Assembly (NCBI GenBank): GCA_020632415.1
Contig: JACKFO010000002.1
Span: 228,605 to 292,604, forward strand
Origin: Candidatus Nomurabacteria bacterium
Lineage (GTDB): Bacteria; Patescibacteriota; Patescibacteriia; UBA1558; GWA2-36-10
Length of the DNA stretch: 64,000 nt
Direction of reading: 5' to 3'
Translations under genes and position numbers: made by a program
Part shown: positions 1 to 64,000 of the stretch, piece after piece
How the letters are laid out: each line of letters begins with the position of its first letter
Numbering within the stretch: the first letter of the stretch is position 1
Notes under the pieces: generated by a model
Told to the model about the DNA's origin: nothing
The model's input: the letters and a program-made list of their open reading frames with translations, nothing else
The model's database searches: none

Positions 1-2
1 CA

Positions 3-80
3 GTAAACAGTTTACCTGAGGGTGAAGATTTACCACAAAACATTCAAACAAACTTAATTGTTGAGTTCTACTCACGTTAA
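3..80 (+). CDS. rpsD: 30S ribosomal protein S4, C-terminal fragment (gene starts upstream of window)
   Basis: Frame-3 translation VNSLPEGEDLPQNIQTNLIVEFYSR* matches the conserved S4 C-terminus (..INEHLIVELYSK in E. coli); lies directly upstream of rpoA as in the alpha operon. Confidence 0.5.
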   Translation, partial: VNSLPEGEDLPQNIQTNLIVEFYSR

Positions 81-130
81 TAAAATTTACCATTTTAAAT
101 TGTGGAAAATAAAAATTTATTATAAAAAAT

Positions 131-904
131 ATGGCCAATCAAATTTCTTTACCAAATAACATTAAGATCACCGATCAAAAAGATAATAACTACCAAGTAG
201 TTATCGAACCTTTTTATCCTGGTTTTGGTGTGACTATTGCCAATTCTTTGCGAAGAGCATTGCTTTCATCACTTCCTGGTGGCGCAGTTACCTCTTTCAA
301 AATTGACGGTGTTCAACACGAATTTGATACTATTGCTGGTGTCAAAGAAGATGTGGTAGAGATTATGCTTAACTTAAAAAAGTTAAGAGTTAGAGTTTAC
401 TCTGATGAGCCAGTAAAAATCACTTTGTCCGCCAAAGGAGAAAAAGTTGTGACTGCAGCAGATATTGCTAAAAATTCTGATGTAGAGGTAGCAAATCCAG
501 AAATGATTATCGCAACTTTGACCGAAAAAAGCAGTCAAATTGAAATGGAAATTACCGTTGAACAAGGTTTGGGCTACGAAACTGTAGAACAAAGAGAAAA
601 ACAAAAGTTAGAAATCGGTACAATCGCCATTGATTCATCTTTTTCACCAATTCTAAATGTTGGTTACAATATTGAAAATGTTCGTGTTGGTAAAATGACC
701 AACTATGAAAAAATAATTCTTGATATTTTGACTGACGGTACAGTTGGCGCCGAAGAAGCAATCAAAGCAGCTGCAACTATTTTGCAAGACCACTTCAATG
801 TTTTGACTGGAGGAGTAGCAGAAGCAGCCGAAGAAGCTGAGGAAGAGGAAGAGGACGAAGAGGAACTTGAAGAAGAATTAGAAGAAGAGGAAGAAGAATC
901 TTAA
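131..904 (+). CDS. rpoA: DNA-directed RNA polymerase subunit alpha, N-terminal (dimerisation/assembly) domain only, with poly-Glu/Asp C-terminal tail
   Basis: 257 aa; alpha-NTD motifs (IEPFYPGFGVTIANSLRRALLSSLPG, VLTGG hinge); no alpha-CTD, ends in EEAEEEEEDEEELEEELEEEEEES. Confidence 0.85.
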   Translation: MANQISLPNNIKITDQKDNNYQVVIEPFYPGFGVTIANSLRRALLSSLPGGAVTSFKIDGVQHEFDTIAGVKEDVVEIMLNLKKLRVRVYSDEPVKITLSAKGEKVVTAADIAKNSDVEVANPEMIIATLTEKSSQIEMEITVEQGLGYETVEQREKQKLEIGTIAIDSSFSPILNVGYNIENVRVGKMTNYEKIILDILTDGTVGAEEAIKAAATILQDHFNVLTGGVAEAAEEAEEEEEDEEELEEELEEEEEES

Positions 905-938
905 GTAAATTTTCCAAGAAAAATAATTTTTAAATACC

Positions 939-1289
939 ATGAGACACAGAAACGTAACCAAGAAATTAGATAGAGAAAAAGCCCCACGTCAAGCGATGTT
1001 GGAGAATTTGGCCACTTCTTTGTTTTTGTATGAAAAAATCCAAACTACTGAAGCTAAAGCTAAGACTGTCAAACCAATAGCTGAAAAAATGATTACTCGT
1101 GCAAAAGTAAAATCAGTTCACAACAAACAACAATTGTCCCGCGTGATTCCTGATAAAAAAGCAGTGCAAAAATTATTAGATGTTTTAGGACCACGTTATA
1201 AAGAAAGAAATGGTGGTTATTGTCGTATTATTAAGATTGGCCCTAGACTTGGCGACGGAGCTCAGATGGTCCAAATTGAATTAGTTTAA
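939..1289 (+). CDS. rplQ: 50S ribosomal protein L17
   Basis: 116 aa; MRHRNVTKKLDR...GDGAQMVQIELV typical L17 N- and C-termini; follows rpoA. Confidence 0.9.
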   Translation: MRHRNVTKKLDREKAPRQAMLENLATSLFLYEKIQTTEAKAKTVKPIAEKMITRAKVKSVHNKQQLSRVIPDKKAVQKLLDVLGPRYKERNGGYCRIIKIGPRLGDGAQMVQIELV

Positions 1290-1303
1290 TTTTTTATCAT
1301 TAT

Positions 1304-1651
1304 ATGGAAAGAAAATTACATAAAATTGATGCCGCAGACAAAATTGCTGGACGCTTAGCTTCCAAAATAGCTTTTTTGTTACAAGGTAAAAACAAAGTCA
1401 CTTATCAAGCTCATACTGATTGTGGTGACTCTGTGGAAATTGAAAATGTCGCTAAAATGAAATTTAGTGGTAAAAAATTAGAAGATAAAGTTTATCATCG
1501 TGTTACTGGTTATCCAGGTGGTCTTCGCACGACAAAATTGAGTGATTTAATGGAAAATGATCCTGCTGAGGCTTTACGTAAAATGGTTTACAATATGTTG
1601 CCAGTCAATAAATTACGTCCTAAGATGATCAAAAGATTAATTATCAAGTAA
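1304..1651 (+). CDS. rplM: 50S ribosomal protein L13
   Basis: 115 aa; L13 family sequence ([34 protein letters not shown]). Confidence 0.85.
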
Positions 1652-1656
1652 AAACC

Positions 1657-2073
1657 ATGGCTACAGAAAATAAAGATAACAAAGATTACATTCCAGCTGT
1701 CGGTCGCAGAAAAACTGCGATTGCTAGAGTTCGTATTTTGAATCAAAATGTCAAAGGTATTGAAATTACTATCAATGGCAAAGATTACAAAGAATACTTA
1801 CCTTACTTTGAATGGCAAGAAGAAGTTTTGCAACCATTAAAATTAGTTGGTCGTGAAAACATTGCTATTTCAATTAGAGTTTTAGGCGGTGGTCAACGTG
1901 GTCAAGCAGAAAGCATTCGCCATGGTATTGCTAGAGCTTTATTGAAGACTGACGAAACATTACGCCCAACTTTAAAAACTCAAGGTTTGCTTACTCGTGA
2001 CTCTCGTCGTAAAGAAAGAAAGAAACCTGGTTTGAAAAAAGCTCGTCGCGCCCCACAATGGAGCAAACGTTAA
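1657..2073 (+). CDS. rpsI: 30S ribosomal protein S9
   Basis: 138 aa; [19 protein letters not shown] and C-terminal [12 protein letters not shown] are S9 signatures. Confidence 0.9.
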
Positions 2074-2098
2074 GCTTCTATTATTTAGAAATTCAAAT

Positions 2099-2130
2099 AA
2101 ACCCCGTAAATTGGGGTTTATTTTTGTTTA
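2099..2130 (+). terminator. Rho-independent terminator after rpsI
   Basis: AAACCCC-gtaaatt-GGGGTTT hairpin followed by ATTTTTGTTT. Confidence 0.7.
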
Positions 2131-2167
2131 AAAATCAAGTTTTTTTACTGGCAATTTTAGCCAACTT

Positions 2168-2176
2168 TGCTATAAT
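2168..2176 (+). promoter_or_regulatory. Extended -10 promoter (TGcTATAAT) 6 nt upstream of ATG, implying a leaderless transcript
   Basis: ttTGcTATAATatcagtATG; no SD; predicted TSS coincides with start codon at 2183. Confidence 0.4.
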
Positions 2177-2182
2177 ATCAGT

Positions 2183-3622
2183 ATGTTGAATGCTCAAAAA
2201 GTAACGGCAAATTCTTCATTTTTTTTAAGCGCTTTAGTGATTCAAAAAGTGCTTTCTTTTGTTTACTTTACGATTTTAGCGCGTGGTTTAGGAGTGGAGT
2301 TAACCGGCCGTTATTTTTTTGCTATTTCTTTTGCTACGATGTTTGCGGTTTTGATGGATCTTGGTTTAGCTCCGGTTTTGACCAGAGAGGTAGCTCGTCA
2401 ATCTGGCAATGAACAAAAATGGTTTCAGCAGATATTTTCTTTGAAATTATTGCTGACTTTTTTGAGTATTTTGATTTTGTTAAGTTTAAATTTTTTCTTA
2501 TTCTCTGGCGATCCGGTCCAAGCTTTGCTTTATTTGACAACTTTGATTGTTGCTATTGATAGTTTTACTTTACTTTTTTATGCCTATATTCGTGGTCAGC
2601 AAAATCTAAAATTTGAAGCCTTAGGCACAATCATCTTTCAATTAATTGTCATGTTACTTGGTTTAACGCTTTTGTTTTTTACCAAAAATTTAGTTTTAAT
2701 TATTAGTGTTTTATTTTTCGCTTCTTTGTTTAATTTGATTTTTTCCGGTATCGTTTTAAATCTAAAATTCAAAACCAAACTAAACTTGTTGTGGCAAAAA
2801 GATTTGTTACAAAAAATATTTTTAATTACCTGGCCTTTTGCTTTGTCGGCTATTTTTGCCAAAATTTATGCTTATCTTGATACTTTTTTATTAAAAATGT
2901 TTTTAGGTGACTCGGCGGTAGGTTTTTACAGCGTAGCTTATAAGATTACTTTTGCTTGGCAATTTATTCCACTTGGTTTGGTAGCTGCTCTTTATCCGGC
3001 TTTTTCACATTTTTTCTTACATGACAAAACAGAATTAAATAAAGTTTTTAATAAGGGGTTTTTATATTTAGCCTTAGTAGCCTTACCAATTTTATCAGGA
3101 ATTATTGTTTTGGCGCCGGAGATTATTTTAAAAGTTTATAAGCCGGAATTTGCAGCTGCAATTTTGCCTTTGCAAATTTTGATTGCCAGTTTAGCCTTTT
3201 TGTTTATGAATTTTGCTTTATCTAGTTTATTAAATTCTGCAAATTTACAAAAAACCAATACTCGTAATTTAGCCTTAACAATGTTTTTTAATTTGTTGGC
3301 TAATTTATTTTTGATTCCATTTTTAGGAGTTTTAGGTGCTGCTTTAGCTTCTAGTTTTAGCACTTTAGTTTTATTTTCTTTAAATCTAAAAGCTGCTTTA
3401 AAAATAGTAAAAATTCATCATCAAGCTTTGAGAAATATTTTCTTAGCTTTAATTGCTTCTATTTTGATGGCAGCTTTGGTTTATTTTAGTAAAATGATTA
3501 TTTGGTGGCCGCTGACAATTTTGCTTGGCGTAGTTTTTTATGCGAGCTTTTTATTGGCAAGTAAAATTTTAACTTGGCAAGAAATAAAATATTGGCGCCG
3601 ATCAATTTTTAAAAAAGATTAA
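2183..3622 (+). CDS. Polysaccharide/oligosaccharide flippase (Wzx-like, MOP superfamily polysaccharide biosynthesis protein)
   Basis: 479 aa, about 12-14 hydrophobic helices, Polysacc_synt-like N-terminal region; heads a glycosyltransferase cluster. Confidence 0.7.
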   Translation: MLNAQKVTANSSFFLSALVIQKVLSFVYFTILARGLGVELTGRYFFAISFATMFAVLMDLGLAPVLTREVARQSGNEQKWFQQIFSLKLLLTFLSILILLSLNFFLFSGDPVQALLYLTTLIVAIDSFTLLFYAYIRGQQNLKFEALGTIIFQLIVMLLGLTLLFFTKNLVLIISVLFFASLFNLIFSGIVLNLKFKTKLNLLWQKDLLQKIFLITWPFALSAIFAKIYAYLDTFLLKMFLGDSAVGFYSVAYKITFAWQFIPLGLVAALYPAFSHFFLHDKTELNKVFNKGFLYLALVALPILSGIIVLAPEIILKVYKPEFAAAILPLQILIASLAFLFMNFALSSLLNSANLQKTNTRNLALTMFFNLLANLFLIPFLGVLGAALASSFSTLVLFSLNLKAALKIVKIHHQALRNIFLALIASILMAALVYFSKMIIWWPLTILLGVVFYASFLLASKILTWQEIKYWRRSIFKKD

Positions 3623-4716
3623 TGAAAAAGACATTATTATTAACAAAAGAATATTTTCCTTTTTTTGGTGGCGTAGCAAATTATTGCCACGGTCTGTTTA
3701 AGTTTTTTAAGACAGAGGATTATTTGATCATTACTGATAATCCAAAGGTTAAAAGCAAAAATAATGTTATTAATTTAAAATTAGAAAATAAATTTTTAAA
3801 ACCAAGTTGGTTTTTTGCTTTTTTCAAAATAAAAAAAATAGTCAAAGAAAATAAGATTGAGCAAATTTTTACGCCAAACATTTTGCCCTTAGGAAGCATT
3901 GCTTATTTATTTAATAAATTTTGGCAAATTCCATATGTGATTTCTCTTCATGGTTTGGATATTAATTTAGCTTTGGAAAATAAATTTAAGTTGACTTATA
4001 AAATTTTAAAAAATTCTCGTCAGATTATTGTCAACAGTCAGGCGACTGCTAATATTGTCAATAAATTTCCAGAATTTAATAATAAAATTACCATTATTTA
4101 TCCTAGTTTAGATTTAGATTTTTCTAAGGTAGAGGAGAAGCATTTACAGTCTTTGAAAGAGTCGCTGAAGATCGAAGAGAAAACAAAAGTGTTTTTGAGC
4201 GTTGGACGTTTGAGTGTCCGCAAAGGACATGCCTGGGCAATTGAGGCCTTGTATAACTTAAATTTGACTGATTGGAAATATTTGATTGTTGGTAATGGTC
4301 CGGAAAAGAAAAATCTAGAACAATTGATTGCTAAGTATAAATTAGAGAAGCAGATTAAGATTTTAGAAAATATTGATTATTCTGATTTGATTTATTACTA
4401 TAAATTAGCTAAGATTTTCCTATTACCACAGAGACAGCTAGGTAATGACCTTGAGGGTTTTGGGATTGTTTTTTTGGAAGCAGCAGCAGCAAGATTAGCA
4501 ATTATTGCCGGTAACAATGGTGGGGTTTTGGAAATCTTAAGTGATCAAAAAAATGCCTTGTTGGTTAATAATATTGAAGAAATAGAACAAGCAATCAAGA
4601 GTTTGTTAAGTGATCAGGATTTAGAAAAGCTGATTAGAGAAAATGCTTATCTGCGCAGTCGAGATTTTGCCAGAGCTTCAGAGCAAAGCAATAAATTGAA
4701 ACTTATTTTATCATAA
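3622..4716 (+). CDS. Glycosyltransferase family 4 (GT-B, retaining)
   Basis: 364 aa; C-terminal E-X7-E motif EGFGIVFLEAAA; start overlaps upstream stop (TAATG). Confidence 0.75.
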   Translation: MKKTLLLTKEYFPFFGGVANYCHGLFKFFKTEDYLIITDNPKVKSKNNVINLKLENKFLKPSWFFAFFKIKKIVKENKIEQIFTPNILPLGSIAYLFNKFWQIPYVISLHGLDINLALENKFKLTYKILKNSRQIIVNSQATANIVNKFPEFNNKITIIYPSLDLDFSKVEEKHLQSLKESLKIEEKTKVFLSVGRLSVRKGHAWAIEALYNLNLTDWKYLIVGNGPEKKNLEQLIAKYKLEKQIKILENIDYSDLIYYYKLAKIFLLPQRQLGNDLEGFGIVFLEAAAARLAIIAGNNGGVLEILSDQKNALLVNNIEEIEQAIKSLLSDQDLEKLIRENAYLRSRDFARASEQSNKLKLILS

Positions 4717-4720
4717 ATTT

Positions 4721-5893
4721 ATGGACAAGAAGTTTGATGTAATAATGTTTAACATGTCTAGTTTTTCCGAATGGGAAGAAGGTGTTTCCAATCGTAATTA
4801 TCATGTTTTACAACAATTATTACAAAATGATCAAATCGGAAAAATTTTAGCTGTTGATTATTTACCGCTTAACTTTAAGCGTGCTTTGAGAAATTACAAA
4901 GAAAATGTTGCTTTGAATTTAAAAAAAGGACAGGTGATTAAAAAAAGACCTACTTACAAAGTGACTAAAATTTCCGAGAAACTTTATGTTTATTCAGATG
5001 TGAATTTCTTCTTGAGTCCAAAATTTACTTTAGCCAACATCAAAAAGACTGCTCTAGAATTAAATTTTGGTGATATTATTACTTGGTCATTTTTTCCGTT
5101 TATTGCTTTGCATCAGCAAGAGTTCGGACAAAAATTAAGCATCTTTGAGGCAGTTGATAATTGGCTCAATCATTCATCCTATCAAAAGTATCAAGATAAA
5201 CTAAAACAGGCTTATAAATTAATAGAGGATCAGGCAGATTTAATTTTTACAGTTTCACCAAATTTGGTTCATTTTTTTGGTGACCAAGCAAATGTCTATT
5301 GGATTCCAAATGGCGTTGACCTCAAGCATTATAGTCAAAAATTTTCTTTGATCAATCGAGATATTGCTGATATTCCTAAGCCAATAATTGGCTACATCGG
5401 CGTTATTCAAGATCGAGTTGATTTAAAGTTGATCGAATATTTGGCTAAAGAAAATCCTAAAAAATCAATTGTTCTAGTTGGTCCGGTTTGGAATGAACAG
5501 GATCAAGCAAAAAAAGCTTTGGATCTTTTAGATAATGTTTATTTTTTGGGTTATAAATCCTATCAAGAAGCACCGATGTATATTCAACAATTTGATCTTG
5601 GAATCATTCCTCATACCAAGCTTGATTTTAGCTCTAGTACCAACCCAATGAAAATGTATGAATATTTAGCTTGTGGCAAACCAGTAGTTGCTAGTCAAGG
5701 AGCTGGCACTGAGAATGTTGAAAACATGATTGCTATTGCCAAAGATCAAGAAGATTTTAATCTACAAGTTAATGATTTGTTAAAAAATGATAATCAAGAA
5801 CTACAAAAACAACGTCAAGAGTATGTCAAAAAACATTCTTGGATTAGCGTAGTCAATAAAATGATGGATTTAGTAAATAAAAAAATAGGTTAA
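4721..5893 (+). CDS. Glycosyltransferase family 4-like (GT-B)
   Basis: 390 aa; C-terminal Glycos_transf_1-like motif KMYEYLACGKPVVAS. Confidence 0.65.
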   Translation: MDKKFDVIMFNMSSFSEWEEGVSNRNYHVLQQLLQNDQIGKILAVDYLPLNFKRALRNYKENVALNLKKGQVIKKRPTYKVTKISEKLYVYSDVNFFLSPKFTLANIKKTALELNFGDIITWSFFPFIALHQQEFGQKLSIFEAVDNWLNHSSYQKYQDKLKQAYKLIEDQADLIFTVSPNLVHFFGDQANVYWIPNGVDLKHYSQKFSLINRDIADIPKPIIGYIGVIQDRVDLKLIEYLAKENPKKSIVLVGPVWNEQDQAKKALDLLDNVYFLGYKSYQEAPMYIQQFDLGIIPHTKLDFSSSTNPMKMYEYLACGKPVVASQGAGTENVENMIAIAKDQEDFNLQVNDLLKNDNQELQKQRQEYVKKHSWISVVNKMMDLVNKKIG

Positions 5894-5895
5894 TT

Positions 5896-6774
5896 ATGAA
5901 AGAAGCAGATATTTCAATTGTTATTGTTAATTGGAAAGTTAGAGCTTTAGTTGAAAAATGTCTGAAGTCTGTGCTTGCTGATACCAAAGATTTTTCGACA
6001 GAAATTTTTTTAGTTGACAATGATTCTCGTGATGGCACACCAGAAATGATTATGGCTGAATATCCAGAGGTGACAATGATTGCCTTGCCTTATAACCGTG
6101 GTTTCGCTTCAGCTAATAATTTAGCACTCAAACAATCAAGTGGTAAATATTTATTTTTATTAAATCCAGACACCGAAGTTCAACCAGGGTTTTTTAAGAC
6201 AATTATTAATTATTTAGAAACTCACCCAGAAGTAGGTATCTTGGGACCAAGGATTTTGAACTCAGACTTTAGTTTACAAGAATCGATCAGACGTTTTCCA
6301 AGTTTATTATCCCAATTAATAATTTTATTAAAATTAAGACATACTTTTTTGGGACAACATTTATTAAAAAAATATTTAGCCAAAGATTTTGATTATAATC
6401 GCGAAGAAGACGTAGAACAAATCATGGGCGCGGCCATGGTGATTAGACGTGAAGCTTTTGAAAAAATTGGTTATCTAGATGAAAAATTTTTTGTTTGGTT
6501 TGAAGAAGTTGATTATTGTCAGCGAGCAATAGACCAAAAAATTGTCATTAGGTATTTACCAACTTGTGCCATTTTGCATCACAATGGAGCGAGTTTTAAA
6601 AAACAAAGAATATTGAGAAAGCAATTAATTTTTAATAAAAGTCTTATACATTATTTTTATAAGCATAAACCATTTTGGCAATTATTAATTATTTTATTAA
6701 TTTTACCAGTTAATATTCTTTTGACAGCGTTTTATTCTTGGTGGTTTAATAATTATCAAGCCAAAGATGAATAA
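5896..6774 (+). CDS. Glycosyltransferase family 2 (GT-A, rhamnosyl/WbbL-like)
   Basis: 292 aa; SIVIVNWKV...VDNDSRDGT...YNRGFASANNLAL...LNPDTEV (DXD-type). Confidence 0.75.
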   Translation: MKEADISIVIVNWKVRALVEKCLKSVLADTKDFSTEIFLVDNDSRDGTPEMIMAEYPEVTMIALPYNRGFASANNLALKQSSGKYLFLLNPDTEVQPGFFKTIINYLETHPEVGILGPRILNSDFSLQESIRRFPSLLSQLIILLKLRHTFLGQHLLKKYLAKDFDYNREEDVEQIMGAAMVIRREAFEKIGYLDEKFFVWFEEVDYCQRAIDQKIVIRYLPTCAILHHNGASFKKQRILRKQLIFNKSLIHYFYKHKPFWQLLIILLILPVNILLTAFYSWWFNNYQAKDE

Positions 6775-7762
6775 AATACCTAAGGTGACAATTTGTTTGT
6801 TGACTTGGAATGGTCAAGATTATTTACCTTTTCAAATCAAGAGTTTAACCGAGCAGACTTTTCAGGATTGGCAGTTATTAGTATTGGATAATGCTTCTAC
6901 TGATAATTCAGTCGCCGTGATCAATGAATATTTTCCACCAGCCAAAGTGATCAGGCAAAAAGTGAATATTGGTTTTGCTAAGGCGAATAATCTTTTGCTC
7001 AAATGGTCTGATTCAAAGTATGTTTTATTTTTAAATCAAGATGTAATTTTAGAGCCTGATTATTTAGAAAAAACCGTAGCTTTTTTGGATCAGAATTTAA
7101 ACGTCGCTACGGTCTCTGGTAAACTTTTGCATTGGGACTTTGCGGCTTTGGCCAAGACAAAAATTATCGATTCTTTTGGTTTAAAGATAGACAGAAAAAG
7201 AGCGGTTAAAGACATTGATCAAGGAAAGCAAGATTATCAGCTCAAAGACATGGAGGTTTTTGGTTTGTCAGGAGCGCTTTTATTGGCTCGACGTGAAGCT
7301 TTGGAAACAATTAAGATTCCAAAAGCAACGGATGATTTTGAATATTTCGATGAGGATTTTTTTGCTTACAAAGAAGATGTTGATTTGGCTTGGCGCTTAC
7401 GACAGTCTGGTTGGGAAAATTGGTTATTAACTAGCACCAAGGCCTATCATCATCGTACAATTGGCGCTAAGAATTCACAAAAAACTGAGCGTCAAAAAAG
7501 AGGCTTTGTAAACAGACTATCTTATCGCAATCACTTGGCAACTCTTTATAAGAACTCTTTTGCTAAAAATATTTGGAAAGATTTTTTTCCGATCATTTGG
7601 TATGAGTTAAAAAAATTTACTTATTTTTTGATTCTAGAAAGAAAAACTCTTTCTGGTTTGTTTGAATTTTTTAAACTAAAAAAACGTTTTAAGAAAAAAA
7701 GGCAATTTATTGTTAGTCATCGTAAAATAAAAGCAGAGGATATTTATCATTGGTTCAATTAA
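6767..7762 (+). CDS. Glycosyltransferase family 2 (GT-A)
   Basis: 331 aa; VTICLLTWNGQDYL...VLDNASTDNS...NIGFAKANN...FLNQDV; 8-nt overlap with upstream gene. Confidence 0.75.
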   Translation: MNKIPKVTICLLTWNGQDYLPFQIKSLTEQTFQDWQLLVLDNASTDNSVAVINEYFPPAKVIRQKVNIGFAKANNLLLKWSDSKYVLFLNQDVILEPDYLEKTVAFLDQNLNVATVSGKLLHWDFAALAKTKIIDSFGLKIDRKRAVKDIDQGKQDYQLKDMEVFGLSGALLLARREALETIKIPKATDDFEYFDEDFFAYKEDVDLAWRLRQSGWENWLLTSTKAYHHRTIGAKNSQKTERQKRGFVNRLSYRNHLATLYKNSFAKNIWKDFFPIIWYELKKFTYFLILERKTLSGLFEFFKLKKRFKKKRQFIVSHRKIKAEDIYHWFN

Positions 7763-7763
7763 A

Positions 7764-8567
7764 ATGGATTTATCGATTATCATTTTAAATTATTTTAATA
7801 AAGACTTAATTAGAGAATTATTAAAAAATATCTCCACTTTAAATTTGCCCTATAATTATGAAATCATTGTTGTAGACAATGCTTCTTATGACGGCATTGC
7901 TGAGCTAGTCAAAAATCAAGATAAAGTAAGGTTTATTCAAAATAGTGTTAATAGCGGTTTTGCTGCTGGAAATAATTTAGGCATCAAACAAGCCAAAGGA
8001 AAATATATTTTGATTTGTAATCCAGACTTAGCATTTTTTTCTCCAGCTATTGAAATTTTATATCAATATCTAGAAGTTCATCCAGAAGTTGCTTTAGCTG
8101 GGCCACGCCTGATCAATCCTGATAAAACTTTGCAATATTCAGCAACTGCTTTTCCAGATTGGCGCTTACCTTTTTTTCGTCGAACTTTTTTAAGTAAAAC
8201 AAAAAATGGTTCAGCTTGGCTGAAAAAATATTTATTAGCTGATCATGATCATCAAAAAAATTTTTATGCTCCAGCTTTGTTTGGTGCTTGTTTGCTAGTT
8301 AGAGCATCTTCTTTATTTAAAGTTGGTTTGTTAGACGAAAGGTATTTTATGTACATGGAAGATTTGGATTGGTCGCGACGTTTTTGGGAAAATGGTTTTA
8401 AAGTTGCTTATGTTGGAGAAGCAGAGGTAATTCACTTACACAAAAGAGATTCTGCTCAAAGTCTATTAAAAATATTTACCAAAAAAACTGCCCGAGCACA
8501 TATCTTTAGTTTTATTAAATATTTATGGAAATTTAGAGGGAAAAGTCAGCCAAAAACGGATTTTTAG
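7764..8567 (+). CDS. Glycosyltransferase family 2 (GT-A)
   Basis: 267 aa; LSIIILNYFN...VVDNASYDG...NSGFAAGNNLGI...CNPDL; paralogous to the two preceding GT2 genes. Confidence 0.75.
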   Translation: MDLSIIILNYFNKDLIRELLKNISTLNLPYNYEIIVVDNASYDGIAELVKNQDKVRFIQNSVNSGFAAGNNLGIKQAKGKYILICNPDLAFFSPAIEILYQYLEVHPEVALAGPRLINPDKTLQYSATAFPDWRLPFFRRTFLSKTKNGSAWLKKYLLADHDHQKNFYAPALFGACLLVRASSLFKVGLLDERYFMYMEDLDWSRRFWENGFKVAYVGEAEVIHLHKRDSAQSLLKIFTKKTARAHIFSFIKYLWKFRGKSQPKTDF

Positions 8568-8604
8568 TTTTCTTGCTTATTTTAGCTATTTTTACTAAAA
8601 TTAT

Positions 8605-8612
8605 TGTATAAT
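8605..8612 (+). promoter_or_regulatory. Extended -10 promoter (TGTATAAT) upstream of lysS
   Basis: ttatTGTATAATttttt 20 nt upstream of the ATG at 8632. Confidence 0.4.
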
Positions 8613-8631
8613 TTTTTGAATTACTATATTT

Positions 8632-10125
8632 ATGAATAATGATCATCAGGCAGAAATCAATATCAATGATGAATATCAACAAAGATTGTTGAAATTGGCT
8701 CGTTTGAGAGAAAATAAGCTTAATCCTTACCCTTCTCAGAGCTCAAAAAAGGCTCAAATTAGCGATTTTTTGACTGACTTCGAGTCTTTGGCTGAAAACA
8801 AGAAAAAAGTGGTTTTAGCCGGCCGTATTCGTAGCTTGCGTTTGCAAGGCGGTTCAGCTTTTTTGCATTTTGAAGATGAGAGTGGCAAGGTTCAAGCTTT
8901 TGTCCGTAAAGACAATCTTGGCGATGAAAATTATCAAGAGTTTAAAGATAATTATGATCTTGGAGATTTTGTTGAAATTACGGGGACAGCTTTTGAAACC
9001 AAAACCAAAGAACCAACAGTTTTAGCCGAAAGCGTCAAAATATTAAGCAAAACTTTATTGCCTTTACCGGACAAACATGCAGGCTTAAAAGACCCTGATT
9101 TAAGATTTAGAAAGAGATATTTAGACTTGCTAGCAAATTCTGAGGTCAAAGATGTTTTTAAATTACGTACAGCAATTATCAAAAATATCAGAGAATATTT
9201 TGATCAAGTTGGTTTTGTGGAAGTAGACACGCCAATTTTACAGACTGTTGCTGGCGGTGCAACGGCTGCCCCATTTATTACTCACCACAAAGCTTTGGAT
9301 ATTGATTTGTATTTACGAGTTGCTCCAGAACTTTATCTCAAAAGATTGATCATCGGTGGCTACGAACAAGTTTATGAAATTGCTCGTTGTTTTAGAAATG
9401 AAGGCATTGATCATCAGCATAATCCTGAGTTTACCCAAATTGAATTTTACTGGGCCTATAAAGATTATTTATTTTTAATGGACTTTATTGAAAAGTTTTT
9501 TGAACAATTAGTCAAAAAAGTAAACGGCGGAAGTTTGAAGGTAAAAAATGGTGATGACGTCATCGATTTTACTACTCCTTATCCACGCGTAGATTTTAAA
9601 GAAGCTTTAGATAAAGCCTTAAAGATTGATATTGATCAGACTTCTGATCAGGAGCTTGGTAAAATTGCTAAAGATGCTAAATTGCCAGTTGATAAGTCTT
9701 GGGGCCGTGGAAAATTATTGGATGAATTGTACAAAAAATTTGTCCGAGCCAAAATGATTCAGCCACATTTTATTATTAATCATCCTTTGGAGCTGTCACC
9801 TTTGGCCAAAAAAATAGTTGACCGACCAAATTACGTTGAGAGATTTCAATTGGTTGTAAAAACAGCAGAGGTTTGTAATGCCTTTTCAGAATTAAATGAC
9901 CCGATTGATCAAGAAGAAAGATTTAAAGAACAACAAAGATTAAAAGATGGCGGTGATGATGAGGCTCAGGGTGCAGATGCTGATTTCGTGGAAGCCTTGA
10001 AACACGGCATGCCTCCAACAGCAGGTTTGGGCATGGGCATTGATCGTTTAGTAATGTTGCTTGGTAATGTAGAAAATATCAAAGAAGTTATTTTCTTTCC
10101 TACGATGCGACCAAAAGAAAAATAA
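8632..10125 (+). CDS. lysS: Lysine--tRNA ligase, class II
   Basis: 497 aa; N-terminal OB-fold anticodon-binding region plus class II core ([20 protein letters not shown]). Confidence 0.9.
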
Positions 10126-10126
10126 A

Positions 10127-10918
10127 ATGAAAAAAATATTTTTAATTTTAGCTTTAGTGATTTTGTTTACAGGTTGTAGCAAAGTAGAGGAGAGCGCAGA
10201 AAAAACAAATCTTGAATGTCAGTCTTTTGACAACATTGATTCTTGTTTGACAAATGATTGTACAGTCTGTCCACCGAGCATGGAAGCGAGTTCGCTTTCT
10301 TGTCAGACAGCAGAATATTGTCAGGAGCAAGGTTTTAACAAAGATTGGTGGCCAAATATGCAACGACAAATCGAGGAAATAAATAGTCAAAATAATAATT
10401 ATCAAGAAAATATATTAACTGAAGGAGAAATTATGTACGGAACTATTCAAACTACAAAAGGAGAGATTAAAATAGAACTTTATGGTGACAAGGTGCCAAA
10501 TACAGTGGCCAACTTTGTAAAGTTAGCCAATGAAGGGTTTTACAATGGCATTTATTTTCATCGTGTTATTCCGGATTTTATGATTCAAACTGGAGATCCG
10601 CAAGCCAAAGGTACTCCTGGTGTTGATTTTGCTTACGAACCAAATGAGCAAAATTTGCCAATCGCCGGCACCGGTGGACCAGGTTATAAATTTGCCGATG
10701 AATTTAGTCCAGATTTAAGACATGACAAAGCAGGTGTGCTTTCTATGGCCAACTCCGGAGCAAATACCAATGGCTCGCAATTTTTTATTACTCACGTCGC
10801 GACTCCTTGGCTAGATGATGTTCATTCTGTTTTTGGTCAAGTGACCGCAGGGCAAGATGTAGTAAATAACATTGTTCAAGGCGATAAAATTATTTCAATT
10901 GTTATTGATCAAAAATAA
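10127..10918 (+). CDS. Peptidyl-prolyl cis-trans isomerase, cyclophilin type, lipoprotein with Cys-rich N-terminal module
   Basis: 263 aa; lipobox LFTGC; 8 Cys in residues 30-70; cyclophilin motifs [22 protein letters not shown]. Confidence 0.8.
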
Positions 10919-10922
10919 TAAT

Positions 10923-12167
10923 ATGTTAGACATTAAATTCATCAAGGAAAATAAAGATCTAGTACAAAAAAATAATCAAAGCAGAGGAGTAAAAGTTGAT
11001 ATTGATCAGCTACTTGATGTTTATGAAGAGCGTAATGTTTTGTTAAAAAAAGTTGAAGAAAAAAGATCTTTACGTAAACAAGAGTCAAAGACCAAACCAA
11101 GTCCGGAGATAATTGCTAAAATGAAAATGCTTGGTGAAGAACTAAAAACAATCGAAGAAGAACTCAAAGACAAAGAGCAAGAGTTAAATTTATTGTTATG
11201 GCAAATACCAAATATTAATATGCCGGATGTGCCGCTTGGCGGAGAAGAAAATACTAAGGTTGAAAAAACAATTGGCAAGATTCCAAGTTTTGATTTTCCA
11301 GTGCAACACCATGCTGATTTGGGGCAAAATTTAGATTTGATTGATTTAGAACAGGGCGCAGTTGTTTCAGGTGCTCGTTTTTGGTATTTAAAAAATGAAT
11401 TGGTAGAATTACAATTTGCTTTGATGCAATTTGTTTGGTCTAAGTTAATTAAAAAAGGATTCAAACCTTTAGCTGTTCCGCATTTGGTTAAAGAAGAGGC
11501 AATGTTTGGTACTGGTTTTTTTCCAGCTGAAAAAAATGAAATTTACAACGTCAACCAGGAAGAAGATAATTTGTATTTGATTGGAACAGCTGAAGTGCCA
11601 CTAATTAGTTTTCATGCTGGCCAAACTTTAGATTTGAAAGAAGCAAAAAAGTATTTTGCTTTTACTCCGGCTTATCGTCGTGAAGCAGGGTCTTATGGTA
11701 AAGATACCAAAGGAATTTTGCGTGGTCACCAATTTGATAAAATTGAAATGGTCATTTTTTGTCGCCCGGAAGAATCACAAAAATATCATCAAGAAATTTT
11801 AAGCATTGAAGAAGAAATTTGGCAGGAATTAAAAATTCCTTATCAAGTGGTCAATATTGCTAGTGGTGATTTGGGTGCGCCGGCGGCTAAAAAATACGAC
11901 ATCGAAGCTTGGCTGCCAGCTCAAAATACTTATCGAGAAGTGACTTCTTGTTCAAATACAACAGATTTTCAGAGTCGTCGTTTGCAGATCAAATATGAGC
12001 AAGATAATAAAAAAGAATTGGTTCACACCTTAAACGGCACTGGCATGGCTTTTGGCCGAGCTTTGATTGCTGTAATGGAAAATTATCAAAATGCCAAAGG
12101 TGAAATTGAAGTACCGAAGGTTTTACAAAAGTATTTGTCATTCAAAAAAATCAAGAAAGAAAAATAA
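10923..12167 (+). CDS. serS: Serine--tRNA ligase
   Basis: Start chosen at MLDIKFIKENKD (ORF-track start 10872 would overlap the cyclophilin gene by 47 nt); coiled-coil N-arm; class II motifs FRREAGSYGKDTKGILRGHQF, GTAEVPL. Confidence 0.85.
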   Translation: MLDIKFIKENKDLVQKNNQSRGVKVDIDQLLDVYEERNVLLKKVEEKRSLRKQESKTKPSPEIIAKMKMLGEELKTIEEELKDKEQELNLLLWQIPNINMPDVPLGGEENTKVEKTIGKIPSFDFPVQHHADLGQNLDLIDLEQGAVVSGARFWYLKNELVELQFALMQFVWSKLIKKGFKPLAVPHLVKEEAMFGTGFFPAEKNEIYNVNQEEDNLYLIGTAEVPLISFHAGQTLDLKEAKKYFAFTPAYRREAGSYGKDTKGILRGHQFDKIEMVIFCRPEESQKYHQEILSIEEEIWQELKIPYQVVNIASGDLGAPAAKKYDIEAWLPAQNTYREVTSCSNTTDFQSRRLQIKYEQDNKKELVHTLNGTGMAFGRALIAVMENYQNAKGEIEVPKVLQKYLSFKKIKKEK

Positions 12168-13285
12168 TGCCTTTAACTTGGTTAGAGATTAATCAAAAAA
12201 ATTTAGTTCACAATATCAGAGAGTTTCAAAAAATTGCTCCAAATAGTCAGATTTGGCCAGTGATCAAAAGTAATGCCTATGGTCACGGCCTAAAAGAAAT
12301 AGCCTCTATTTTAGACAAAGAGGATTTGGTCAAAGGAATGATGGTTGTCAGTCTTGATGAAGCGATCGAACTAAATCAACTAACTCAAAAACAAATTATG
12401 GTTTTGAGTTATTTTGACTACGATGATAACGAGCGACAATTGAAAATAGCAGCTGAACAAAAAATTTCTTTACCGATTTATGATTTAGAAACTGCAGCTT
12501 ATTTAGATCATCTAGCGCAAAAATTAAAACTTAAGTTTTTGATCAACATCAAAATTGACACCGGAACTTCTCGTTTAGGCTTTGTTTTAAGCGAGGCAGA
12601 AGTAGCAATTGAGCGAATTAAAAAATATCAAAATTTAGAAATTAATAGCTTTTATACTCATTTTGCTGAAAGTGAAGCAGAGGAACAGGCTTTTACCACT
12701 TCCCAACTGGAGGCTTTTTCTAAAATAGCCACTAAATATCCAAACGTTTTAAAACACGCTGCTTGTTCTGCTGCTACCTTGAGTCAAAAAGAAGCACAAC
12801 AAGACATTATTCGCCTTGGTTTATCTCTTTATGGTCTACATCCTAGTGAGGCTAGTAAACTGCGCGCTTGGCGCAATCAAATGTGCTTACAGCCGGTATT
12901 AACTTGGAAAACAAAAATTATTCAAATCAAAGAAGTAAAAGCCGGCACAACGGTTGGCTATAATCGGACTTATACTTGTCCTCAAGATTGTAAATTGGCT
13001 ATTTTGCCCATTGGTTATAACGAAGGTTATGATCGTAGTAATTCTAACCAAGCAGAAGTTTTGATTGCTGGCGTAAGATATAAAGTCAGAGGAAATATTT
13101 GTATGAATTTAAGCATCGTTGAATTGCCTCTAGATAGTGAATTCAAGAGAGGAGAGGAAGTAGTTTTATTAGGTAAATCTGGTGGACAATATTTAGCGGC
13201 AGAAGAATTAGCCACTTGGGCTCAGACTATTAATTATGAGATTGTGACCAGGATTAACAGTCAAATACCAAGACTGATTATCTAA
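12167..13285 (+). CDS. alr: Alanine racemase
   Basis: 372 aa; PLP-lysine motif VIKSNAYGHG, typical N-terminal barrel plus C-terminal beta domain. Confidence 0.8.
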   Translation: MPLTWLEINQKNLVHNIREFQKIAPNSQIWPVIKSNAYGHGLKEIASILDKEDLVKGMMVVSLDEAIELNQLTQKQIMVLSYFDYDDNERQLKIAAEQKISLPIYDLETAAYLDHLAQKLKLKFLINIKIDTGTSRLGFVLSEAEVAIERIKKYQNLEINSFYTHFAESEAEEQAFTTSQLEAFSKIATKYPNVLKHAACSAATLSQKEAQQDIIRLGLSLYGLHPSEASKLRAWRNQMCLQPVLTWKTKIIQIKEVKAGTTVGYNRTYTCPQDCKLAILPIGYNEGYDRSNSNQAEVLIAGVRYKVRGNICMNLSIVELPLDSEFKRGEEVVLLGKSGGQYLAAEELATWAQTINYEIVTRINSQIPRLII

Positions 13286-13341
13286 ATAATATTAAACGAC
13301 ACAAAAAAGGACCTTAAGCTCAAAGAGAGGAATCAAGAGAA

Positions 13342-14166
13342 ATGAGAATTCAAAGCAGAAAAACTTGGCAACAGCATCTTCCGAATCGGACACGAAAAGT
13401 GTCTAAGAATTATTATTACAAAAAAGGTATTAATAAAAAAAATTTAATTAAAAAAATTGTTTTGGTTATTTTATTTTTATTATTAGTACAATCATTATTT
13501 CAATTACCATTTTTAAGAATAAATAAATTTGTTTTGTCTAACAATCAAGATTTAAAACAAGAAGATTTACAGAGTTTAGTTAGTCAGTACTTAGAACAAG
13601 ATAAGTATTTGTTATTTAAAAATAATAATTACTTTTTATTTGATCAAAGTGATTTAAAACAAGATTTATTAAATACTTACAATCTAGATAGCGTCAGTAT
13701 CCAAAAAAAGTTTCCGCAGACAATAGAAATCAAGGTCACGGAAAAGATTTCTCAGTTTATTTTACAAAAAGATGATGCATTATACCTCTTAAGTTCCAAA
13801 GGGGCCTTAAATCGCCAAATAAACGCTCTTGATGAAAAATACCTTATTTTACAGGACTTTCGTAGCGATTCTTTGAATCTAGAACAAATTTTGAATGAAG
13901 ATGAGCTAGAATTAATCAACTTTTTTTATAAATCTTGGCAAGAAACATTTGGGCAAAGTCCTAAATTAAAAACAATATTTTTAACAGATAGTTTAGATAC
14001 TTTATTAGAAGCTCAAACTGATATTGGTTATACAGTAAAATTAGATCCAGAGAAAAATATTATTGAACAGTTAAATAATTTAAAAAAAGTATTAGCTGGA
14101 AATATTATTGGAATTGATATTGATTATATTGATTTACGTTTTGGTGAAAGAGTATTCTTTAAGTAG
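13342..14166 (+). CDS. Cell division protein FtsQ/DivIB-like (single TM plus POTRA)
   Basis: 274 aa; basic N-terminus, one TM helix, POTRA-like pattern (FPQTIEIKVTEK...); next to alr. Confidence 0.55.
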   Translation: MRIQSRKTWQQHLPNRTRKVSKNYYYKKGINKKNLIKKIVLVILFLLLVQSLFQLPFLRINKFVLSNNQDLKQEDLQSLVSQYLEQDKYLLFKNNNYFLFDQSDLKQDLLNTYNLDSVSIQKKFPQTIEIKVTEKISQFILQKDDALYLLSSKGALNRQINALDEKYLILQDFRSDSLNLEQILNEDELELINFFYKSWQETFGQSPKLKTIFLTDSLDTLLEAQTDIGYTVKLDPEKNIIEQLNNLKKVLAGNIIGIDIDYIDLRFGERVFFK

Positions 14167-14183
14167 TTAATAGAGTTGATGAG

Positions 14184-14216
14184 AACGGTAATTGTTCAAA
14201 AATACCGTTTTTATTA
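14184..14216 (+). terminator. Rho-independent terminator after ftsQ-like gene
   Basis: AACGGTA-attgttcaaaaa-TACCGTT followed by TTTTTATT. Confidence 0.6.
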
Positions 14217-14226
14217 ATTATAAATG

Positions 14227-14256
14227 AATTGAGTATAATAACCCTTACACTCAATT
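14227..14256. other. Candidate Xer recombination (dif-like) site: 11-8-11 imperfect palindrome
   Basis: AATTGAGTATA-ATAACCCT-TACACTCAATT; arms match 10/11 as inverted repeats; directly upstream of the only tyrosine recombinase in the window. Confidence 0.4.
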
Positions 14257-14284
14257 TGACAATGCTCAAAAATCTGTCTATACT
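14256..14284 (+). promoter_or_regulatory. Sigma-70-type promoter for the Xer recombinase gene (TTGACA-17-TATACT)
   Basis: Consensus -35 TTGACA (14256-14261), 17-nt spacer, -10 TATACT (14279-14284); -35 abuts the right arm of the palindrome. Confidence 0.6.
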
Positions 14285-14310
14285 TAAAGTATTAAAATAA
14301 AGATGCAAAT

Positions 14311-15255
14311 ATGGCAAAATACACCCTTCCTCTCTTGGATGAGTTTTTAGAGAATATTCAGTCCAATAATTACTCCCCGGAGACAGTTTATAATTATGAA
14401 AGAGATTTAAATATTTTTGAAATATTTTTAAACGAGGATCTTCAGATTCCTTTTAAGGATTTAAGTAAAAGGACAATTATTAAATTCAAGGCCTACCTCT
14501 CCTCTACTTCTCGTCTAACACCAGCTCATGAGCTAGGTGAAAAACAATTAGTTAGTTTTAGTATTAATAGAATTTTATCAGCCTTGAGATCTTATTTAAA
14601 ATTTTTAGGAGAAATAGATTATAAAACTCCGGTGACTGCTGACGCTGTCAAACTTTTGAAAACTGAAAAAAAACATGCTCAAGTAGCAGAGATGAATGAA
14701 TTGATTGCAATTATTGAGGCGCCAAATAAGTTTGAAAAAGAAATAAATATTAAGCTACGTAATCGAGCAATGCTGGAAACCCTTTTTGCTACTGGCATGC
14801 GTATTTCAGAATTATTATCTTTGAAGCGCGAGCAATTAGATAACACTGGAAGAATTTATATTATGGGAAAAGGTAAAAAACAACGCTTTGTTTATTTGAC
14901 ACCCCGAGCTATTGAGCATTTACGTCTTTATCTAAAAACTAGAACTGACGAGTCTATGTATATGTTTATTCCTTATCGTGGTCGTAATAATCAAAGCAAA
15001 CACAAGAAAATTTCTAATAATTATCTTCAGTATAAATTAAAAAGATATCGTGAGTTATTAGGAATTAATATTCCTATTTCTCCTCATTCGCTTCGTCATG
15101 GCTTTGCGACCTATTTAGCTGAAAATGGGGCTAATCCGGCGGCAATTCAAATTCTTTTAGGACATGAGTCTTTGGATACTACGACACGCTATGTGCATGC
15201 TTCTGATAAATACGCTGAAAAAATGCATACTCAATTTCATCCTCTAAAAAAATAA
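14311..15255 (+). CDS. Tyrosine site-specific recombinase, XerC/XerD family (single Xer, XerS/XerH-like arrangement)
   Basis: 314 aa; C-terminal catalytic signature HSLRHGFATYLAENGANPAAIQILLGHESLDTTTRYVH (R..HxxR..Y). Confidence 0.85.
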   Translation: MAKYTLPLLDEFLENIQSNNYSPETVYNYERDLNIFEIFLNEDLQIPFKDLSKRTIIKFKAYLSSTSRLTPAHELGEKQLVSFSINRILSALRSYLKFLGEIDYKTPVTADAVKLLKTEKKHAQVAEMNELIAIIEAPNKFEKEINIKLRNRAMLETLFATGMRISELLSLKREQLDNTGRIYIMGKGKKQRFVYLTPRAIEHLRLYLKTRTDESMYMFIPYRGRNNQSKHKKISNNYLQYKLKRYRELLGINIPISPHSLRHGFATYLAENGANPAAIQILLGHESLDTTTRYVHASDKYAEKMHTQFHPLKK

Positions 15256-15278
15256 AGTCCCGAGCAACAGCACGGGAC
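15246..15278 (-). terminator. Rho-independent terminator (minus strand) for the small ORF
   Basis: Minus-strand reading: AGTCCCG-tgctgttgct-CGGGACT then TTTATTTTTTT. Confidence 0.6.
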
Positions 15279-15311
15279 TCGATGGTGTGAATGTCTAGCC
15301 AGACATCTTGC

Positions 15312-15458
15312 TCAGTGTGGCAGGAAACTGGCTACAAAGAGGCCGGCGAAAATGACCAGGATCAGTAGAACCAGTGTAGCTGGCCACTCAAAGCGTCTGA
15401 TTCGTTGGTCTTGATAGCCATTCAAGGCATTTTGCTTTTGTTGTTTGCGACTACTCAT
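15312..15458 (-). CDS. Small membrane protein (48 aa), in a GC-rich islet with own promoter, SD and terminator
   Basis: MSSRKQQKQNALNGYQDQRIRRFEWPATLVLLILVIFAGLFVASFLPH; strong SD AGGAGGAAA 6 nt upstream of ATG; basic N-terminus plus one TM helix; too short for the ORF track. Confidence 0.4.
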   Translation of the reverse strand: MSSRKQQKQNALNGYQDQRIRRFEWPATLVLLILVIFAGLFVASFLPH

Positions 15459-15500
15459 TGTCAGTTTCCTCCTCTAGTGGGTGAAGATCAGAATGGATTT

Positions 15501-15529
15501 ATTTTAAGCTTTTGTTGCTATTTTGTCAA
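15501..15529 (-). promoter_or_regulatory. Sigma-70-type promoter (minus strand) for the small ORF: TTGACA-16-TTAAAAT
   Basis: Minus-strand reading: attTTGACAaaatagcaacaaaagcTTAAAATaaatcc. Confidence 0.4.
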
Positions 15530-15533
15530 AATT

Positions 15534-17405
15534 TTATTTGGTAGTTAATAAAATTTTACCAGCCCTCACTTGCTCACTTATTTCTGAGTCAAGATTTGAC
15601 CAGCTAATTAGATTTTCTAAAAATATTTTTTTCTCATCAGATTTCATTAGTGATAACTGAACTTTTTCAGAGCTAATTGGAAATAAGTATATTTCTAATT
15701 GGCCTTCTCTTAGATGAATGCCTATAGACAGCTCTTGCTGTGTGTCTTGAGAAAAATATTGATCAAAAACAAAATTTCCTAGAGAATAAAATATTGGCTT
15801 ATTATTATAGATTTCTAGACCCTGAACAACGTGAGGATGGTGTCCGATCAGGATGTCCGCGCCAGCGTCAATGACTTGGTGTGCTAGATTTTTTTGTAAG
15901 TTATTTATCTGATGTTGATATTCGGTTCCCCAATGTATTTGAACGATTACTAGATCGTGTTCATTTTTAGCTTTTTCTATTTTTTTCAGAGCCTGTTCAA
16001 GATCAAATTGTCCATAAACCATACTAAATCCAAGTAAAGCAACTTTTTTGTCAGCAATATTTATTGTTGTAAGACTGCATTGATCAACGGCTCTATCAGT
16101 ACAACCAGAAAAATCTAAGTCAAGTTTTTTAAGATTCTGAGTAGTCTCTTCTAGTCCTCTAGCTCCTTGATCTCCGAGATGATTATTGGCTAGATTAAAA
16201 AAATTGAAAAAATATTTATTTTTTAATTCTGATAAATATTTTGGGTCAGCAGCAAAATCAATTGTAAGTTCCGGTGGATAATGATCGCCGTTGTTAGTCA
16301 AGGCGCTTTCTAGGTTAGCACTCACTAAGTCATTACCCATAAAAAACCGGTTTTCTCCACCAGCTAAATCATCAAAAACATAGCCAAGCCCATTGTTTTC
16401 AAGTTTATTTTTTACATCTCGATCTAGCATCAAGTCACCAAAAAAAAGCAAATTCATCCCATTTTTTTGAAGATTTTCTCCTTTGGAAAAATAATAAAAT
16501 AAATGACTAGTCCCCGCTTCTTCAGGCGTGTCTAATAAATCGCTAGAATTTGTATGAAAAACTAAGTCAGATTTTTTTGCTTCTATTTTTTCTAAGTAAC
16601 TTAAAATAGTATAAATTGAAGCTGGAGAATCTATTTCTAGCTTGTTTACTCGCTCTAGATCAAAATCTTCTATGACACTTTGGCTTAGCTGATCATGAAA
16701 ATCTGCAACGGATAAGGGTTGATAATGTGAAAAATCAACGCTAGCTAAAATCAAAGTTTTTTCCGGGTCAGTATTGTTTTTTAGATAGTCTACCAAGAGA
16801 TCCAAATCTTTTTTTGGTGTATTAGTTTTTAAGATAATTGGTAAGATTTTAGCTTCTGTTAAGCTGTTTTTAATGAAAGGTACCAAACCAGAAATAGAAT
16901 GTTCATTTAAAAATGGCCCTTCTTCAATGCTGATCTCTTTGTTTTGAGCAAGTTGTTTTCCAAGTTCTAAGTCAGGCAATAATTCTCCGTAAGGAGTTTG
17001 CCATTTATTTTGCGAAATAATGATGTTATTTGTCCCCGTCTGATAATGATTTGGTCCGATCAAAATTACTGTCTGATAATCTTTTTTGGCTAAACCCATA
17101 AACCAAGCGGCCACTTTGTCTTTGACGATTAAATGATGCGGAATAATTCCGCCATAAATTTTTTCATTTGCTATTTTTATGCTACTAGTGCCCGCAGTGT
17201 AAGCTTCATCATAAAATGATCTGTTCATATAATAAGAATCGTGACTCTTGAGTATTAATTCTTCGTTTTTTTTCTGCGGATTGGATATTTTTAGCGAGCC
17301 TAAAAGACTATTATTATTGTAATTTAAATAAACATAAATTAGTCCCACTTGTAAGATAAGCAGGACTAAAGTTAGAGTTATTATTTTATGATATTTTTTA
17401 AGCAT
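15534..17405 (-). CDS. Fusion protein: N-terminal MEMO1/AmmeMemoRadiSam-protein-B-like domain plus C-terminal CapA/PGA_cap metallophosphatase-like domain; N-terminal TM anchor
   Basis: 623 aa; Memo motifs GGIIPHHLI, IGPNHY, NEHSISG, SVDFSHY; CapA motifs LVIVQIHWGTEYQHQ, GADILIGHHPHVVQGLEIY, FYSLGNFVFDQ. Confidence 0.7.
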   Translation of the reverse strand: MLKKYHKIITLTLVLLILQVGLIYVYLNYNNNSLLGSLKISNPQKKNEELILKSHDSYYMNRSFYDEAYTAGTSSIKIANEKIYGGIIPHHLIVKDKVAAWFMGLAKKDYQTVILIGPNHYQTGTNNIIISQNKWQTPYGELLPDLELGKQLAQNKEISIEEGPFLNEHSISGLVPFIKNSLTEAKILPIILKTNTPKKDLDLLVDYLKNNTDPEKTLILASVDFSHYQPLSVADFHDQLSQSVIEDFDLERVNKLEIDSPASIYTILSYLEKIEAKKSDLVFHTNSSDLLDTPEEAGTSHLFYYFSKGENLQKNGMNLLFFGDLMLDRDVKNKLENNGLGYVFDDLAGGENRFFMGNDLVSANLESALTNNGDHYPPELTIDFAADPKYLSELKNKYFFNFFNLANNHLGDQGARGLEETTQNLKKLDLDFSGCTDRAVDQCSLTTINIADKKVALLGFSMVYGQFDLEQALKKIEKAKNEHDLVIVQIHWGTEYQHQINNLQKNLAHQVIDAGADILIGHHPHVVQGLEIYNNKPIFYSLGNFVFDQYFSQDTQQELSIGIHLREGQLEIYLFPISSEKVQLSLMKSDEKKIFLENLISWSNLDSEISEQVRAGKILLTTK

Positions 17406-17406
17406 T

Positions 17407-19215
17407 TTAGTGTAAAGCGCCGCCCCACTCTGTCAGGACAAATCCTTCTCGGATTGGAGTTTTAAATGTTTGAGCTTGGACATTTATTTTCTGATCCAAA
17501 GCTCTGTAGTCCATGAAGACGCGAATAATTGTATCTGGCTTTGGACTGACTTCTAGCGGAGCTAGTTGATCAAACTGTTCTTGAGGAACAAAAGTAATAA
17601 AGTAGTAAGGTTTTTCTTGCATTTTTGGTGCCCAGAAATCAATAAATTCATTGTACTCTTGAGCTATTAAACCTTGTTGAGCTAATTTTTCAGTTAAAAA
17701 TTCAATAATATTTTCTCTAGCCACAACAAAACCTTTGTCTGGCATTTGATAATTTAATCCTAAGCCTTCCCAAAATAAATAAGGATAGTTTTTCTGATCA
17801 TCATAGTTATACAAATTTCCTTCAGGATCAGCTTTGACTAGCCAGCCATTTTTGTATTCCGGCTCAGTAATTGTCAGACCATTATTTGGAAAAACTTTGA
17901 CTAAAATGTCAGTAGTTTTTTCAGGATAAAGGTAGATAACCGGCTTGCCCATTTCAACTGGTGGTACATATTTGGCGTTTTTAAACATGATATACTTTCC
18001 AAAAGGATCTTGCCAAAATAAAACTGGATGATCAGCCAAAAACTCTGAAAAACTTGGCTTATCTTGTCCTTCTGGCGAGTAAATAGTGTCGTACATTGAT
18101 TGAAGTAGAGATTTTTGATCGTTAGCTTGTTCTTTTAAATTAATATCAGCTAATTCATAAATAGCATCGCCAGCAAAAGTTTCCCCGGTCTTTTTTATTT
18201 GAGAGTTATTGCTAATAAAATTAGCATAGTCATAACAGCCGACGTCTGGTGAAAAATAAAATGTTTTATTAAACAGATATTCGTTGTTATTATCAGAGTT
18301 GTCGTCAAATGAAATGTTTAGTTTGTATGGTTTTAAGCCAAAATAAGAACTAGGATCTTGGCTTTCTTCGCCGACGAAGTTTAAGTCTAGGATGTAGTTG
18401 ATCGCTGAGTGGTCATTTTGTTCAGCAATATAGCAGTTGTTAACGTTGTCTTTGTAAATAGTAACTTCATCGTTGCTTAAAATTTCTTGAGCGTTATAAT
18501 CACTTAGTATTTTTTTTGGATCGGTTTCGGCTTTGGTAAATTTATTGTTTGTATTTGGGATATTAACAATCTCTGGATTATCTTCTAGATTCTTAATTGT
18601 TATTAAATTATTAAATTTAAATAAACTTCCATAGCTAAAATAAACAAGACTATTTTCATCATTGAGACTCGATTCGTTTTTGATGATTATCAGCTCTCCA
18701 TCATTATTAATAATTCTGCTGATACCATTTGATAAACAAGGGCCTTCACAAGGTAAAGTGGCCAAATACAAATCTTTTCCTTGGTAAGGGCCTTCGGCTA
18801 TTGTTCCGGCGTTATAAAATGAAACACGATTATAGACAAACTCATATAAAGAGCCGTAGTTATCAATAAAATTTTGATTATTGAGTAAGGACTCATTTAA
18901 ATTACTAGTTTTTTCACCAAAAATTTCATTAGCGTTGCTAATTTTGGCCAACCAATTTTTCCAATCAACTCTAATTTCATTTGTTGCTAATTCTTCTTCC
19001 TCTTCTGAACTATTTGTGCCATTAATAATGTTTTGATTTATAATATTTATGTTTTGTTGATTTTCTAAATTAATTTCTGAATTTTTTTTATTAAATAAAA
19101 AATAGACAGTAAGTAAATTACTGATTATTAATAAAATTACTAAAAGCGAGAGTGTGAGTTTAAAGTGATTTTTTTCTGTCTTTATTTCCACACTCTTTTC
19201 TTCTTGAAAATCCAT
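17407..19215 (-). CDS. Hypothetical membrane-anchored secreted protein, Asn/Ser-rich
   Basis: 602 aa; one N-terminal TM helix then low-complexity N-rich region; 1-nt spacing to the downstream Memo-CapA gene (operon). Confidence 0.5.
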   Translation of the reverse strand: MDFQEEKSVEIKTEKNHFKLTLSLLVILLIISNLLTVYFLFNKKNSEINLENQQNINIINQNIINGTNSSEEEEELATNEIRVDWKNWLAKISNANEIFGEKTSNLNESLLNNQNFIDNYGSLYEFVYNRVSFYNAGTIAEGPYQGKDLYLATLPCEGPCLSNGISRIINNDGELIIIKNESSLNDENSLVYFSYGSLFKFNNLITIKNLEDNPEIVNIPNTNNKFTKAETDPKKILSDYNAQEILSNDEVTIYKDNVNNCYIAEQNDHSAINYILDLNFVGEESQDPSSYFGLKPYKLNISFDDNSDNNNEYLFNKTFYFSPDVGCYDYANFISNNSQIKKTGETFAGDAIYELADINLKEQANDQKSLLQSMYDTIYSPEGQDKPSFSEFLADHPVLFWQDPFGKYIMFKNAKYVPPVEMGKPVIYLYPEKTTDILVKVFPNNGLTITEPEYKNGWLVKADPEGNLYNYDDQKNYPYLFWEGLGLNYQMPDKGFVVARENIIEFLTEKLAQQGLIAQEYNEFIDFWAPKMQEKPYYFITFVPQEQFDQLAPLEVSPKPDTIIRVFMDYRALDQKINVQAQTFKTPIREGFVLTEWGGALH

Positions 19216-19235
19216 ATTTTTTTGTAAGTTTATAT

Positions 19236-20480
19236 TTAAGGTAAATAATTCAAAGGATTAACGGGTATGCCATTTAAACGGACTTCTAGATGCAAATGAG
19301 GCCCAGTAGTGAACGGTCCAGCGCCACGAGTGCCCGGCATACCGCCAGAATAGCCAATAATTTGGCCTTTACTGATGAATTGGTCTTCTTCTACGGAAAT
19401 AACATTAACATGGCCATAAACTGATGATAAGCCGTCAGCGTGAACTAGCATGATGTAGCTGTAACCAGTTTGTCCGCCATCTTTAGCCTTAGCAACATAG
19501 CCAGAATCGATAGCTCTAATTGCTGTTCCTTGAGCTGCTTTAATGTCAATTGCTGGATGTTCAAAAATATAACGATAAGGATAATCAGGGTCATGAAAAG
19601 TAGCAGTAACAATTTGAGATGGCACTGGCCACATAAAACCGTCAGAGTTAAGTTCTTGCTGTTCTAATTGACGATTTAGTCTTTCACGGGCAGTTTGTTC
19701 TAAATAGACAATGTCGCTATTAAGCTGCTGTTGTTCTTGTCTGGCTTGTTCAAGTAAAGCTTGATAGCTCGCTTCTTGGCCATGAGTTTGTTCCAAAAGA
19801 TTGGCTTTGACGATTTTTTGACCACTTAAACTTTCTTTTTTACTAGCTAGTCTTTCAGCTAAAACTAATAATTCATCTTGATTTGCTTCTAGCTCTTTTT
19901 TTTCATCAGTCAAAGATAATTTGATTTTTTGCAAGTCCTCTACTCTAGACAGTAAAGTGTCTTGTAGATCTTCCATTCTTTTTATTTCACCGATAAAGTC
20001 ACTAAAATTGTTATTCATCAGCAAAACTTCTAACAAACTAGTATTTTGTTGTTCACGGTGAACGGTTCTTAAAATTTCAGCGATCACTGCTTTTTGTTCG
20101 GAAATTTCTTTTTCTTTAGCTTGAATTTTGATATTTGTATTTTCAATTTGCAAAGCAGCGGTTTCTTTTTCCAGCTCAATAGTTGCCACTTCTAAATTTA
20201 TTTTGGCAATACTTTCGTTAATCGTTGCAACTTGATTTGATAGAGAGTTTAGTTCTCGTTGTTTTGCGGTGATATTTTTTTTGTAGACATCGATTTGTTT
20301 GTTTAGTTCAGTAATTGTCGAACGTTTTTCGTTGATGTCTTGATTGAGTTGCCATAATTCTTGATTGACCTCACTGCCGAAGTTGTATTCAACAGCTTTA
20401 CTAATCGTTGGAAATAAAAAGCTAGCCAAAAAACTAGCTAAGATAAGTCGAGCGATTATTTTGATTTTTATTTTATTCAT
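19236..20480 (-). CDS. M23 family metallopeptidase with N-terminal coiled-coil (EnvC/LytM-like murein hydrolase or activator)
   Basis: 414 aa; signal/TM, about 250 aa coiled coil, C-terminal M23 motifs HADGLSSVYGHV and HLHLEVR. Confidence 0.8.
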   Translation of the reverse strand: MNKIKIKIIARLILASFLASFLFPTISKAVEYNFGSEVNQELWQLNQDINEKRSTITELNKQIDVYKKNITAKQRELNSLSNQVATINESIAKINLEVATIELEKETAALQIENTNIKIQAKEKEISEQKAVIAEILRTVHREQQNTSLLEVLLMNNNFSDFIGEIKRMEDLQDTLLSRVEDLQKIKLSLTDEKKELEANQDELLVLAERLASKKESLSGQKIVKANLLEQTHGQEASYQALLEQARQEQQQLNSDIVYLEQTARERLNRQLEQQELNSDGFMWPVPSQIVTATFHDPDYPYRYIFEHPAIDIKAAQGTAIRAIDSGYVAKAKDGGQTGYSYIMLVHADGLSSVYGHVNVISVEEDQFISKGQIIGYSGGMPGTRGAGPFTTGPHLHLEVRLNGIPVNPLNYLP

Positions 20481-20500
20481 GATCTTTTTAACTATTCTAT

Positions 20501-20511
20501 ATTATAACACA
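20501..20511 (-). promoter_or_regulatory. Extended -10 promoter (TGTGTTATAAT, minus strand) for the M23 peptidase gene
   Basis: Minus-strand reading: ttttGTGTTATAATATAg; the same 17-nt box recurs at 23341-23358 on the plus strand. Confidence 0.4.
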
Positions 20512-20536
20512 AAATAGTTATTTTCTCCAAAATTTT

Positions 20537-21970
20537 TTAAGAGAGTTTATCCACAGCCTGTTTTAGGCGTTTTAAACTTTCCTCTTTTTCCAAAACCCAC
20601 AAGATTTCTGCTGGAGAAGGACTTTTTTCTTGTCCTGACAAAGCAACGCGCACTGGCCAAAATAGATCACCAGGATTTAAGTTATGATCTTGAATTAATT
20701 TATCTAATAGCTCAAATAATTCTTTTTCTTGCCATTGATCTTCTGTTATTTTTGCTAAATTCTCTAGAGCTAGATTTAGACCAAGCTTAGTTTTTTCTAA
20801 ATCACTTTTTTTGAAAATCAACATTTCTGCCGGATAATCAGCTAAATTATAATAAAATGCAGCCGCTTCTTTTAGTTCTGATAAATTGTTTAACCTACTA
20901 CCAGAAACTTTTAAAACTTTTTCTAAATCGTAAGTAGTTGCTAATATCTTTTTTGATTCGTTTAAAATATTTTGGTAAGTAGCGTCTTGGTTATTGATTG
21001 CTTGGCGAATATATTCAGCATTAAACCAGTTTAATTTCTGTAAATCAAAAATTGCCCCAGCTTTATTAATTTTTTCTAGTGAAAATTCTTTTTCTAGGTC
21101 TTTGAGGCTAAAAAATTCTTGATCAGTACCTGGATTCCAGCCCAAAAGTGCTACGTAGTTTAACAAAGCCTCTTTTAGATATCCTTTGGCTAAAAAATCT
21201 TCCACCGCAACATCTCCTTGGCGCTTAGAAAGTTTAGAACGATCGGGGTTTAATAATAATGGCAAGTGGACGAATTCCGGGATTGCATTTTCCCAGCCAA
21301 ATGCTTGGTATAACAAATAGTGTTTTGGCAGCGAAGGAAGCCATTCCTCTCCTCTGATCGCATGACTAATTTGCATTTCATGGTCATCGATGATATTCGC
21401 TAAATGGTAAGTAGGAAAACCATCTGATTTTAAGATAATAAAATCATCTAAATCAAGGTTATTAACGGTGATTTTGCCATAAACCAAATCATTGACTTCC
21501 GTCTTTTTTTCACTTGGGACATAAAAACGAATGACATGTTTTTCTCCTTTAGCCAATTTTTCTTCAATTTCTTCAGGGCTTAAATTTAAGCAATGACGAT
21601 CATAACGAGGCATTTGTTTCTTAGCTTGTTGTGATTCTCTTAAGTTTTCTAAGCGTTCAGCAGAACAAAAACAATAATAAGCCTTTTTTTCGGCAACTAA
21701 GTTTTTTGCGGCTTCTTGGTAAATTTTAATCCTTTTTGATTGAATCATTGGCTCTTGATTGTCGAAATCTAAGCCCATTTCTCGTAAAATTTTGATTAAA
21801 TTTTCAGCTGCTCCTTCGACTAAACGATTTTGATCAGTATCTTCTATTCTTAATAAAAATTGACCATTGTTTTTTTTGGCCCAAAGATAATTAAACAAAG
21901 CCGTGCGTAATCCGCCAATATGTAGGTAGCCAGTTGGACTTGGAGCAAATCTGCTAATAATTTTTTTCAT
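20537..21970 (-). CDS. gltX: Glutamate--tRNA ligase
   Basis: 477 aa; HIGH motif HIGGLRTALFN, KMSKS-type motif KLSKR. Confidence 0.9.
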   Translation of the reverse strand: MKKIISRFAPSPTGYLHIGGLRTALFNYLWAKKNNGQFLLRIEDTDQNRLVEGAAENLIKILREMGLDFDNQEPMIQSKRIKIYQEAAKNLVAEKKAYYCFCSAERLENLRESQQAKKQMPRYDRHCLNLSPEEIEEKLAKGEKHVIRFYVPSEKKTEVNDLVYGKITVNNLDLDDFIILKSDGFPTYHLANIIDDHEMQISHAIRGEEWLPSLPKHYLLYQAFGWENAIPEFVHLPLLLNPDRSKLSKRQGDVAVEDFLAKGYLKEALLNYVALLGWNPGTDQEFFSLKDLEKEFSLEKINKAGAIFDLQKLNWFNAEYIRQAINNQDATYQNILNESKKILATTYDLEKVLKVSGSRLNNLSELKEAAAFYYNLADYPAEMLIFKKSDLEKTKLGLNLALENLAKITEDQWQEKELFELLDKLIQDHNLNPGDLFWPVRVALSGQEKSPSPAEILWVLEKEESLKRLKQAVDKLS

Positions 21971-21975
21971 ATGAA

Positions 21976-22713
21976 TTAATTTTTTTCTAATTTATTTTTT
22001 ATCACCAGAAAAGGAAAAATAATTGTTGCTCGAAAAATTCTTTTTAAACGATTTGGTTGCTTGATTAAGCGCCAGAACCATTCTAATCCGAAGCTGGAAA
22101 ATATTTTTGGTGCTCTTTTTTGTGCTTCGGATAAAAAATCTACAGCACCACCAATTCCAGCAGCAATTTTGACACTGGATAAACGAGTTAAATTTTCAGC
22201 AATCCATTCTTCTTGTTTCGGCGCACCTAAGCCAACTAAAAGTATTTCTGGTTGTAAAATTTGTCCTTTTAAGATAGCTTCTTTTTCGATGGCAACTTGA
22301 AATTCTAGGTTTGGGTATTTTTCTTTTAGTTTAAAGTATAGTTTTTCTGGTTTAGTGAAACCATCTTCTCTTAAGCAAAATAACACCTTGTAGCCCTTGA
22401 TGCTAGCAATTTGTAGCAACATTTCAGTCAAACGGACGCCGGTTAGACGATGATTAAGCGAGACTTTGTGTCCATTAAGCTGCAAAGCCCAGATTATTCC
22501 CGTGCCATCAATAGTAGCTAGACTTGTTTCTTTTAAGATAGTTTTAAATTTTTTATTTTTTTGTGCTTCTAAAATAAATTCTGGATTGACAGTAGCTATT
22601 TGATGTTGTTGGTCAGAAGTTAAAAAATCAAACAAAAGCTCTTTGGCTAAATGTTCAGGAAGATAGTTTACCTTGACTCCTAAAATTTCAAACTCTTGCA
22701 TATTATAAATCAA
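21976..22713 (-). CDS. WecG/TagA/CpsF family glycosyltransferase (GT26)
   Basis: 245 aa; LVGLGAPKQEEWIAEN...GIGGAVDFLSE..KRAP..GLEWFWRL closely matches TagA/WecG C-terminal signature. Confidence 0.85.
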   Translation of the reverse strand: MIYNMQEFEILGVKVNYLPEHLAKELLFDFLTSDQQHQIATVNPEFILEAQKNKKFKTILKETSLATIDGTGIIWALQLNGHKVSLNHRLTGVRLTEMLLQIASIKGYKVLFCLREDGFTKPEKLYFKLKEKYPNLEFQVAIEKEAILKGQILQPEILLVGLGAPKQEEWIAENLTRLSSVKIAAGIGGAVDFLSEAQKRAPKIFSSFGLEWFWRLIKQPNRLKRIFRATIIFPFLVIKNKLEKN

Positions 22714-23266
22714 AAGTATTTAAAACTGTGTATTGCGGGCCGCCTTTTTGTAAAACACTTTCTTGCAATTCAAAGTGATCAACATAAGATAAGCCGTGAA
22801 CTTGCCAATCCAAAAAACTTTGCAAGTCTTTTCTTTTTACACCAGGATAAACTTTAGCAAGCGTTAAGTGTGGAGTAAAGTTACGTACTTCTTTATGAGC
22901 TAAACCGACTTGCCATAGTTGTTCTTCGATTGAGTTATAAAGTTTTTGAAGTTGTTCATTTTTTTTGAAGCCTAAAGACAAAACTCGCGGTGTTTGATCT
23001 GGCTCGTTTTCAGGAAAAATTTGAGTTTTTTCTATTTCTAATTCAAAAGCCTCGACATTTTGATGAGCAAGGTCTAAATTTTTGATAATTTCATCTAAAT
23101 TGTCAATCGGTGTGTCACCTAAAAATTTAATCGTTAAATGAAAATTTTCAAGTTTTGTGAATTTTAATCTGCTCTTAGGTAAATCTAAAAGAGCTAAATC
23201 TTTATTTATTTTTTTAGCTAAGAGCTGGTCAATTGGAATACTAATAAATAGTCTTTGATGTTCCAT
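22703..23266 (-). CDS. thpR: RNA 2',3'-cyclic phosphodiesterase (2H family, ThpR/LigT)
   Basis: 187 aa; two H-x-T-x motifs (FHLTIKFLG and PHLTLAK). Confidence 0.8.
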   Translation of the reverse strand: MEHQRLFISIPIDQLLAKKINKDLALLDLPKSRLKFTKLENFHLTIKFLGDTPIDNLDEIIKNLDLAHQNVEAFELEIEKTQIFPENEPDQTPRVLSLGFKKNEQLQKLYNSIEEQLWQVGLAHKEVRNFTPHLTLAKVYPGVKRKDLQSFLDWQVHGLSYVDHFELQESVLQKGGPQYTVLNTFDL

Positions 23267-23347
23267 AATTATCTAATTTGTAGCTTGATTTTAGCCTAAA
23301 ATTAGACTTTTAGCAAATTTGTCTTATTTTTGGTTTCTATTTTTTTG

Positions 23348-23356
23348 TGTTATAAT
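23348..23356 (+). promoter_or_regulatory. Extended -10 promoter (TGTTATAAT) for the 23400 gene
   Basis: tttTGTGTTATAATATAagtc; 44-nt leader to ATG. Confidence 0.4.
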
Positions 23357-23399
23357 ATAAGTCATAGGAAAAAGATTTTATTTACCTTATTTTTGATTT

Positions 23400-24839
23400 A
23401 TGAATAAAAAAATACAACGTATTTTAAGTTTTACAGTTTTGATTTTTAGTTTGCCAAATTTGGTTTTGGCAGCCAACATTGATTATTCAAATATCATTTC
23501 TGACGCAGAAGCAGAAAACTATCAATCAATGAACCAGGTTCAAATTAGAAATTTTTTACAAAGTAAAAATAGCACTTTGGCTAATTATTGGTATACTGGC
23601 TATAATCCTAGCCCTTTTGAAGAAATTATTCCCGAAGATCAAAGAACAACCGCTGATTATAAACAACGATCAGCAGTTGAAATTATTTATAATGCCGCTT
23701 GGGAAGCTCAGATTAACCCTCAGTTTTTGTTGACTATGTTGCAAAAAGAAATGAGTCTAATTGAAGATCCGGAGCCTACAGAAAGGCAATATGCTTTTGC
23801 TATGGGCTATTATTGTTTTGATGGTCAATCTTGTAATCCTCGTTGGCGTGGTTTTGGCAAACAAGTACGAGCAACCGCCTTGCAGTTTAGAGATTATCTA
23901 GACAACATTGAATCACGTGCTTATCAGACAGGAAAAACTTTTGTCATTGAAGGACAGTCAATTACTCCAGCAAACAATGTCACCGCTGGTCTTTATAACT
24001 ACACACCACATTTACACGGAAATTCTTTATTTAAAACTATTTGGGATCGTTATGAGTTTGGCGGTGAAACAACAGAAGAAATTATTTTAAATGGCGGCAT
24101 TATTCCAGAAGGTTCTTTGGTTCGAGCTCGTGACGGTGAAGATCTAGAAACAATTTTCTTGATCCATAACAATCAAAAGCAACCTTTTGCTTCTAATGCA
24201 GCTTTAGTTTCTCGTTATCATTTAGATCAAGTTTTAAATGTTCCTAGCGCAGAATTAGAAAAATTTCCTTTAGGCGCTAGTATTAATTATCCAGCCTACT
24301 CTATTTTGATGGCACCAAATGGTAATAAATATCTTTTGGATGGCCTAGAAAAAAGACTAATTGCCAACGATGAAGTTTTTAGAAATTTAGGTTTTAATCC
24401 AGCAGAAGTAGAAGAAGTAAGCTCTGAAGAATTGGCAAGTATTGAAGATGGTCAAATCATCGAGGATCCTAGTTTGAGTCCAGTAGCTCAGTTGCTAAGA
24501 GATACCTCTACTGGCGGAGTTTATTATGCAAAAGATGGTAAAAAATATCCGATAGTTGACCCAGAAATCATTAGTATTAACTATCCTGATCTAAAAATAG
24601 TTAATGCCACGACAATTCAGCTTGATCAATTACAAAAAGTAAGTTCCGCTAAAATAAGCGATGGCACTCTTTTAATCAGCGATGAAAGTAATCAGGTTTA
24701 TGTTATTGCTAACGGCAAAAGACGTTGGATCGTTGATCAAGAAACTTTTGAAGGCTTAGGCTATTCTTGGTCAAATATCAAAAAAGTTAGTGATCGAGTT
24801 TTAAAATTACACCAAGTTGGTGAACCAATAAGTTTATAA
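23400..24839 (+). CDS. Hypothetical secreted protein (signal peptide)
   Basis: 479 aa; N-terminal signal peptide LIFSLPNLVLAANI; no recognisable catalytic motifs. Confidence 0.5.
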   Translation: MNKKIQRILSFTVLIFSLPNLVLAANIDYSNIISDAEAENYQSMNQVQIRNFLQSKNSTLANYWYTGYNPSPFEEIIPEDQRTTADYKQRSAVEIIYNAAWEAQINPQFLLTMLQKEMSLIEDPEPTERQYAFAMGYYCFDGQSCNPRWRGFGKQVRATALQFRDYLDNIESRAYQTGKTFVIEGQSITPANNVTAGLYNYTPHLHGNSLFKTIWDRYEFGGETTEEIILNGGIIPEGSLVRARDGEDLETIFLIHNNQKQPFASNAALVSRYHLDQVLNVPSAELEKFPLGASINYPAYSILMAPNGNKYLLDGLEKRLIANDEVFRNLGFNPAEVEEVSSEELASIEDGQIIEDPSLSPVAQLLRDTSTGGVYYAKDGKKYPIVDPEIISINYPDLKIVNATTIQLDQLQKVSSAKISDGTLLISDESNQVYVIANGKRRWIVDQETFEGLGYSWSNIKKVSDRVLKLHQVGEPISL

Positions 24840-24840
24840 T

Positions 24841-25632
24841 ATGATTGTTTTTGCAAGTTTTGTTCCCCACTCTCCCCTTTTGATTCCAGAAGTGGGTAAA
24901 AATAATCTAGCTCAACTACAAAATACGGTTGATGCTTATCAAAAATTAGAGCAAGATATTTATGCTGCTAAGCCAGATGTTATTTTTTTGATTGCTCGTC
25001 ATGCTGATATTTTGCCAGCCTCTTTTTCGATCAATCAACGTCCAGAAATTAACATTGATTTTAAAAAATTTGGCGATTTGGTGACTAAAATTAAAATAGA
25101 CAATGATATTGCCCTTGGTTATCAAATTAAAGAAGCAGTCGAAACCTCTATGCCGATTACCCTCACTTCACAGGAGTTATTGGACTACAGCGCCGGCGTA
25201 CCTTTGTATTACCTGACTAGACATTTGCCAAAAATCAAAGTTGTTCCGATTAGCTATAGTTCTTTGGACAACCAAAAACATTTTGATTTTGGTAAACACC
25301 TTAAAGAAATGGCTAATCGTTCTGGAAAACGCGTAGCAATAATTGCTGCCGGAGATTTGTCTCATAAATTACATCAAGACTCTCCTGCTGGCTATTCTCC
25401 TCGCGCTCAAGAATTTGATCAACAATTGATGAAAGATTTAAATGAAAATAAAATTGACGATCTTTTGAACTTAGAAAGATCTTTTGTTGAAGAAGTGTCA
25501 GCGATTGATGGTTTTTATTCCTTGCTGATTTTATTAGGAGCAATAAAAAATCTTAATTACCGTTCTGATCGTTTGAGTTATCAAGCGCCATTTGGCATCG
25601 GCTATTTAGTGCAAAATTTTAAACTAAGATAA
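24841..25632 (+). CDS. LigB/MEMO1-superfamily protein (class III extradiol dioxygenase-like)
   Basis: 263 aa; N-terminal FVPHSPLL and AIIAAGDLSHKLH resemble DODA/LigB-Memo metal-binding motifs; assignment tentative. Confidence 0.45.
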   Translation: MIVFASFVPHSPLLIPEVGKNNLAQLQNTVDAYQKLEQDIYAAKPDVIFLIARHADILPASFSINQRPEINIDFKKFGDLVTKIKIDNDIALGYQIKEAVETSMPITLTSQELLDYSAGVPLYYLTRHLPKIKVVPISYSSLDNQKHFDFGKHLKEMANRSGKRVAIIAAGDLSHKLHQDSPAGYSPRAQEFDQQLMKDLNENKIDDLLNLERSFVEEVSAIDGFYSLLILLGAIKNLNYRSDRLSYQAPFGIGYLVQNFKLR

Positions 25633-25665
25633 ATAAAAAAATCTGCTTAAGCAGATTTTTTTTTA
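25631..25665. terminator. Bidirectional rho-independent terminator between convergent genes
   Basis: AAAAAAATCTGCTTAAGCAGATTTTTTTTT: perfect palindrome flanked by A-run and T-run. Confidence 0.75.
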
Positions 25666-25934
25666 GCTTTGTCAGCAACAACTTTAAAAAAATATTTCCA
25701 GGGCTCTCCATTTTTGCAGAGCTCTTTTGTGTCAGCAACACAACCCTCAATAAAGGCTCGTGGATAATCTTTGCAGATTTTAAAAACAGAGTTTCGTTTA
25801 AAACCAGGGATGCTTAAATCTTTGATTATTTGCAAAGCAAAATCTTGCCATTGATAGGCTGGTGGTTTTGGTTTATTTTCTTCTATTCTATTTTTGAAAA
25901 TATCCCCTAAAGTTTGAAAACTAGAGTCTGGCAT
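25647..25934 (-). CDS. Hypothetical small protein (95 aa)
   Basis: ORF flanked by terminator and intergenic region; no motifs recognised. Confidence 0.4.
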   Translation of the reverse strand: MPDSSFQTLGDIFKNRIEENKPKPPAYQWQDFALQIIKDLSIPGFKRNSVFKICKDYPRAFIEGCVADTKELCKNGEPWKYFFKVVADKAKKKSA

Positions 25935-26003
25935 TGTTTGGATTTTTGGCTAATTTATAATTTATGCTAGAATTATAACAGAAAAATCCTTAAAGTCTAA
26001 ATA

Positions 26004-26032
26004 TTGACAAAAAGTCAAAAAAATATTATACT
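26004..26032 (+). promoter_or_regulatory. Sigma-70-type promoter TTGACA-17-TATACT for def-fmt; predicts a leaderless mRNA
   Basis: -10 ends 8 nt before the ATG at 26041; -35 embedded in palindrome TTGACAAAAAGTCAA. Confidence 0.6.
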
Positions 26033-26040
26033 ATCAAATT

Positions 26041-26538
26041 ATGTTAAATATTGCCAAATATCCAGATCAGATCTTACGTCAAACAGCCAAAAAAGTGGTT
26101 GATTTTGATGCTGATTTAAAAAAACTCACTGAGGAAATGGCTCAAAGTATGTATGAGGATGATGGTGTTGGTTTAGCTGCACCGCAAGTTTCAGTCTCTA
26201 AGCGAGTAATCGTTATTGGTCAGCCAGATAAAAAAAGTTTTTTAACTTATATCAATCCAGAGATTAGCTTTTTTTCTAAAGACCAAGCAATCGGAGAAGA
26301 AGGTTGTTTATCTTTGCCAAAAATATTTGGCTTAGTCAAAAGAGCAAAAAAAATTCATATCAAATACCAAGACTTAAGTGGTCAGATACAAAAAGAGAAA
26401 ATCAAAGGTTTTTTAGCCGTTGTGCTCCAACATGAAATTGATCACTTAAATGGAATTTTGTTTATTGATCGCGCAGAAAAAATTACCGAAGGTCAAGAGA
26501 TTTTAGATCAGTTAAAACAAAAATTAGAAAAAAAATAA
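26041..26538 (+). CDS. def: Peptide deformylase
   Basis: 165 aa; motifs GVGLAAPQV, EGCLS, HEIDHLNG. Confidence 0.9.
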   Translation: MLNIAKYPDQILRQTAKKVVDFDADLKKLTEEMAQSMYEDDGVGLAAPQVSVSKRVIVIGQPDKKSFLTYINPEISFFSKDQAIGEEGCLSLPKIFGLVKRAKKIHIKYQDLSGQIQKEKIKGFLAVVLQHEIDHLNGILFIDRAEKITEGQEILDQLKQKLEKK

Positions 26539-27443
26539 TGTCAAAAATAATATTTTGGGGAACGCCAGATTTTTCTTTAGCAAGTCTAAAGGCTCTAGAT
26601 CAATTAAAGCTAGTTAGTGCAGTTGTCACTCAAGCTGACAAGCCGGCTGGTCGTGGTAAAAAAATACAAATTTCACCAGTCAAACAATATGCTCTTGAGC
26701 ATGATCTTTTTATTTTTCAGCCAGAAGAATTTGATGAAAGATTTATCAATGAGTTGAAACAATTTTTGCCAGCAACTTTTGTTGTTGTGGCTTATGGTAA
26801 AATTATCCCCCAAAACATTTTAGATTTATCTGAAAAACCAGCCTTAAATATTCATCCTTCTCGCTTACCAATTTTAAGAGGTCCATCCCCAATTCAAACA
26901 GCTCTTTTAGAGGGGTTTTCTTCGACAGCGGTATCTTTAATGCAAATTGATCAAAAAATGGATCATGGGCCAATTTTGGGTCAAATTGAGGCTAAAATTG
27001 AGGCTGAAGACGACTATTTAAGCCTTAGTCAAAAACTCGCTGGACTTGGTGCTGAACTTTTGGCTAAAAATATCCTTGACTACTTAGCCGGAAATTCAGA
27101 GCCTCAAATACAAGATGATGATTCAGCCACAATTTGTAAATTAATCAAGAAAGAAGACGGAAAAATTTCTTGGCAAAAACCAGCAGAAGATATTTTGAAT
27201 CAAATCAGAGCTTTTGTTGCTTGGCCAGGTAGTTTTACTAAGTTAAAGGGTCTTGAATTTAAAATTCAAAAAGCAAAGATTAGCGATCAAAAACTTGCAC
27301 CCGAAGAAATAAAAATAGAAAAAGAAAAATTGTTTATTGGCACTCAAACTGAAGCTTTGCAAATTTTAGAATTACAGTTAGCTGGTAAAAAAACAATGTT
27401 GGCCGCTGATTTTATTCGTGGTTATCAAAATAAATTAAAATAA
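26538..27443 (+). CDS. fmt: Methionyl-tRNA formyltransferase
   Basis: 301 aa; IIFWGTPDF N-terminus, LNIHPSRLPILRGPSPIQ catalytic region; start overlaps def stop (TAATG). Confidence 0.85.
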   Translation: MSKIIFWGTPDFSLASLKALDQLKLVSAVVTQADKPAGRGKKIQISPVKQYALEHDLFIFQPEEFDERFINELKQFLPATFVVVAYGKIIPQNILDLSEKPALNIHPSRLPILRGPSPIQTALLEGFSSTAVSLMQIDQKMDHGPILGQIEAKIEAEDDYLSLSQKLAGLGAELLAKNILDYLAGNSEPQIQDDDSATICKLIKKEDGKISWQKPAEDILNQIRAFVAWPGSFTKLKGLEFKIQKAKISDQKLAPEEIKIEKEKLFIGTQTEALQILELQLAGKKTMLAADFIRGYQNKLK

Positions 27444-27479
27444 AAAACTCTCTAATTTTTAGAGAGTTTTTTATTTTTT
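27440..27479. terminator. Bidirectional rho-independent terminator
   Basis: AAAAAACTCTCTAAtttttTAGAGAGTTTTTTATTTTTT. Confidence 0.75.
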
Positions 27480-27846
27480 AGATTTCTTCGTATTTAATTC
27501 CAGATAATTCTGCTAAACGATCGGCTCTGCCCTGTTTGCTGTCAGATTTAACAGAATTTTCAACAATTCTTTTTGCATCAACCCATCTTTGTTCCCCGTA
27601 ATAGGCTCTAAATAATTCTCTTTCTCGATGATCAATCCAACGTTCATCATAATTTTCTGGTCTTTCAGTTTTAATCTTATTTAACCAAGTTTCAGCAAGT
27701 TCTAAATTTCCAGACTCTATTGCTTTTTGAAAAGAATTTGTGTCACGAATTTCTCCAAGTTCCTTTTGTTCATCTACTGGCATTTCTCCATCATATTTTT
27801 GACCGCTTTCTCCTTGTGGTGTTTTAAATCTCTCAAAAAAATTCAT
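27478..27846 (-). CDS. Hypothetical small acidic protein (122 aa)
   Basis: ORF only; no recognisable domains. Confidence 0.4.
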   Translation of the reverse strand: MNFFERFKTPQGESGQKYDGEMPVDEQKELGEIRDTNSFQKAIESGNLELAETWLNKIKTERPENYDERWIDHRERELFRAYYGEQRWVDAKRIVENSVKSDSKQGRADRLAELSGIKYEEI

Positions 27847-27864
27847 AAATTTATTGTTAAATAA

Positions 27865-29400
27865 TTATCTTAATAATTCCTGAGCTTTTTTTAGTTGCAA
27901 GTCATTAGATTTGTTATTTTTTATTTCATAATCTGGGCTAATTCCAGAGCCTTGAATCGAATTTCCTTGAGCATCCAGCCATTCAAAGACGGTATATTTC
28001 AAAGCTGAACCATCGCTAAATTGATAAATTCCCTGGCCAGTTCCTTTACCGAAGCTTTGCTTGCCAACTGTTTTGATATTTTTATTTATCTTTAAAGCTG
28101 AAGTGACGATTTCTGAAGCCGAAGCTGTTCCAGAATTAGTCAAAACAACAGTCGGTAAATTGAGATCAGCCTGAGCATGATCATGATAAAGTTGACTATA
28201 GCTTGGATATTTTTCTTCTAAAATCAAATCCCCTTCATCAAGCCAATGTCCAGCTAAATTAATAGCTTCACTAGTGTAGCCTCCGGGGTTGTTTCTTAAA
28301 TCCAGAATTATTCCTCTAGTTTGATTGTTAACTAACTGGTCTTTTAATTTTATAAAATCTTGGTTTAGTCCCAAAGCAAAAATATTTATTTTAAAATAAA
28401 CAAGATTATTATCTAATATTTTTCCTGTAATATTTGGCAAAACAACTTTTTCTCGAATAATCTTGACTTCAAAAGTTCTGTTTTCTTCTGGGCGATAAAT
28501 CAATAATTTTACTTCGCTACCAGCTTTTCCTTTGATGTAGCTGATGGCTTGGTCTAAAGTCAAACCATTTAAGTCTTTGTTATTTGCTTTTAAAATTTGA
28601 TCTTCCGGTTCAAGGCCAGCTCTTTCTGCTGGTGAATCAGCTAAAGGTGAAATTACCACTACTTTAGAATCAATCAAATCGACCATGGCGCCAATTCCTT
28701 CAACTGCTCCTTCCAAGCGATTATCAAAATCTTCTTTGTTTTGAGGGCTAAAAAATTCTGTATAAGGATCATCTAAGCTTTGCGCCAAACCTTTTAGTGA
28801 GCCATAAAACAAAGTTTTATTGTCAGCTTGTTCAGTTTTATAGTATTGATTTTGTAGAATATCCCAAACTTTCCAATAATTAGCAAAATCTATTTCTGTT
28901 TCGATGTTAGCTAAAAATTTTGGATTTTTGGTTTCGGGAATATCTTTTAATTTGTCACTAGAAATATCTAAGGCTAATGTTTTAGCTGTTTCAAAGCCAA
29001 TTTGGCCATTGTCTATTTTATAACGAAAATCATCAAGCGGATTGATGTACCAAGCCTCGCCATTTTCTTCAATTTGCAAAACTATCTGTCCGCTTAATTG
29101 GTGACTTAAATTATAATCAGCATTCAAACTTTCGCTACTAGTAGCGAGTTTTTTTAATTCTTGGTTACTAATTCCTTGACCAAAAGTGTTTAAAAGTCTA
29201 GTAATACTAACCCCGTCTTTTAAAAGATATTTTTCTGAAGCATCACGGTTGATGTACCATAATCTTTGTTCAAAATTTAGATCTTCAAAAACAAAATTAC
29301 CAGCATAACGTTTTTGAATTTGATCATTAGTGCTGGCATGGATATTTTGTCCGATTGAAAAGCTGATTAATAAAATGGTAAAAATAAAGAGTTTCTTCAT
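27865..29400 (-). CDS. Carboxyl-terminal processing peptidase, S41 family (PDZ plus S41 catalytic domain), long N-terminal extension
   Basis: 511 aa; signal peptide; S41 motifs LVLTNSGTASASEIV and GKQSFGKGTGQ. Confidence 0.75.
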   Translation of the reverse strand: MKKLFIFTILLISFSIGQNIHASTNDQIQKRYAGNFVFEDLNFEQRLWYINRDASEKYLLKDGVSITRLLNTFGQGISNQELKKLATSSESLNADYNLSHQLSGQIVLQIEENGEAWYINPLDDFRYKIDNGQIGFETAKTLALDISSDKLKDIPETKNPKFLANIETEIDFANYWKVWDILQNQYYKTEQADNKTLFYGSLKGLAQSLDDPYTEFFSPQNKEDFDNRLEGAVEGIGAMVDLIDSKVVVISPLADSPAERAGLEPEDQILKANNKDLNGLTLDQAISYIKGKAGSEVKLLIYRPEENRTFEVKIIREKVVLPNITGKILDNNLVYFKINIFALGLNQDFIKLKDQLVNNQTRGIILDLRNNPGGYTSEAINLAGHWLDEGDLILEEKYPSYSQLYHDHAQADLNLPTVVLTNSGTASASEIVTSALKINKNIKTVGKQSFGKGTGQGIYQFSDGSALKYTVFEWLDAQGNSIQGSGISPDYEIKNNKSNDLQLKKAQELLR

Positions 29401-29410
29401 ATTTTAAAAA

Positions 29411-30913
29411 TTAATTTTTTTTCGTAACATTAAAGCCCATGTACTTACCAAGCATCAAGCGAGTTTGAGCATCTACGGCTGGAATTGAACCAAAAATAAT
29501 CATGGTCAAGGGAAAAACTACCCATTGCAATAATACTAAAGTATAACGAGCAAGTTTAAATTTTTTGTACTCTTTTTTATCTGGCATTGGCGGCAAGATA
29601 ACAATGCTCATGATGGCAATGATTAACAGACCAAACATTCCAGAAGTCATTAAGGTTTGTAAAACCAACGGCGCATTTTGAGTTAAAGCGTTAGTTGTTC
29701 CTTTAAGCTCAGCTACGTATAAAGGTAATTGACCCATGATTAAGATGATAATCGGCGCCGTAGCCCAAGAATAGACTCCTTCGGTTTGATTCCAGATGTA
29801 AATAATCTTTTTCTTTAAAGGTATTTTTTTCTTTTTTGAAAAACGCCAAACCATATAAGGAAAATGTTCAACTCCCCAGGCCCAACGACGCATTTGTTTG
29901 TATTGGTTGACCATGCTTTTCCAAAAAGGACCAATATACGGAGAATTCATTGATACTGGAATATGCATTGGTTCAGTTTGGTAATTCCCATCGTATTTGA
30001 TAAAGCATTGTAAAAATATTCGAGAATCTTCAGTGACGATATTATTTTGCCAAAAACCAACATCAACCAAGGCTTGCCAACTCATGCTGTGTGAAGAAAA
30101 GGTAAAAAGTCGATCTGGTCTAGCCAGGTCGGTTAATAACCAAAAAGTTGTAGAATTAGCCACTACCTTGGTAAAAGGATCTGATCCCCAGACATTGTTA
30201 TGGTAAAAAGCCATTGGCTGGAAACTGGTTTGATAAGGATTTTTGTGAGATAAAAATTTATGAGTTAAATAAGCAAAATATTCCGGATGAGTGATGGTGT
30301 CAACATCAAAAGCAGAAACGATTAATTTTTTGTAATCAAAATCATTTTGATCAACATATTTTTTGATCTGACGACCCATGTGATAAAGATTAGCCCCCTT
30401 ACCTCTTAGTTCTCCTGGTAAATCCTTTGGATGTAGAGTGACTAAAATTTTATAAAACACGCTAGAATATTTTTCTTCTATTTTTCTTCTGATTGGTTCA
30501 AAATGATCTTTAAGGCCCTCTTCTCCACCTAAAATAATAATCATTTTTTTATGATCGTATTTTGATTTTGCTAGGTTGCTAAAAGTTCGGTCAACCACTT
30601 CAAATGGTTCGCCGGCAGTTGGTAAAAATATCAAATGATAATATTCTTGCCATTTTAGCTGGTTGTGTTGTAAAAAATTCCACCAATCAGTTTTGATTGT
30701 TTTGCGGTATTTAAACCAAGAGATCAAAAGAAAAATTGATAAATAAGCGATCCTTAAAATCCAATAAACATCAAAAGCAATGATGACGTAAATTCCCAAC
30801 AAAGGATTAATAATCGAAACTGTAATTGCAAAAATAAAAGTAGCCCAAACCAAAAATCCAGGGATAATTTCTAAGCCTCTATATAAATAGTAATCTCTTT
30901 GTTTCTTAGTCAT
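29411..30913 (-). CDS. Membrane-embedded processive GT2 glycosyltransferase (cellulose/chitin/hyaluronan-synthase-like, QxxRW)
   Basis: 500 aa; N- and C-terminal TM helices, DxD-type FDVDT, QxxRW motif QYKQMRRWAWG. Confidence 0.7.
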   Translation of the reverse strand: MTKKQRDYYLYRGLEIIPGFLVWATFIFAITVSIINPLLGIYVIIAFDVYWILRIAYLSIFLLISWFKYRKTIKTDWWNFLQHNQLKWQEYYHLIFLPTAGEPFEVVDRTFSNLAKSKYDHKKMIIILGGEEGLKDHFEPIRRKIEEKYSSVFYKILVTLHPKDLPGELRGKGANLYHMGRQIKKYVDQNDFDYKKLIVSAFDVDTITHPEYFAYLTHKFLSHKNPYQTSFQPMAFYHNNVWGSDPFTKVVANSTTFWLLTDLARPDRLFTFSSHSMSWQALVDVGFWQNNIVTEDSRIFLQCFIKYDGNYQTEPMHIPVSMNSPYIGPFWKSMVNQYKQMRRWAWGVEHFPYMVWRFSKKKKIPLKKKIIYIWNQTEGVYSWATAPIIILIMGQLPLYVAELKGTTNALTQNAPLVLQTLMTSGMFGLLIIAIMSIVILPPMPDKKEYKKFKLARYTLVLLQWVVFPLTMIIFGSIPAVDAQTRLMLGKYMGFNVTKKN

Positions 30914-32009
30914 TTAGCTGGTATTTTTCTGCTTCAAGGCCAACGGCTTGATTTAAATGTTTAAAATTATTTTTGATCAATAACTGATCTAGTTCACGGT
31001 TAATTTTTTTGACGGACAAAGGGCCGCCGTAGATAAAGCCAGTGCCAATTTGGACTAAATTTGCTCCAGCCTTGATTTTATCATAAGCATCTTGACCTGA
31101 AAAGACTCCGCCAACACCAATGATTTTATACTTATTTTCACTATTTTTGTAAAGATAGGCAATGATTTTATTAGCTTGTTCAGCGATTGGCTGGCCAGAT
31201 ACACCGCCAGGTTTATTTTTGTGCTCAGATAAAAGCGTTAATCTTTCCCGGTTTTTTGCTAAGTTGGTGGCAACGATGGCATCTATTTTATATTTTTTGA
31301 CTAAATAAATAAGATCATCTAATTCTTTTTGGTTTAAGTCATTGCCAATTTTTAGCCATAGCGGCTTATGATTTTTATTAATTTCTGTAATTTTTGCTAA
31401 AATTGGTTCTAGTAAACTAGCTTCTTGTAGACCACAAAAATTAGCTACATTGGGACAACTTAGATTAATGGTGATTATTTCAGCGTATGGTTCTAAAATT
31501 TGGAAACTTTTTTCATAATCAGCGGCAGCATTTTCTAGGGCCGCTTCATTTGATTTGGCAATACTGATCGACCAAAGCCCTTTTTTCTTGAATTTAGCTT
31601 GATCTTTTTTTATTTTTTCAGCTACCGCATTTGCGCCAATATTTGATAAACCATAGTAAACCAAAAGTCCTTTATCTTTTACTAGTCTCCATAAACGAGG
31701 CTTGGCATTTCCAGTTTGCGCTTGATAGGTCACGGATCCTAATTGGGCCCAGCCAAAATTAAAAGCTCCCCAGACCAAAGATAACTTAGCATTTTTATCT
31801 AAGCCAGCAGTTAGACCAATGGGGTTTCTAAAGTATAAGCCAAACAGTTTTTGTTTTAAGCGTGGTGAAGTATAATTACAAAACTTAAAAACTAAATGAT
31901 TTAAGCTTTTTGATTTGTTAAAAATAGTTAATAAAGAAAAAGTAAGATTATGGATGGTTTCGGGATTAAATAAAAATAGAATCGGCCTAATGATTTTTTC
32001 GTAAAACAT
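30906..32009 (-). CDS. pyrD: Dihydroorotate dehydrogenase (quinone), class 2
   Basis: 367 aa; aligns end-to-end with E. coli PyrD (GLTAGLDKN, NAKPRLWRLV, INLSCPN, GGVSGQP, IGVGGV, VQIGTGFIYGGP); N-terminal membrane-association helix. Confidence 0.85.
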   Translation of the reverse strand: MFYEKIIRPILFLFNPETIHNLTFSLLTIFNKSKSLNHLVFKFCNYTSPRLKQKLFGLYFRNPIGLTAGLDKNAKLSLVWGAFNFGWAQLGSVTYQAQTGNAKPRLWRLVKDKGLLVYYGLSNIGANAVAEKIKKDQAKFKKKGLWSISIAKSNEAALENAAADYEKSFQILEPYAEIITINLSCPNVANFCGLQEASLLEPILAKITEINKNHKPLWLKIGNDLNQKELDDLIYLVKKYKIDAIVATNLAKNRERLTLLSEHKNKPGGVSGQPIAEQANKIIAYLYKNSENKYKIIGVGGVFSGQDAYDKIKAGANLVQIGTGFIYGGPLSVKKINRELDQLLIKNNFKHLNQAVGLEAEKYQLND

Positions 32010-32070
32010 GGTTTTTGTTAGTTAGTATTAGCCAGCATAGCTGTTTTTTTTAATCTAGGCAAGCCTTGTT

Positions 32071-33030
32071 TTAAGGAATTAATTCACTCCAAAAACAATT
32101 GGCAATGTCATTATTACAGGTATATCTGACTTTGCGCGTTGCTTTGCTGCTACTAGCCGTTGTTTCAATGTTTGAGTTGCATTCTAAGTCTTCGCCACAA
32201 CCTTCCGGCAAAGGCGTAATTATTAAGTTTGAATCATCAAAACTAAACATAAAACCAGAATCAACTGTGTGTCTTTCAGCGAAATACAGCTCCACTACAT
32301 TATCTCCAGCACTTAAAAATATATCACCGGTTTTAGTAAATGAAGCGTGAGTTCCGCTATTATTAACGACTACTATGCCATCAACCAAAACCCAAGAATC
32401 ATCGTCAGAAGCAAGCGCATACGCGTAGTCACCATCGCTTGGAGCACTTACTCTGGCTCGCCAATGGTTTCCAAAAAAATAATCATTAGCATAACCCTCT
32501 TTATCTTCCCAGATTGTTCCATCATAAGGAAACCAAGTATGTAGATCAAAAATTACGTTAGCGTCTATTTGCTCGTGAGTTTTATAAATATCATCATACC
32601 AATCATGTTGCGTTGGGGTGGCTGTCGGACCCGGATAAGGATCGACTTGCATGTCAGGGTGACTCGAAGAATAGTTAAAATATTCCCCCCACCAACCACT
32701 ATCTGGTACAAATTGACATTCCACTGGCGGTGTACAAGCGCCACTTTCTGATTCAACAAATTCGCTGTCAATATTAGAATTATTAATTATAAGGTTATCA
32801 AAAGTCAGATTATTTGGATCATGACGAATTTGTAGCAAAGCTTCTTGAGCGCCAACTTCAGCGTTGTAAAAATTTTCTATTGTTTGAGAAAAAGATTTTA
32901 AAGAAGCCTTATTATTTAGAGCAATAATTGTCGTTGACAAAACAATGGACATTAAACCAGTAGCCACAATCATTGCCGCTATTAAGGCCGCGGCTCCTTG
33001 TTTATTTTTTGTGATTTTTTTTAGCTGCAT
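32071..33030 (-). CDS. PA14-domain protein with N-terminal hydrophobic anchor (putative pilus-associated adhesin)
   Basis: 319 aa; N-terminal TM ALIAAMIVATGLMSIVL; C-terminal PA14-like segment GDYAYALASDDDSWVLVDGIVVV..GDIFLSAGDNVVELYFAERH. Confidence 0.55.
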   Translation of the reverse strand: MQLKKITKNKQGAAALIAAMIVATGLMSIVLSTTIIALNNKASLKSFSQTIENFYNAEVGAQEALLQIRHDPNNLTFDNLIINNSNIDSEFVESESGACTPPVECQFVPDSGWWGEYFNYSSSHPDMQVDPYPGPTATPTQHDWYDDIYKTHEQIDANVIFDLHTWFPYDGTIWEDKEGYANDYFFGNHWRARVSAPSDGDYAYALASDDDSWVLVDGIVVVNNSGTHASFTKTGDIFLSAGDNVVELYFAERHTVDSGFMFSFDDSNLIITPLPEGCGEDLECNSNIETTASSSKATRKVRYTCNNDIANCFWSELIP

Positions 33031-33036
33031 TATTTT

Positions 33037-33561
33037 TTAACGAATGCTGATAAAAGTTTCGAAATCCTGGTTTAAATAGTTATAAACATCTTCTGGTGCT
33101 CCGATGCTTAGATTAAAATTAATCAGAATTCCTTTGTTAAGATTTCCTTGCCAATCGGATACTGGAGTCAAAATAAAATTATTTACCTCCACTCTTTCAG
33201 AATTAAGAACATTTTCAAGTGCTTGGCCACCGCCAACATTAGGAATTTCTCTATAAATTAAGTTATTATCTTCTACAACAAAAACAAAATCTTCTCCTGC
33301 TTCGGAATAAAAAATTATTTGTTCTGAGTCGGGTCTAACATCATCAAAAACATTTACGCTGTGAATTTTATTACTAACTTGATTCATAATAAAACGAGCG
33401 TCATTGTAAACCAAATCAGAAGTTTTTAGTTTTTTACGAATATTAAAATTAGCCATGATTAAGCTACTGATTGTAGTCAAAAGCATTGCTGTAATAAAAA
33501 TATAGACCAATGTTTCAATTAGACTAAAAGCTTTTTGGTTGTTTTTTCTTTTTAAAATCAT
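33037..33561 (-). CDS. Type IV pilin-like protein / pseudopilin (prepilin-type N-terminal cleavage/methylation domain)
   Basis: 174 aa; class III signal KAFSLIETLVYIFI. Confidence 0.7.
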   Translation of the reverse strand: MILKRKNNQKAFSLIETLVYIFITAMLLTTISSLIMANFNIRKKLKTSDLVYNDARFIMNQVSNKIHSVNVFDDVRPDSEQIIFYSEAGEDFVFVVEDNNLIYREIPNVGGGQALENVLNSERVEVNNFILTPVSDWQGNLNKGILINFNLSIGAPEDVYNYLNQDFETFISIR

Positions 33562-35456
33562 GGATAAGTAGAATAACTAATCGTCACTTCTTCTAGCGTT
33601 GGTGCTTGTAAATTTGCTTGACTATCTAAAAATAACTTATAACGAAAATATCTTTGATTTAAATGAGCATTATAATTTATTAGCTCTCCAGCAGCGTCAG
33701 AATAATAAGAACTACTACTGCCATCTGGACCTAAATAATTCCAAGGTCCATTAACATTGTTACTGGTGGCAATTTGAAATTTAATATCTGTGTTTCCTGG
33801 TTCTGAACCAGACCAAGAAATCCAATTATAAGTTACTTCGTTGGATCCAGTATCAAAAGTAGAAGATTCAAGTTCACCGTTAGAAGCATAACCACAATCT
33901 GAAACCTCGGTGGAAATAATAAAAAATTCACTACTATTACTACTAGTTGCGGCATAGATTACAGCGCAGTTAGCTGACATACCTAAAACATTTCCACTTA
34001 AATCAAAGCTAGAAACTTCACTGATGCTGCTAGGAAAACTAACGTCAATTACATTTAATTCAGAATTTAAAAAATTTGTTCCCAATAAAGCGTAAGGACC
34101 AACAATGGCGAAAGAATGAATTTTTTCACCAGCCTCATAAGATCCGATGAATACTGGATCTGTTGGATCAGAAATTTCAAAAATAAAGAATTCTGCTCCA
34201 GAGCCATTATTTTCTGTAGAGATGTAAGCTCTGGTTCCCCTGACAAAAACATCAGTGCCTTTTAATGACCCAGGTAGATTATAGCCACCGATAATTTGTA
34301 AATTAGCTGGATTTGTCACATCAACAATTTGTAATTCTTGGCTACTATCTTCAGTTGCTACATAAACATTGTTTCCTGATAGATACAATTCTTTGGTCTG
34401 ACTATTTAAACTAATTTTATCCAACATTTGCGGATCAGTAGGATCAGAAATATTAAAAGAATGCAAATCATCTTCTTGTAAAATATATAATTCTGTTTCA
34501 TTCACTACTAAATCAGAAGCATTTTCATTGCCAGATAAATCAATGCTAGCAACAATATATGGGCTATGAGGATTAGAAATATCAATTACTCTTAACTCAG
34601 CATCATTTTTTTTGGTTGAAAGATAAGCGTAATCACCTTGGGCAACGACCGAGGTCACTGAGCTTCCTATATTTAAAGAGGCTATTTGGTAGGGATTATG
34701 AATATCGCTAACATCTAAGATGTAAAATTCAGAACCAGAAGAATTATTTTCAGTGACTAAATAAGCCAAGTTATTTAATTCATAAACATCGTTTTCATCA
34801 AAATTTCCCGGTAAGTCAAAATTAGCCGTCGTCGTTGCTTGATTCCAGTCTAAAAATCCAGAAAGCAAGGTAATAATTCCTGGAACAGTGGTATCTAAAC
34901 CACCGCTTTGGTTAAAAAATCTAGTTTCATCAGACCATTCACTTTGTCCAGAGCCGCCAATCCAGTCACTTTGACTGAAGCGATCTGCTTGCCAACGACT
35001 AAGATAAGTTTCTAAAGTAACATTTTTTTCATCAGCTCCGCTTAACCAGGAAATGGTAATTGTTATTTTTTTACTATCAGGATCGACAAAACCACTTTCG
35101 ACAATCTCGCCAAAAACATGCCCATTTTCACTACTTGCTCTTTCTACGGGAGCAATATTAATTGTTCTGGTATATTTTTCTTCTAATAATTCGCTGTTTG
35201 CAACTAAATTCCAAGCATTAGAAGCTAATTCTAAATGCCAGTCTCCATTATTTAATTCTGTCCAATCAACTAATTTGATCGCTTCTAAACTTTCGGCAGC
35301 ATAAAAGTAAGCTTTTGTTTTGTTTTCGTTTAATTTCCAGATCTCGGAATTAAAAACGTTCATCGTCAAAATAACTGAAATAATCACGGCGATAAAAGAA
35401 ATTGCTACTAGCAATTCAATTAATGAAAAACCATTTTTTTCTTTTTGAAGAATCAT
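33558..35456 (-). CDS. Large pilin-like protein: prepilin-type N-terminus fused to LVIVD-repeat beta-propeller
   Basis: 632 aa; NGFSLIELLVAISF prepilin signal; repeated motifs ELRVIDISNP, ELQIVDVTNP, EFFIFEISDP, ELNVIDVSFP, EFYILDVSDIHNP. Confidence 0.65.
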   Translation of the reverse strand: MILQKEKNGFSLIELLVAISFIAVIISVILTMNVFNSEIWKLNENKTKAYFYAAESLEAIKLVDWTELNNGDWHLELASNAWNLVANSELLEEKYTRTINIAPVERASSENGHVFGEIVESGFVDPDSKKITITISWLSGADEKNVTLETYLSRWQADRFSQSDWIGGSGQSEWSDETRFFNQSGGLDTTVPGIITLLSGFLDWNQATTTANFDLPGNFDENDVYELNNLAYLVTENNSSGSEFYILDVSDIHNPYQIASLNIGSSVTSVVAQGDYAYLSTKKNDAELRVIDISNPHSPYIVASIDLSGNENASDLVVNETELYILQEDDLHSFNISDPTDPQMLDKISLNSQTKELYLSGNNVYVATEDSSQELQIVDVTNPANLQIIGGYNLPGSLKGTDVFVRGTRAYISTENNGSGAEFFIFEISDPTDPVFIGSYEAGEKIHSFAIVGPYALLGTNFLNSELNVIDVSFPSSISEVSSFDLSGNVLGMSANCAVIYAATSSNSSEFFIISTEVSDCGYASNGELESSTFDTGSNEVTYNWISWSGSEPGNTDIKFQIATSNNVNGPWNYLGPDGSSSSYYSDAAGELINYNAHLNQRYFRYKLFLDSQANLQAPTLEEVTISYSTYP

Positions 35457-35935
35457 TAATTTATTTTCCCCCCATTTTCGATATTGATAAATCTTTTTAC
35501 TTCTGGATTATTTTTATAGATTAGCTCTACTGTTCCGGTATTCGCTGTTTCTCCGCTAAATTTTGTAAAAATTAAATCTGGACTAAAACCACCAATACCG
35601 TCTGATAAACTATTTTCTGGATTTGAAATTAAAGCATTTTTTAGCTCGATTAGTTCATTTTCTTCTGCTAATTCATTGTAGCTATTGCCGCTAAAAATTA
35701 TGTAAGCATTTTCTTCTAAGTGTATGCCCCAATTTTTTTCGTTTTCAGCCGAAATAGCTGCCTGTCTAACTTCGATAATTTTACTTTTAAACTCATCAAC
35801 TTGATTAATTAACAAGACACTACTTTTCCACTGAAAAAAAATAGAATAAGCCATTCCAGTGATAATTCCAGCGATGGCCATGGTTACGATAATTTCAATA
35901 AAAGTTATGCCTTTGTTATTCATTTTATTCACCAA
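35456..35935 (-). CDS. Type IV pilin-like protein / pseudopilin
   Basis: 159 aa; prepilin signal KGITFIEIIVTMAIAGI. Confidence 0.7.
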   Translation of the reverse strand: MVNKMNNKGITFIEIIVTMAIAGIITGMAYSIFFQWKSSVLLINQVDEFKSKIIEVRQAAISAENEKNWGIHLEENAYIIFSGNSYNELAEENELIELKNALISNPENSLSDGIGGFSPDLIFTKFSGETANTGTVELIYKNNPEVKRFINIENGGKIN

Positions 35936-37133
35936 AGCTTAAAGTAAGCTCATACATTGGTCCGATGACCGAGATTGCGATAAAGCCAACCGCTAGACCA
36001 ACCAAAATTAATAAAACCGGCTCAATAATACTCGATAAATTAGCCAAGACATTATCAACTCTTTCTTGATAATAGTCGGCAATTTTTTTTAAAATATCGT
36101 CTAATTCTCCAGTTTTTTCGCCAATCTGGCACAACTGAACGGTCAAGGAAGGAAATAATTTTGGCCTTTGAGTCATTGCTTCAGCTAAAGAAACGCCCTT
36201 TGCCAGCTCAGTGGATATTTCTTGTACTACTTTACGATAGTAAAGATTATTTAAAGTCTTGGCAACAATCTCAAAAGCTTTGACAATTGATAGTCCCGAA
36301 ACTAACAAGGCATTTAGATTTCCAGCAAATCTGGTCAAAGACAATTCTTTGATTAGATTCCCAACAAAAGGAATTTTTAGCAAAAATTTATGCAAAGACA
36401 ATTTTGGTTTTTTTAATTTAAAAATAAAAAATAAACATATTAAAAAAATAAAAAAAGCAATCAAGACAAAGCCGCCATAGTTTTCCATGATATCAATGAC
36501 CGCTCGAATAGCTCGCAAAACAAAAGGCAATTCTATTCCTCCGTCTTCAAAAATACTTACTAGTTGTGGAAAAACAAATAAGGCCAAAAAAATGCTGACG
36601 CCCAATAAAGCAATTAAGACGATTACTGGATACATCATCGCACCAATTACCTTGCTACGTAGTTTTTTTTGAGCCTTTAAGATACTTGCTAAATTACCAA
36701 GGGCATCAGCAAGCATTCCGGTGTTTTCTCCGACCTCTACTGTAGCAATGATCATCTCTGGAAAGACGTCTGGGTATTCTTTCATGCTAACTGATAACAA
36801 CTGTCCGTTTTCAACGCGATCTCTTAGATGAGTGATTACTTTTTGTAAATATTTATTTTTAGTTTCTTTAGCTAAAGTTTCTAAAGCCGGTGTTAGGGCA
36901 AGCCCCGCTTTAAGCATAGTCGATAAGTTATCTAAAAAAAACATTTTTCCAGTAAGATTGACTTTGCCCGTGCGGAATTTAAAAAAATTTTTCTTTTTCG
37001 CCTTTTTTTCTTTAGTAACAAAACTTTCTTTGATTGATTGCGTTTCTTTTTTGACAGGAACCTCTTCTTTAGAAAGAATTTCTTCGCTCGGTTTTGGGGT
37101 ATTATTTAATTGGTTATTTCCCAAATATTTCAT
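35925..37133 (-). CDS. pilC: Type IV pilus assembly / type II secretion platform protein PilC/GspF
   Basis: 402 aa; two GspF-type repeats and three TM segments; Lys-rich N-terminal extension. Confidence 0.8.
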   Translation of the reverse strand: MKYLGNNQLNNTPKPSEEILSKEEVPVKKETQSIKESFVTKEKKAKKKNFFKFRTGKVNLTGKMFFLDNLSTMLKAGLALTPALETLAKETKNKYLQKVITHLRDRVENGQLLSVSMKEYPDVFPEMIIATVEVGENTGMLADALGNLASILKAQKKLRSKVIGAMMYPVIVLIALLGVSIFLALFVFPQLVSIFEDGGIELPFVLRAIRAVIDIMENYGGFVLIAFFIFLICLFFIFKLKKPKLSLHKFLLKIPFVGNLIKELSLTRFAGNLNALLVSGLSIVKAFEIVAKTLNNLYYRKVVQEISTELAKGVSLAEAMTQRPKLFPSLTVQLCQIGEKTGELDDILKKIADYYQERVDNVLANLSSIIEPVLLILVGLAVGFIAISVIGPMYELTLSFGE

Positions 37134-37140
37134 ATTTATT

Positions 37141-38874
37141 TTATTCGTGTCTAATGCTTAAGACTTCGGCAATTGTTGTGATGCCGATCAAAGCTTTTTG
37201 TAGGCCGTCTTCAAAAATGGTAATCATGCCATTGGCGATTGCTGTTTCTTGAATATCAGCAGAAGAAGAATTTTTAATAATTAATTTTTGAACAGCGGGA
37301 ATGTTTTCTAAAATTTCTAAAACACTGATTCTTCCTGAATAACCAGATTGATGACAAGACTTGCATCCTTTTCCTCGATAAAAAGTTAGCTCTGAAAAAT
37401 TCTGATATTTATCCTCTACCCATTTCAAGGCTTTAAATCTTTGCAATAATTCTTCTAGATTTAATTCTTTTCTTAAACTTTCGATTTCTTCCGGACTCAA
37501 ATGGTAACTTTCGATACATTTTAAACAAATTTTTCTCACCAAACGTTGAGCAATTACCACGTTAAGTGTAGAAGCTACCAAAAAGGGCTCCACTTCCATA
37601 TCCAGTAGTCTTGGTGGAGCTCCAGCGGCATTATTGGTGTGCAAAGTAGATAAGACCAAATGTCCGGTTAATCCAGCACGCACGGCAATTTGAGCGGTTT
37701 TATTATCCCTGATTTCCCCGATCATAATCACATCAGGATCTTGTCTTAATAAGGCTCTTAAGCCATTAGCAAAGTCGTAGCCAGCAACTGGATTGACTTG
37801 AGTTTGATTGATTCGATGTACTCCGTATTCTATCGGGTCTTCGATGGTGCAGATGTTTACTTCTTCGGTATTTAAAGTATTCAAAACCGAGTACAAAGTT
37901 GTAGTTTTTCCCGAACCAGTTGGCCCAACAACCAAAATCATCCCAAATGGTTTTTTGATCTGCTGAGTCATGATTTCAATATTTTTTTCAGAAAAACCTA
38001 GGCTTTCTAGACTAAAGTTTTGTGCTTCATCGGTCATCAAACGCAAGACCATTTTTTCTCCATAAAAAGCTGGAATTACTGAAACTCTGACTGATTCTTC
38101 TTGTCCTTCCAAAGAAAAAGAAAAACGGCCATCTTGAGGAACTCGATGTTCGTCTATTTTTAAGTTTGCTAAAATTTTTATTCTCGCGACAATTGCATCA
38201 TGAACCTCAGAAGGAAGTTCTACTTTGTCATGTAATTCTCCATCAATTCTAAAACGAACAACTACGGCGTCAGGCAAAGCCTCGATGTGAATATCAGAAG
38301 CTTGATCAAACAAAGCGTATTCTAAAATAGCATCAACAATTTGGATGATCGGTAAATCTAATTGACTTGGCGTTCCTTGGACTTCTTTAAATTTTTTGTT
38401 GATTATTTCGTGTAATTCTTCATTGATGTTTTTTTGATAAAGTCGAGAAGCAAAATAAAAGTTTTTTTGACTAGTTAAATAAGGAATTATTTCTTTTTTA
38501 AGTTGCTCTTTAACAAAAGTTAAATTTTCTTGATTTAAAGGATTGACAAAGGCCACTTTAATTTTATTTTCTTCTACAGCAAAAGGAATAGCTTGAGATT
38601 TATTAGCGGCGTCTTCACTAAATAAGTTAATTATTTCTTGCTCTAGTTTAATTTTCCTTAAATTAATATAAGGTATTTTTAAAAAATCACTAATTATTTC
38701 ATACAAAAATTGCTCATTAAAAAATCCTCTTTCAATCAAAACTTCTTCCACTCCTCGACGTCGACGAGAGGCATTTTTTTGGGCATTTTCCCAATCAGTT
38801 TCAGTAATTACTTTTTGGTTTAAAAGCAGCTCTTTTATTTTTTCGATTGCAATTGGTAAATTTGAAGAAGCCAT
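37141..38874 (-). CDS. pilB: Type IV pilus assembly ATPase PilB/GspE
   Basis: 577 aa; N-terminal T2SE_Nter-like region; Walker A GPTGSGKTT; GspE motifs; C-terminal Cys tetrad CLKC...CKSC. Confidence 0.85.
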   Translation of the reverse strand: MASSNLPIAIEKIKELLLNQKVITETDWENAQKNASRRRRGVEEVLIERGFFNEQFLYEIISDFLKIPYINLRKIKLEQEIINLFSEDAANKSQAIPFAVEENKIKVAFVNPLNQENLTFVKEQLKKEIIPYLTSQKNFYFASRLYQKNINEELHEIINKKFKEVQGTPSQLDLPIIQIVDAILEYALFDQASDIHIEALPDAVVVRFRIDGELHDKVELPSEVHDAIVARIKILANLKIDEHRVPQDGRFSFSLEGQEESVRVSVIPAFYGEKMVLRLMTDEAQNFSLESLGFSEKNIEIMTQQIKKPFGMILVVGPTGSGKTTTLYSVLNTLNTEEVNICTIEDPIEYGVHRINQTQVNPVAGYDFANGLRALLRQDPDVIMIGEIRDNKTAQIAVRAGLTGHLVLSTLHTNNAAGAPPRLLDMEVEPFLVASTLNVVIAQRLVRKICLKCIESYHLSPEEIESLRKELNLEELLQRFKALKWVEDKYQNFSELTFYRGKGCKSCHQSGYSGRISVLEILENIPAVQKLIIKNSSSADIQETAIANGMITIFEDGLQKALIGITTIAEVLSIRHE

Positions 38875-38953
38875 AAAAATACGCTATTAATTGTTTATAT
38901 TATAACATATTTTGTTTGAATAAAAAAACTTTTATGTCTCCACAAAAGTTTTT

Positions 38954-39439
38954 TTATTCAAGTTCATTCATTAACTCTATTTTTTGCTCTTTTACTTTTT
39001 GCCTTTGATCAAAAATGAAGCTCGCTTTTAGCTTTTTGTTGTCTAAAAAAAGCGGTAGCCAGTATTGATCATCATCCCACATTTGCTGATAAGGGATGTC
39101 TTGTAAGTCAAACCACTGCGGTTTCATTTCTTCTGTTTCAACTAACTCTCCAGACCAAGCTATTACTTTAAAAACATGAATAACCAAAGTTTTAATTAAG
39201 CTGGTATCGGGAAAATTAAAATGAATAATTGCTCTTTTTTCTAATTTCTCAGCTTTCAAGCCACTTTCTTCGTTTAATTCTCTGCCTGCTGCTTGCTCGA
39301 TTGTTTCCTCTGGCTCAAGCTTTCCACCAAAGCCATTGTAAAAACCTTGACCAAAGCCTCTTTTTTTAAAAGCAAGTAGTATTTTATCATCTTTAATCAA
39401 AAAAGCTAAAGTACGAAAATCCTCTCTCTTAGGCTCCAT
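38954..39439 (-). CDS. NUDIX hydrolase
   Basis: Nudix box GGKLEPEETIEQAAGRELNEESGL; start placed at MEPKRED (ORF-track start 39484 lies inside secA); still 11-nt overlap with secA stop. Confidence 0.7.
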   Translation of the reverse strand: MEPKREDFRTLAFLIKDDKILLAFKKRGFGQGFYNGFGGKLEPEETIEQAAGRELNEESGLKAEKLEKRAIIHFNFPDTSLIKTLVIHVFKVIAWSGELVETEEMKPQWFDLQDIPYQQMWDDDQYWLPLFLDNKKLKASFIFDQRQKVKEQKIELMNELE

Positions 39440-42182
39440 GGCATTTTTTATATTTTTTACCACTGCCGCAAGGACAAAGATCATTACGCCCCACCTTTTC
39501 TCCTTCTTCGTTTTTTGGTTTAGAAGCTAAGATTTGAGAATTTTGTTCACGTTCCTCTACTTGTTTTTGAAATGGAGAAAATCCGGCTTTTTGTTCGCTA
39601 AAATTTCTTTGAGCTTGTTGGGCTGGGTTGCTAGCTAATTTTTTGGCAACGCCAACTTTAAAAATCGAATAGACTATTTGTTTACGAATTGAGGCCAATA
39701 GATTATTAAACAAAGTAAAAGCTTCTCGTTTATATTCAACCAAAGGATCTCTTTGCCCATAGCCCTGTAGACCAATTCCTGTTCTTAATTTGTCCATGGC
39801 TGTCAAATGTTCAACCCAAAGAGTGTCAATGCTTCGTAAAACAATTCCTTTTTCGATTAATTGCATTGGTTTAAAACCACTTTCCGGCATTTCAATCGAC
39901 TGATTGATATTTTCAGTTTGAGCTAAATATTTTTCTTTAGCCAAAACAATAATATGTTGGATTAGTTCTGAACGAGTTTCATGAGAACTATCTTTTTTGA
40001 GTTTATCTAATAATTCCTTAATTTTTTCAATTTCAGTATTGTCTAAAGGAAAAATAGATTTTATAGTTTCGATAATTTCTTTGGGATCAAAATCTCCAAG
40101 TTCAGATTTTGCTAAAGTATGAAAAGAAACCACTTCTTCTATTTCTTTGTTAATTTGTTCTAAAACAAAATCTTGAGAACTACTTTCTTTTGTACTTTGA
40201 GCATTTTCAAATAACTTCAAAAAGTTTTGACGCATCTTATAAACAACTTGACGATGTTTGTTGATAATATCATCGTATTCGACCAAGTGTTTTCTGATGT
40301 CAAAATTATGACCCTCTACTTTTCTTTGGGCAGATTCAATTGAACGAGAAATTATTTTATTTTCAATCGCCGTTTCTTCATCAAGCCCTAAAGTATTCAT
40401 CACCGACTTGATTCTCTCCGAACCAAAAATACGCATCAAATCATCGTCTAAAGAAATGAAGAATTGTGAAGATCCGACGTCTCCTTGACGTCCGGCTCGA
40501 CCTCTGAGCTGATTATCAATACGACGAGATTCATGTCTTTCACTACCCAAAACATGTAAACCACCCAAAGACTTTACTTCTTCATGTTTAGCTTTATCAA
40601 ATGGTACACCGCCCAAAATAATATCCACACCACGACCAGCCATGTTGGTTGCAACAGTAATTGCTGATTTTTTACCGGCTTGAGCTAAAATTTCCGCTTC
40701 TTTGGCGTGATTTTTAGCATTTAATAAATTAAAAGGTAAACCTTCTTTTTCTAAAAATTGAGCTAACAATTCATTTTTTTCAATTGAAGCAGTACCAATC
40801 AAAACCGGCTGACCAATCTGGTGACGATAAGCTACTTCTTTGGCAATGGCCTTGAATTTGCCGCGTTCAGATTTAAAAATTTGATCTTTCAAATCTTGAC
40901 GAGAAAATGGTTTGTTAGTTGGAATGACTGTGACATCTAAACTGTAAATCTGAGCCATTTCTTCGGCCTCGGTAGCCGCTGTTCCGGTCATACCAGAAAG
41001 CTTTTCATACATTCTGAAATAATTTTGAAAAGTAATTGTGGCCAAAGTCATACTTTCTCTTTGTACTTGTACACCTTCTTTAGCTTCAATTGCTTGATGT
41101 AAACCTTCGGAATATCTGCGACCCTCCATCATTCTTCCGGTAAATTCATCGATAATCACAATTTCTCCATCACGGACAATATAGTCCTTGTCTTTGTGAT
41201 ACATTGCTTTAGCTCGAAGAGCTTGCTCTAGATGATGAATTGTTACTAAGCCGTGAGTTTCATAAATATTATCTACGCCTAATAATTTTTCTACTTTACG
41301 CACACCATCTTCAGTCAATGTTGCAGTACGCATTTTTTCATCAATATTGTAGTCAGTGTTTTCGACTAATTGGTTTACTAATTGAGAAAACTGTTGATAC
41401 TGTGAGGCTGATTCTTCGGCTGGTGCAGAAATAATCAAGGGAGTTCTTGCTTCATCAATCAAAATGCTATCCACCTCATCAACGATGGCAAAAGTTAGAT
41501 CGCGTTGAACCTGATCTTTTTTATCTTGCGCCATATTATCACGCAAATAGTCAAAACCAAATTCATTGTTAGTTCCGTAAGTAATGTCCGCCTGATAAGC
41601 TTCACTACGACTTACTGGTTTTAGATAGTCCATGACCACTTTGACTGCTTGATCTCTCACTTGGTCATCGTCTTCGGAAATATGATTTGAGTCATAAATA
41701 AAAGAAGTATTATGTTGAATAATTCCAATACTCAAACCCAAAAAATCATAAATTTGCCCCATCCAAGTCGCGTCACGTTTGGCCAAATAATCATTAACCG
41801 TTACCACGTGGACACCTTTGCCGCTTAAAGCGTTTAAGTAAATCGCCAAAGTTGAAGTTAAGGTTTTACCTTCACCGGTTTTCATTTCGGCAATTTGGCC
41901 CTGATGCAAAACAATTCCTCCTAGTAACTGCACGTCATAATGATTTTGATTTAAAGTTCTTTGCGCGGCAAGTTTAACCAAAGCAAAAGCAGGAACCAAT
42001 AAATCATTTAGATCAGTTCCGTTTTGTGCTTGCTGTTTTAATTCTAAGGATTTATTTTTTAGTTCCTGATCAGAAAGCTTTTCCCATTCAGCTTCTTGTT
42101 TTTTTATTGCTTCTATTTGAGGCTTTAAACTATCTAAGAAACGTTGATTGGCATCTCCGAATATTTTTTGTAACCAAGACAT
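39429..42182 (-). CDS. secA: Preprotein translocase subunit SecA
   Basis: 917 aa; DEAD-like motor motifs; C-terminal Zn finger CPCGSGKKYKKCHG. Confidence 0.95.
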   Translation of the reverse strand: MSWLQKIFGDANQRFLDSLKPQIEAIKKQEAEWEKLSDQELKNKSLELKQQAQNGTDLNDLLVPAFALVKLAAQRTLNQNHYDVQLLGGIVLHQGQIAEMKTGEGKTLTSTLAIYLNALSGKGVHVVTVNDYLAKRDATWMGQIYDFLGLSIGIIQHNTSFIYDSNHISEDDDQVRDQAVKVVMDYLKPVSRSEAYQADITYGTNNEFGFDYLRDNMAQDKKDQVQRDLTFAIVDEVDSILIDEARTPLIISAPAEESASQYQQFSQLVNQLVENTDYNIDEKMRTATLTEDGVRKVEKLLGVDNIYETHGLVTIHHLEQALRAKAMYHKDKDYIVRDGEIVIIDEFTGRMMEGRRYSEGLHQAIEAKEGVQVQRESMTLATITFQNYFRMYEKLSGMTGTAATEAEEMAQIYSLDVTVIPTNKPFSRQDLKDQIFKSERGKFKAIAKEVAYRHQIGQPVLIGTASIEKNELLAQFLEKEGLPFNLLNAKNHAKEAEILAQAGKKSAITVATNMAGRGVDIILGGVPFDKAKHEEVKSLGGLHVLGSERHESRRIDNQLRGRAGRQGDVGSSQFFISLDDDLMRIFGSERIKSVMNTLGLDEETAIENKIISRSIESAQRKVEGHNFDIRKHLVEYDDIINKHRQVVYKMRQNFLKLFENAQSTKESSSQDFVLEQINKEIEEVVSFHTLAKSELGDFDPKEIIETIKSIFPLDNTEIEKIKELLDKLKKDSSHETRSELIQHIIVLAKEKYLAQTENINQSIEMPESGFKPMQLIEKGIVLRSIDTLWVEHLTAMDKLRTGIGLQGYGQRDPLVEYKREAFTLFNNLLASIRKQIVYSIFKVGVAKKLASNPAQQAQRNFSEQKAGFSPFQKQVEEREQNSQILASKPKNEEGEKVGRNDLCPCGSGKKYKKCHGA

Positions 42183-42252
42183 ACAGTTTTATGAAATTAA
42201 ACCATGCACCTAAAATTTAGGTCCATGGAATTGTTATTTAATTTATCTTTAA

Positions 42253-42609
42253 TTAATTTTTATTCCAAAATTTAAGTGATTTGAAAAATTTGCTATTTTT
42301 TCTTAATTTGCTATTAAGCTTACCTTTTTGTTTGACTAATTGCCTAGCTAGTTTATCTTGAATAATATCAATAGCTGCTCGAGCATCTTGATGACTTTCT
42401 TTGATGATAATTTCTTGTTTATTAGGCATGGTCAATCTAGCTTCTAAATCAAAGATCTCTCCTTTGTGGTGATGCGGGTCACGACTCATGTTTAAAGAAA
42501 AAGAAATGATGTTTTCCTGATATTTTTCCAAAGAGTCCAATTTTTCGTGAATATAAGTCTCAAAGGCTTCGCTTAAGTCAAAATTTTTGTTATAAATTTT
42601 AATGTCCAT
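42253..42609 (-). CDS. hpf: Ribosome hibernation promoting factor (HPF/RaiA/YfiA family), short form
   Basis: 118 aa; MDIKIYNKNFDLSEAFETYIHEKLDSLEKY...DARAAIDIIQDKLARQLVKQKGK. Confidence 0.85.
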   Translation of the reverse strand: MDIKIYNKNFDLSEAFETYIHEKLDSLEKYQENIISFSLNMSRDPHHHKGEIFDLEARLTMPNKQEIIIKESHQDARAAIDIIQDKLARQLVKQKGKLNSKLRKNSKFFKSLKFWNKN

Positions 42610-42657
42610 GGCTTTTCTTTTTTATTTAATTACACCTTAAATATACTAAAAATCAAC

Positions 42658-42702
42658 AAAAAAATCAACCCAGAGCAATTTAAGTCATTTGGTTGATTTT
42701 TT
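42658..42702. terminator. Rho-independent terminator downstream of alaS (A-run/hairpin/T-run, works on both strands)
   Basis: AAAAAAATCAACC-(20 nt)-GGTTGATTTTTT. Confidence 0.55.
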
Positions 42703-42721
42703 ATCTAATCTTAGCTAATTT

Positions 42722-44488
42722 TTACTCTAAAATGGCCTTGATTCTTCTGATTCCAGCAGAAGAAGATTCCTCTTTTTGAATCTTAAAATGACCCAAAACT
42801 CCAATATTTTCAACATGTGGGCCGCCGCAAATTTCTCGACTAAAGAAATTATCATCCTCCCCTACGGTATAAACTTTGATTTTTTCTCCATATTTATGAC
42901 CAAAAAGCCCAATTGCTCCTCTTTCTTTGGCCTCTTCAACAGTCATTTCTTGATAAGAGACTGGTAAATTTTTAGCAATTTGCTGATTGACTAAATCCTC
43001 TACTTCTTTAATTTGTTCAGAAGTCATTTTTTCAGGATGAGTAAAGTCAAAACGCATTCGTTCTTGATTAATATTACTGCCACGTTGTTCGACGTGTTCT
43101 CCTAAAACTGTTCGTAAAGCTTGGTGCAAAAGATGAGTGGCAGTGTGATATTTGGTACTCATTTCACTATCATCAGCTAATCCGCCTTTGAACATCCCGG
43201 CTGAAGCAGTGCGAGATAATTCTTGATGTTTTTCAAATTCTTTTTGATAATCGCTTTCTGATAATTCAAGTCCTTGTTCTTTGGCAAGCTCTAAGGTCAT
43301 TTCCAAGGGAAAACCAAAAGTGGCAAATAAATTAAAAGCTGCTTTTTCATTTAGAGATTTTTCAGCTAATAATTTTTCAAATTGTTTCAAGCCTTTCTGG
43401 ATTGTACTTTCAAATTTTTCTTCTTCTTTTTGTAATTCATCTAAAATAAATTTTTCTCGAGTTTTTAATTCAGGATATTCTTCTTGAAACATTTCAATCA
43501 CTACAACGGCAATTTGTGCGCAGAAATTGTCTTGAATTTCTAAATTTTTTCCAAAACGAATAGCTCGACGAATAACACGTCTCAAAACATATCCTTGGCC
43601 AGTATTTGATGGAGCCATGCCCTGTGGATCACCCAAAAGAAAAGTAGCGCTACGTAGATGATCAGCGATCACTCGAAAAGCCTTGAGGTTGTTTTGATAT
43701 TTTTTGCCAGATAATTCCTCTATTTTTTGAATAATTGGCAAAAATAAATCAGTTAGATAATTATCGTCCAAATTATTCAAAACAGCCAAAGTTCTTTCTA
43801 GACCCATGCCAGTATCAATGTTTTTTTGCTCTAAAGGTAAATATTTGCCTTCAGGAGTCTTATTGTATTCCATGAAAACATTATTCCAAATTTCTACCCA
43901 AGTATCATCTGCTGGATCAAAAGTTTCTGGCACAGCATTTTTGTCACCAGTCCAATAAAAGATTTCGGTATCTGGACCACAAGGACCGCTAGTTCCGGCT
44001 GGGCCCCACCAATTATCTGTTAATTTGGCAATCTTATTCTTTGCAAGGCCTAATTTTAACCAATGCTCTTCTGCTTCTTGATCAAAATCTTTAATATCTT
44101 GATTGCCACCAAAAATAGTAACTGCTAAAAATTTAGAGTCGATTTTTAATTCAGAAGTTAAAAATTTCCAAGCTAAATCAATTGCTTCGATTTTACCGTA
44201 GTCTCCTAAGGACCAATTACCGAGCATCTCAAAAAAGGTATGATGCGTTTTATCACCAACTTCTTCAATATCTCCGGTACGCCAACATTTTTGTACGTCA
44301 GCAAGACGAGTCCCTGAGGGGTGTTTTTCCCCCATCAAATAAGGCACCAAAGGATGCATGCCGGCAGTGGTAAATAAAACTGTCGGGTCATTTTCTGGAA
44401 TCAAAGAAGCCGAAGACAAAATGGCATGGTTATTATTTTCAAAATATTTTAAGAATTTTTCTCGTAATTCTTTTCCACTAATTATCAT
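42722..44488 (-). CDS. alaS: Alanine--tRNA ligase, short form (catalytic plus tRNA-recognition plus editing-core, lacking C-Ala domain)
   Basis: 588 aa; N-terminal AlaRS signature FTTAGMHPLVPY; editing HxxxH motif HTATHLLHQALR; ends soon after. Confidence 0.8.
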   Translation of the reverse strand: MIISGKELREKFLKYFENNNHAILSSASLIPENDPTVLFTTAGMHPLVPYLMGEKHPSGTRLADVQKCWRTGDIEEVGDKTHHTFFEMLGNWSLGDYGKIEAIDLAWKFLTSELKIDSKFLAVTIFGGNQDIKDFDQEAEEHWLKLGLAKNKIAKLTDNWWGPAGTSGPCGPDTEIFYWTGDKNAVPETFDPADDTWVEIWNNVFMEYNKTPEGKYLPLEQKNIDTGMGLERTLAVLNNLDDNYLTDLFLPIIQKIEELSGKKYQNNLKAFRVIADHLRSATFLLGDPQGMAPSNTGQGYVLRRVIRRAIRFGKNLEIQDNFCAQIAVVVIEMFQEEYPELKTREKFILDELQKEEEKFESTIQKGLKQFEKLLAEKSLNEKAAFNLFATFGFPLEMTLELAKEQGLELSESDYQKEFEKHQELSRTASAGMFKGGLADDSEMSTKYHTATHLLHQALRTVLGEHVEQRGSNINQERMRFDFTHPEKMTSEQIKEVEDLVNQQIAKNLPVSYQEMTVEEAKERGAIGLFGHKYGEKIKVYTVGEDDNFFSREICGGPHVENIGVLGHFKIQKEESSSAGIRRIKAILE

Positions 44489-44491
44489 AAA

Positions 44492-45103
44492 CTATTTCTT
44501 TTTAAACAAGTCGAAAATAAAATCATTATATTTATAGACCAAAACTGCACCAACCGGTAAACTCATAAAACCAGCCACAACGTCATAAAGAGTATCATTT
44601 GGTTGAGTACTGATAAAAAACATGTTTTTACCAAGCTTAATCGTAATAAAATATTCAAATAATTCCCAAAGTAAGATCAAAGACATGGCCACTACTAGTG
44701 ACGCTAAGACAACGTCTGATTTGTTTGTTTTGATTTTAAAATGAATAGTAGCAGCTTTAAACAAAACAGCAAAAATAACAAATAAAAATAAAGGTGTAAA
44801 AAAATGAACATAAGTATCATAATTATAGAGATAATCAAAAAGCCACATGTAGCCAGCAACCGATAACAAAACAATGACCGAAAAAGAAATTTCAATCCAA
44901 TCTAACATTTCATTGGAAAAATTTTCATGTAAACCCAAACGACGATAAATAACCCTTGGGAGCATCAAAACCGCAGCAAAAGCTAAATAACCTAAGAAAA
45001 TAAAAATGCTATGGCCAGTCAGCAAAAAATAAAAGGCCATCAAAAAAATAGCAATTCCTATTAAATTTACAATTTTTCTAACGTGTATTTTCATATTACG
45101 CAT
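44492..45103 (-). CDS. Hypothetical polytopic membrane protein
   Basis: 203 aa; 5-6 hydrophobic helices; no motif recognised. Confidence 0.45.
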   Translation of the reverse strand: MRNMKIHVRKIVNLIGIAIFLMAFYFLLTGHSIFIFLGYLAFAAVLMLPRVIYRRLGLHENFSNEMLDWIEISFSVIVLLSVAGYMWLFDYLYNYDTYVHFFTPLFLFVIFAVLFKAATIHFKIKTNKSDVVLASLVVAMSLILLWELFEYFITIKLGKNMFFISTQPNDTLYDVVAGFMSLPVGAVLVYKYNDFIFDLFKKK

Positions 45104-45131
45104 TTAATAAAGTATAGTAATTTCAAACTTT

Positions 45132-46205
45132 TTAGTCAATTATTATTCCTGAAGCGATTAGCTCTTTTTTTTGATAAATAGCTAAAGTTTGTCCAGCGGC
45201 AACGGCAAATTGAGCTTGTTTAAAATCAGCTTCCCAGGTATTTTGCTCTGTTTGTTTAAAGATTAATTTTTGATCTTCTTGACGATAACGAATTTTAGCG
45301 CGGGCTTTGAGTGGTAATTTGTATTTTTCTCCGAGCCAATGTAGATTTGATACTTTGATTTTTTTTGTATAAAGCTCAAGTGATTCTTTTGGTCCGACAG
45401 TCAAAGTGTTTGTCTTTAAATCTTTTTTGATCACATACAAAGCTGGTCCACCACCAATATCAATTCCCTTACGTTGTCCAATAGTGTAATAAAAAACTCC
45501 ATCATGTTCACCAATTTTTTCTCCCTCAGCATTCAAAATATCTCCTTTCTGAGGGGTAATTTTTTGACTTAAAAAATCTTTTAAGTTCACTTTGCCAACA
45601 AAACAAATTCCTTGGCTGTCTTTGCGATCAGCGTTTGGTAGGCCAGCTGCTGTGGCAATTTGTCTAACTTTTGGTTTTTTGAGATGACCAATAGGAAATA
45701 AACTTCTGGATAATTGTTCTTGATTTAAACCAGCTAGAAAATAAGACTGATCTTTATTTGGGTCTACTCCTTTTAATAGATGAAAGCCATTTTTATCTTC
45801 TTTGATTTGCGCATAATGTCCAGTGGCAATTTTATCATAGCCAGCCAAAATTGCTTTAGCTAAAAATAATTTGAATTTAATTTCCGAGTTACACAAAATA
45901 TCTGGATTTGGAGTCAAGCCCGCTTGGTAAGTATCAAAAAGATAATTCACTACTTTTTCACGATATTGGTCTTCAAAATCCCAAGTTTCTAATTTAATCC
46001 CCAAAAAATCAGCAACTTTTTGCGCTTCTTTTTGATCTTGACGCCACGGACATTCTCGATCAACATTGTCGCGACTAGAAAAGTTTTTCATAAAAACAGC
46101 CGAAACATCATGGCCTTGTTTTTTTAACAACAAAGCCGCTACCGCCGAATCAACACCACCGGATAAACCCACTAAAACCTTCAATTTTTTGCTGTTTTTA
46201 ATCAT
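45132..46205 (-). CDS. mnmA: tRNA-specific 2-thiouridylase MnmA
   Basis: 357 aa; PP-loop LVGLSGGVDSAV; catalytic Cys region. Confidence 0.85.
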   Translation of the reverse strand: MIKNSKKLKVLVGLSGGVDSAVAALLLKKQGHDVSAVFMKNFSSRDNVDRECPWRQDQKEAQKVADFLGIKLETWDFEDQYREKVVNYLFDTYQAGLTPNPDILCNSEIKFKLFLAKAILAGYDKIATGHYAQIKEDKNGFHLLKGVDPNKDQSYFLAGLNQEQLSRSLFPIGHLKKPKVRQIATAAGLPNADRKDSQGICFVGKVNLKDFLSQKITPQKGDILNAEGEKIGEHDGVFYYTIGQRKGIDIGGGPALYVIKKDLKTNTLTVGPKESLELYTKKIKVSNLHWLGEKYKLPLKARAKIRYRQEDQKLIFKQTEQNTWEADFKQAQFAVAAGQTLAIYQKKELIASGIIID

Positions 46206-46253
46206 ATAGCAGAGCTAAAATACCATATTTTGTGCCTTTTTTCAAGGTTTTTA

Positions 46254-46811
46254 TTAGCCCTTTTTTTCTTGATAAAGCTCTTGATTATAAAATTTAGCCA
46301 TAGCCATCAAAATACCGTTTTCAAAAGCTTCTTTCCTAGTAATAAAATCATTAGTTAATTCTCCGACTGTACCGTTGGTGCCCCGAACATTCAACTTAGA
46401 GAACATTTCTTCAGCTACAGGCGCTAACTCCCTACCTTTGTCCATGATCTCCACTTTGGCATATTTTGGTAATTCAATCGCTTCGCCATAAGCTAAGCTA
46501 TCTATTTGACCGTTAGTAACATAAATAGCGCCAATTAAAAAAAATTTTTCTTGGCCCAAAATATTATTTAGCCAAACTCCACCTTCAATTCCTAAATAAA
46601 AATCCGCCTCAATCCCCATTTTAATTAAATTCTGAGCACGATTATAAGCACCTTGAGTAGTTTCCTCTATGCCACGTGGTTGATCATCAACATCAGAATT
46701 GACTTTTTGACTAATGACTTTGATTTCTATTTGCGGATAAATTTTTGCAAAAGCATGTTTTACCGCTTCTACTTTTGGCTCTTGCATGGAAGCAATTGCA
46801 ACAGTAATCAT
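46254..46811 (-). CDS. Non-canonical purine NTP phosphatase, YjjX family (inosine/xanthosine triphosphatase)
   Basis: 185 aa; aligns with E. coli YjjX (..PRGIEETTQGAYNRAQN..ADFYLGIEGGV..). Confidence 0.65.
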   Translation of the reverse strand: MITVAIASMQEPKVEAVKHAFAKIYPQIEIKVISQKVNSDVDDQPRGIEETTQGAYNRAQNLIKMGIEADFYLGIEGGVWLNNILGQEKFFLIGAIYVTNGQIDSLAYGEAIELPKYAKVEIMDKGRELAPVAEEMFSKLNVRGTNGTVGELTNDFITRKEAFENGILMAMAKFYNQELYQEKKG

Positions 46812-46814
46812 ATC

Positions 46815-46845
46815 TTGACAATAAATAATTAATAATGTTTAATAT
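46815..46845 (+). promoter_or_regulatory. Strong sigma-70-type promoter TTGACA-17-TTTAAT(AT) driving the GC-rich islet
   Basis: tcTTGACAataaataattaataaTGtTTAATATaaaatc. Confidence 0.5.
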
Positions 46846-46890
46846 AAAATCTCGTTCTTTTCGGTCACTTCAAATAAGGAACAAAAGGCC

Positions 46891-47082
46891 ATGTGTCACC
46901 CCAACTATGCGGAAATCACTGAGGTCAAAAGAATTTTTGACCCCGTGGTTCGTGAAACCAGTCGCGTCAACGAAGCGCCGCAGGAGGTCAACAATCTTCT
47001 TCGAGATCCCAACTGGCATCTCTTGGACTTTCTGGCCTGCGGTGATCATCTGATTTGGATCTTGGGTAAAACCAAAGACTAG
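46891..47082 (+). CDS. Candidate small protein (63 aa) in GC-rich islet; alternatively a structured ncRNA of about 280 nt
   Basis: MCHPNYAEITEVKRIFDPVVRETSRVNEAPQEVNNLLRDPNWHLLDFLACGDHLIWILGKTKD; SD-like AAGGA 12 nt upstream; G+C about 50% against 30% flanks; bracketed by promoter and terminator. Confidence 0.3.
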   Translation: MCHPNYAEITEVKRIFDPVVRETSRVNEAPQEVNNLLRDPNWHLLDFLACGDHLIWILGKTKD

Positions 47083-47104
47083 GCGAAGCTCATGATTTTC
47101 AAAT

Positions 47105-47137
47105 CAAAGACCAACCCGACGAGGTTGGTTTTTTATT
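47105..47137. terminator. Rho-independent terminator (serves islet transcript; also fits the minus-strand NUDIX gene)
   Basis: AAAGACCAACC-cgacgag-GGTTGGTTTTTTATTT. Confidence 0.7.
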
Positions 47138-47528
47138 TAATAAACCCAAAGTGTTTGAGTGTCGGAATAATATTTAGTGCCAAATTATCTGGCAAATCAT
47201 CTATGTCAAACCATTGCCATTCTCTAATATCTTCACCGGGTTTTATCTCTCCAATTTTTTCTGCTAGCCAATGAACTAAAATCACATCGATCTTAACATC
47301 GGCCATTTCTTTAGTCGTGTAAGTAATAAATGGTCTAGGATTAGTGATTTTTATTTCAATCCCCATTTCTTCTTTGACTTCTCGAGCGGCAGCTTCTTGC
47401 AAATTTTGGTCATAATCCTCTACTTTCCCACCACAAAATTTCCAAAATTCAGTGTCGCCATGTTGGTTAAGTAATACTTTATTATCTTCGACAATAACGG
47501 GTCCAGAAGCAATGATTATTTTTTGCAT
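47133..47528 (-). CDS. NUDIX hydrolase
   Basis: 131 aa; Nudix box GGKVEDYDQNLQEAAAREVKEEMGI. Confidence 0.8.
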   Translation of the reverse strand: MQKIIIASGPVIVEDNKVLLNQHGDTEFWKFCGGKVEDYDQNLQEAAAREVKEEMGIEIKITNPRPFITYTTKEMADVKIDVILVHWLAEKIGEIKPGEDIREWQWFDIDDLPDNLALNIIPTLKHFGFIK

Positions 47529-47530
47529 AA

Positions 47531-49027
47531 TTATCTACCAATTTTAAATATCTCTGCTTTTTCCAAAGCCTTACTAGCTAGTTTGATTCTTTCAGGGGTT
47601 CTGGCATACAAAGTAAATAGACGTTCACCTTTTTTGACGTGATCTCCATATTCTTTGTTTAAATACACACCACCAAGTTTATCTGCTGGCGCGCCCAAAA
47701 TACGAGCCACGGTATTGATCATTTTATTGTCAGTAAAAGTAATGTGGCCAGATTTATTTGAATTAAAATATTTTTTATGGGCTGCTAACACTATGTCATC
47801 TGGCTCAATTTCCGGATTACCACCTTGAGCTTTGATAATTTCCTGCATCTTTTTCCAAGCCTGGCCGCTTTCTAGGGTTTTCCACGCCAAAGTCGCTCCG
47901 TGGCCTTTTTTGGCACGACCTGCAAGCTCTAGCAGCTCTCCAGCCAAATGAATCGCCTTATTGGCTAAATCTGCTGGATAATTTGCTTTTTGCTGTAAGA
48001 CTCTTAAAACATCTCTGGCTTCTAAGGCTGGGCCAACACCCTTACCAACTGGATCTTCGGTCTGGATCATAATCACTTTAATTTTGATACCAAACTTTTT
48101 AGCAATATATTTAAATTTTGTTTCCAAATCTTTGGCAGTTTTCATGTCAGGAATTTTAGTTGTCTTCCCAACCGGCATATCAATGATCAAATGAGTCACG
48201 CCAGTAGCTACTTTTTTAGCCATAATACTGACTAACATTTTGCTATAAGGTTCCAAAGAAAGTGGATAAGAAACTTTCAAAATTTTATCGTCAGCTGGTG
48301 CTAAATTTAAACCACCGCCCCAAACCAAACAGCCTTTGTGTTTTTTGACAATCTCTTTGATCTTGGCAGCTGGAAAAGATACCGGCGCTAAAACTTCCAT
48401 GGTGTCTGAAGTGCCGGCCGGCGAAGTGATTGCTCGCGAAGAAGTTTTGGGAATAGTTAATCCCAAAGAAGCAATAATTGGAATCACAACCATTGTTGTT
48501 CTATTTCCAGCTAATCCGCCAACAGAATGTTTGTCCACCACCATTCCTGGAAATTTGAAAGTTTCGCCAGTTTCCGCCATGGCCTTAGTCATGAAATATA
48601 ATTCTTCATTAGAATATTCACGCATAAAGCCAGAAGCAACGAAATAAGTTGTTTCCGTACGAGTCAAAACACCAGAAGAAATGTCAGCGAAAATTTGATA
48701 AAACTCTTGATAAGTTAATTTTTTACCCAAAAGCCTTTTCTTAATCGCCTGAACTGATGGCGCTCTCTCTAAAAAATGAATTTCCACAATAGTATTTGCC
48801 GAAATTTTGCTTTTTTCCCAAATATCTTTGTACAAGCCAATTTGTCCGGGCTTGATAGTTTTGGCAGAAGTATTTGCTTCGGCAATAATATTTTTGTCTT
48901 GCCAACAAATTTTTATTTTATCACCAGCGCGAATACCATAACGCATGGCCTCATCAACGTTTAATAAAGCAATGTTTGATTGTCCGGTTTTAATATCAAG
49001 TTTTTTTATTTTTAAATAGTAGGCCAT
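47531..49027 (-). CDS. AMP phosphorylase-like enzyme (thymidine/pyrimidine-nucleoside phosphorylase family with N-terminal extension)
   Basis: 498 aa; family motifs VDKHSVGGLAGNRTTMVV and TSSRAITSPAGTSDTMEVL; length and N-terminal extension favour AMP phosphorylase over thymidine phosphorylase. Confidence 0.6.
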   Translation of the reverse strand: MAYYLKIKKLDIKTGQSNIALLNVDEAMRYGIRAGDKIKICWQDKNIIAEANTSAKTIKPGQIGLYKDIWEKSKISANTIVEIHFLERAPSVQAIKKRLLGKKLTYQEFYQIFADISSGVLTRTETTYFVASGFMREYSNEELYFMTKAMAETGETFKFPGMVVDKHSVGGLAGNRTTMVVIPIIASLGLTIPKTSSRAITSPAGTSDTMEVLAPVSFPAAKIKEIVKKHKGCLVWGGGLNLAPADDKILKVSYPLSLEPYSKMLVSIMAKKVATGVTHLIIDMPVGKTTKIPDMKTAKDLETKFKYIAKKFGIKIKVIMIQTEDPVGKGVGPALEARDVLRVLQQKANYPADLANKAIHLAGELLELAGRAKKGHGATLAWKTLESGQAWKKMQEIIKAQGGNPEIEPDDIVLAAHKKYFNSNKSGHITFTDNKMINTVARILGAPADKLGGVYLNKEYGDHVKKGERLFTLYARTPERIKLASKALEKAEIFKIGR

Positions 49028-49029
49028 AA

Positions 49030-50778
49030 TTAAAATTTTATTACTTCTCCTGGTTTTAAAGTTTTTTCTTGACTGTTGTTTTGAGCACTAGTATTTACTG
49101 GTGGAATTTTATTTAAGTTGGGATTCATTTTTAAAGCTTCTGACAAAGAAATAAAACCATCTTCTTTGTCTTCAATCTCTTCTTTTTTGTCTGCATTTTC
49201 AGAAACAATTTTAATATTTTTTGGTGAAGGTATCTTTCCTTGTTTGGATAAATTTAAACATTCTTTACAATAAATTGGTTTGTTCGGATCTGGATCAAAG
49301 TTGATTTCCGTCTCTTTGCCACAAAAAGAACAAATCACGTCTTTTTTAAAACCTTTATTTTTAGATTTCGATCTTTTGTTATCTTTATTCTCTTTTGATT
49401 TATTTGTGGTTTCTGCAGTCTTTTCTTTTGGTTTTGAATTTAAAGTAGAGTTAGCATTTGTTTTTGCTTTAGCTTTTACTTCTTCATCAATTTCTGACTT
49501 ATTTTCACTCCAACGAGTAATTTTTTCTTCAATTAATTCCCTTGGTTTAGCATAACGCTCTCGTGAAACAGAAATTACCTTACTTCTCACCTCAGGATTG
49601 CTATAAGAAACATCTATTGGTGGCAAAGTTTTCGCAGAAAAAGCCTCAGAGGCTACGCCATCGATCATTAGCTTCAAATAAACTTCATATTTAGTCAAAT
49701 TGACGAGATCAGTTTGCGTAAAATGTGGAAAAAATTCTTTTTCTAAAAATTCAGCATCAGTAGCGCCTACCCGAAAAGAAACTAGAGTCCCGACATTACC
49801 AAAAACCGCAGCTTGCACAGCTTCTTCCACTTGTTCAATGTATTGGTGGGCTAAAATTAAATTTAAACGATATTTTCTAGCTTCTGACAAAATGCCAGCA
49901 AAAGATTCAGTAGCAAAATTTTGAAACTCATCGACATAAAGATAAAAATCTTTACGTTCATTTTCAGGAATATTTACACGACTCATTGCCGCTAGTTGCA
50001 ATTTGGTAATCATCATTGCTCCTAACAAAGCTGAATTGTCCTCGCCAACTCTACCTTTGGCTAAATTTAAAAGTAAAATCTTTTGACCATCCATAATTTC
50101 TCGCATCGCAAAAGAAGATTTTACTTGACCCAAAATATTTCGAACTAAAGCAGAAGATAAAAATCTGCCAACCTTATTTTGAATCGGGGCAATTGCTTCA
50201 CTTTGAAAACGATCAGGATATTTAGAATATTCATCCACCCAAAATGATCTAACTACTGGGTCAGTGACTTTTTCTAAAACTCGATTACGAAAGGATTTGT
50301 CTACCAAAATTCTCATGATCCCCAACAAAGTTGAACCAGGATATTCAAGCAAAGCCGAAATCGCATGATGCAAAACATACTCTAAACGAGGTCCCCAGGA
50401 ATCAGCCCAAATTTTCTTGAAAACACCGATCAAACCAGAAACCACCAAATGTCTTTCAGCTTCATTGACGTTTTCCAAAACATTGAAAGCAATCGGAAAA
50501 TCCAAATCAGAAGGATTAAAATAAACAACGTCATTGATTCGAGATGCTGGAATAAAATCAATCACCTTTTCTACCAAATCACCATGAGGATCAATCACAC
50601 AAACACCATGACCGGCTTGAATATCCTGAATAATCATGTTCTCTAGAGCCGTTGATTTGCCCATGCCAGTTTTTCCAATAAAATACATATGACGACGTCG
50701 ATCGTCAGTTTTGATTCCAAATTTAACTTTGGAATTACGGAAATTAGTTTGAGCAAAAAAATTAATATCTTGACTCAT
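49030..50778 (-). CDS. FtsK-HerA superfamily P-loop ATPase, TraD/VirD4(T4CP)/HerA-like, with C-terminal Lys-rich linker and zinc ribbon
   Basis: 582 aa; Walker A GKTGMGKS, DPHGD motif, Walker B YLYVDEFQNF, ARKYRLNLILAHQ; C-terminal CSFCGKE...CKEC; paralogous to the C-terminal half of 60490-62931. Confidence 0.6.
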   Translation of the reverse strand: MSQDINFFAQTNFRNSKVKFGIKTDDRRRHMYFIGKTGMGKSTALENMIIQDIQAGHGVCVIDPHGDLVEKVIDFIPASRINDVVYFNPSDLDFPIAFNVLENVNEAERHLVVSGLIGVFKKIWADSWGPRLEYVLHHAISALLEYPGSTLLGIMRILVDKSFRNRVLEKVTDPVVRSFWVDEYSKYPDRFQSEAIAPIQNKVGRFLSSALVRNILGQVKSSFAMREIMDGQKILLLNLAKGRVGEDNSALLGAMMITKLQLAAMSRVNIPENERKDFYLYVDEFQNFATESFAGILSEARKYRLNLILAHQYIEQVEEAVQAAVFGNVGTLVSFRVGATDAEFLEKEFFPHFTQTDLVNLTKYEVYLKLMIDGVASEAFSAKTLPPIDVSYSNPEVRSKVISVSRERYAKPRELIEEKITRWSENKSEIDEEVKAKAKTNANSTLNSKPKEKTAETTNKSKENKDNKRSKSKNKGFKKDVICSFCGKETEINFDPDPNKPIYCKECLNLSKQGKIPSPKNIKIVSENADKKEEIEDKEDGFISLSEALKMNPNLNKIPPVNTSAQNNSQEKTLKPGEVIKF

Positions 50779-50783
50779 ATTTT

Positions 50784-52295
50784 TTAACCAGTAGGCAAAT
50801 TAGTTGGCGGCTCACCTTTTTTATCAGCCAACTGCTTTGTAATTTGTTTTTGTTTAAATTCTTCTTTATTTTTAGCAAATTTTTCTTCAAAATAATCATT
50901 ATCTAAATTGACATTAAAATCGGGCTTTTTATTTAGCTGAATTTTTAAATCCTGACTAACCCGATCGTTATCATTGCCACTCATAGAAATTGGCAAACCA
51001 GAAGGAGCTTCGCCTTTTTTGGTATCAGTACGCTTTAGAAGCGGTGTTCTGACTTCAATTCCTGGGAAGTGCCAAAGACTCGCAAGCTCTTCTGTATTTA
51101 AAATAAAGGTTTTATACCCAGCTACTGTACTTCTGCCTTTATAAGCTTTGATAATTTTGGCTTTTCGTTTTTTATTGCGATATTTAGTAAACCAATAATT
51201 TGTCGAAGTCTTAGTTTTTGCGTCAGGCTTAAAACTATTTAAATCAAGGGTAGAAAATTGTTTAATTGCTCCAAAAACCGAAGAAACTACTCGATTAGGA
51301 TTATAGTCTTCATTTGGCGACAAATAAACTAAACGAATTTTACAGTCAAAGCCTATTTTACCAGCTTTATTTTCAATTGCTTCTAAGGTTCCCTTTTCTC
51401 CTGGAGTCAAGTGAAGCATCAAGCTTGGCATGTCGTCTTTTTTCTTTTCCGCTTCCTTCCAAAGTGGAAAAATAAATTCGCCAATATTATCCATGGCATT
51501 GGTAATAAAATCAACAGACTGCGTAGCTTTATTTCCACCGCTGTCAGGCATTTTTTTACCAGCAATTTTATAAGCTGCTTCCTCGCTTTTTTTGATCCAA
51601 TCCACTCCGGTTGGGCGGACAATAATTTGAAGCCAAACTTGTTCACCAATGTGAATTTTACTCATCGTCTCCAGCAAAGCTGCTAGCGGATCTTTGTATT
51701 CTCCAGAAACCTTATCCTCAAAAGCTGGGTAAGTACGAATCGGCAAAGCATCTTCTTTAACCAAGACAACTTCTGTGCCCCAAATATTATAATCTTCGTC
51801 AGGATATTCTTCTGGCGCCCAATTAACATAATCATCAACTTCAGTAATTTCAGCATCCGGATACTGAGAATAAATCGAACTTTCGATCACATCGCGGTAT
51901 TGCACTGGAGTACGAATCAAAAACTGCACATAGCCATCGATACTAACGATTTCAAAAGAAAAAGCTAATTGAAAAATACCTTTAACATATTGGTCAACTT
52001 TATTAATATTAGCATGCGCTCCAGAAACGGTAGAAAATAAACCCTCAACTGCCTTTGGTGTTTGTTCATGTTCTTTAGGGATATCAACGGCCAACAAAAC
52101 AAATTTATTTGTGTCAAACCATTTATTCTGTTTTTCCATGATCCAAACCTCATAACCTTGAGTGATCAAGATCCAAGCCAAAGGAATCCAACCGCCATGA
52201 GCGATAATATACCACAAAGCAAAAATAGGCCCCTTGTCAGCAGCAATAAATAATGGTGATAAATCAATCACTAAATTTAAAAATTCTATCTGCAT
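50784..52295 (-). CDS. Membrane-anchored partner protein; homologous to the N-terminal half of the 813-aa fused ATPase
   Basis: 503 aa; two N-terminal TM helices; segments align with residues about 60-400 of the 60490-62931 protein. Confidence 0.5.
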   Translation of the reverse strand: MQIEFLNLVIDLSPLFIAADKGPIFALWYIIAHGGWIPLAWILITQGYEVWIMEKQNKWFDTNKFVLLAVDIPKEHEQTPKAVEGLFSTVSGAHANINKVDQYVKGIFQLAFSFEIVSIDGYVQFLIRTPVQYRDVIESSIYSQYPDAEITEVDDYVNWAPEEYPDEDYNIWGTEVVLVKEDALPIRTYPAFEDKVSGEYKDPLAALLETMSKIHIGEQVWLQIIVRPTGVDWIKKSEEAAYKIAGKKMPDSGGNKATQSVDFITNAMDNIGEFIFPLWKEAEKKKDDMPSLMLHLTPGEKGTLEAIENKAGKIGFDCKIRLVYLSPNEDYNPNRVVSSVFGAIKQFSTLDLNSFKPDAKTKTSTNYWFTKYRNKKRKAKIIKAYKGRSTVAGYKTFILNTEELASLWHFPGIEVRTPLLKRTDTKKGEAPSGLPISMSGNDNDRVSQDLKIQLNKKPDFNVNLDNDYFEEKFAKNKEEFKQKQITKQLADKKGEPPTNLPTG

Positions 52296-52398
52296 TAGAT
52301 TATCTTATCTTTATTATACATTATTATTGCAAGTTTTTAAAGAATAAGGCAATACAAAAACATCCTCTTAAAATAAAAGGATGTTTTTAAAATTTAAT

Positions 52399-53502
52399 TT
52401 AAGCATTTTTGAGGAAATATCTACCTTTACTATCTCTTTCAAAGCGGTCTTTATTCATCAGAGCCAAAGTAATCGTCGTTTCTTTAATCATTCTTTTCTT
52501 TAAAACTTCAGCGATAATTTCTTTTTTACTCAATGGTCTATCTTGTTCGATTAAAATTTCAGCAATTACATCTGCAACGACGCCTGGTTTATAACCCCAT
52601 TCTTTTAAGGCATAAATACCACGACCAACCAAGACATATTTATCATCCAAAATTAATTCATTATGAATAGTTGCAGGATAAGCCTTTCTTTTATCAAAGG
52701 ATTTTGAGTTAATAATTTCAGCGATCTCTGTAAAATGTAATGGTTTATTTTCTTTTTTCAAGACAATGTAGATTTTGTCATTCATTCTCTTCGGGGTAAT
52801 ACTTGGCCATTCAGTTAAACCCCATTCTTGATAAGGATTGTCTTTAATTTTCTTGGTAATATCCAAAAAGTTGACTACCATTTTTTCAGTCAGATCATCG
52901 TTAGAGGTAAAAAAATCAGCTTCTGAAACATTTTTAACTAATTTTTCAAGCTCTAATGCTTCTTTGTATTCTAAAATTAATTGGCGTAAATTTTCAATAA
53001 CCTCTTCAAAAAAATCAAGAGAAGCTTCTGGGGTTTTCCAAAAACTATGATTATGTTTGTTTTCTTTGACAAAATGAAAACGATGATTTAAAAGTTGACT
53101 CAAGACAAAATTAATCGCAGCTTTGTTTTCATCAGTTACACCAGGAACCATCAATAATTCTTTAATCAAACTTTCTTCAGACATCATGCCGCCATGCTCA
53201 GCTAAAATAGCGTTGGCAATATCTTCAATTTGTTTGATAAAATTTTCATCAAAACTTTTACTGATTTTTTTCAAAGCACTATTTTCAATTTGACGCACTC
53301 TTTCACGAGTGATTTTGTATTGACCACCGATGTCTTCTAGGGTTTTTTTATCAGCTCCAGCCAAACCATGTCGCATTTTCAAAATCTCTTGCTCACGTTC
53401 GGAAAGCAGGCCTAAAATACGCTCGACAGTAGCGCTGGGATTAAATTCGGCTAAATGAGATAACTGTTGTGCAGTCATTACTTGATCTAAAATTGAACTC
53501 AT
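52399..53502 (-). CDS. Protein with N-terminal sigma-70 region 4 (HTH) domain and about 280-aa uncharacterised C-terminal domain
   Basis: 367 aa; residues about 30-80 LSEREQEILKMRHGLAGADKKTLEDIGGQYKITRERVRQIENSALKKI match region 4.2; no regions 2 or 3 detectable. Confidence 0.55.
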   Translation of the reverse strand: MSSILDQVMTAQQLSHLAEFNPSATVERILGLLSEREQEILKMRHGLAGADKKTLEDIGGQYKITRERVRQIENSALKKISKSFDENFIKQIEDIANAILAEHGGMMSEESLIKELLMVPGVTDENKAAINFVLSQLLNHRFHFVKENKHNHSFWKTPEASLDFFEEVIENLRQLILEYKEALELEKLVKNVSEADFFTSNDDLTEKMVVNFLDITKKIKDNPYQEWGLTEWPSITPKRMNDKIYIVLKKENKPLHFTEIAEIINSKSFDKRKAYPATIHNELILDDKYVLVGRGIYALKEWGYKPGVVADVIAEILIEQDRPLSKKEIIAEVLKKRMIKETTITLALMNKDRFERDSKGRYFLKNA

Positions 53503-53532
53503 AATTTTATCTTGAATTTTTAATTCCTCACC

Positions 53533-53561
53533 ATAATAACATATTTATAAAAAAAAGTCAA
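53533..53561 (-). promoter_or_regulatory. Sigma-70-type promoter (minus strand) TTGACT-17-TATTAT for the region-4 protein gene
   Basis: Minus-strand reading: gggTTGACTtttttttataaatatgtTATTATggtg. Confidence 0.45.
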
Positions 53562-53615
53562 CCCCATTTTTACAAATAGGGCGACTTGACAAAATATAGC
53601 TAAAATTAGCCTAAA

Positions 53616-54509
53616 TTATGAATTTTTGTTCCACCAAACCAAAAGTGGTGAGGCAATGAAAATCGAAGAATAAGTACCAACAATCACGCCTAAAATCAAA
53701 GCCAAAACGAAATATTGAATGCTCTGACCACCAAAAATATAGATTGCTAGCAAGACCAAAAGCGTAGTTAAGGAAGTATTAATCGAGCGAATAATAGTTT
53801 GATTAACACTAATATTTACAATTTCTGTAAAGCTTTGGTTATGAATTTTAAATAGATTTTCTCGAACTCGATCAAAAGTAACGATCGTATCATGAACAGA
53901 AAAGCCCAAAATCGTCAACAAAGCAGTTACAAATAAAGTGTCAATTTCCACTCCTAAGAAATAACCCAGGATGGCAAACACGCCGGTAACGATTAAAATG
54001 TCATGCACTAAAGCAGCGATTGCAGCCAAACCATATTTCCAAGAAGCAACTGGTTTAGAGACCTTTCTAAAGGCATAAGCAATATAAGCAACAATGAAAA
54101 TCAAAACAATAATAATTGCCTCAATGGCTTTACTCTTTAATTCTTGACCAATAGTTGGACCAACAGATTCAAATCTTTGTTCTTCCACTAAACCAGAGTC
54201 GGGAGCGCTAGATTTTAGCTGATTAAGAACGACTTGATGTTTATCTTCATCGACATTTTCAAAACGTAAGATAAAAATGTTATCACCACTTGGTTGAACT
54301 TTGACATTGTTTAAATCTATCTGCGCCAAACTCTCCTCTATTTGAGTAATTTCTGGACGATTGTTTTCATAAGATATCTCTAACAAACTACCACCGGTAA
54401 AATCAATTCCTAACTTCAAACCCCAAATTACTAGAGCAAGAATACTGATGGCCATTAGGAATCCAGAAATTGAAAACCAAATTTTTTTTGAATCAATAAT
54501 ATTATACAT
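53616..54509 (-). CDS. secF: Protein-export membrane protein SecF
   Basis: 297 aa; SecF N-terminus KKIWFSISGFLMAISI..GIDFTGG; six TM segments. Confidence 0.85.
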   Translation of the reverse strand: MYNIIDSKKIWFSISGFLMAISILALVIWGLKLGIDFTGGSLLEISYENNRPEITQIEESLAQIDLNNVKVQPSGDNIFILRFENVDEDKHQVVLNQLKSSAPDSGLVEEQRFESVGPTIGQELKSKAIEAIIIVLIFIVAYIAYAFRKVSKPVASWKYGLAAIAALVHDILIVTGVFAILGYFLGVEIDTLFVTALLTILGFSVHDTIVTFDRVRENLFKIHNQSFTEIVNISVNQTIIRSINTSLTTLLVLLAIYIFGGQSIQYFVLALILGVIVGTYSSIFIASPLLVWWNKNS

Positions 54510-54513
54510 AATT

Positions 54514-56181
54514 TTATTCTCCTTTTTTCTTTAAACCAAACAACCACAATTTATCTTCTATTTTCTTATTAACCATAATTCTTAAAAATGTTCTGGTTAC
54601 GGTAATTGCTGAGAACATGGAAATCAAAATACCAATCGCCAAGGTAATTGCAAAACCTTTGACAATAGAAGTTCCAAACCAGGCTAAAATCAAACAAGTA
54701 ATGATCGAAGAAATATTTGAGTCACGAATTGAGCTCCAGGCTCTAACAAAGCCATTTTCAATAGCTGAAGTCAAACTTCTGCCATCTCTTAATTCTTCTT
54801 TGGTTCTTTCAAAAATCAAAACATTAGCGTCCACTGCCATACCAACCGAAAGAATAAAACCGGCAACACCAGCCAAAGTCATTGTCACTGGAATAATTTC
54901 AAATAAAGCTAAAGTAAGCAATGAATAAACTCCTAAAGCCAAGACAGCAACTAAGCCTGGTAAACGATAATAAAATAGCATGAATAAAGCAGCGGCAATC
55001 AAACCAATAATACCGGCCATCAAGCTTTTTTGTACTGAACTAGCGCCCAAAGAAGCGCCTACGGTCTGCTGACTAACTAAAGTAATTGGCACTGGTAAAG
55101 CACCGGAATTCAAACGACGAACCATATCTTTGGCCTCTGAAGCATTGAAATTTCCAGAAATTACTGCATTTCCATCTTTAATCGCCTCTTGAACAGTTGG
55201 AGCAGAAACTAAAAATCCATCCAAAAAGATAGCGACCGGCTTTCCGACATTAGCGCCGGTAATTTCAGCAAACATATCTTTACCATCAGAATCAAACTCT
55301 AAACCAACTAAGGGTTGATTTGTATTTTGATCAAACTCTAAATAAGCTCTTTTTAGATTTTTACCGCCAAGTTCAGTGTTTTCCCAAATGGTATTGCCCA
55401 AATCAGCGTTTTCATTTTTGATCAAAATATGAGCAGCATGCACTTCTACTTCGCCACTTTCATTTACTCTCTCTTCAATTTTTTTGATAATATGATAACC
55501 AAATTGAGAGGTAACTAATTCTTTGGAGATTTCCCCACTCTTTAGTTGATCAAAAATAGCTTGATCAAATTCAGGAACAAACTCACCACGAGTAACCCAT
55601 GGTAAATCACCACCGTTTTGAGCTGAACCCAAGTCTTCGCTGTATTCTTGAGCAAGTTGAGCAAAGTCAGCGCCAGCTAAAGCCTTGGCTAAAATTTCTT
55701 CAGCTAATGCCCGAGGCTCATTTACAGCCTCCTCATCAGTATTAACTTCAACTATTGGCGCAACACCCTGGGTTTTAAACTCTAACAAAGGAGTCTCACC
55801 GATCATCTTAATTGCCTCATTGACATCTTTGACACCGGCAAGCTCAACAATAATGCGATAATTATCGCCGCTATAATTAGTTTGAATCGTTGGTTCAGAA
55901 ACACCATAAGCGTTTACTCGACGCTCAATCACATCTCTGACGCCTTCGACTGATTCTTTCTTATCAGAATCAGCAAAAGCAGTTACATCGGCCTCATAAA
56001 CTAAATGAGTTCCGCCTTGTAAATCTAAGCCCAAATGAACTTTAAATCTACTAAACCAACCAAAGCCTTGTGGCCAAACTACCAAAGCAGTAAAAATTGT
56101 TAAAAGCACAATTCCTAAAAAAGTAGCACGTACTTGATTTTGACTCACCTGTTTTACACGAAAAATAGTCTTTTTTTGCAT
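54514..56181 (-). CDS. secD: Protein-export membrane protein SecD with inserted parvulin-type PPIase domain in the periplasmic P1 region
   Basis: 555 aa; SecD signature LGLDLQGGTHLVY; residues about 150-240 form a complete PpiC/parvulin domain; C-terminal six TM segments. Confidence 0.8.
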   Translation of the reverse strand: MQKKTIFRVKQVSQNQVRATFLGIVLLTIFTALVVWPQGFGWFSRFKVHLGLDLQGGTHLVYEADVTAFADSDKKESVEGVRDVIERRVNAYGVSEPTIQTNYSGDNYRIIVELAGVKDVNEAIKMIGETPLLEFKTQGVAPIVEVNTDEEAVNEPRALAEEILAKALAGADFAQLAQEYSEDLGSAQNGGDLPWVTRGEFVPEFDQAIFDQLKSGEISKELVTSQFGYHIIKKIEERVNESGEVEVHAAHILIKNENADLGNTIWENTELGGKNLKRAYLEFDQNTNQPLVGLEFDSDGKDMFAEITGANVGKPVAIFLDGFLVSAPTVQEAIKDGNAVISGNFNASEAKDMVRRLNSGALPVPITLVSQQTVGASLGASSVQKSLMAGIIGLIAAALFMLFYYRLPGLVAVLALGVYSLLTLALFEIIPVTMTLAGVAGFILSVGMAVDANVLIFERTKEELRDGRSLTSAIENGFVRAWSSIRDSNISSIITCLILAWFGTSIVKGFAITLAIGILISMFSAITVTRTFLRIMVNKKIEDKLWLFGLKKKGE

Positions 56182-56221
56182 AGAAATTTATTTTTAAATA
56201 TGCGGATATTTTAGCACAAAT

Positions 56222-57037
56222 CTATTTTTTTTCAAGCTTTGACTGCTTGACTGCCAAAAATTGAATTGCTGCCCCTAAATCCGGTAAAATTGGGCTCAAG
56301 AATTTTCTTTCCCAATTTAAGTAAACTTTGTAAATTTTTAAAAACCACTTTGCTTCTAGACGTGGAAAATAATCATAAGTATAAAATTCTTTTATTTTAA
56401 AACCAACATTTTTTAAGCTTTGACGCATTTTTTTTGGAAAAAAAACTTCAGCATCAGGTTCAATCATTTCTTGATGAACAGTTGCCTGGGGAACAAAAAT
56501 ATTTAAAGCACGAATTAATAAACGCACAGCAAGCCAAGAATAAAAAAATGGATTGTGCCATTTATGATAATTAGCATTTGGTTCACCTAAAATTACAAAA
56601 TGTCCTTCTGGTTTTAAGACTCTAAAAACTTCTCGAAAAGTTTGTTCCATAGCGAAAAAATGATGTAAGGAACCATTGATCACTACTAGGTCAAAAAAAT
56701 TGTCCTGATAAGGCAAAGCAACAGATTCTCCTTGAGTAAAATTGATGTTTGGGTATTTATTTTTGGCAATTTTTAAAACCTCTTCTGACAAATCTACGCC
56801 GTAAACATTTTCTGCAATAGTCAAAAGTTTAGCACTCAAGCGACCAGTGCCACAGGCAATATCTAAACACTTCTCTGCTTTTTTGGAGCCAATGAATTTT
56901 TGTAAATTAGAAAAATTCCAAGTATCAACAATTTTCGCTGACTCGGTCTCTGTATGCCAAGAATCATACTTTTCAGCGGTCGAATTATAATATTCTAACT
57001 GAACTTTCTTTTTTTCTTCGTAAATTTGTTCATTCAT
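56222..57037 (-). CDS. Class I SAM-dependent methyltransferase
   Basis: 271 aa; motif I LDIACGTGRLSAKL, motif II/III region; substrate unknown. Confidence 0.7.
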   Translation of the reverse strand: MNEQIYEEKKKVQLEYYNSTAEKYDSWHTETESAKIVDTWNFSNLQKFIGSKKAEKCLDIACGTGRLSAKLLTIAENVYGVDLSEEVLKIAKNKYPNINFTQGESVALPYQDNFFDLVVINGSLHHFFAMEQTFREVFRVLKPEGHFVILGEPNANYHKWHNPFFYSWLAVRLLIRALNIFVPQATVHQEMIEPDAEVFFPKKMRQSLKNVGFKIKEFYTYDYFPRLEAKWFLKIYKVYLNWERKFLSPILPDLGAAIQFLAVKQSKLEKK

Positions 57038-57125
57038 AACAGCAAAATTGTCTCATTTTTTAAGCTTTGTGTCAAAAATATTATTGACAAAAAAAGCCAC
57101 GAAAAATTTCCGTGACCTTCTTTTA

Positions 57126-57698
57126 TTATTCAAAATAAATTGGAATTTCTAAAGCATCGTCATGCTCCGGTAATCCTGAAGGATTATCTTTTTGAAAAAT
57201 CAAAGCTCCGTTGTTTTTGTAATCTGGTTTGCTAAATTCTAAGTTTACAGTAAAAGGCACAAAATCTTCGGTCATCCAATCCCCCTTAGCCTGAGCAATT
57301 CCTTGAGCAATGATCAGACCGTCCCAATTAACTAAACTTACCGGAAAAGAGCTTTCAAAAAACCAAGTTCCTCTGGCTTGACCAGAAATAGTAAGCGGAC
57401 TTGTAATATAATCATCAGCATGAACAGAGTCTAAACGAATTAAATTAAATTTTTCTTGCTCTGCTTTATTTAAAATTTGATCCTTTAAAATTTCCACAAA
57501 AGTTTCATTGTTTGCTCGACACTGACGTGGATGAGATTCCATTATCGGAAAACCCGCTGCTTCACATTCAATAAAATTAGCAATCTTTTTTTCTTCTGTT
57601 TCAGATTTTTTTAACAATAAACCACCAACAATCAATAATAAAACTGCTATTTCTAAAGCGTAATAAATATATTTTTGATTCCCTGATCTAAACATCAT
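57126..57698 (-). CDS. Hypothetical membrane-anchored/secreted protein
   Basis: 190 aa; N-terminal TM anchor; followed by minus-strand terminator hairpin at about 57075-57100. Confidence 0.45.
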   Translation of the reverse strand: MMFRSGNQKYIYYALEIAVLLLIVGGLLLKKSETEEKKIANFIECEAAGFPIMESHPRQCRANNETFVEILKDQILNKAEQEKFNLIRLDSVHADDYITSPLTISGQARGTWFFESSFPVSLVNWDGLIIAQGIAQAKGDWMTEDFVPFTVNLEFSKPDYKNNGALIFQKDNPSGLPEHDDALEIPIYFE

Positions 57699-57773
57699 AA
57701 AATTACAAGTTCAATGATTATTGACTAAATTAATCGCTTATCTTATACTATCTTCATCATTTTACAATAATAT

Positions 57774-57848
57774 TCGGGGATCGTCTAATTGGTAGGACGA
57801 CTGGTTCTGGTCCAGTTAATCGGGGTTCAAATCCCTGTCCCCGAGCCA
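57774..57848 (+). tRNA. tRNA-Gln (anticodon CUG)
   Basis: 75 nt cloverleaf folded by hand: acceptor TCGGGGA/TCCCCGA (U1:A72), D-arm GTCT/GGAC, anticodon arm ACTGG-TTCTGGT-CCAGT, T-arm CGGGG-TTCAAAT-CCCTG, G73, encoded CCA. Confidence 0.8.
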
Positions 57849-57913
57849 AGCGAATGAAGTGAGCGTAGGTTCGGGATTGATAAAATTGAGTCGGAGACGA
57901 AAATCCTAAGATG

Positions 57914-57956
57914 CTGGACAATGGTCCAGCGCCCCGAGCCAAGCGAATGAAGTGAG
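57914..57956 (+). repeat. Degenerate duplicate of the tRNA-Gln 3' half (anticodon-arm-like hairpin plus 25-nt exact repeat of tRNA 3' end and trailer)
   Basis: CCCCGAGCCAAGCGAATGAAGTGAG at 57839-57863 and 57932-57956; preceded by CTGGACAATGGTCCAG, which resembles the anticodon arm. Confidence 0.6.
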
Positions 57957-57958
57957 TG

Positions 57959-57979
57959 CAGCTGAAAAGCTGTTTTTTT
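57959..57979 (+). terminator. Rho-independent terminator after tRNA region
   Basis: CAGCTG-aaaa-GCTG followed by TTTTTTT. Confidence 0.55.
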
Positions 57980-57980
57980 A

Positions 57981-58007
57981 AATAAAAAAGCCCGACCGAA
58001 GTCAGGC
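57981..58007 (-). terminator. Rho-independent terminator (minus strand) for the 58002-58238 gene
   Basis: Minus-strand reading: GCCTGAC-ttcg-GTCGGGC followed by TTTTTTATTT. Confidence 0.6.
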
Positions 58008-58238
58008 TGTTGGTGAAACTGGATCTTTTTCTACTTCAGAAAGCGTAATCATATAGCTTTCGCTTCCAACGATCTTGTGCCACTGACCAAGAAAATGAAT
58101 GATCCGCACGCCTTTGTTTTCTGCGATACTAATGATGATCATCTCAGAGGTAATGCTGTAAGAGAACACGTGAACGTTCTCTGTGTGGCCAGCTCGATCA
58201 GTCAGAAGAAGCTCTGTGCCCTTAGAAAAAATCTTCAT
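58002..58238 (-). CDS. Hypothetical small protein (78 aa)
   Basis: ORF with good downstream terminator; no motifs recognised. Confidence 0.4.
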   Translation of the reverse strand: MKIFSKGTELLLTDRAGHTENVHVFSYSITSEMIIISIAENKGVRIIHFLGQWHKIVGSESYMITLSEVEKDPVSPTA

Positions 58239-58277
58239 CGTTCAATCCTCCAGATTGAATGTTCTTAATTTAAGTTG

Positions 58278-59780
58278 TTATAGCACTTCTCCCCCAAAGA
58301 CGTCAACAGCTTCATTAACACCTTTTTCTGAGCCACCACGAAATTCCTGATGATGAGCCTGATAATCATCATCTATTTCAAAAGTTATTTTAATTTTTTT
58401 ATTTAAAATCCGAGCTATTTTTTCTTCAATCTCTTGTTTCATTTCTGGCTTACTGAGCTGTTCAATGTGAAAAGAAAATTCACAACCAATCACAATCTCT
58501 TGTTCGCCAGCGTTCAGAGGATGCGCATTTTTGATCAAACCAGAGATAGAATGATTTAGTGGTTTTAATAAATCAACCAAATGATCCCAATTATTTTGTA
58601 ATGATTTCCAAAGATCATTCTTCTCTATTTCTATTTTATTATTTGAAATATTTGCTGGCGTTTGATGTTCTATTTTTAATTCCGAAGTAGATGCTAATAA
58701 AAATTCTACACAGGCTAGCTCCAATGGCAATTGATCAATAATGCTTTGTTGCTTGTTACTAGTTTTATTTAATAAAATATTTAGCAAGCGAGATAAGTCA
58801 GCAAGTTGAAAACCATCGGCTTGTTTTTTTATTTCTTCTTTTAAATGATCGTCTAGATTCAAAGAAAAATCAGAACCGATAATTTTATAAAGCATTGTTT
58901 GACGAACATAGTCTAATAAATCATTAAGTAAAGTATCAACATCCACACCTTCGTCAATTAATTTAGCGATTTGATTTAATGCCGCAGCTAGATTGTTTAA
59001 ACGTAAAGCTTCTAACAAAATATCTATTTCCTGCCAATTATTACGTGGCAAAACCAAAGAAACTAAATCATCAGTCACTTTGCCACTGGATAAAGAAATA
59101 ATCTGTCCCAAAAGTGACTCTGCATCACGCAAACAACCTTCTGAGCGACGAGCAATTTGCGCTAAAACACTATCCTCTATTTGAATTTTTTCCCATTCAA
59201 TGATCTCTGTTAATCTTTTGATCACTTCGGCTTGAGGGATTTTTTTGAAATCAAAACGCTGACAGCGAGAAATAATTGTTTCAGGAACTTTGTGAATTTC
59301 TGTTGTTGCTAAAATAAAAATAACTTGTTTTGGTGGTTCTTCCAAAGTTTTGAGCAAAGCATTAAAAGCTGACTTAGAAAGCATGTGCACTTCATCAATC
59401 ACGAAAACTTTATAACCTTTTTGATTAAAAGGCGGAGTTTGAGCGTTAGCAATAATGTTTTCCCTGACATTATCTACGCCGGTATGTGAAGCGGCATCAA
59501 TTTCAATCACATCCAAAGACTGATTGTTCAAATTACTTTGGCAAGCCTGACAAGCATTACAAGGCTCAGCTTCATTTTCTTTGCGATTTAGACAGTTTAA
59601 AGAGCGCGCAAAAAGACGGGCCAATGTTGTTTTGCCCGTTCCTCTTGGTCCTACAAATAGGTAAGCATGCGCAAGCATGCCAGAAATTATTTCATTTTCC
59701 AGAGTAACTTTGATTGGTCTTTGACCAACAACTTCTTTGAAAACTTTTGGTCGATATTTTCTGTACAATACCTCTGACAT
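58278..59780 (-). CDS. dnaX: DNA polymerase III subunit gamma/tau
   Basis: 500 aa; Walker A GPRGTGKTT, Zn module CLNRKENEAEPCNACQAC, DEVHML box, SRC motif. Confidence 0.9.
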   Translation of the reverse strand: MSEVLYRKYRPKVFKEVVGQRPIKVTLENEIISGMLAHAYLFVGPRGTGKTTLARLFARSLNCLNRKENEAEPCNACQACQSNLNNQSLDVIEIDAASHTGVDNVRENIIANAQTPPFNQKGYKVFVIDEVHMLSKSAFNALLKTLEEPPKQVIFILATTEIHKVPETIISRCQRFDFKKIPQAEVIKRLTEIIEWEKIQIEDSVLAQIARRSEGCLRDAESLLGQIISLSSGKVTDDLVSLVLPRNNWQEIDILLEALRLNNLAAALNQIAKLIDEGVDVDTLLNDLLDYVRQTMLYKIIGSDFSLNLDDHLKEEIKKQADGFQLADLSRLLNILLNKTSNKQQSIIDQLPLELACVEFLLASTSELKIEHQTPANISNNKIEIEKNDLWKSLQNNWDHLVDLLKPLNHSISGLIKNAHPLNAGEQEIVIGCEFSFHIEQLSKPEMKQEIEEKIARILNKKIKITFEIDDDYQAHHQEFRGGSEKGVNEAVDVFGGEVL

Positions 59781-59798
59781 GAAAAATTGTTATTTTTA

Positions 59799-60428
59799 TT
59801 ATAAGTTAATTTCTAAATCTTCTTCTTGATAATTTTTATTTTTTTTATTTTTGATCACATTTTCAACGGCTGCCCATTCACTATCTTCATCTTTTGGCAC
59901 CAAGATCACAACTTCATCACCTTCTTCGCCTTTGAAATAAGTAATACTGGCTAATAATACTTTAAATATTTTTTCCCCAGCCAAAACAACAAAATTTCCA
60001 CTTTCTTTATCTCTCACCAAATGTCCGATCAAACGCTGTCTCTCTACTGGTGAAATTTGTTTGAAAACAAAAGCCCCGTTATTATCAATCGTTAGTTTTA
60101 AAATATCTCCTTCAACTAATTTTGATTTTGAAGCATAGTTCGCTGGCACTGAATATTGTTTGCCGTCAGGACCAATCATGATTTGACCATTAAAAACCCC
60201 TTCAATCACCAAACCTTCCTCTTCAGTATCTTCTCGGCCATATTCGGCTGCTTTCAAACTATAATTTACAGCATCTTTTGGCTTTTTGCCCTGCAACTCT
60301 CCTAAAACTATTTTAGTTTTTTTGAGCTCTAATTCTAAATTGTAAACCAAAGATTCTAAATCTTTAATTTTTTTTGCATCTGCCATTTTTATTTTTTGTT
60401 TTTGTAAATTTTTTGCTCTTTTCTTCAT
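59799..60428 (-). CDS. Hypothetical protein (209 aa) with N-terminal coiled-coil
   Basis: ORF only; true start may be the internal MADAKK; sits between the fused ATPase gene and dnaX. Confidence 0.4.
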   Translation of the reverse strand: MKKRAKNLQKQKIKMADAKKIKDLESLVYNLELELKKTKIVLGELQGKKPKDAVNYSLKAAEYGREDTEEEGLVIEGVFNGQIMIGPDGKQYSVPANYASKSKLVEGDILKLTIDNNGAFVFKQISPVERQRLIGHLVRDKESGNFVVLAGEKIFKVLLASITYFKGEEGDEVVILVPKDEDSEWAAVENVIKNKKNKNYQEEDLEINL

Positions 60429-60489
60429 TTAGAATAACATAAAAATACCCGGATTTCAATAGGTATTTTTAGGCTAAATTTACTTATTT

Positions 60490-62931
60490 TTAGACTTTTA
60501 AACGCCTTACCACTTCTTCTTCGATTAACTTCCTATCTCGTCCATATTTTAAGGCTGACAATTCTTTGATTGCCTGGGCTAATTCAAAATGACCTTTTTC
60601 TGGTTTGATTGGTTGAAAATTAAAAGCTGGAGTGACTGTATTGTCAATCAATAATTTTACATAACAAGTATATTTTGGCATATTGATCAAATCATATTCT
60701 GAGACTACTGGAGCCATTTGTTTGGCAATAATCTCTGAATCTTCTACGCCAATTCGGAAAGAAACCAAAGTTCCAACATTACCAAAAATAGCATCTCTGG
60801 TTCTAGTATCTCCGCTTTTAACTAACTGAGCAATAAACTGATGAGCTAAAATTAAATTTAATTTATATTTTCTGGCTTCTGACAAAATAACCGAAACTGT
60901 ATCAGTAATAAAATTTTGAAACTCATCAATGTATAGATAAAAGTCCTTTCTGTCTTCTTCGGCAGTGTCTACCCGACTCATGGCAGCAAATAATAATTTT
61001 CCAATCACCACCATTCCTAGTAAACTACTATTTGTTTCACCGATCTTACCTTTGGATAGATTCAATAAAACAATTTTATTTGAATCCATCGCCTCTCGGA
61101 AATTAAAAGCACTTTTACTTTGAGCGATAATCGGTCGAATCAAATCATTGGAAATAAACGGAGTTAATTTACTAGTAATATAAGGAACCATGTTAGCTAA
61201 GGCTGCATCGCCGCCAGCTTTTTGCGCCTCTTTTTCCCAAAAATCTTTGACAAAAACATTTTTAACAGTCTCTAATTTTTTCTTTCGATACTCAGCGTCT
61301 GCTAAAATTTTTGGAATTTCTAATAGCGTCGCTCCGCTTTCTTTATCATCCATAACCAGCAACATGGCATTGCGCATGTATTGTTCAAACATCGGACCAC
61401 CGGTAGCTTTTAAGTCGTATAGTTTATCAAAAATTGCAATCATTTCGTTGATCACAAAAGTTTTTTGCTCTTCCGTTTCATATTCCAACATGTTCATTCC
61501 TAATGGTCGTTGGGAATTTGCCGGATCAAACAAAATCACATCTTCTGCTCTTTCTTTTGGAATTTGAGTCAAAATAACCTCTACCAAATCACCATGTGGA
61601 TCAACTACGCAGACTCCCTTGCCAGCTTTAATGTCCTGAATAATTAAACTTTCCTGAAAAACAGATTTTCCGGTTCCAGTCTGACCAATGACATACATAT
61701 GGCGGCGGCGATCCTCTGACTTGATCCTAACTAGGGTCTCTCGACCACGATAAGAGCTTTTGCCGAGTATTAAGCCATCTTGGGGCATATTGCTTGGTGG
61801 TGGGGCCTTAACAGCCTCCAACCAAGCAATGTTTGGAGTTTCGGTGGTCGGTAAAGGCAAATGAATGACCGAAACCATTTCTTCTGAATTCAAAAGAAAA
61901 CTATTTTTATCAATAAATTGTCGGAAAATAAACTGATCAATCAATTTGTCAGATTTTTTAGGAAGCAAAGCTTCGAAGCTATTACCAAATTCATAAATAT
62001 TGTATTGCGCATAACTATTCAAAATATCTTCCAAAACTGCCTCTGATCTTTCTTTGCTATTGCTAGAAACAACCACTCTTAGATTGACATCTAAGGCTGG
62101 TTTAGAGTTTTTATCTTCTAAAAGCTTACTAATTTCCTGTTCTTTAGCAGAACTTTGATGTTTATTTTCTAATGGAAATTGTTGATGATCTTTATTTTTG
62201 TCTGGACTAGCAAAATTAAAAAAACTTCCTAAAAATGAGAAAAACCCAAAAATTGATTTTCCACTACCCGCTTTTGAAACCGCAGTTTGCAAACTCTCAC
62301 CATCTTGCATGTTTCTAACAATTTTCCTTGCTCTGCTATGCCAAGCCTTTGGCGCGGATTTAAAAACATACTGAATGGAAGCTGACTCATGTTCGTTCAG
62401 CTTACTCAAAGCATTGGTAATACTCTCCAAAGGATCATTTTCAAAAACATGGTAAGTTTTGATCGGTAAAGTAGAATCTTTTTTTAATTTCAAAGCACCT
62501 GCTTTAATCACACTGTTAGCTTCAAAAATATTGTAATCAGAAATTTCTTCAAAATAAACTTTTGGATAAACTGATTGAAATTGTTGTAAAAAAAATTCTT
62601 TTAATTTTTTAGGGACGGCCACGTAAAAATAAATAATCCCCTTAAAGGCTACCATTTCTAAAGAAAAAATTCTTTCTTTTTTCAAAGATTTTTCAGATTT
62701 CAAACCAGCTAGAGCAGTAAAAAGATTTTCAATTCGACCCAAAGCGCCATTAATATAATCTTTATTTAATTCATCCTGATCTTTTTTGGTATATCTAGGA
62801 ACTTTGAGCAAAAGCATTTCTAGTTCAGGATTTTTATTAATATTTTTTTTATACCAAAAAAATAAAATTACTAAGGCAATGGCCAGTAATAAAAAAATGC
62901 TGATTAAAATAATAGCTTCTAGCGAAATCAT
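60490..62931 (-). CDS. Fused membrane-anchored FtsK-HerA superfamily ATPase (TraD/VirD4/HerA-like); single-gene equivalent of the 50784-52295 plus 49030-50778 pair
   Basis: 813 aa; N-terminal TM; middle region homologous to the 503-aa protein; C-terminal ATPase with GQTGTGKS, DPHGD, YLYIDEFQNF, ARKYKLNLILAHQ. Confidence 0.6.
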   Translation of the reverse strand: MISLEAIILISIFLLLAIALVILFFWYKKNINKNPELEMLLLKVPRYTKKDQDELNKDYINGALGRIENLFTALAGLKSEKSLKKERIFSLEMVAFKGIIYFYVAVPKKLKEFFLQQFQSVYPKVYFEEISDYNIFEANSVIKAGALKLKKDSTLPIKTYHVFENDPLESITNALSKLNEHESASIQYVFKSAPKAWHSRARKIVRNMQDGESLQTAVSKAGSGKSIFGFFSFLGSFFNFASPDKNKDHQQFPLENKHQSSAKEQEISKLLEDKNSKPALDVNLRVVVSSNSKERSEAVLEDILNSYAQYNIYEFGNSFEALLPKKSDKLIDQFIFRQFIDKNSFLLNSEEMVSVIHLPLPTTETPNIAWLEAVKAPPPSNMPQDGLILGKSSYRGRETLVRIKSEDRRRHMYVIGQTGTGKSVFQESLIIQDIKAGKGVCVVDPHGDLVEVILTQIPKERAEDVILFDPANSQRPLGMNMLEYETEEQKTFVINEMIAIFDKLYDLKATGGPMFEQYMRNAMLLVMDDKESGATLLEIPKILADAEYRKKKLETVKNVFVKDFWEKEAQKAGGDAALANMVPYITSKLTPFISNDLIRPIIAQSKSAFNFREAMDSNKIVLLNLSKGKIGETNSSLLGMVVIGKLLFAAMSRVDTAEEDRKDFYLYIDEFQNFITDTVSVILSEARKYKLNLILAHQFIAQLVKSGDTRTRDAIFGNVGTLVSFRIGVEDSEIIAKQMAPVVSEYDLINMPKYTCYVKLLIDNTVTPAFNFQPIKPEKGHFELAQAIKELSALKYGRDRKLIEEEVVRRLKV

Positions 62932-63404
62932 TGTTTGTTTTCTTGTTTATACATGTTTAAAATCGCGTCGGCTTTAATTTTTGCTTCCTGCTGCAAAAAA
63001 TGTTTATTAACTTTTGGTATAATTCTAAGCCACTGAAAAATTAAATCAATGATTTTTTTCATTTTAGCTTTTCCAGATTTAAGCAAAACAAATATTTTTT
63101 TGGCAGTTTCTTCACCTTTTTGTTTAAAAACTAATTGCGTAGCACTATCCATCGATAAAAAAGCACTTTCCATATTTTCAGATAAAATACTTTCTACTTT
63201 TTTTAGTTCCAAATCAGCGTCAAAATTAGCGTTTTGCGAAACACTTTTTACTTGAGGCAAGTCAATATTTATCGGTTCTCTTTCTTGTTTTTCTTGACTT
63301 GACTGCTCTGGAGTTGTTTCTTTGGATTCTAATTTTTGACCAGAATCTTTTTCCAAAGAAACAGGCTCTTGTTTTAGATCTAATTCAAATTTATTTTCTG
63401 GCAT
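62928..63404 (-). CDS. Hypothetical acidic protein (158 aa)
   Basis: 4-nt start/stop overlap with downstream ATPase gene (operon); no motifs. Confidence 0.4.
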   Translation of the reverse strand: MPENKFELDLKQEPVSLEKDSGQKLESKETTPEQSSQEKQEREPINIDLPQVKSVSQNANFDADLELKKVESILSENMESAFLSMDSATQLVFKQKGEETAKKIFVLLKSGKAKMKKIIDLIFQWLRIIPKVNKHFLQQEAKIKADAILNMYKQENKQ

Positions 63405-63459
63405 AGTTATTAATCCGAGATAGCTATATTATACCAAATTTTGACTCAAATACCAAAGT

Positions 63460-63906
63460 CTAAGTTTTTTTCAACTTAATTATTTTTTGATAAATCAAAT
63501 CCCGATCGTCTAATTTTGATAAATCAAAACGTTTATGGTTTAACCAAAGAGATATTCCGTGATAACCAGTTTTTTTTATTTTTTTTATTTTTTTCAAAGA
63601 AATGCTTCCCGATAAATTATATTTTAGCTTGTTTTTTTCTAAAAATAACAAACGCTTGTTGGTCAGTAAATACAGGTTGTCTGCTTTTTCAAAAATCTTC
63701 ACGACAAATAGTAAGGCTAAAAAAATTAAACTGAGCCAAAGAAAAAATCCTCGCCTACCTTGCACGCTCATTGGGTATAACAAAAAGAAAATTATCGGAA
63801 AAACTATAAAAAAAACAAAATAAAAAGACCAACTAGTCTTTTTGATTGCCGAGACGCAAATCAAAGACTCGTATTGATCTAAAAATTCCTCAAAATGATT
63901 CATCAT
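63460..63906 (-). CDS. Small membrane protein, possibly bacterial PH-domain (bPH_2/YdbS-like)
   Basis: 148 aa; two TM helices then a segment LYLLTNKRLLFLEKNK reminiscent of bPH_2. Confidence 0.35.
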   Translation of the reverse strand: MMNHFEEFLDQYESLICVSAIKKTSWSFYFVFFIVFPIIFFLLYPMSVQGRRGFFLWLSLIFLALLFVVKIFEKADNLYLLTNKRLLFLEKNKLKYNLSGSISLKKIKKIKKTGYHGISLWLNHKRFDLSKLDDRDLIYQKIIKLKKT

Positions 63907-64000
63907 ACATTTGTCTTAGGTCAGACAAATGTATTATAATACAGGAGTAAATTAATTTAAAGTATGCGTAAAAAAATTCAAAAAAGAATCATGTTTGTTT

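What the first reader, a model, noticed from the sequence alone, without database searches (positions are those of the whole stretch)
54514..56181. SecD carrying an inserted parvulin-type PPIase domain in its periplasmic head
Between the SecD P1 beginning (LGLDLQGGTHLVY) and the rest of the periplasmic domain, a complete PpiC/parvulin rotamase domain is inserted (..ADFAQLAQEYSEDLGSAQNGGDLPWVTRGEFVPEFDQAIFDQLKSGEISKELVTSQFGYHIIKK..). In model bacteria the periplasmic chaperone/PPIase PpiD is a separate protein that docks on SecYEG-SecDF. Here the foldase appears built into the translocon accessory subunit. This would be a compact solution for a reduced genome, and a possible natural experiment for SecDF-PpiD cooperation.
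Basis: seen in the sequence. Interest (0 to 1): 0.55.

Follow-up and report, generated by a model that had tools for sequence, protein, structure and literature searches.

The report
SecD with built-in, circularly permuted parvulin
In this candidate-phyla-radiation bacterium, and hundreds of its relatives, the protein-export subunit SecD carries a prolyl-isomerase (parvulin) domain with its strands in rearranged order, tethered outside the membrane where exported proteins emerge, so a folding helper that is normally a separate protein appears to be part of the export machine.

Summary
The 555-aa ORF at 54514..56181 (minus strand) is SecD (TIGR01129, E 3e-120), with a separate secF downstream. 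Between the P1 base (SecD_1st, aa 79-137) and the P1 head (aa 266-364) lies a parvulin domain (PF13616, E 7e-26).

1. The domain is a circular permutant. The canonical N-terminal beta1 strand, with its catalytic His, is missing before helix alpha1 and reappears after beta4 as EVHAAHILIK (aa 245-255). The tetrad D183/S225/H230/H251 is intact in 210 of 250 single-unit family members. AF2 folds the domain confidently (pLDDT 90.9) on two disordered tethers.
2. The architecture is common in Patescibacteria. All 120 closest homologues have it. There are 380 confirmed matches in GTDB species genomes, and 80 of the 80 examined lie inside secD. Longer variants have two parvulin units, and some are fused SecDF.

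No paper describing the fusion was found, and databases call these proteins plain SecD.

Most likely role: a translocon-tethered foldase or holdase, working like PrsA or PpiD in cis. This is inferred, not shown. Whether a stand-alone prsA/ppiD is absent from the genome could not be tested.

The parts
54514..56181 (-). secD ORF, 555 aa, with the parvulin insert
   Evidence: ORF list; TIGR01129 E 3.2e-120; Foldseek of the full AF2 model to SecDF 5yhf/5xap/3aqp, E down to 6.8e-26
56077..56142 (-). TM1 (aa 14-35), which places the following P1 domain outside the cytoplasmic membrane
   Evidence: AF2 helix 14-35; alignment to T. thermophilus SecDF residues 11 onward
55768..56049 (-). P1 base, N-terminal part (aa 45-138): GG motif plus SecD_1st, ending in the base strand LEFKTQ
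   Evidence: Pfam PF07549 45-67 and PF21760 79-137; AF2 strand 133-138; aligns to Tt SecDF 11-117
55720..55767 (-). N-side tether (aa 139-154): variable, hydrophilic, predicted disordered, with no beta1 motif
   Evidence: pLDDT <50 for 142-153; variable columns in the family alignment
55465..55719 (-). Parvulin core alpha1-alpha2-alpha3-beta2-alpha4-beta3-beta4 (aa 155-239), with D183, S225 and H230
55417..55464 (-). Hairpin plus relocated beta1 strand (aa 240-255, ...GEVEVHAAHILIK) carrying the invariant H251
55387..55416 (-). C-side tether (aa 256-265)
   Evidence: pLDDT <50 for 258-263
55090..55386 (-). P1 head subdomain (aa 266-364)
   Evidence: PF22599 268-364, E 1.5e-29; aligns to Tt SecDF from residue 160
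54547..55089 (-). TM2-TM6 RND-type membrane domain (aa 365-545), with the invariant GMAVDAN motif (D451)
   Evidence: PF02355 367-537; invariant G447, M448, A449, D451, A452, N453; aligned to Tt 'GAAVDGNVL'
53616..54509 (-). secF, a separate gene 4 nt downstream (297 aa)
   Evidence: TIGR00966 E 2.3e-89; a separate secF follows in 76 of 80 related GTDB loci

Best explanation
The gene encodes a functional SecD, the proton-driven accessory subunit of the Sec translocon, working with a separately encoded SecF. At the connection between its P1 base and P1 head it carries a circularly permuted parvulin-type peptidyl-prolyl isomerase domain held by two flexible tethers of about 10-16 residues. In this domain the strand that normally opens the fold (beta1, bearing one of the two catalytic histidines) has moved to the C-terminal end. 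There it forms a hairpin with beta4 and rebuilds the usual sheet and the Asp/Ser/His/His active site. Because TM1 precedes P1, the domain lies on the outer face of the cytoplasmic membrane, next to the P1 head that in solved SecDF structures captures emerging polypeptides. The most likely function is a translocon-tethered foldase or holdase that acts on exported proteins as they leave SecYEG, doing in cis what PrsA (monoderms) or PpiD (diderms) do in trans. Shown here: gene identity, insert position, permuted order, residue conservation, confident fold, and wide vertical distribution in Patescibacteria. Inferred: PPIase activity, action on Sec substrates, and any coupling to the P1 head movement.
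Against: No biochemical data exist. Parvulin domains with a good fold can lack PPIase activity (E. coli PpiD, SurA parvulin-1; background knowledge), and PrsA's essential role in B. subtilis is reported not to need its PPIase activity (background knowledge). The insert lacks the chaperone (NC/SurA_N-type) module that carries much of the PrsA/PpiD/SurA function. The placement of the trailing strand in the beta1 slot is inferred from secondary structure, confidence values and sequential structure alignments; model coordinates could not be inspected. AF2 does not define where the domain sits relative to P1 (tethers pLDDT <50, pTM 0.47). Whether the genome lacks a stand-alone PrsA-like protein is unknown.
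Confidence: 0.7

Rival explanations
1. The inserted parvulin is a non-catalytic substrate-docking or holdase module, like the parvulin domains of PpiD or SurA parvulin-1. It increases SecD's grip on emerging chains without isomerising prolines.
Against: In the query's class the full Asp/Ser-Thr/His/His tetrad is retained in 210 of 250 proteins and is invariant among 62 homologues down to 59% identity. That pattern is expected if catalysis is under selection.
Confidence: 0.2
2. The domain acts on SecDF itself. It would be a regulatory or mechanical element at the base/head hinge that gates or biases the P1 head swing, or isomerises a proline in SecD or SecF, rather than serving exported clients.
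For: It is inserted exactly at the base-to-head connection that serves as the hinge in SecDF structures. This site tolerates other inserts, both non-parvulin and very long ones.
Against: The two tethers are disordered and variable in sequence and length. That argues for a loosely attached module rather than a rigid mechanical element. No conserved interface was identified.
Confidence: 0.07
3. The parvulin is not permuted. It is an N-terminally truncated domain followed by a leftover beta1 from a lost second parvulin, and the trailing strand is not part of the fold.
For: The insert aligns with SurA parvulin-1 plus the first strand of parvulin-2. Two-unit SecD variants exist in which the His-bearing strand between the cores most plausibly belongs to the following core.
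Against: A parvulin without beta1 would lack a central strand and one catalytic His. The trailing strand is the most conserved segment outside the core (E246 and H251 invariant). AF2 includes it at high confidence: block mean pLDDT 96 for model residues 91-100 and 85 for 101-110, domain pTM 0.82. A solved structure with the same chain order superposes over 105/113 residues at 2.1 A. There is no N-side candidate strand.
Confidence: 0.03
4. The fusion is an assembly or gene-calling artefact.
For: None found.
Against: It is a single uninterrupted ORF. The identical protein occurs on independent contigs. Hundreds of homologues from independent assemblies have the same architecture.
Confidence: 0

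Closest known systems
SecD / SecDF (T. thermophilus 3AQP, 5YHF; D. radiodurans 5XAN/5XAP)
   Same: TM1, P1 base, P1 head and TM2-6 architecture; GG motif; TM4 'G-x-AVD-x-N' Asp; adjacent secF. TIGR01129 is above cut-off, and Foldseek gives E 7e-26.
   Different: About 133 residues (aa 138-270) replace about 42 residues at the base-to-head connection and contain a whole extra enzyme domain. SecD and SecF are separate polypeptides here.
PrsA (Bacillus and Listeria foldase lipoprotein; 4WO7, 6XD8, 6VJ6, 5HTF)
   Different: No lipobox and no N/C chaperone domain (NCBIfam PrsA models score 54.6-56.0 bits against cut-offs of 343-361). The chain order is permuted. It is anchored by being part of SecD.
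PpiD (E. coli; 2KGJ, 8ZHT PpiD-YfgM)
   Same: A membrane-anchored parvulin-containing factor at the exit of the Sec translocon.
SurA (E. coli 1M5Y), with tandem parvulin domains
   Same: Best sequence match in PDB (E 1.7e-23). The insert aligns continuously with the parvulin-1 core, the linker, and beta1 of parvulin-2. This is the arrangement from which a permutant can arise by duplication and truncation.
   Different: In SurA each parvulin has its own N-terminal beta1. SurA is soluble and periplasmic, with an N/C chaperone core.
Bacteroides fragilis periplasmic PPIase, the BfUbb target (8HM3/8HM4)
   Different: It is a 427-residue soluble chaperone-type protein, not part of SecD, with only 34-37% identity. 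I could not read its sequence or its paper, so whether the authors describe a permutation is unknown.

Membership tests
SecD (TIGR01129 / Pfam SecD_1st + SecDF_P1_head + SecD_SecF_C) | Family HMM above the curated cut-off | tested here: met
   TIGR01129 scores 401.9 bits against a cut-off of 244.4. PF21760, PF22599 and PF02355 are all above their gathering scores.
SecD (TIGR01129 / Pfam SecD_1st + SecDF_P1_head + SecD_SecF_C) | Topology: TM1, a large extracytoplasmic P1 (base plus head), then five further TM helices; fold like solved SecDF | tested here: met
   AF2 secondary structure; Foldseek to 5yhf, 5xap and 3aqp with E 7e-26 to 5e-23.
SecD (TIGR01129 / Pfam SecD_1st + SecDF_P1_head + SecD_SecF_C) | Conserved TM4 Asp of the proton pathway, and a partner SecF | tested here: met
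   D451 in GMAVDAN is invariant and aligns with Tt 'GAAVDGN'. secF lies directly downstream (TIGR00966 E 2e-89).
SecD (TIGR01129 / Pfam SecD_1st + SecDF_P1_head + SecD_SecF_C) | Proton-motive-force-dependent stimulation of translocation | not testable with these tools
   Needs biochemistry.
Parvulin PPIase (Pfam PF00639 / PF13616) | Family HMM above the gathering score | tested here: met
   PF13616 scores 91.5 bits (cut-off 22.5) and PF00639 scores 77.5 bits (cut-off 21.7).
Parvulin PPIase (Pfam PF00639 / PF13616) | Parvulin three-dimensional fold | tested here: met
   [not shown]
Parvulin PPIase (Pfam PF00639 / PF13616) | Canonical chain order beta1-alpha1-alpha2-alpha3-beta2-alpha4-beta3-beta4 | tested here: not met
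   beta1 follows beta4. It is therefore a circular permutant of the family, not a canonical member.
Parvulin PPIase (Pfam PF00639 / PF13616) | Catalytic tetrad (Pin1 C113/H59/H157/T152 equivalents; Asp replaces Cys in PrsA-type enzymes) | tested here: met
The residues are invariant, and 210 of 250 proteins have the tetrad. There is a one-residue loop ambiguity for D183 relative to Pin1.
Parvulin PPIase (Pfam PF00639 / PF13616) | Measured prolyl cis/trans isomerase activity | not testable with these tools
   Needs an enzyme assay.
PrsA foldase | Lipoprotein with N- and C-terminal chaperone segments flanking the parvulin; equivalog HMM above cut-off | tested here: not met
   NF002827 scores 55.9 against 343 and NF002846 scores 56.0 against 361, with only the parvulin region matching. 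The flanks are SecD P1, not a PrsA NC domain.
PpiD | Own N-terminal TM anchor plus a SurA_N-like chaperone module plus a parvulin | tested here: not met
   [not shown]

The most novel reading that the evidence does not exclude
The permuted parvulin sits on the hinge of the proton-driven P1 head. The SecDF power stroke might therefore be mechanically coupled to client handling: each F-to-I swing would present the emerging chain to the isomerase groove and then pull it off. That would make this an energy-coupled extracytoplasmic foldase, in a compartment that has no ATP. A corollary is that insert-bearing Patescibacteria have dispensed with stand-alone PrsA-type foldases, and that the single-unit and two-unit forms record how a circular permutation arose by duplication and deletion inside a host protein.
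Probability: 0.15. Interest if true: 0.8.

Novelty: new variant of a known kind. Interest (0 to 1): 0.55.

Why it matters
How exported proteins are handed from the Sec channel to folding factors is still debated. The debate includes how PpiD/YfgM, SecDF and YidC share the translocon exit, and why PrsA is essential. A natural covalent fusion that is conserved across a large bacterial radiation is strong comparative evidence that a parvulin foldase works at SecDF's P1 head. It also gives a compact, genetically defined object (one polypeptide, about 110 residues of insert) for structural and biochemical study.

The domain is also a clear natural circular permutation of the parvulin fold with its active site preserved. 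Single-unit and two-unit relatives may be evolutionary intermediates. I found no paper describing either the fusion or the permutation.

For annotation, these proteins are labelled only 'SecD', and annotation-based 'PrsA present' calls in CPR genomes may need checking against this fusion.

Tried and rejected
1. Artefact or chimeric ORF: rejected.

2. A second parvulin elsewhere in the window: none found in a six-frame search with the insert HMM. Pfam scans of 20 neighbouring ORFs showed no other foldase.

3. Literature searches found no description of a SecD-parvulin fusion or a permuted parvulin: 'SecD'+'parvulin'+'fusion', 'circular permutation'+'parvulin', 'Candidate Phyla Radiation'+'SecD'+'peptidyl-prolyl', 'Patescibacteria'+'PrsA'+'Sec', and 'parvulin'+'permut'.

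4. I tried to read how 8HM3/8HM4 is described. The structure paper is not in the library. I could not bring the chain's alignment into the printed top five.

6. Source names for the variant representatives were mostly missing.

7. MAG titles reading 'Gammaproteobacteria/Bdellovibrionales' were rejected as evidence for occurrence outside CPR. Those loci share secD-secF-(sigma70_r4/HARE-HTH) synteny and 45-80% identity with the window.

8. For the two-unit variants I could not decide between two readings: nested (a canonical unit B inserted into a permuted unit A) and serial-permuted. The His pattern and full-length Pfam matches favour nested. The 8hm3 precedent keeps serial-permuted open.

9. 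The de-permutation test gave only a modest gain (6-7 bits), so on its own it is weak.

Full report
**1. Observation.** The window holds a 555-aa ORF at 54514..56181 on the minus strand. A 297-aa ORF follows 4 nt downstream at 53616..54509. Pfam places the domains in this order: Sec_GG (45-67), SecD_1st (79-137), Rotamase_3/Rotamase (148-237; E 7.2e-26 and 1.6e-21), SecDF_P1_head (268-364) and SecD_SecF_C (367-537). NCBIfam calls the first ORF SecD (TIGR01129, 401.9 bits, cut-off 244.4) and the second SecF (TIGR00966, E 2.3e-89).

**2. Where the insert sits.** Against T. thermophilus SecDF (3aqp), query 21-137 aligns with Tt 11-117, ending in the base strand LEFK/LEFR. Query 271-548 aligns with Tt 160-438, starting at LGGKNL/LTGADL. 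About 133 residues (138-270) therefore replace about 42 residues at the base-to-head connection. The full-length AF2 model (mean pLDDT 77.8) shows:
- TM1 at 14-35;
- the base strand at 133-138;
- a confident helical/strand module at 155-255 (pLDDT about 80-88);
- the first head strand at 266-272;
- long TM helices from 379 onward.

The segments 142-153 and 258-263 have pLDDT below 50. The full model matches SecDF crystal structures (5yhf, 5xap, 3aqp; E 7e-26 to 5e-23). The TM4 motif GMAVDAN, with D451, is invariant in the family. This looks like a working SecD, and the extra domain lies outside the cytoplasmic membrane on two flexible tethers.

**3. The parvulin is circularly permuted.** The Pfam matches begin at profile position 28/116 (PF13616) and 10/97 (PF00639), so the N-terminal beta1 strand with the first catalytic His is missing before helix alpha1. 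A typical beta1 sequence, EVHAAHILIK, lies after beta4 (FGYHIIKK) and a short hairpin. The evidence is as follows.
- (a) In a 62-sequence family alignment, E246 and H251 in this strand are invariant, as are H230 and D183. The segment before alpha1 (138-155) is variable and gappy.
- (b) A profile of the insert aligns contiguously across the junction of doubled Par10 and doubled Pin1, running from alpha1 of copy 1 into beta1 of copy 2. The corresponding PDB entries are hit.
- (c) Moving the strand in front of the core raises the PF13616 score to 99.3 bits and extends coverage to profile 14-113. The linker and shuffled controls give 92.4 and 93.1 bits with coverage 29-113. This gain is modest.
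- (d) E. coli SurA is a natural tandem parvulin. The insert aligns continuously to SurA 162-274, which is the parvulin-1 core, the linker, and beta1 of parvulin-2 (EVHARHILLKP).
- (e) In the solved canonical PrsA fragment 6xd8, the query's trailing strand matches chain 4-16 (EIKASHILVKDEA) and the query's beta4 matches chain 76-90. The order is reversed.
- (f) The domain alone (aa 150-262) folds with mean pLDDT 90.9 and pTM 0.82, with the trailing strand inside the compact fold.

That the strand occupies the beta1 slot next to beta4 is an inference. A hairpin from beta4 can only pair on the side not taken by beta3, and no other strand is available for that slot. I could not inspect coordinates.

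**4. Active site.** By alignment to Par10 and Pin1, D183 corresponds to Pin1 C113 (Asp in PrsA-type enzymes), S225 to T152, H230 to H157 and H251 to H59. Across all collected sequences, 210 of 250 proteins with one detectable parvulin unit have D-[S/T]-H-H at these four positions. This conservation is what catalysis under selection would produce, but activity itself is not shown.

**5. Distribution.**
- The identical protein is in NCBI as 'protein translocase subunit SecD [Candidatus Nomurabacteria bacterium]' on a contig of 842 kb.
- All 120 best 90%-identity clusters (59-100% identity) have the same single insert. Where named, they come from Patescibacteria (Komeilibacteria, Parcubacteria and others).
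- A scan of GTDB species genomes with two peptide patterns from the insert gave 380 confirmed matches. The best 80 all lie inside secD, 75 of them with the relocated strand detectable and 76 with a separate secF downstream. Named lineages include Komeili-, Kuenen-, Moran-, Uhr- and Kerfeldbacteria.
- MAGs titled Gammaproteobacteria or Bdellovibrionales share the window's synteny and are evidently mislabelled.
- Among the 150 nearest 50%-identity representatives, 142 could be scored. Of these, 76 have no parvulin and a short base-to-head link. Some of those are also Patescibacteria, for example Azambacteria. Another 60 carry at least one parvulin core.
- On a rough neighbour-joining tree of the SecD core with the insert removed, insert presence needs 10 changes, against 38.5 (minimum 31) for shuffled labels. 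This indicates mostly vertical inheritance.

**6. Variants.**
- Longer forms (about 655-830 aa, and about 1015-1119 aa when fused to SecF) have the order: linker, degenerate core A, His-bearing strand, core B, trailing strand, head.
- Core A lacks the beta4 His, and the strand after it nearly always has the His.
- Core B has the beta4 His, and its trailing strand usually lacks one.
- Pfam covers the strand plus core B as a full-length canonical parvulin (for example PF00639 1-97/97 in P0125).
- I favour a nested reading: a canonical active unit B sits between core A and A's relocated strand. A serial-permuted reading is not excluded.
- The query's core and trailing strand align with core B plus its trailing strand.
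- The single form could have arisen from a two-unit form by deletion, or the reverse. Either route is the classical duplication/deletion path to a circular permutant. The order of events is unresolved.

**7. Function.** In solved SecDF structures the P1 head captures the emerging chain and swings about the base/head hinge (background knowledge of Tsukazaki 2011 and Furukawa 2017). The insert hangs from that hinge on flexible tethers, outside the membrane. The best-supported explanation is a translocon-tethered foldase or holdase for exported proteins, working like PrsA or PpiD but in cis.

It is not a member of the PrsA or PpiD families. Only the parvulin region matches PrsA models (about 56 bits against cut-offs above 340), and no chaperone module is present.

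The rivals are a non-catalytic docking module, a regulator of SecDF's own hinge, and a truncated parvulin with a leftover strand. They are weighed in the rival list.

The idea that the fusion replaces a stand-alone foldase in a reduced genome could not be tested. The 64-kb window has no second parvulin and no other foldase among 20 neighbouring ORFs. One CPR ecogenomics paper reports annotation-based PrsA calls in CPR classes without mentioning a fusion (PMC9166423).

**8. Novelty and score.** Both parts are well-known families, and the proteins are already in public databases with Pfam hits for both, labelled simply SecD. I found no paper on the fusion or on a permuted parvulin. A structural precedent for the permuted order exists in PDB (8hm3/8hm4).

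I rate it a new variant of a known kind, with interest about 0.55. It is a conserved natural fusion that makes SecDF-foldase cooperation directly testable, and it offers a clear case of circular permutation with possible intermediates. The function is still inferred, and the underlying biology (a parvulin foldase at the Sec exit) is expected rather than surprising.

Noticed in passing
P0122, P0126, P0127, P0130, P0133, P0137, P0148, P0165 and others (representatives): SecD or SecDF variants carry two parvulin units at the same site (inserts of about 250 aa). Unit A is degenerate, without the beta4 His. Unit B looks catalytic. Other variants have inserts of more than 300 aa (P0155, P0157, P0170, P0172). 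Some are fused SecDF polypeptides of 1015-1119 aa.
   Followed up: partly
[not shown]
   Followed up: partly
P0132 (511 aa), P0144 (633 aa), P0145, P0151, P0164 (667 aa): Some Patescibacteria-type SecDs have inserts of 70-230 aa at the same base/head junction with no parvulin, or only a faint one (P0164: PF00639 E 2e-6, no stretch passing). The junction seems to be an insertion hot spot, and some inserts may be decayed parvulins.
   Followed up: no
L004-L006, L009, L011-L013, L024, L030-L033, L046, L048, L051-L054, L058, L061, L063, L069, L071, L073, L079-L081: ENA 'binchicken'/SRP MAGs titled 'uncultured Gammaproteobacteria' or 'Bdellovibrionales' carry this CPR-type secD-secF-(sigma70_r4/HARE-HTH) locus at 45-80% identity to the window. 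The organism labels are almost certainly wrong.
   Followed up: partly
window 52399-53502 (-): A 367-aa protein with Sigma70_r4 at the N-terminus and a HARE-HTH domain lies directly downstream of secF. A homologue occupies the same position in 41 of 80 related loci, which is conserved synteny of unknown meaning.
   Followed up: partly
window 60490-62931 (-), 49030-50778 (-), 50784-52295 (-): Two VirD4/TrwB-like coupling-protein ATPases (813 and 582 aa) flank the region. The second also has a treble-clef zinc finger and sits next to a 503-aa protein with no Pfam hit here (listed as DUF8128). They may be parts of the Patescibacteria type IV secretion or conjugation-like system.
   Followed up: no
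window 39429-42182 (-) and 37141-38874 (-): SecA (917 aa) and a PilB/T2SSE-type ATPase (577 aa) lie about 12-17 kb from secDF, so several export and pilus components sit within the same 20 kb.
   Followed up: no
window 54617-54928 (+): A 103-aa ORF lies antisense inside secD. It is most likely a spurious reading frame.
   Followed up: no
window 57126-57698 (-): A 190-aa protein with an N-terminal TM segment and a Gmad2 immunoglobulin-like domain lies two genes upstream of secD. It is conserved in only 4 of 80 related loci.
   Followed up: no

Follow-up and report, generated by a model that had tools for sequence, protein, structure and literature searches.

A conserved structured RNA linked to tRNA-Gln in Parcubacteria

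The tRNA-Gln(CUG) gene in the analyzed 64-kb stretch of DNA (here called the window) is followed by a previously uncatalogued conserved structured RNA of Parcubacteria that is linked to tRNA-Gln. This element is probably neither a scar nor a neutral relic but an RNA module that is under selection and co-transcribed with the tRNA. With somewhat more reserve, we favor reading it as a structured RNA module of the tRNA-Gln transcription unit in Komeilibacteria and their relatives, of a kind comparable to RttR of Escherichia coli.

The probable tRNA-Gln transcription unit and its neighborhood

The tRNA gene occupies positions 57774-57848 of the plus strand and is 75 nt long, with a U1:A72 pair, G73, and an encoded CCA. 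The original prediction of a well-formed tRNA-Gln with these features was upheld by ARAGORN, which finds no other tRNA in the 64-kb window, by the Rfam tRNA model (RF00005; 58.5 bits, against a gathering threshold of 29), and by the sequence itself. The D loop of this tRNA contains an additional U (AAUUGGUA); the other CCA-encoding tRNA-Gln genes examined, from relatives and from metagenome loci, are 74 nt long and have the D loop AAUGGUA where the sequence was printed.

The exact 25-nt repeat that had been reported, CCCCGAGCCAAGCGAATGAAGTGAG, is present on the plus strand at 57839-57863 and at 57932-57956, and its second copy begins, as had been claimed, 83 nt past the end of the tRNA. Copy 1 is composed of the 3' strand of the tRNA acceptor, the CCA, and nucleotides 1 to 15 of the linker that follows. 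Copy 2 is composed of the 3' strand of the element (CCCCGAGCCA) and 15 nt of a second linker, and it contains the 3' strand of the closing helix P1 described in the next section (57933-57940, plus strand), followed by an A at 57941. The two copies are separated by 68 nt and start 93 nt apart, and at 93% identity the repeat can be extended to 30 nt. The check for a dispersed repeat that had been proposed alongside the prediction came out in its favor: there are only two copies of the 25-mer in the 64-kb window, with none further at up to 3 mismatches, and no match was found in shuffled windows (0/100). With two copies of the 25-mer and one of the element in 64 kb, the feature does not have the character of a dispersed repeat of the REP or MITE type.

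Judging from its sequence, the window comes from a Komeilibacteria-like Parcubacterium. The nearest dnaX genes in reference genomes are those of MAGs of Candidatus Komeilibacteria and other Parcubacteria (loci L001 to L011; 52 to 77% amino acid identity), and tRNA-Gln(CUG) adjoins dnaX in all of them. In the window, the tRNA is flanked on one side by genes for a Gmad2-domain membrane protein (57126-57698) and a SAM methyltransferase (56222-57037) and on the other by a 78-aa ORF (58002-58238) and dnaX (58278-59780), all four on the minus strand. Synteny is kept on both sides of the tRNA, the order in L001 being dnaX, an 80-aa ORF, the tRNA, a Gmad2-like gene, and the methyltransferase. A TraG/VirD4-like ATPase is encoded at 60490-62931, and L091 has an ORF of the same size (822 aa) beside dnaX, a match in size and position only.

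The tRNA-Gln and the element form a cassette of approximately 260 bp (57700-58010 in the window versus 5900-6260 in L001) with a promoter, putative in the case of the window, and a terminator of its own. This cassette is inverted in the window, L004, and L011 with respect to L001 and L005 to L009, and the order and orientation of the flanking dnaX, 78/80-aa ORF, Gmad2-like gene, and methyltransferase are constant despite the inversion. In L004, an identical 20-nt hairpin (TCCCCGGCGGATGCCGGGGA), located at ~7510-7535 and again at ~8590-8610, flanks an ORF for a membrane protein of ~300 aa that is situated between tRNA-Gln and dnaX.

A promoter-like sequence, TTGACT-17 nt-TATACT, lies 25 nt upstream of the tRNA (57721-57749, plus strand) and scores 10/12 in a consensus scan. 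Sites of the form TTGAC(T/A)...TA(T/A)AAT are also found ahead of the tRNA in relatives, and the one in the window presumably functions as the promoter of the unit. The only plus-strand terminator found has its stem at 57958-57973, followed by a T run, and is located after the element; this intrinsic terminator (GCAGCUGAAAAGCUGU, then a U run) spans 57958-57980, and the terminator scan revealed none between the tRNA and the element. In relatives that have the element, the first T run usually falls past the last copy of the tRNA 3' end, and in relatives that lack it, a T run is found 15 to 28 nt past the tRNA. The element is therefore probably part of the tRNA 3' trailer. Positions 57958-58008 of the window present back-to-back terminators for the convergent tRNA-element unit on the plus strand and 78-aa ORF on the minus strand, and the terminator stems CAGCY...RGCUG and AGCCCGAC...GUCGGGCU recur in L001.

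Structure and conservation of the element

One unit of the element measures approximately 90 nt and is composed, in order after the CCA, of a linker hairpin (L), the 5' strand of the closing helix (P1), an A-rich junction, a middle hairpin (M), the motif CCUAAGAU, a hairpin (H), and a copy of the tRNA 3' end; the coordinates that follow are all on the plus strand. Hairpin L (AGCGAAUGAAGUGAGCG, 57849-57865) is conserved after the CCA in relatives, and its consensus, AGCGAAYGAAGUGAGCG, gives a GAA loop closed by two inner pairs, with a tandem G.A/A.G between these and two outer pairs. In the window, these pairs are G2-C16, C3-G15, the tandem G.A/A.G, A6-U12, and U7.G11, again with a GAA loop. 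The 5' strand of P1 (GGUUCGGG, 57868-57875) has a core, GGYUC, that pairs with GAGCC, and it is lengthened to GGCUCGGG in elements of type 1. Hairpin M, which in the window reads UUGAGUC-GGA-GACGAAA with a tandem G.A (57886-57902), differs by subtype: it is CCGAGUC-GAA-GACGAGG with a tandem G.A in type 1, Watson-Crick paired in type 2 (e.g., CUCCGCC/GCGGAG), and absent in type 3. The junction CCUAAGAU (57905-57912) corresponds to (nearly) invariant columns in an alignment of 16 sequences. It is followed by H, a hairpin with a 7-bp stem (GCUGGAC-AAUG-GUCCAGC, 57913-57930) whose consensus is GCUGNNC-AAUR-GNNCAGC and whose AAUR loop is invariant. The 3' end of the element is a G and then CCCCGAGCC-A, which equals the 3' strand of the tRNA-Gln acceptor together with G73 and CCA. 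This CGCCCCGAGCCA end is invariant across nearly all homologues, and its GAGCC is predicted to form P1 with GGYUC, closing a three-way junction.

Two details of this architecture can be added. Hairpin L and the type-1 form of M have a motif in common that consists of two Watson-Crick pairs, a tandem sheared-type G.A/A.G, two to three pairs, and a GAA loop, and this motif (57849-57865 and 57886-57902 in the window) may be a shared signal for protein binding or cleavage. In L084 (minus strand, ~7930-7963), a perfect 20-nt palindromic hairpin (CCTGCCTGCCGGCAGGCAGG) is inserted within the 3' strand of the element, between CCCC and GAGCCA; the insertion keeps the GGCUC/GAGCC pairing, and a complete second unit follows it.

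The distribution of the element was assessed in the relatives L001 to L011, which were picked via dnaX, independently of the element, and in which the 220 nt downstream of each tRNA-Gln were read. The element was found downstream of tRNA-Gln(CUG) in four of these eleven (L001, L005, L007, and L011). The acceptor stem of tRNA-Gln itself departs from that of the window in some lineages, the types UUCGGGA and UCGGAGA being seen in L003 and L009. Together with the window, this makes 5 of 12 dnaX-sampled loci, and the element is therefore dispensable or frequently lost. In the four relatives that have it, identity to the window is 71 to 83% for the element and 85 to 97% for its core (consensus YAAGAUGCUGNNCAAURGNNCAGCGCCCCGAGCCA), versus approximately 50% for the 70-nt flanks on each side, which is the background of the alignment method. 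DnaX of the genomes that share the interval of roughly 80 to 95 nt between the repeats is only 63 to 77% identical.

A metagenome scan with a degenerate pattern made from hairpin H returned 22 hits, a selection that inflates the apparent conservation of the core in this set. All but one of them (21/22) follow a tRNA-Gln at a distance of no more than ~200 nt or sit at a contig end that cuts the sequence there, the exception (L097) being a chance match in coding sequence. The anticodon at these 21 loci is UUG in 11 and CUG in 8, with no call in the 2 (L092 and L102) where the contig end removes or truncates the tRNA. On one 847-kb contig, both tRNA-Gln genes carry the element (L082, UUG, and L095, CUG).

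Covariance model R1, derived from 16 distinct sequences, finds a single significant copy in the window, the unit body at 57863-57941 (plus strand; 85 bits, E = 2.8e-19). It gave no significant match in the seven relatives without the element and none away from tRNA-Gln across 41 sources. No Rfam family covers the element at E <= 10 in 57500-58200, where only the tRNA was matched, and only the tRNA was matched at the gathering score in nine related loci; weak Rfam matches (STnc370, mascRNA, sR36, and others) fell far under their thresholds. A literature search on a tRNA-Gln-linked motif in Parcubacteria or Patescibacteria retrieved nothing relevant.

The second segment in the window folds at -31 kcal/mol (z = -4.6 versus shuffled sequence). 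RNAalifold recovered P1, a middle hairpin (in a pairing register that differs from M as defined above), and H from the type-1 set, and H from the remaining sequences. Among the eight type-1 sequences, 94% of cells are paired, versus 24 to 39% in slid controls; six pairs have changed on both sides, two each in L, M, and H, and none of the shuffles attained the observed covariation score (0/500). Compensatory changes affect two of the four pairs of L and two pairs of M, the latter from C-G to U-A, and across the 16 sequences pair 59:68 of H is found as five pair types and pair 60:67 as three. Three of the four helices (L, M, and H) are backed by compensatory changes. In the same 16 sequences, H and the P1 core, the latter at all five positions, are 100% paired. 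The only variation in P1 is C or U opposite G, its changes being one-sided (wobble) because the 3' strand CCCCGAGCCA never varies. All wobbles are G.U on the tRNA strand, and on the opposite strand they would be A-C mismatches; G.U pairs thus arise only in the tRNA orientation, and the RNA is therefore read in the direction of the tRNA.

Other pairings compete with this fold. In type-1 elements, a local hairpin formed by GGCUCGGG and UCCGAGUC, which excludes both P1 and M, is equally well paired (95%), and the ensemble of folds predicted in silico for the whole transcript is mixed. The GGYUC strand has identical targets in the 3' end of its own element and in the 3' end of the upstream tRNA, and in models of the fold it could equally pair with the latter; the two partners are indistinguishable because CCCCGAGCCA never varies.

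Several other identities for parts of the element were considered and rejected. A hairpin before the second repeat copy is indeed present (CTGGACAATGGTCCAG, 57914-57929), as the original prediction stated, and the likeness to the anticodon arm that was attributed to it is specific to the window: the variable pairs of H in relatives (GA/UC, UG/CG, AG/CU, and GG/UC) do not match the anticodon stems of the neighboring tRNAs, and homology of H with this arm was discarded. A small ORF starting at the AUG in UAAGAUG (MLDNGPAPRAKRMK*) has no Shine-Dalgarno sequence, its frame ends arbitrarily in relatives, and its residue changes are non-conservative exactly where the hairpin covaries. As T-box-like or specifier features, the element offers only CAA in the H loop and a GGCUC whose complement is in the tRNA 3' end, and what is found downstream is a terminator and no gene. 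A riboswitch or T-box leader has no Rfam match here, and the element mostly precedes a terminator and not a gene; a glutamine riboswitch likewise has no Rfam match. The linker motif GAAYNNARTGAR, considered as a dispersed motif, shows no enrichment (4 occurrences in the window versus 2.3 expected).

Tandem units and the origin of the repeat

The second linker copy (AGCGAAUGAAGUGAGUGCAG, 57942-57961, plus strand), a part of the 30-nt repeat (93% identity), merges into the terminator stem. In the window, the repeat consists of the CCA end and 15 nt of linker, after which the terminator stem begins, and it is thus the start of a truncated next unit. Some loci hold two to three units, each terminated by a tRNA 3' end. 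Two extra copies of this end are present in L007, L085, L087, L088, L091, L095, and L096, L084 has a complete second unit, and in L082 the 45 nt repeated after the element extend from the CCA end through the linker into P1; the additional units in some arrays are of heterogeneous sequence. The length of the identity varies by locus (10, 25, or 45 nt), which fits a turnover of tandem units by unequal recombination or slippage and not a fixed att core. The 25-nt repeat is the boundary of such a unit, and its two copies have probably stayed identical, or become so again recently, through unequal recombination or slippage between units. The tandem duplication that the original prediction had offered as an alternative comes close to the truth as far as the tandem arrangement goes; what it took for a duplicated tRNA half is the boundary of units that end in the tRNA-Gln 3' strand and CCA.

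The reading to which the original prediction gave most weight, that the repeats are attL and attR of an element that targeted tRNA-Gln and was almost entirely deleted, leaving a minimal cis-mobilizable remnant, now appears very unlikely. It draws on the direct repetition of the tRNA 3' end (25 nt exact in the window, and 10 to 11 nt shared by tRNA end and element end in relatives), a trait of att sites in tRNA genes generally, on the presence at several loci of two to three repeats with heterogeneous sequence between them, as would result from serial integrations, and on a patchy presence among relatives. Short repeats of a tRNA 3' end are, however, no evidence of integrase activity by themselves, and the site differs from att sites in having no integrase, no cargo, and no occupied/empty polymorphism. 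No integrase or mobile-element gene is found among the neighbors in the window, and those at L082, L091, and L099 are ordinary cellular genes with none of a mobile-element type; synteny is conserved on both flanks. The comparison with relatives that had been suggested for finding an occupied site yielded no kb-scale insert among ~30 loci, in which the interval is either absent or the conserved module of ~80 to 180 nt. That interval holds a conserved structured RNA in which base pairs change in the compensatory manner of RNA and G.U pairs are specific to one strand, and the length of the identity differs between loci, unlike that of a fixed att core. The core pattern has no match in viral contigs (IMG/VR), where the tRNA 3'-end pattern gave one chance match in a GC-rich coding region, and blastn against phage (INPHARED) and plasmid (PLSDB) collections gave none.

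A history without integration, in which tRNA-Gln was duplicated in tandem long ago and a second copy without a separate function is decaying as a pseudo-tRNA, would account for the acceptor 3' strand and the part of the 5' strand (UCGGG) that the element has in common with the tRNA, for the cloverleaf-like fold of the window copy, and for the lack of the element in 7 of the 11 relatives. Such a neutral relic is nonetheless unlikely: it would not be expected to keep a 35-nt core at 85 to 97% identity between flanks at ~50%, nor to acquire compensatory changes in three helices. The second segment, which had been put forward as a possible pseudo-tRNA, is called neither by ARAGORN nor by the Rfam tRNA model, it has no T arm and no anticodon loop, and H does not follow the anticodon stem. 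We consider it quite improbable that the element is instead a small non-autonomous mobile DNA that inserts at the 3' end of tRNA-Gln with CCCCGAGCCA as its target-site duplication. Within one genome, the element accompanies both tRNA-Gln genes, and its copies there (L082 and L095) resemble each other more than copies from different genomes do; this would agree with such mobility, as would the patchy distribution, the tandem arrays, and the hairpins close to both ends. The L082 and L095 copies could, however, equally stem from duplication or conversion of the whole unit of tRNA and element, because the two tRNAs are themselves nearly identical. Moreover, no candidate transposase is associated, every copy is tied to tRNA-Gln, the duplicated length varies, and L006, which has no element, keeps the start of the linker and GGCUC, more in the manner of a deletion derivative than of an empty site.

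Comparison with known systems and putative processing

The closest known analogue of the element is the tyrT 178-nt repeat/RttR of E. coli (RtT in Rfam), which is not homologous to it. In the E. coli genome (NC_000913), tyrV is followed by three units of ~178 nt, each of which has the final 19 nt of tRNA-Tyr (AATCCTTCCCCCACCACCA) at its end and is followed by the common trailer TCACTTTCAAAAG, and rttR is annotated from just past the tRNA, within the tyrT repeats. As in that system, the element described here immediately follows a tRNA gene and shares its strand; its tandem units each finish with a repeated tRNA 3' end to which a common trailer is joined, and the final one is incomplete. In contrast, the two have no sequence or structure homology, with no RtT match at E <= 10 in 57500-58200 and none at the gathering score in nine related loci. 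The unit is ~93 nt long here versus 178 nt, the stretch of tRNA copied is 10 to 11 nt versus 19 nt, and no small ORF comparable to tpr is embedded in the element. Whereas RttR is linked to tRNA-Tyr, the element is found with tRNA-Gln, in Patescibacteria, and its copied 3' end is predicted to be paired into the closing helix. The mode of action of RttR is still described as unknown (bioRxiv 10.1101/2024.07.17.603846).

By analogy with this system, processing of the tRNA 3' end may release a discrete RNA from the module and thereby free tRNA-Gln from the terminator, a proposal that we make tentatively. The module would be co-transcribed with the tRNA from the site at 57721-57749 and would end at 57958-57980. 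The enzymes that act on the tRNA 3' end would also cut at the end of each unit, as would be expected because the units share the acceptor strand and CCA (and, in this window, the linker). Such a cut would free an RNA of ~90 nt and part the tRNA from the terminator, as in E. coli RttR.

Two other types of RNA invite comparison. The 3'ETS-leuZ of E. coli, the 3' external transcribed spacer of a tRNA operon, was reportedly described by Lalaouna et al. in 2015 as a sponge of sRNAs. It would resemble the element in being a functional RNA from the 3' trailer of a tRNA transcript, and it differs in having no copy of the tRNA 3' end and in acting by pairing with sRNAs. In tRNA-like processing handles, such as mascRNA at the 3' end of MALAT1, and in the tRNA punctuation model, a fold that mimics a tRNA directs the cuts of tRNA processing, and this would be one possible route for the element to part tRNA-Gln from the terminator. 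The element differs from them in that the Rfam mascRNA model matched only the T arm of the real tRNA, and weakly (16.8 bits), and in that its subtypes 2 and 3 mimic just 2 bp of the acceptor stem. In addition, the GGC that precedes position 1 is paired with GCC of the element 3' end, which is not the arrangement expected of an efficient RNase P substrate.

The exclusive link to tRNA-Gln may reflect an origin by local duplication or a Gln-specific role that involves the U1-A72/G73 acceptor end. A more specific reading, to which we give little credence, is that of an undescribed Patescibacteria family of tRNA-Gln-specific RNAs that present or sequester the tRNA-Gln 3' end (A72-G73-C74-C75) and act in Gln-tRNA biogenesis or protein binding. 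Such RNAs could switch between P1 plus M and the local hairpin, which would leave CCCCGAGCCA free, and their role would be in Gln-tRNA biogenesis, for example, in the control of tRNA-Gln 3' maturation. Alternatively, they could bind a protein that recognizes U1-A72/G73 (e.g., GatCAB, GluRS, or GlnRS) or a toxin with cleavage activity toward the acceptor stem.

If the element is the RNA module of the tRNA-Gln transcription unit that we favor, it would add a new family of conserved non-coding RNA to the Candidate Phyla Radiation, where, to our knowledge, very few RNAs have been characterized and the RNA-processing machinery is reduced. It would also be the second independent case, besides tyrT/RttR, of trailer units that end in the 3' end of their own tRNA, and it would suggest a general route to small RNAs, or to tRNAs freed from their terminators, by way of the tRNA 3'-end machinery.

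Three further observations concern the trailers and contigs of individual loci. In L006, which is without the element, the linker motif AACGAACAAAG still opens the trailer (7607-7640), and GGCUC and a U run come next. This GGCUC could form a terminator stem with the GAGCC end of the tRNA itself, and judging by its sequence the trailer appears to derive from the element by deletion. Another recurrent trailer module, YTCGACTC...GCTCRYGGTCTRCGACC, is found after the CCA in L004 (8640-8685), L086/L099, L088, L094, and L096, at times in place of the H-type element and at times after it. The metagenome contig of L085, which carries the element, also has on its minus strand two tandem c-di-GMP-II riboswitch aptamers (3568-3651 and 3721-3804; 64 and 65.5 bits).
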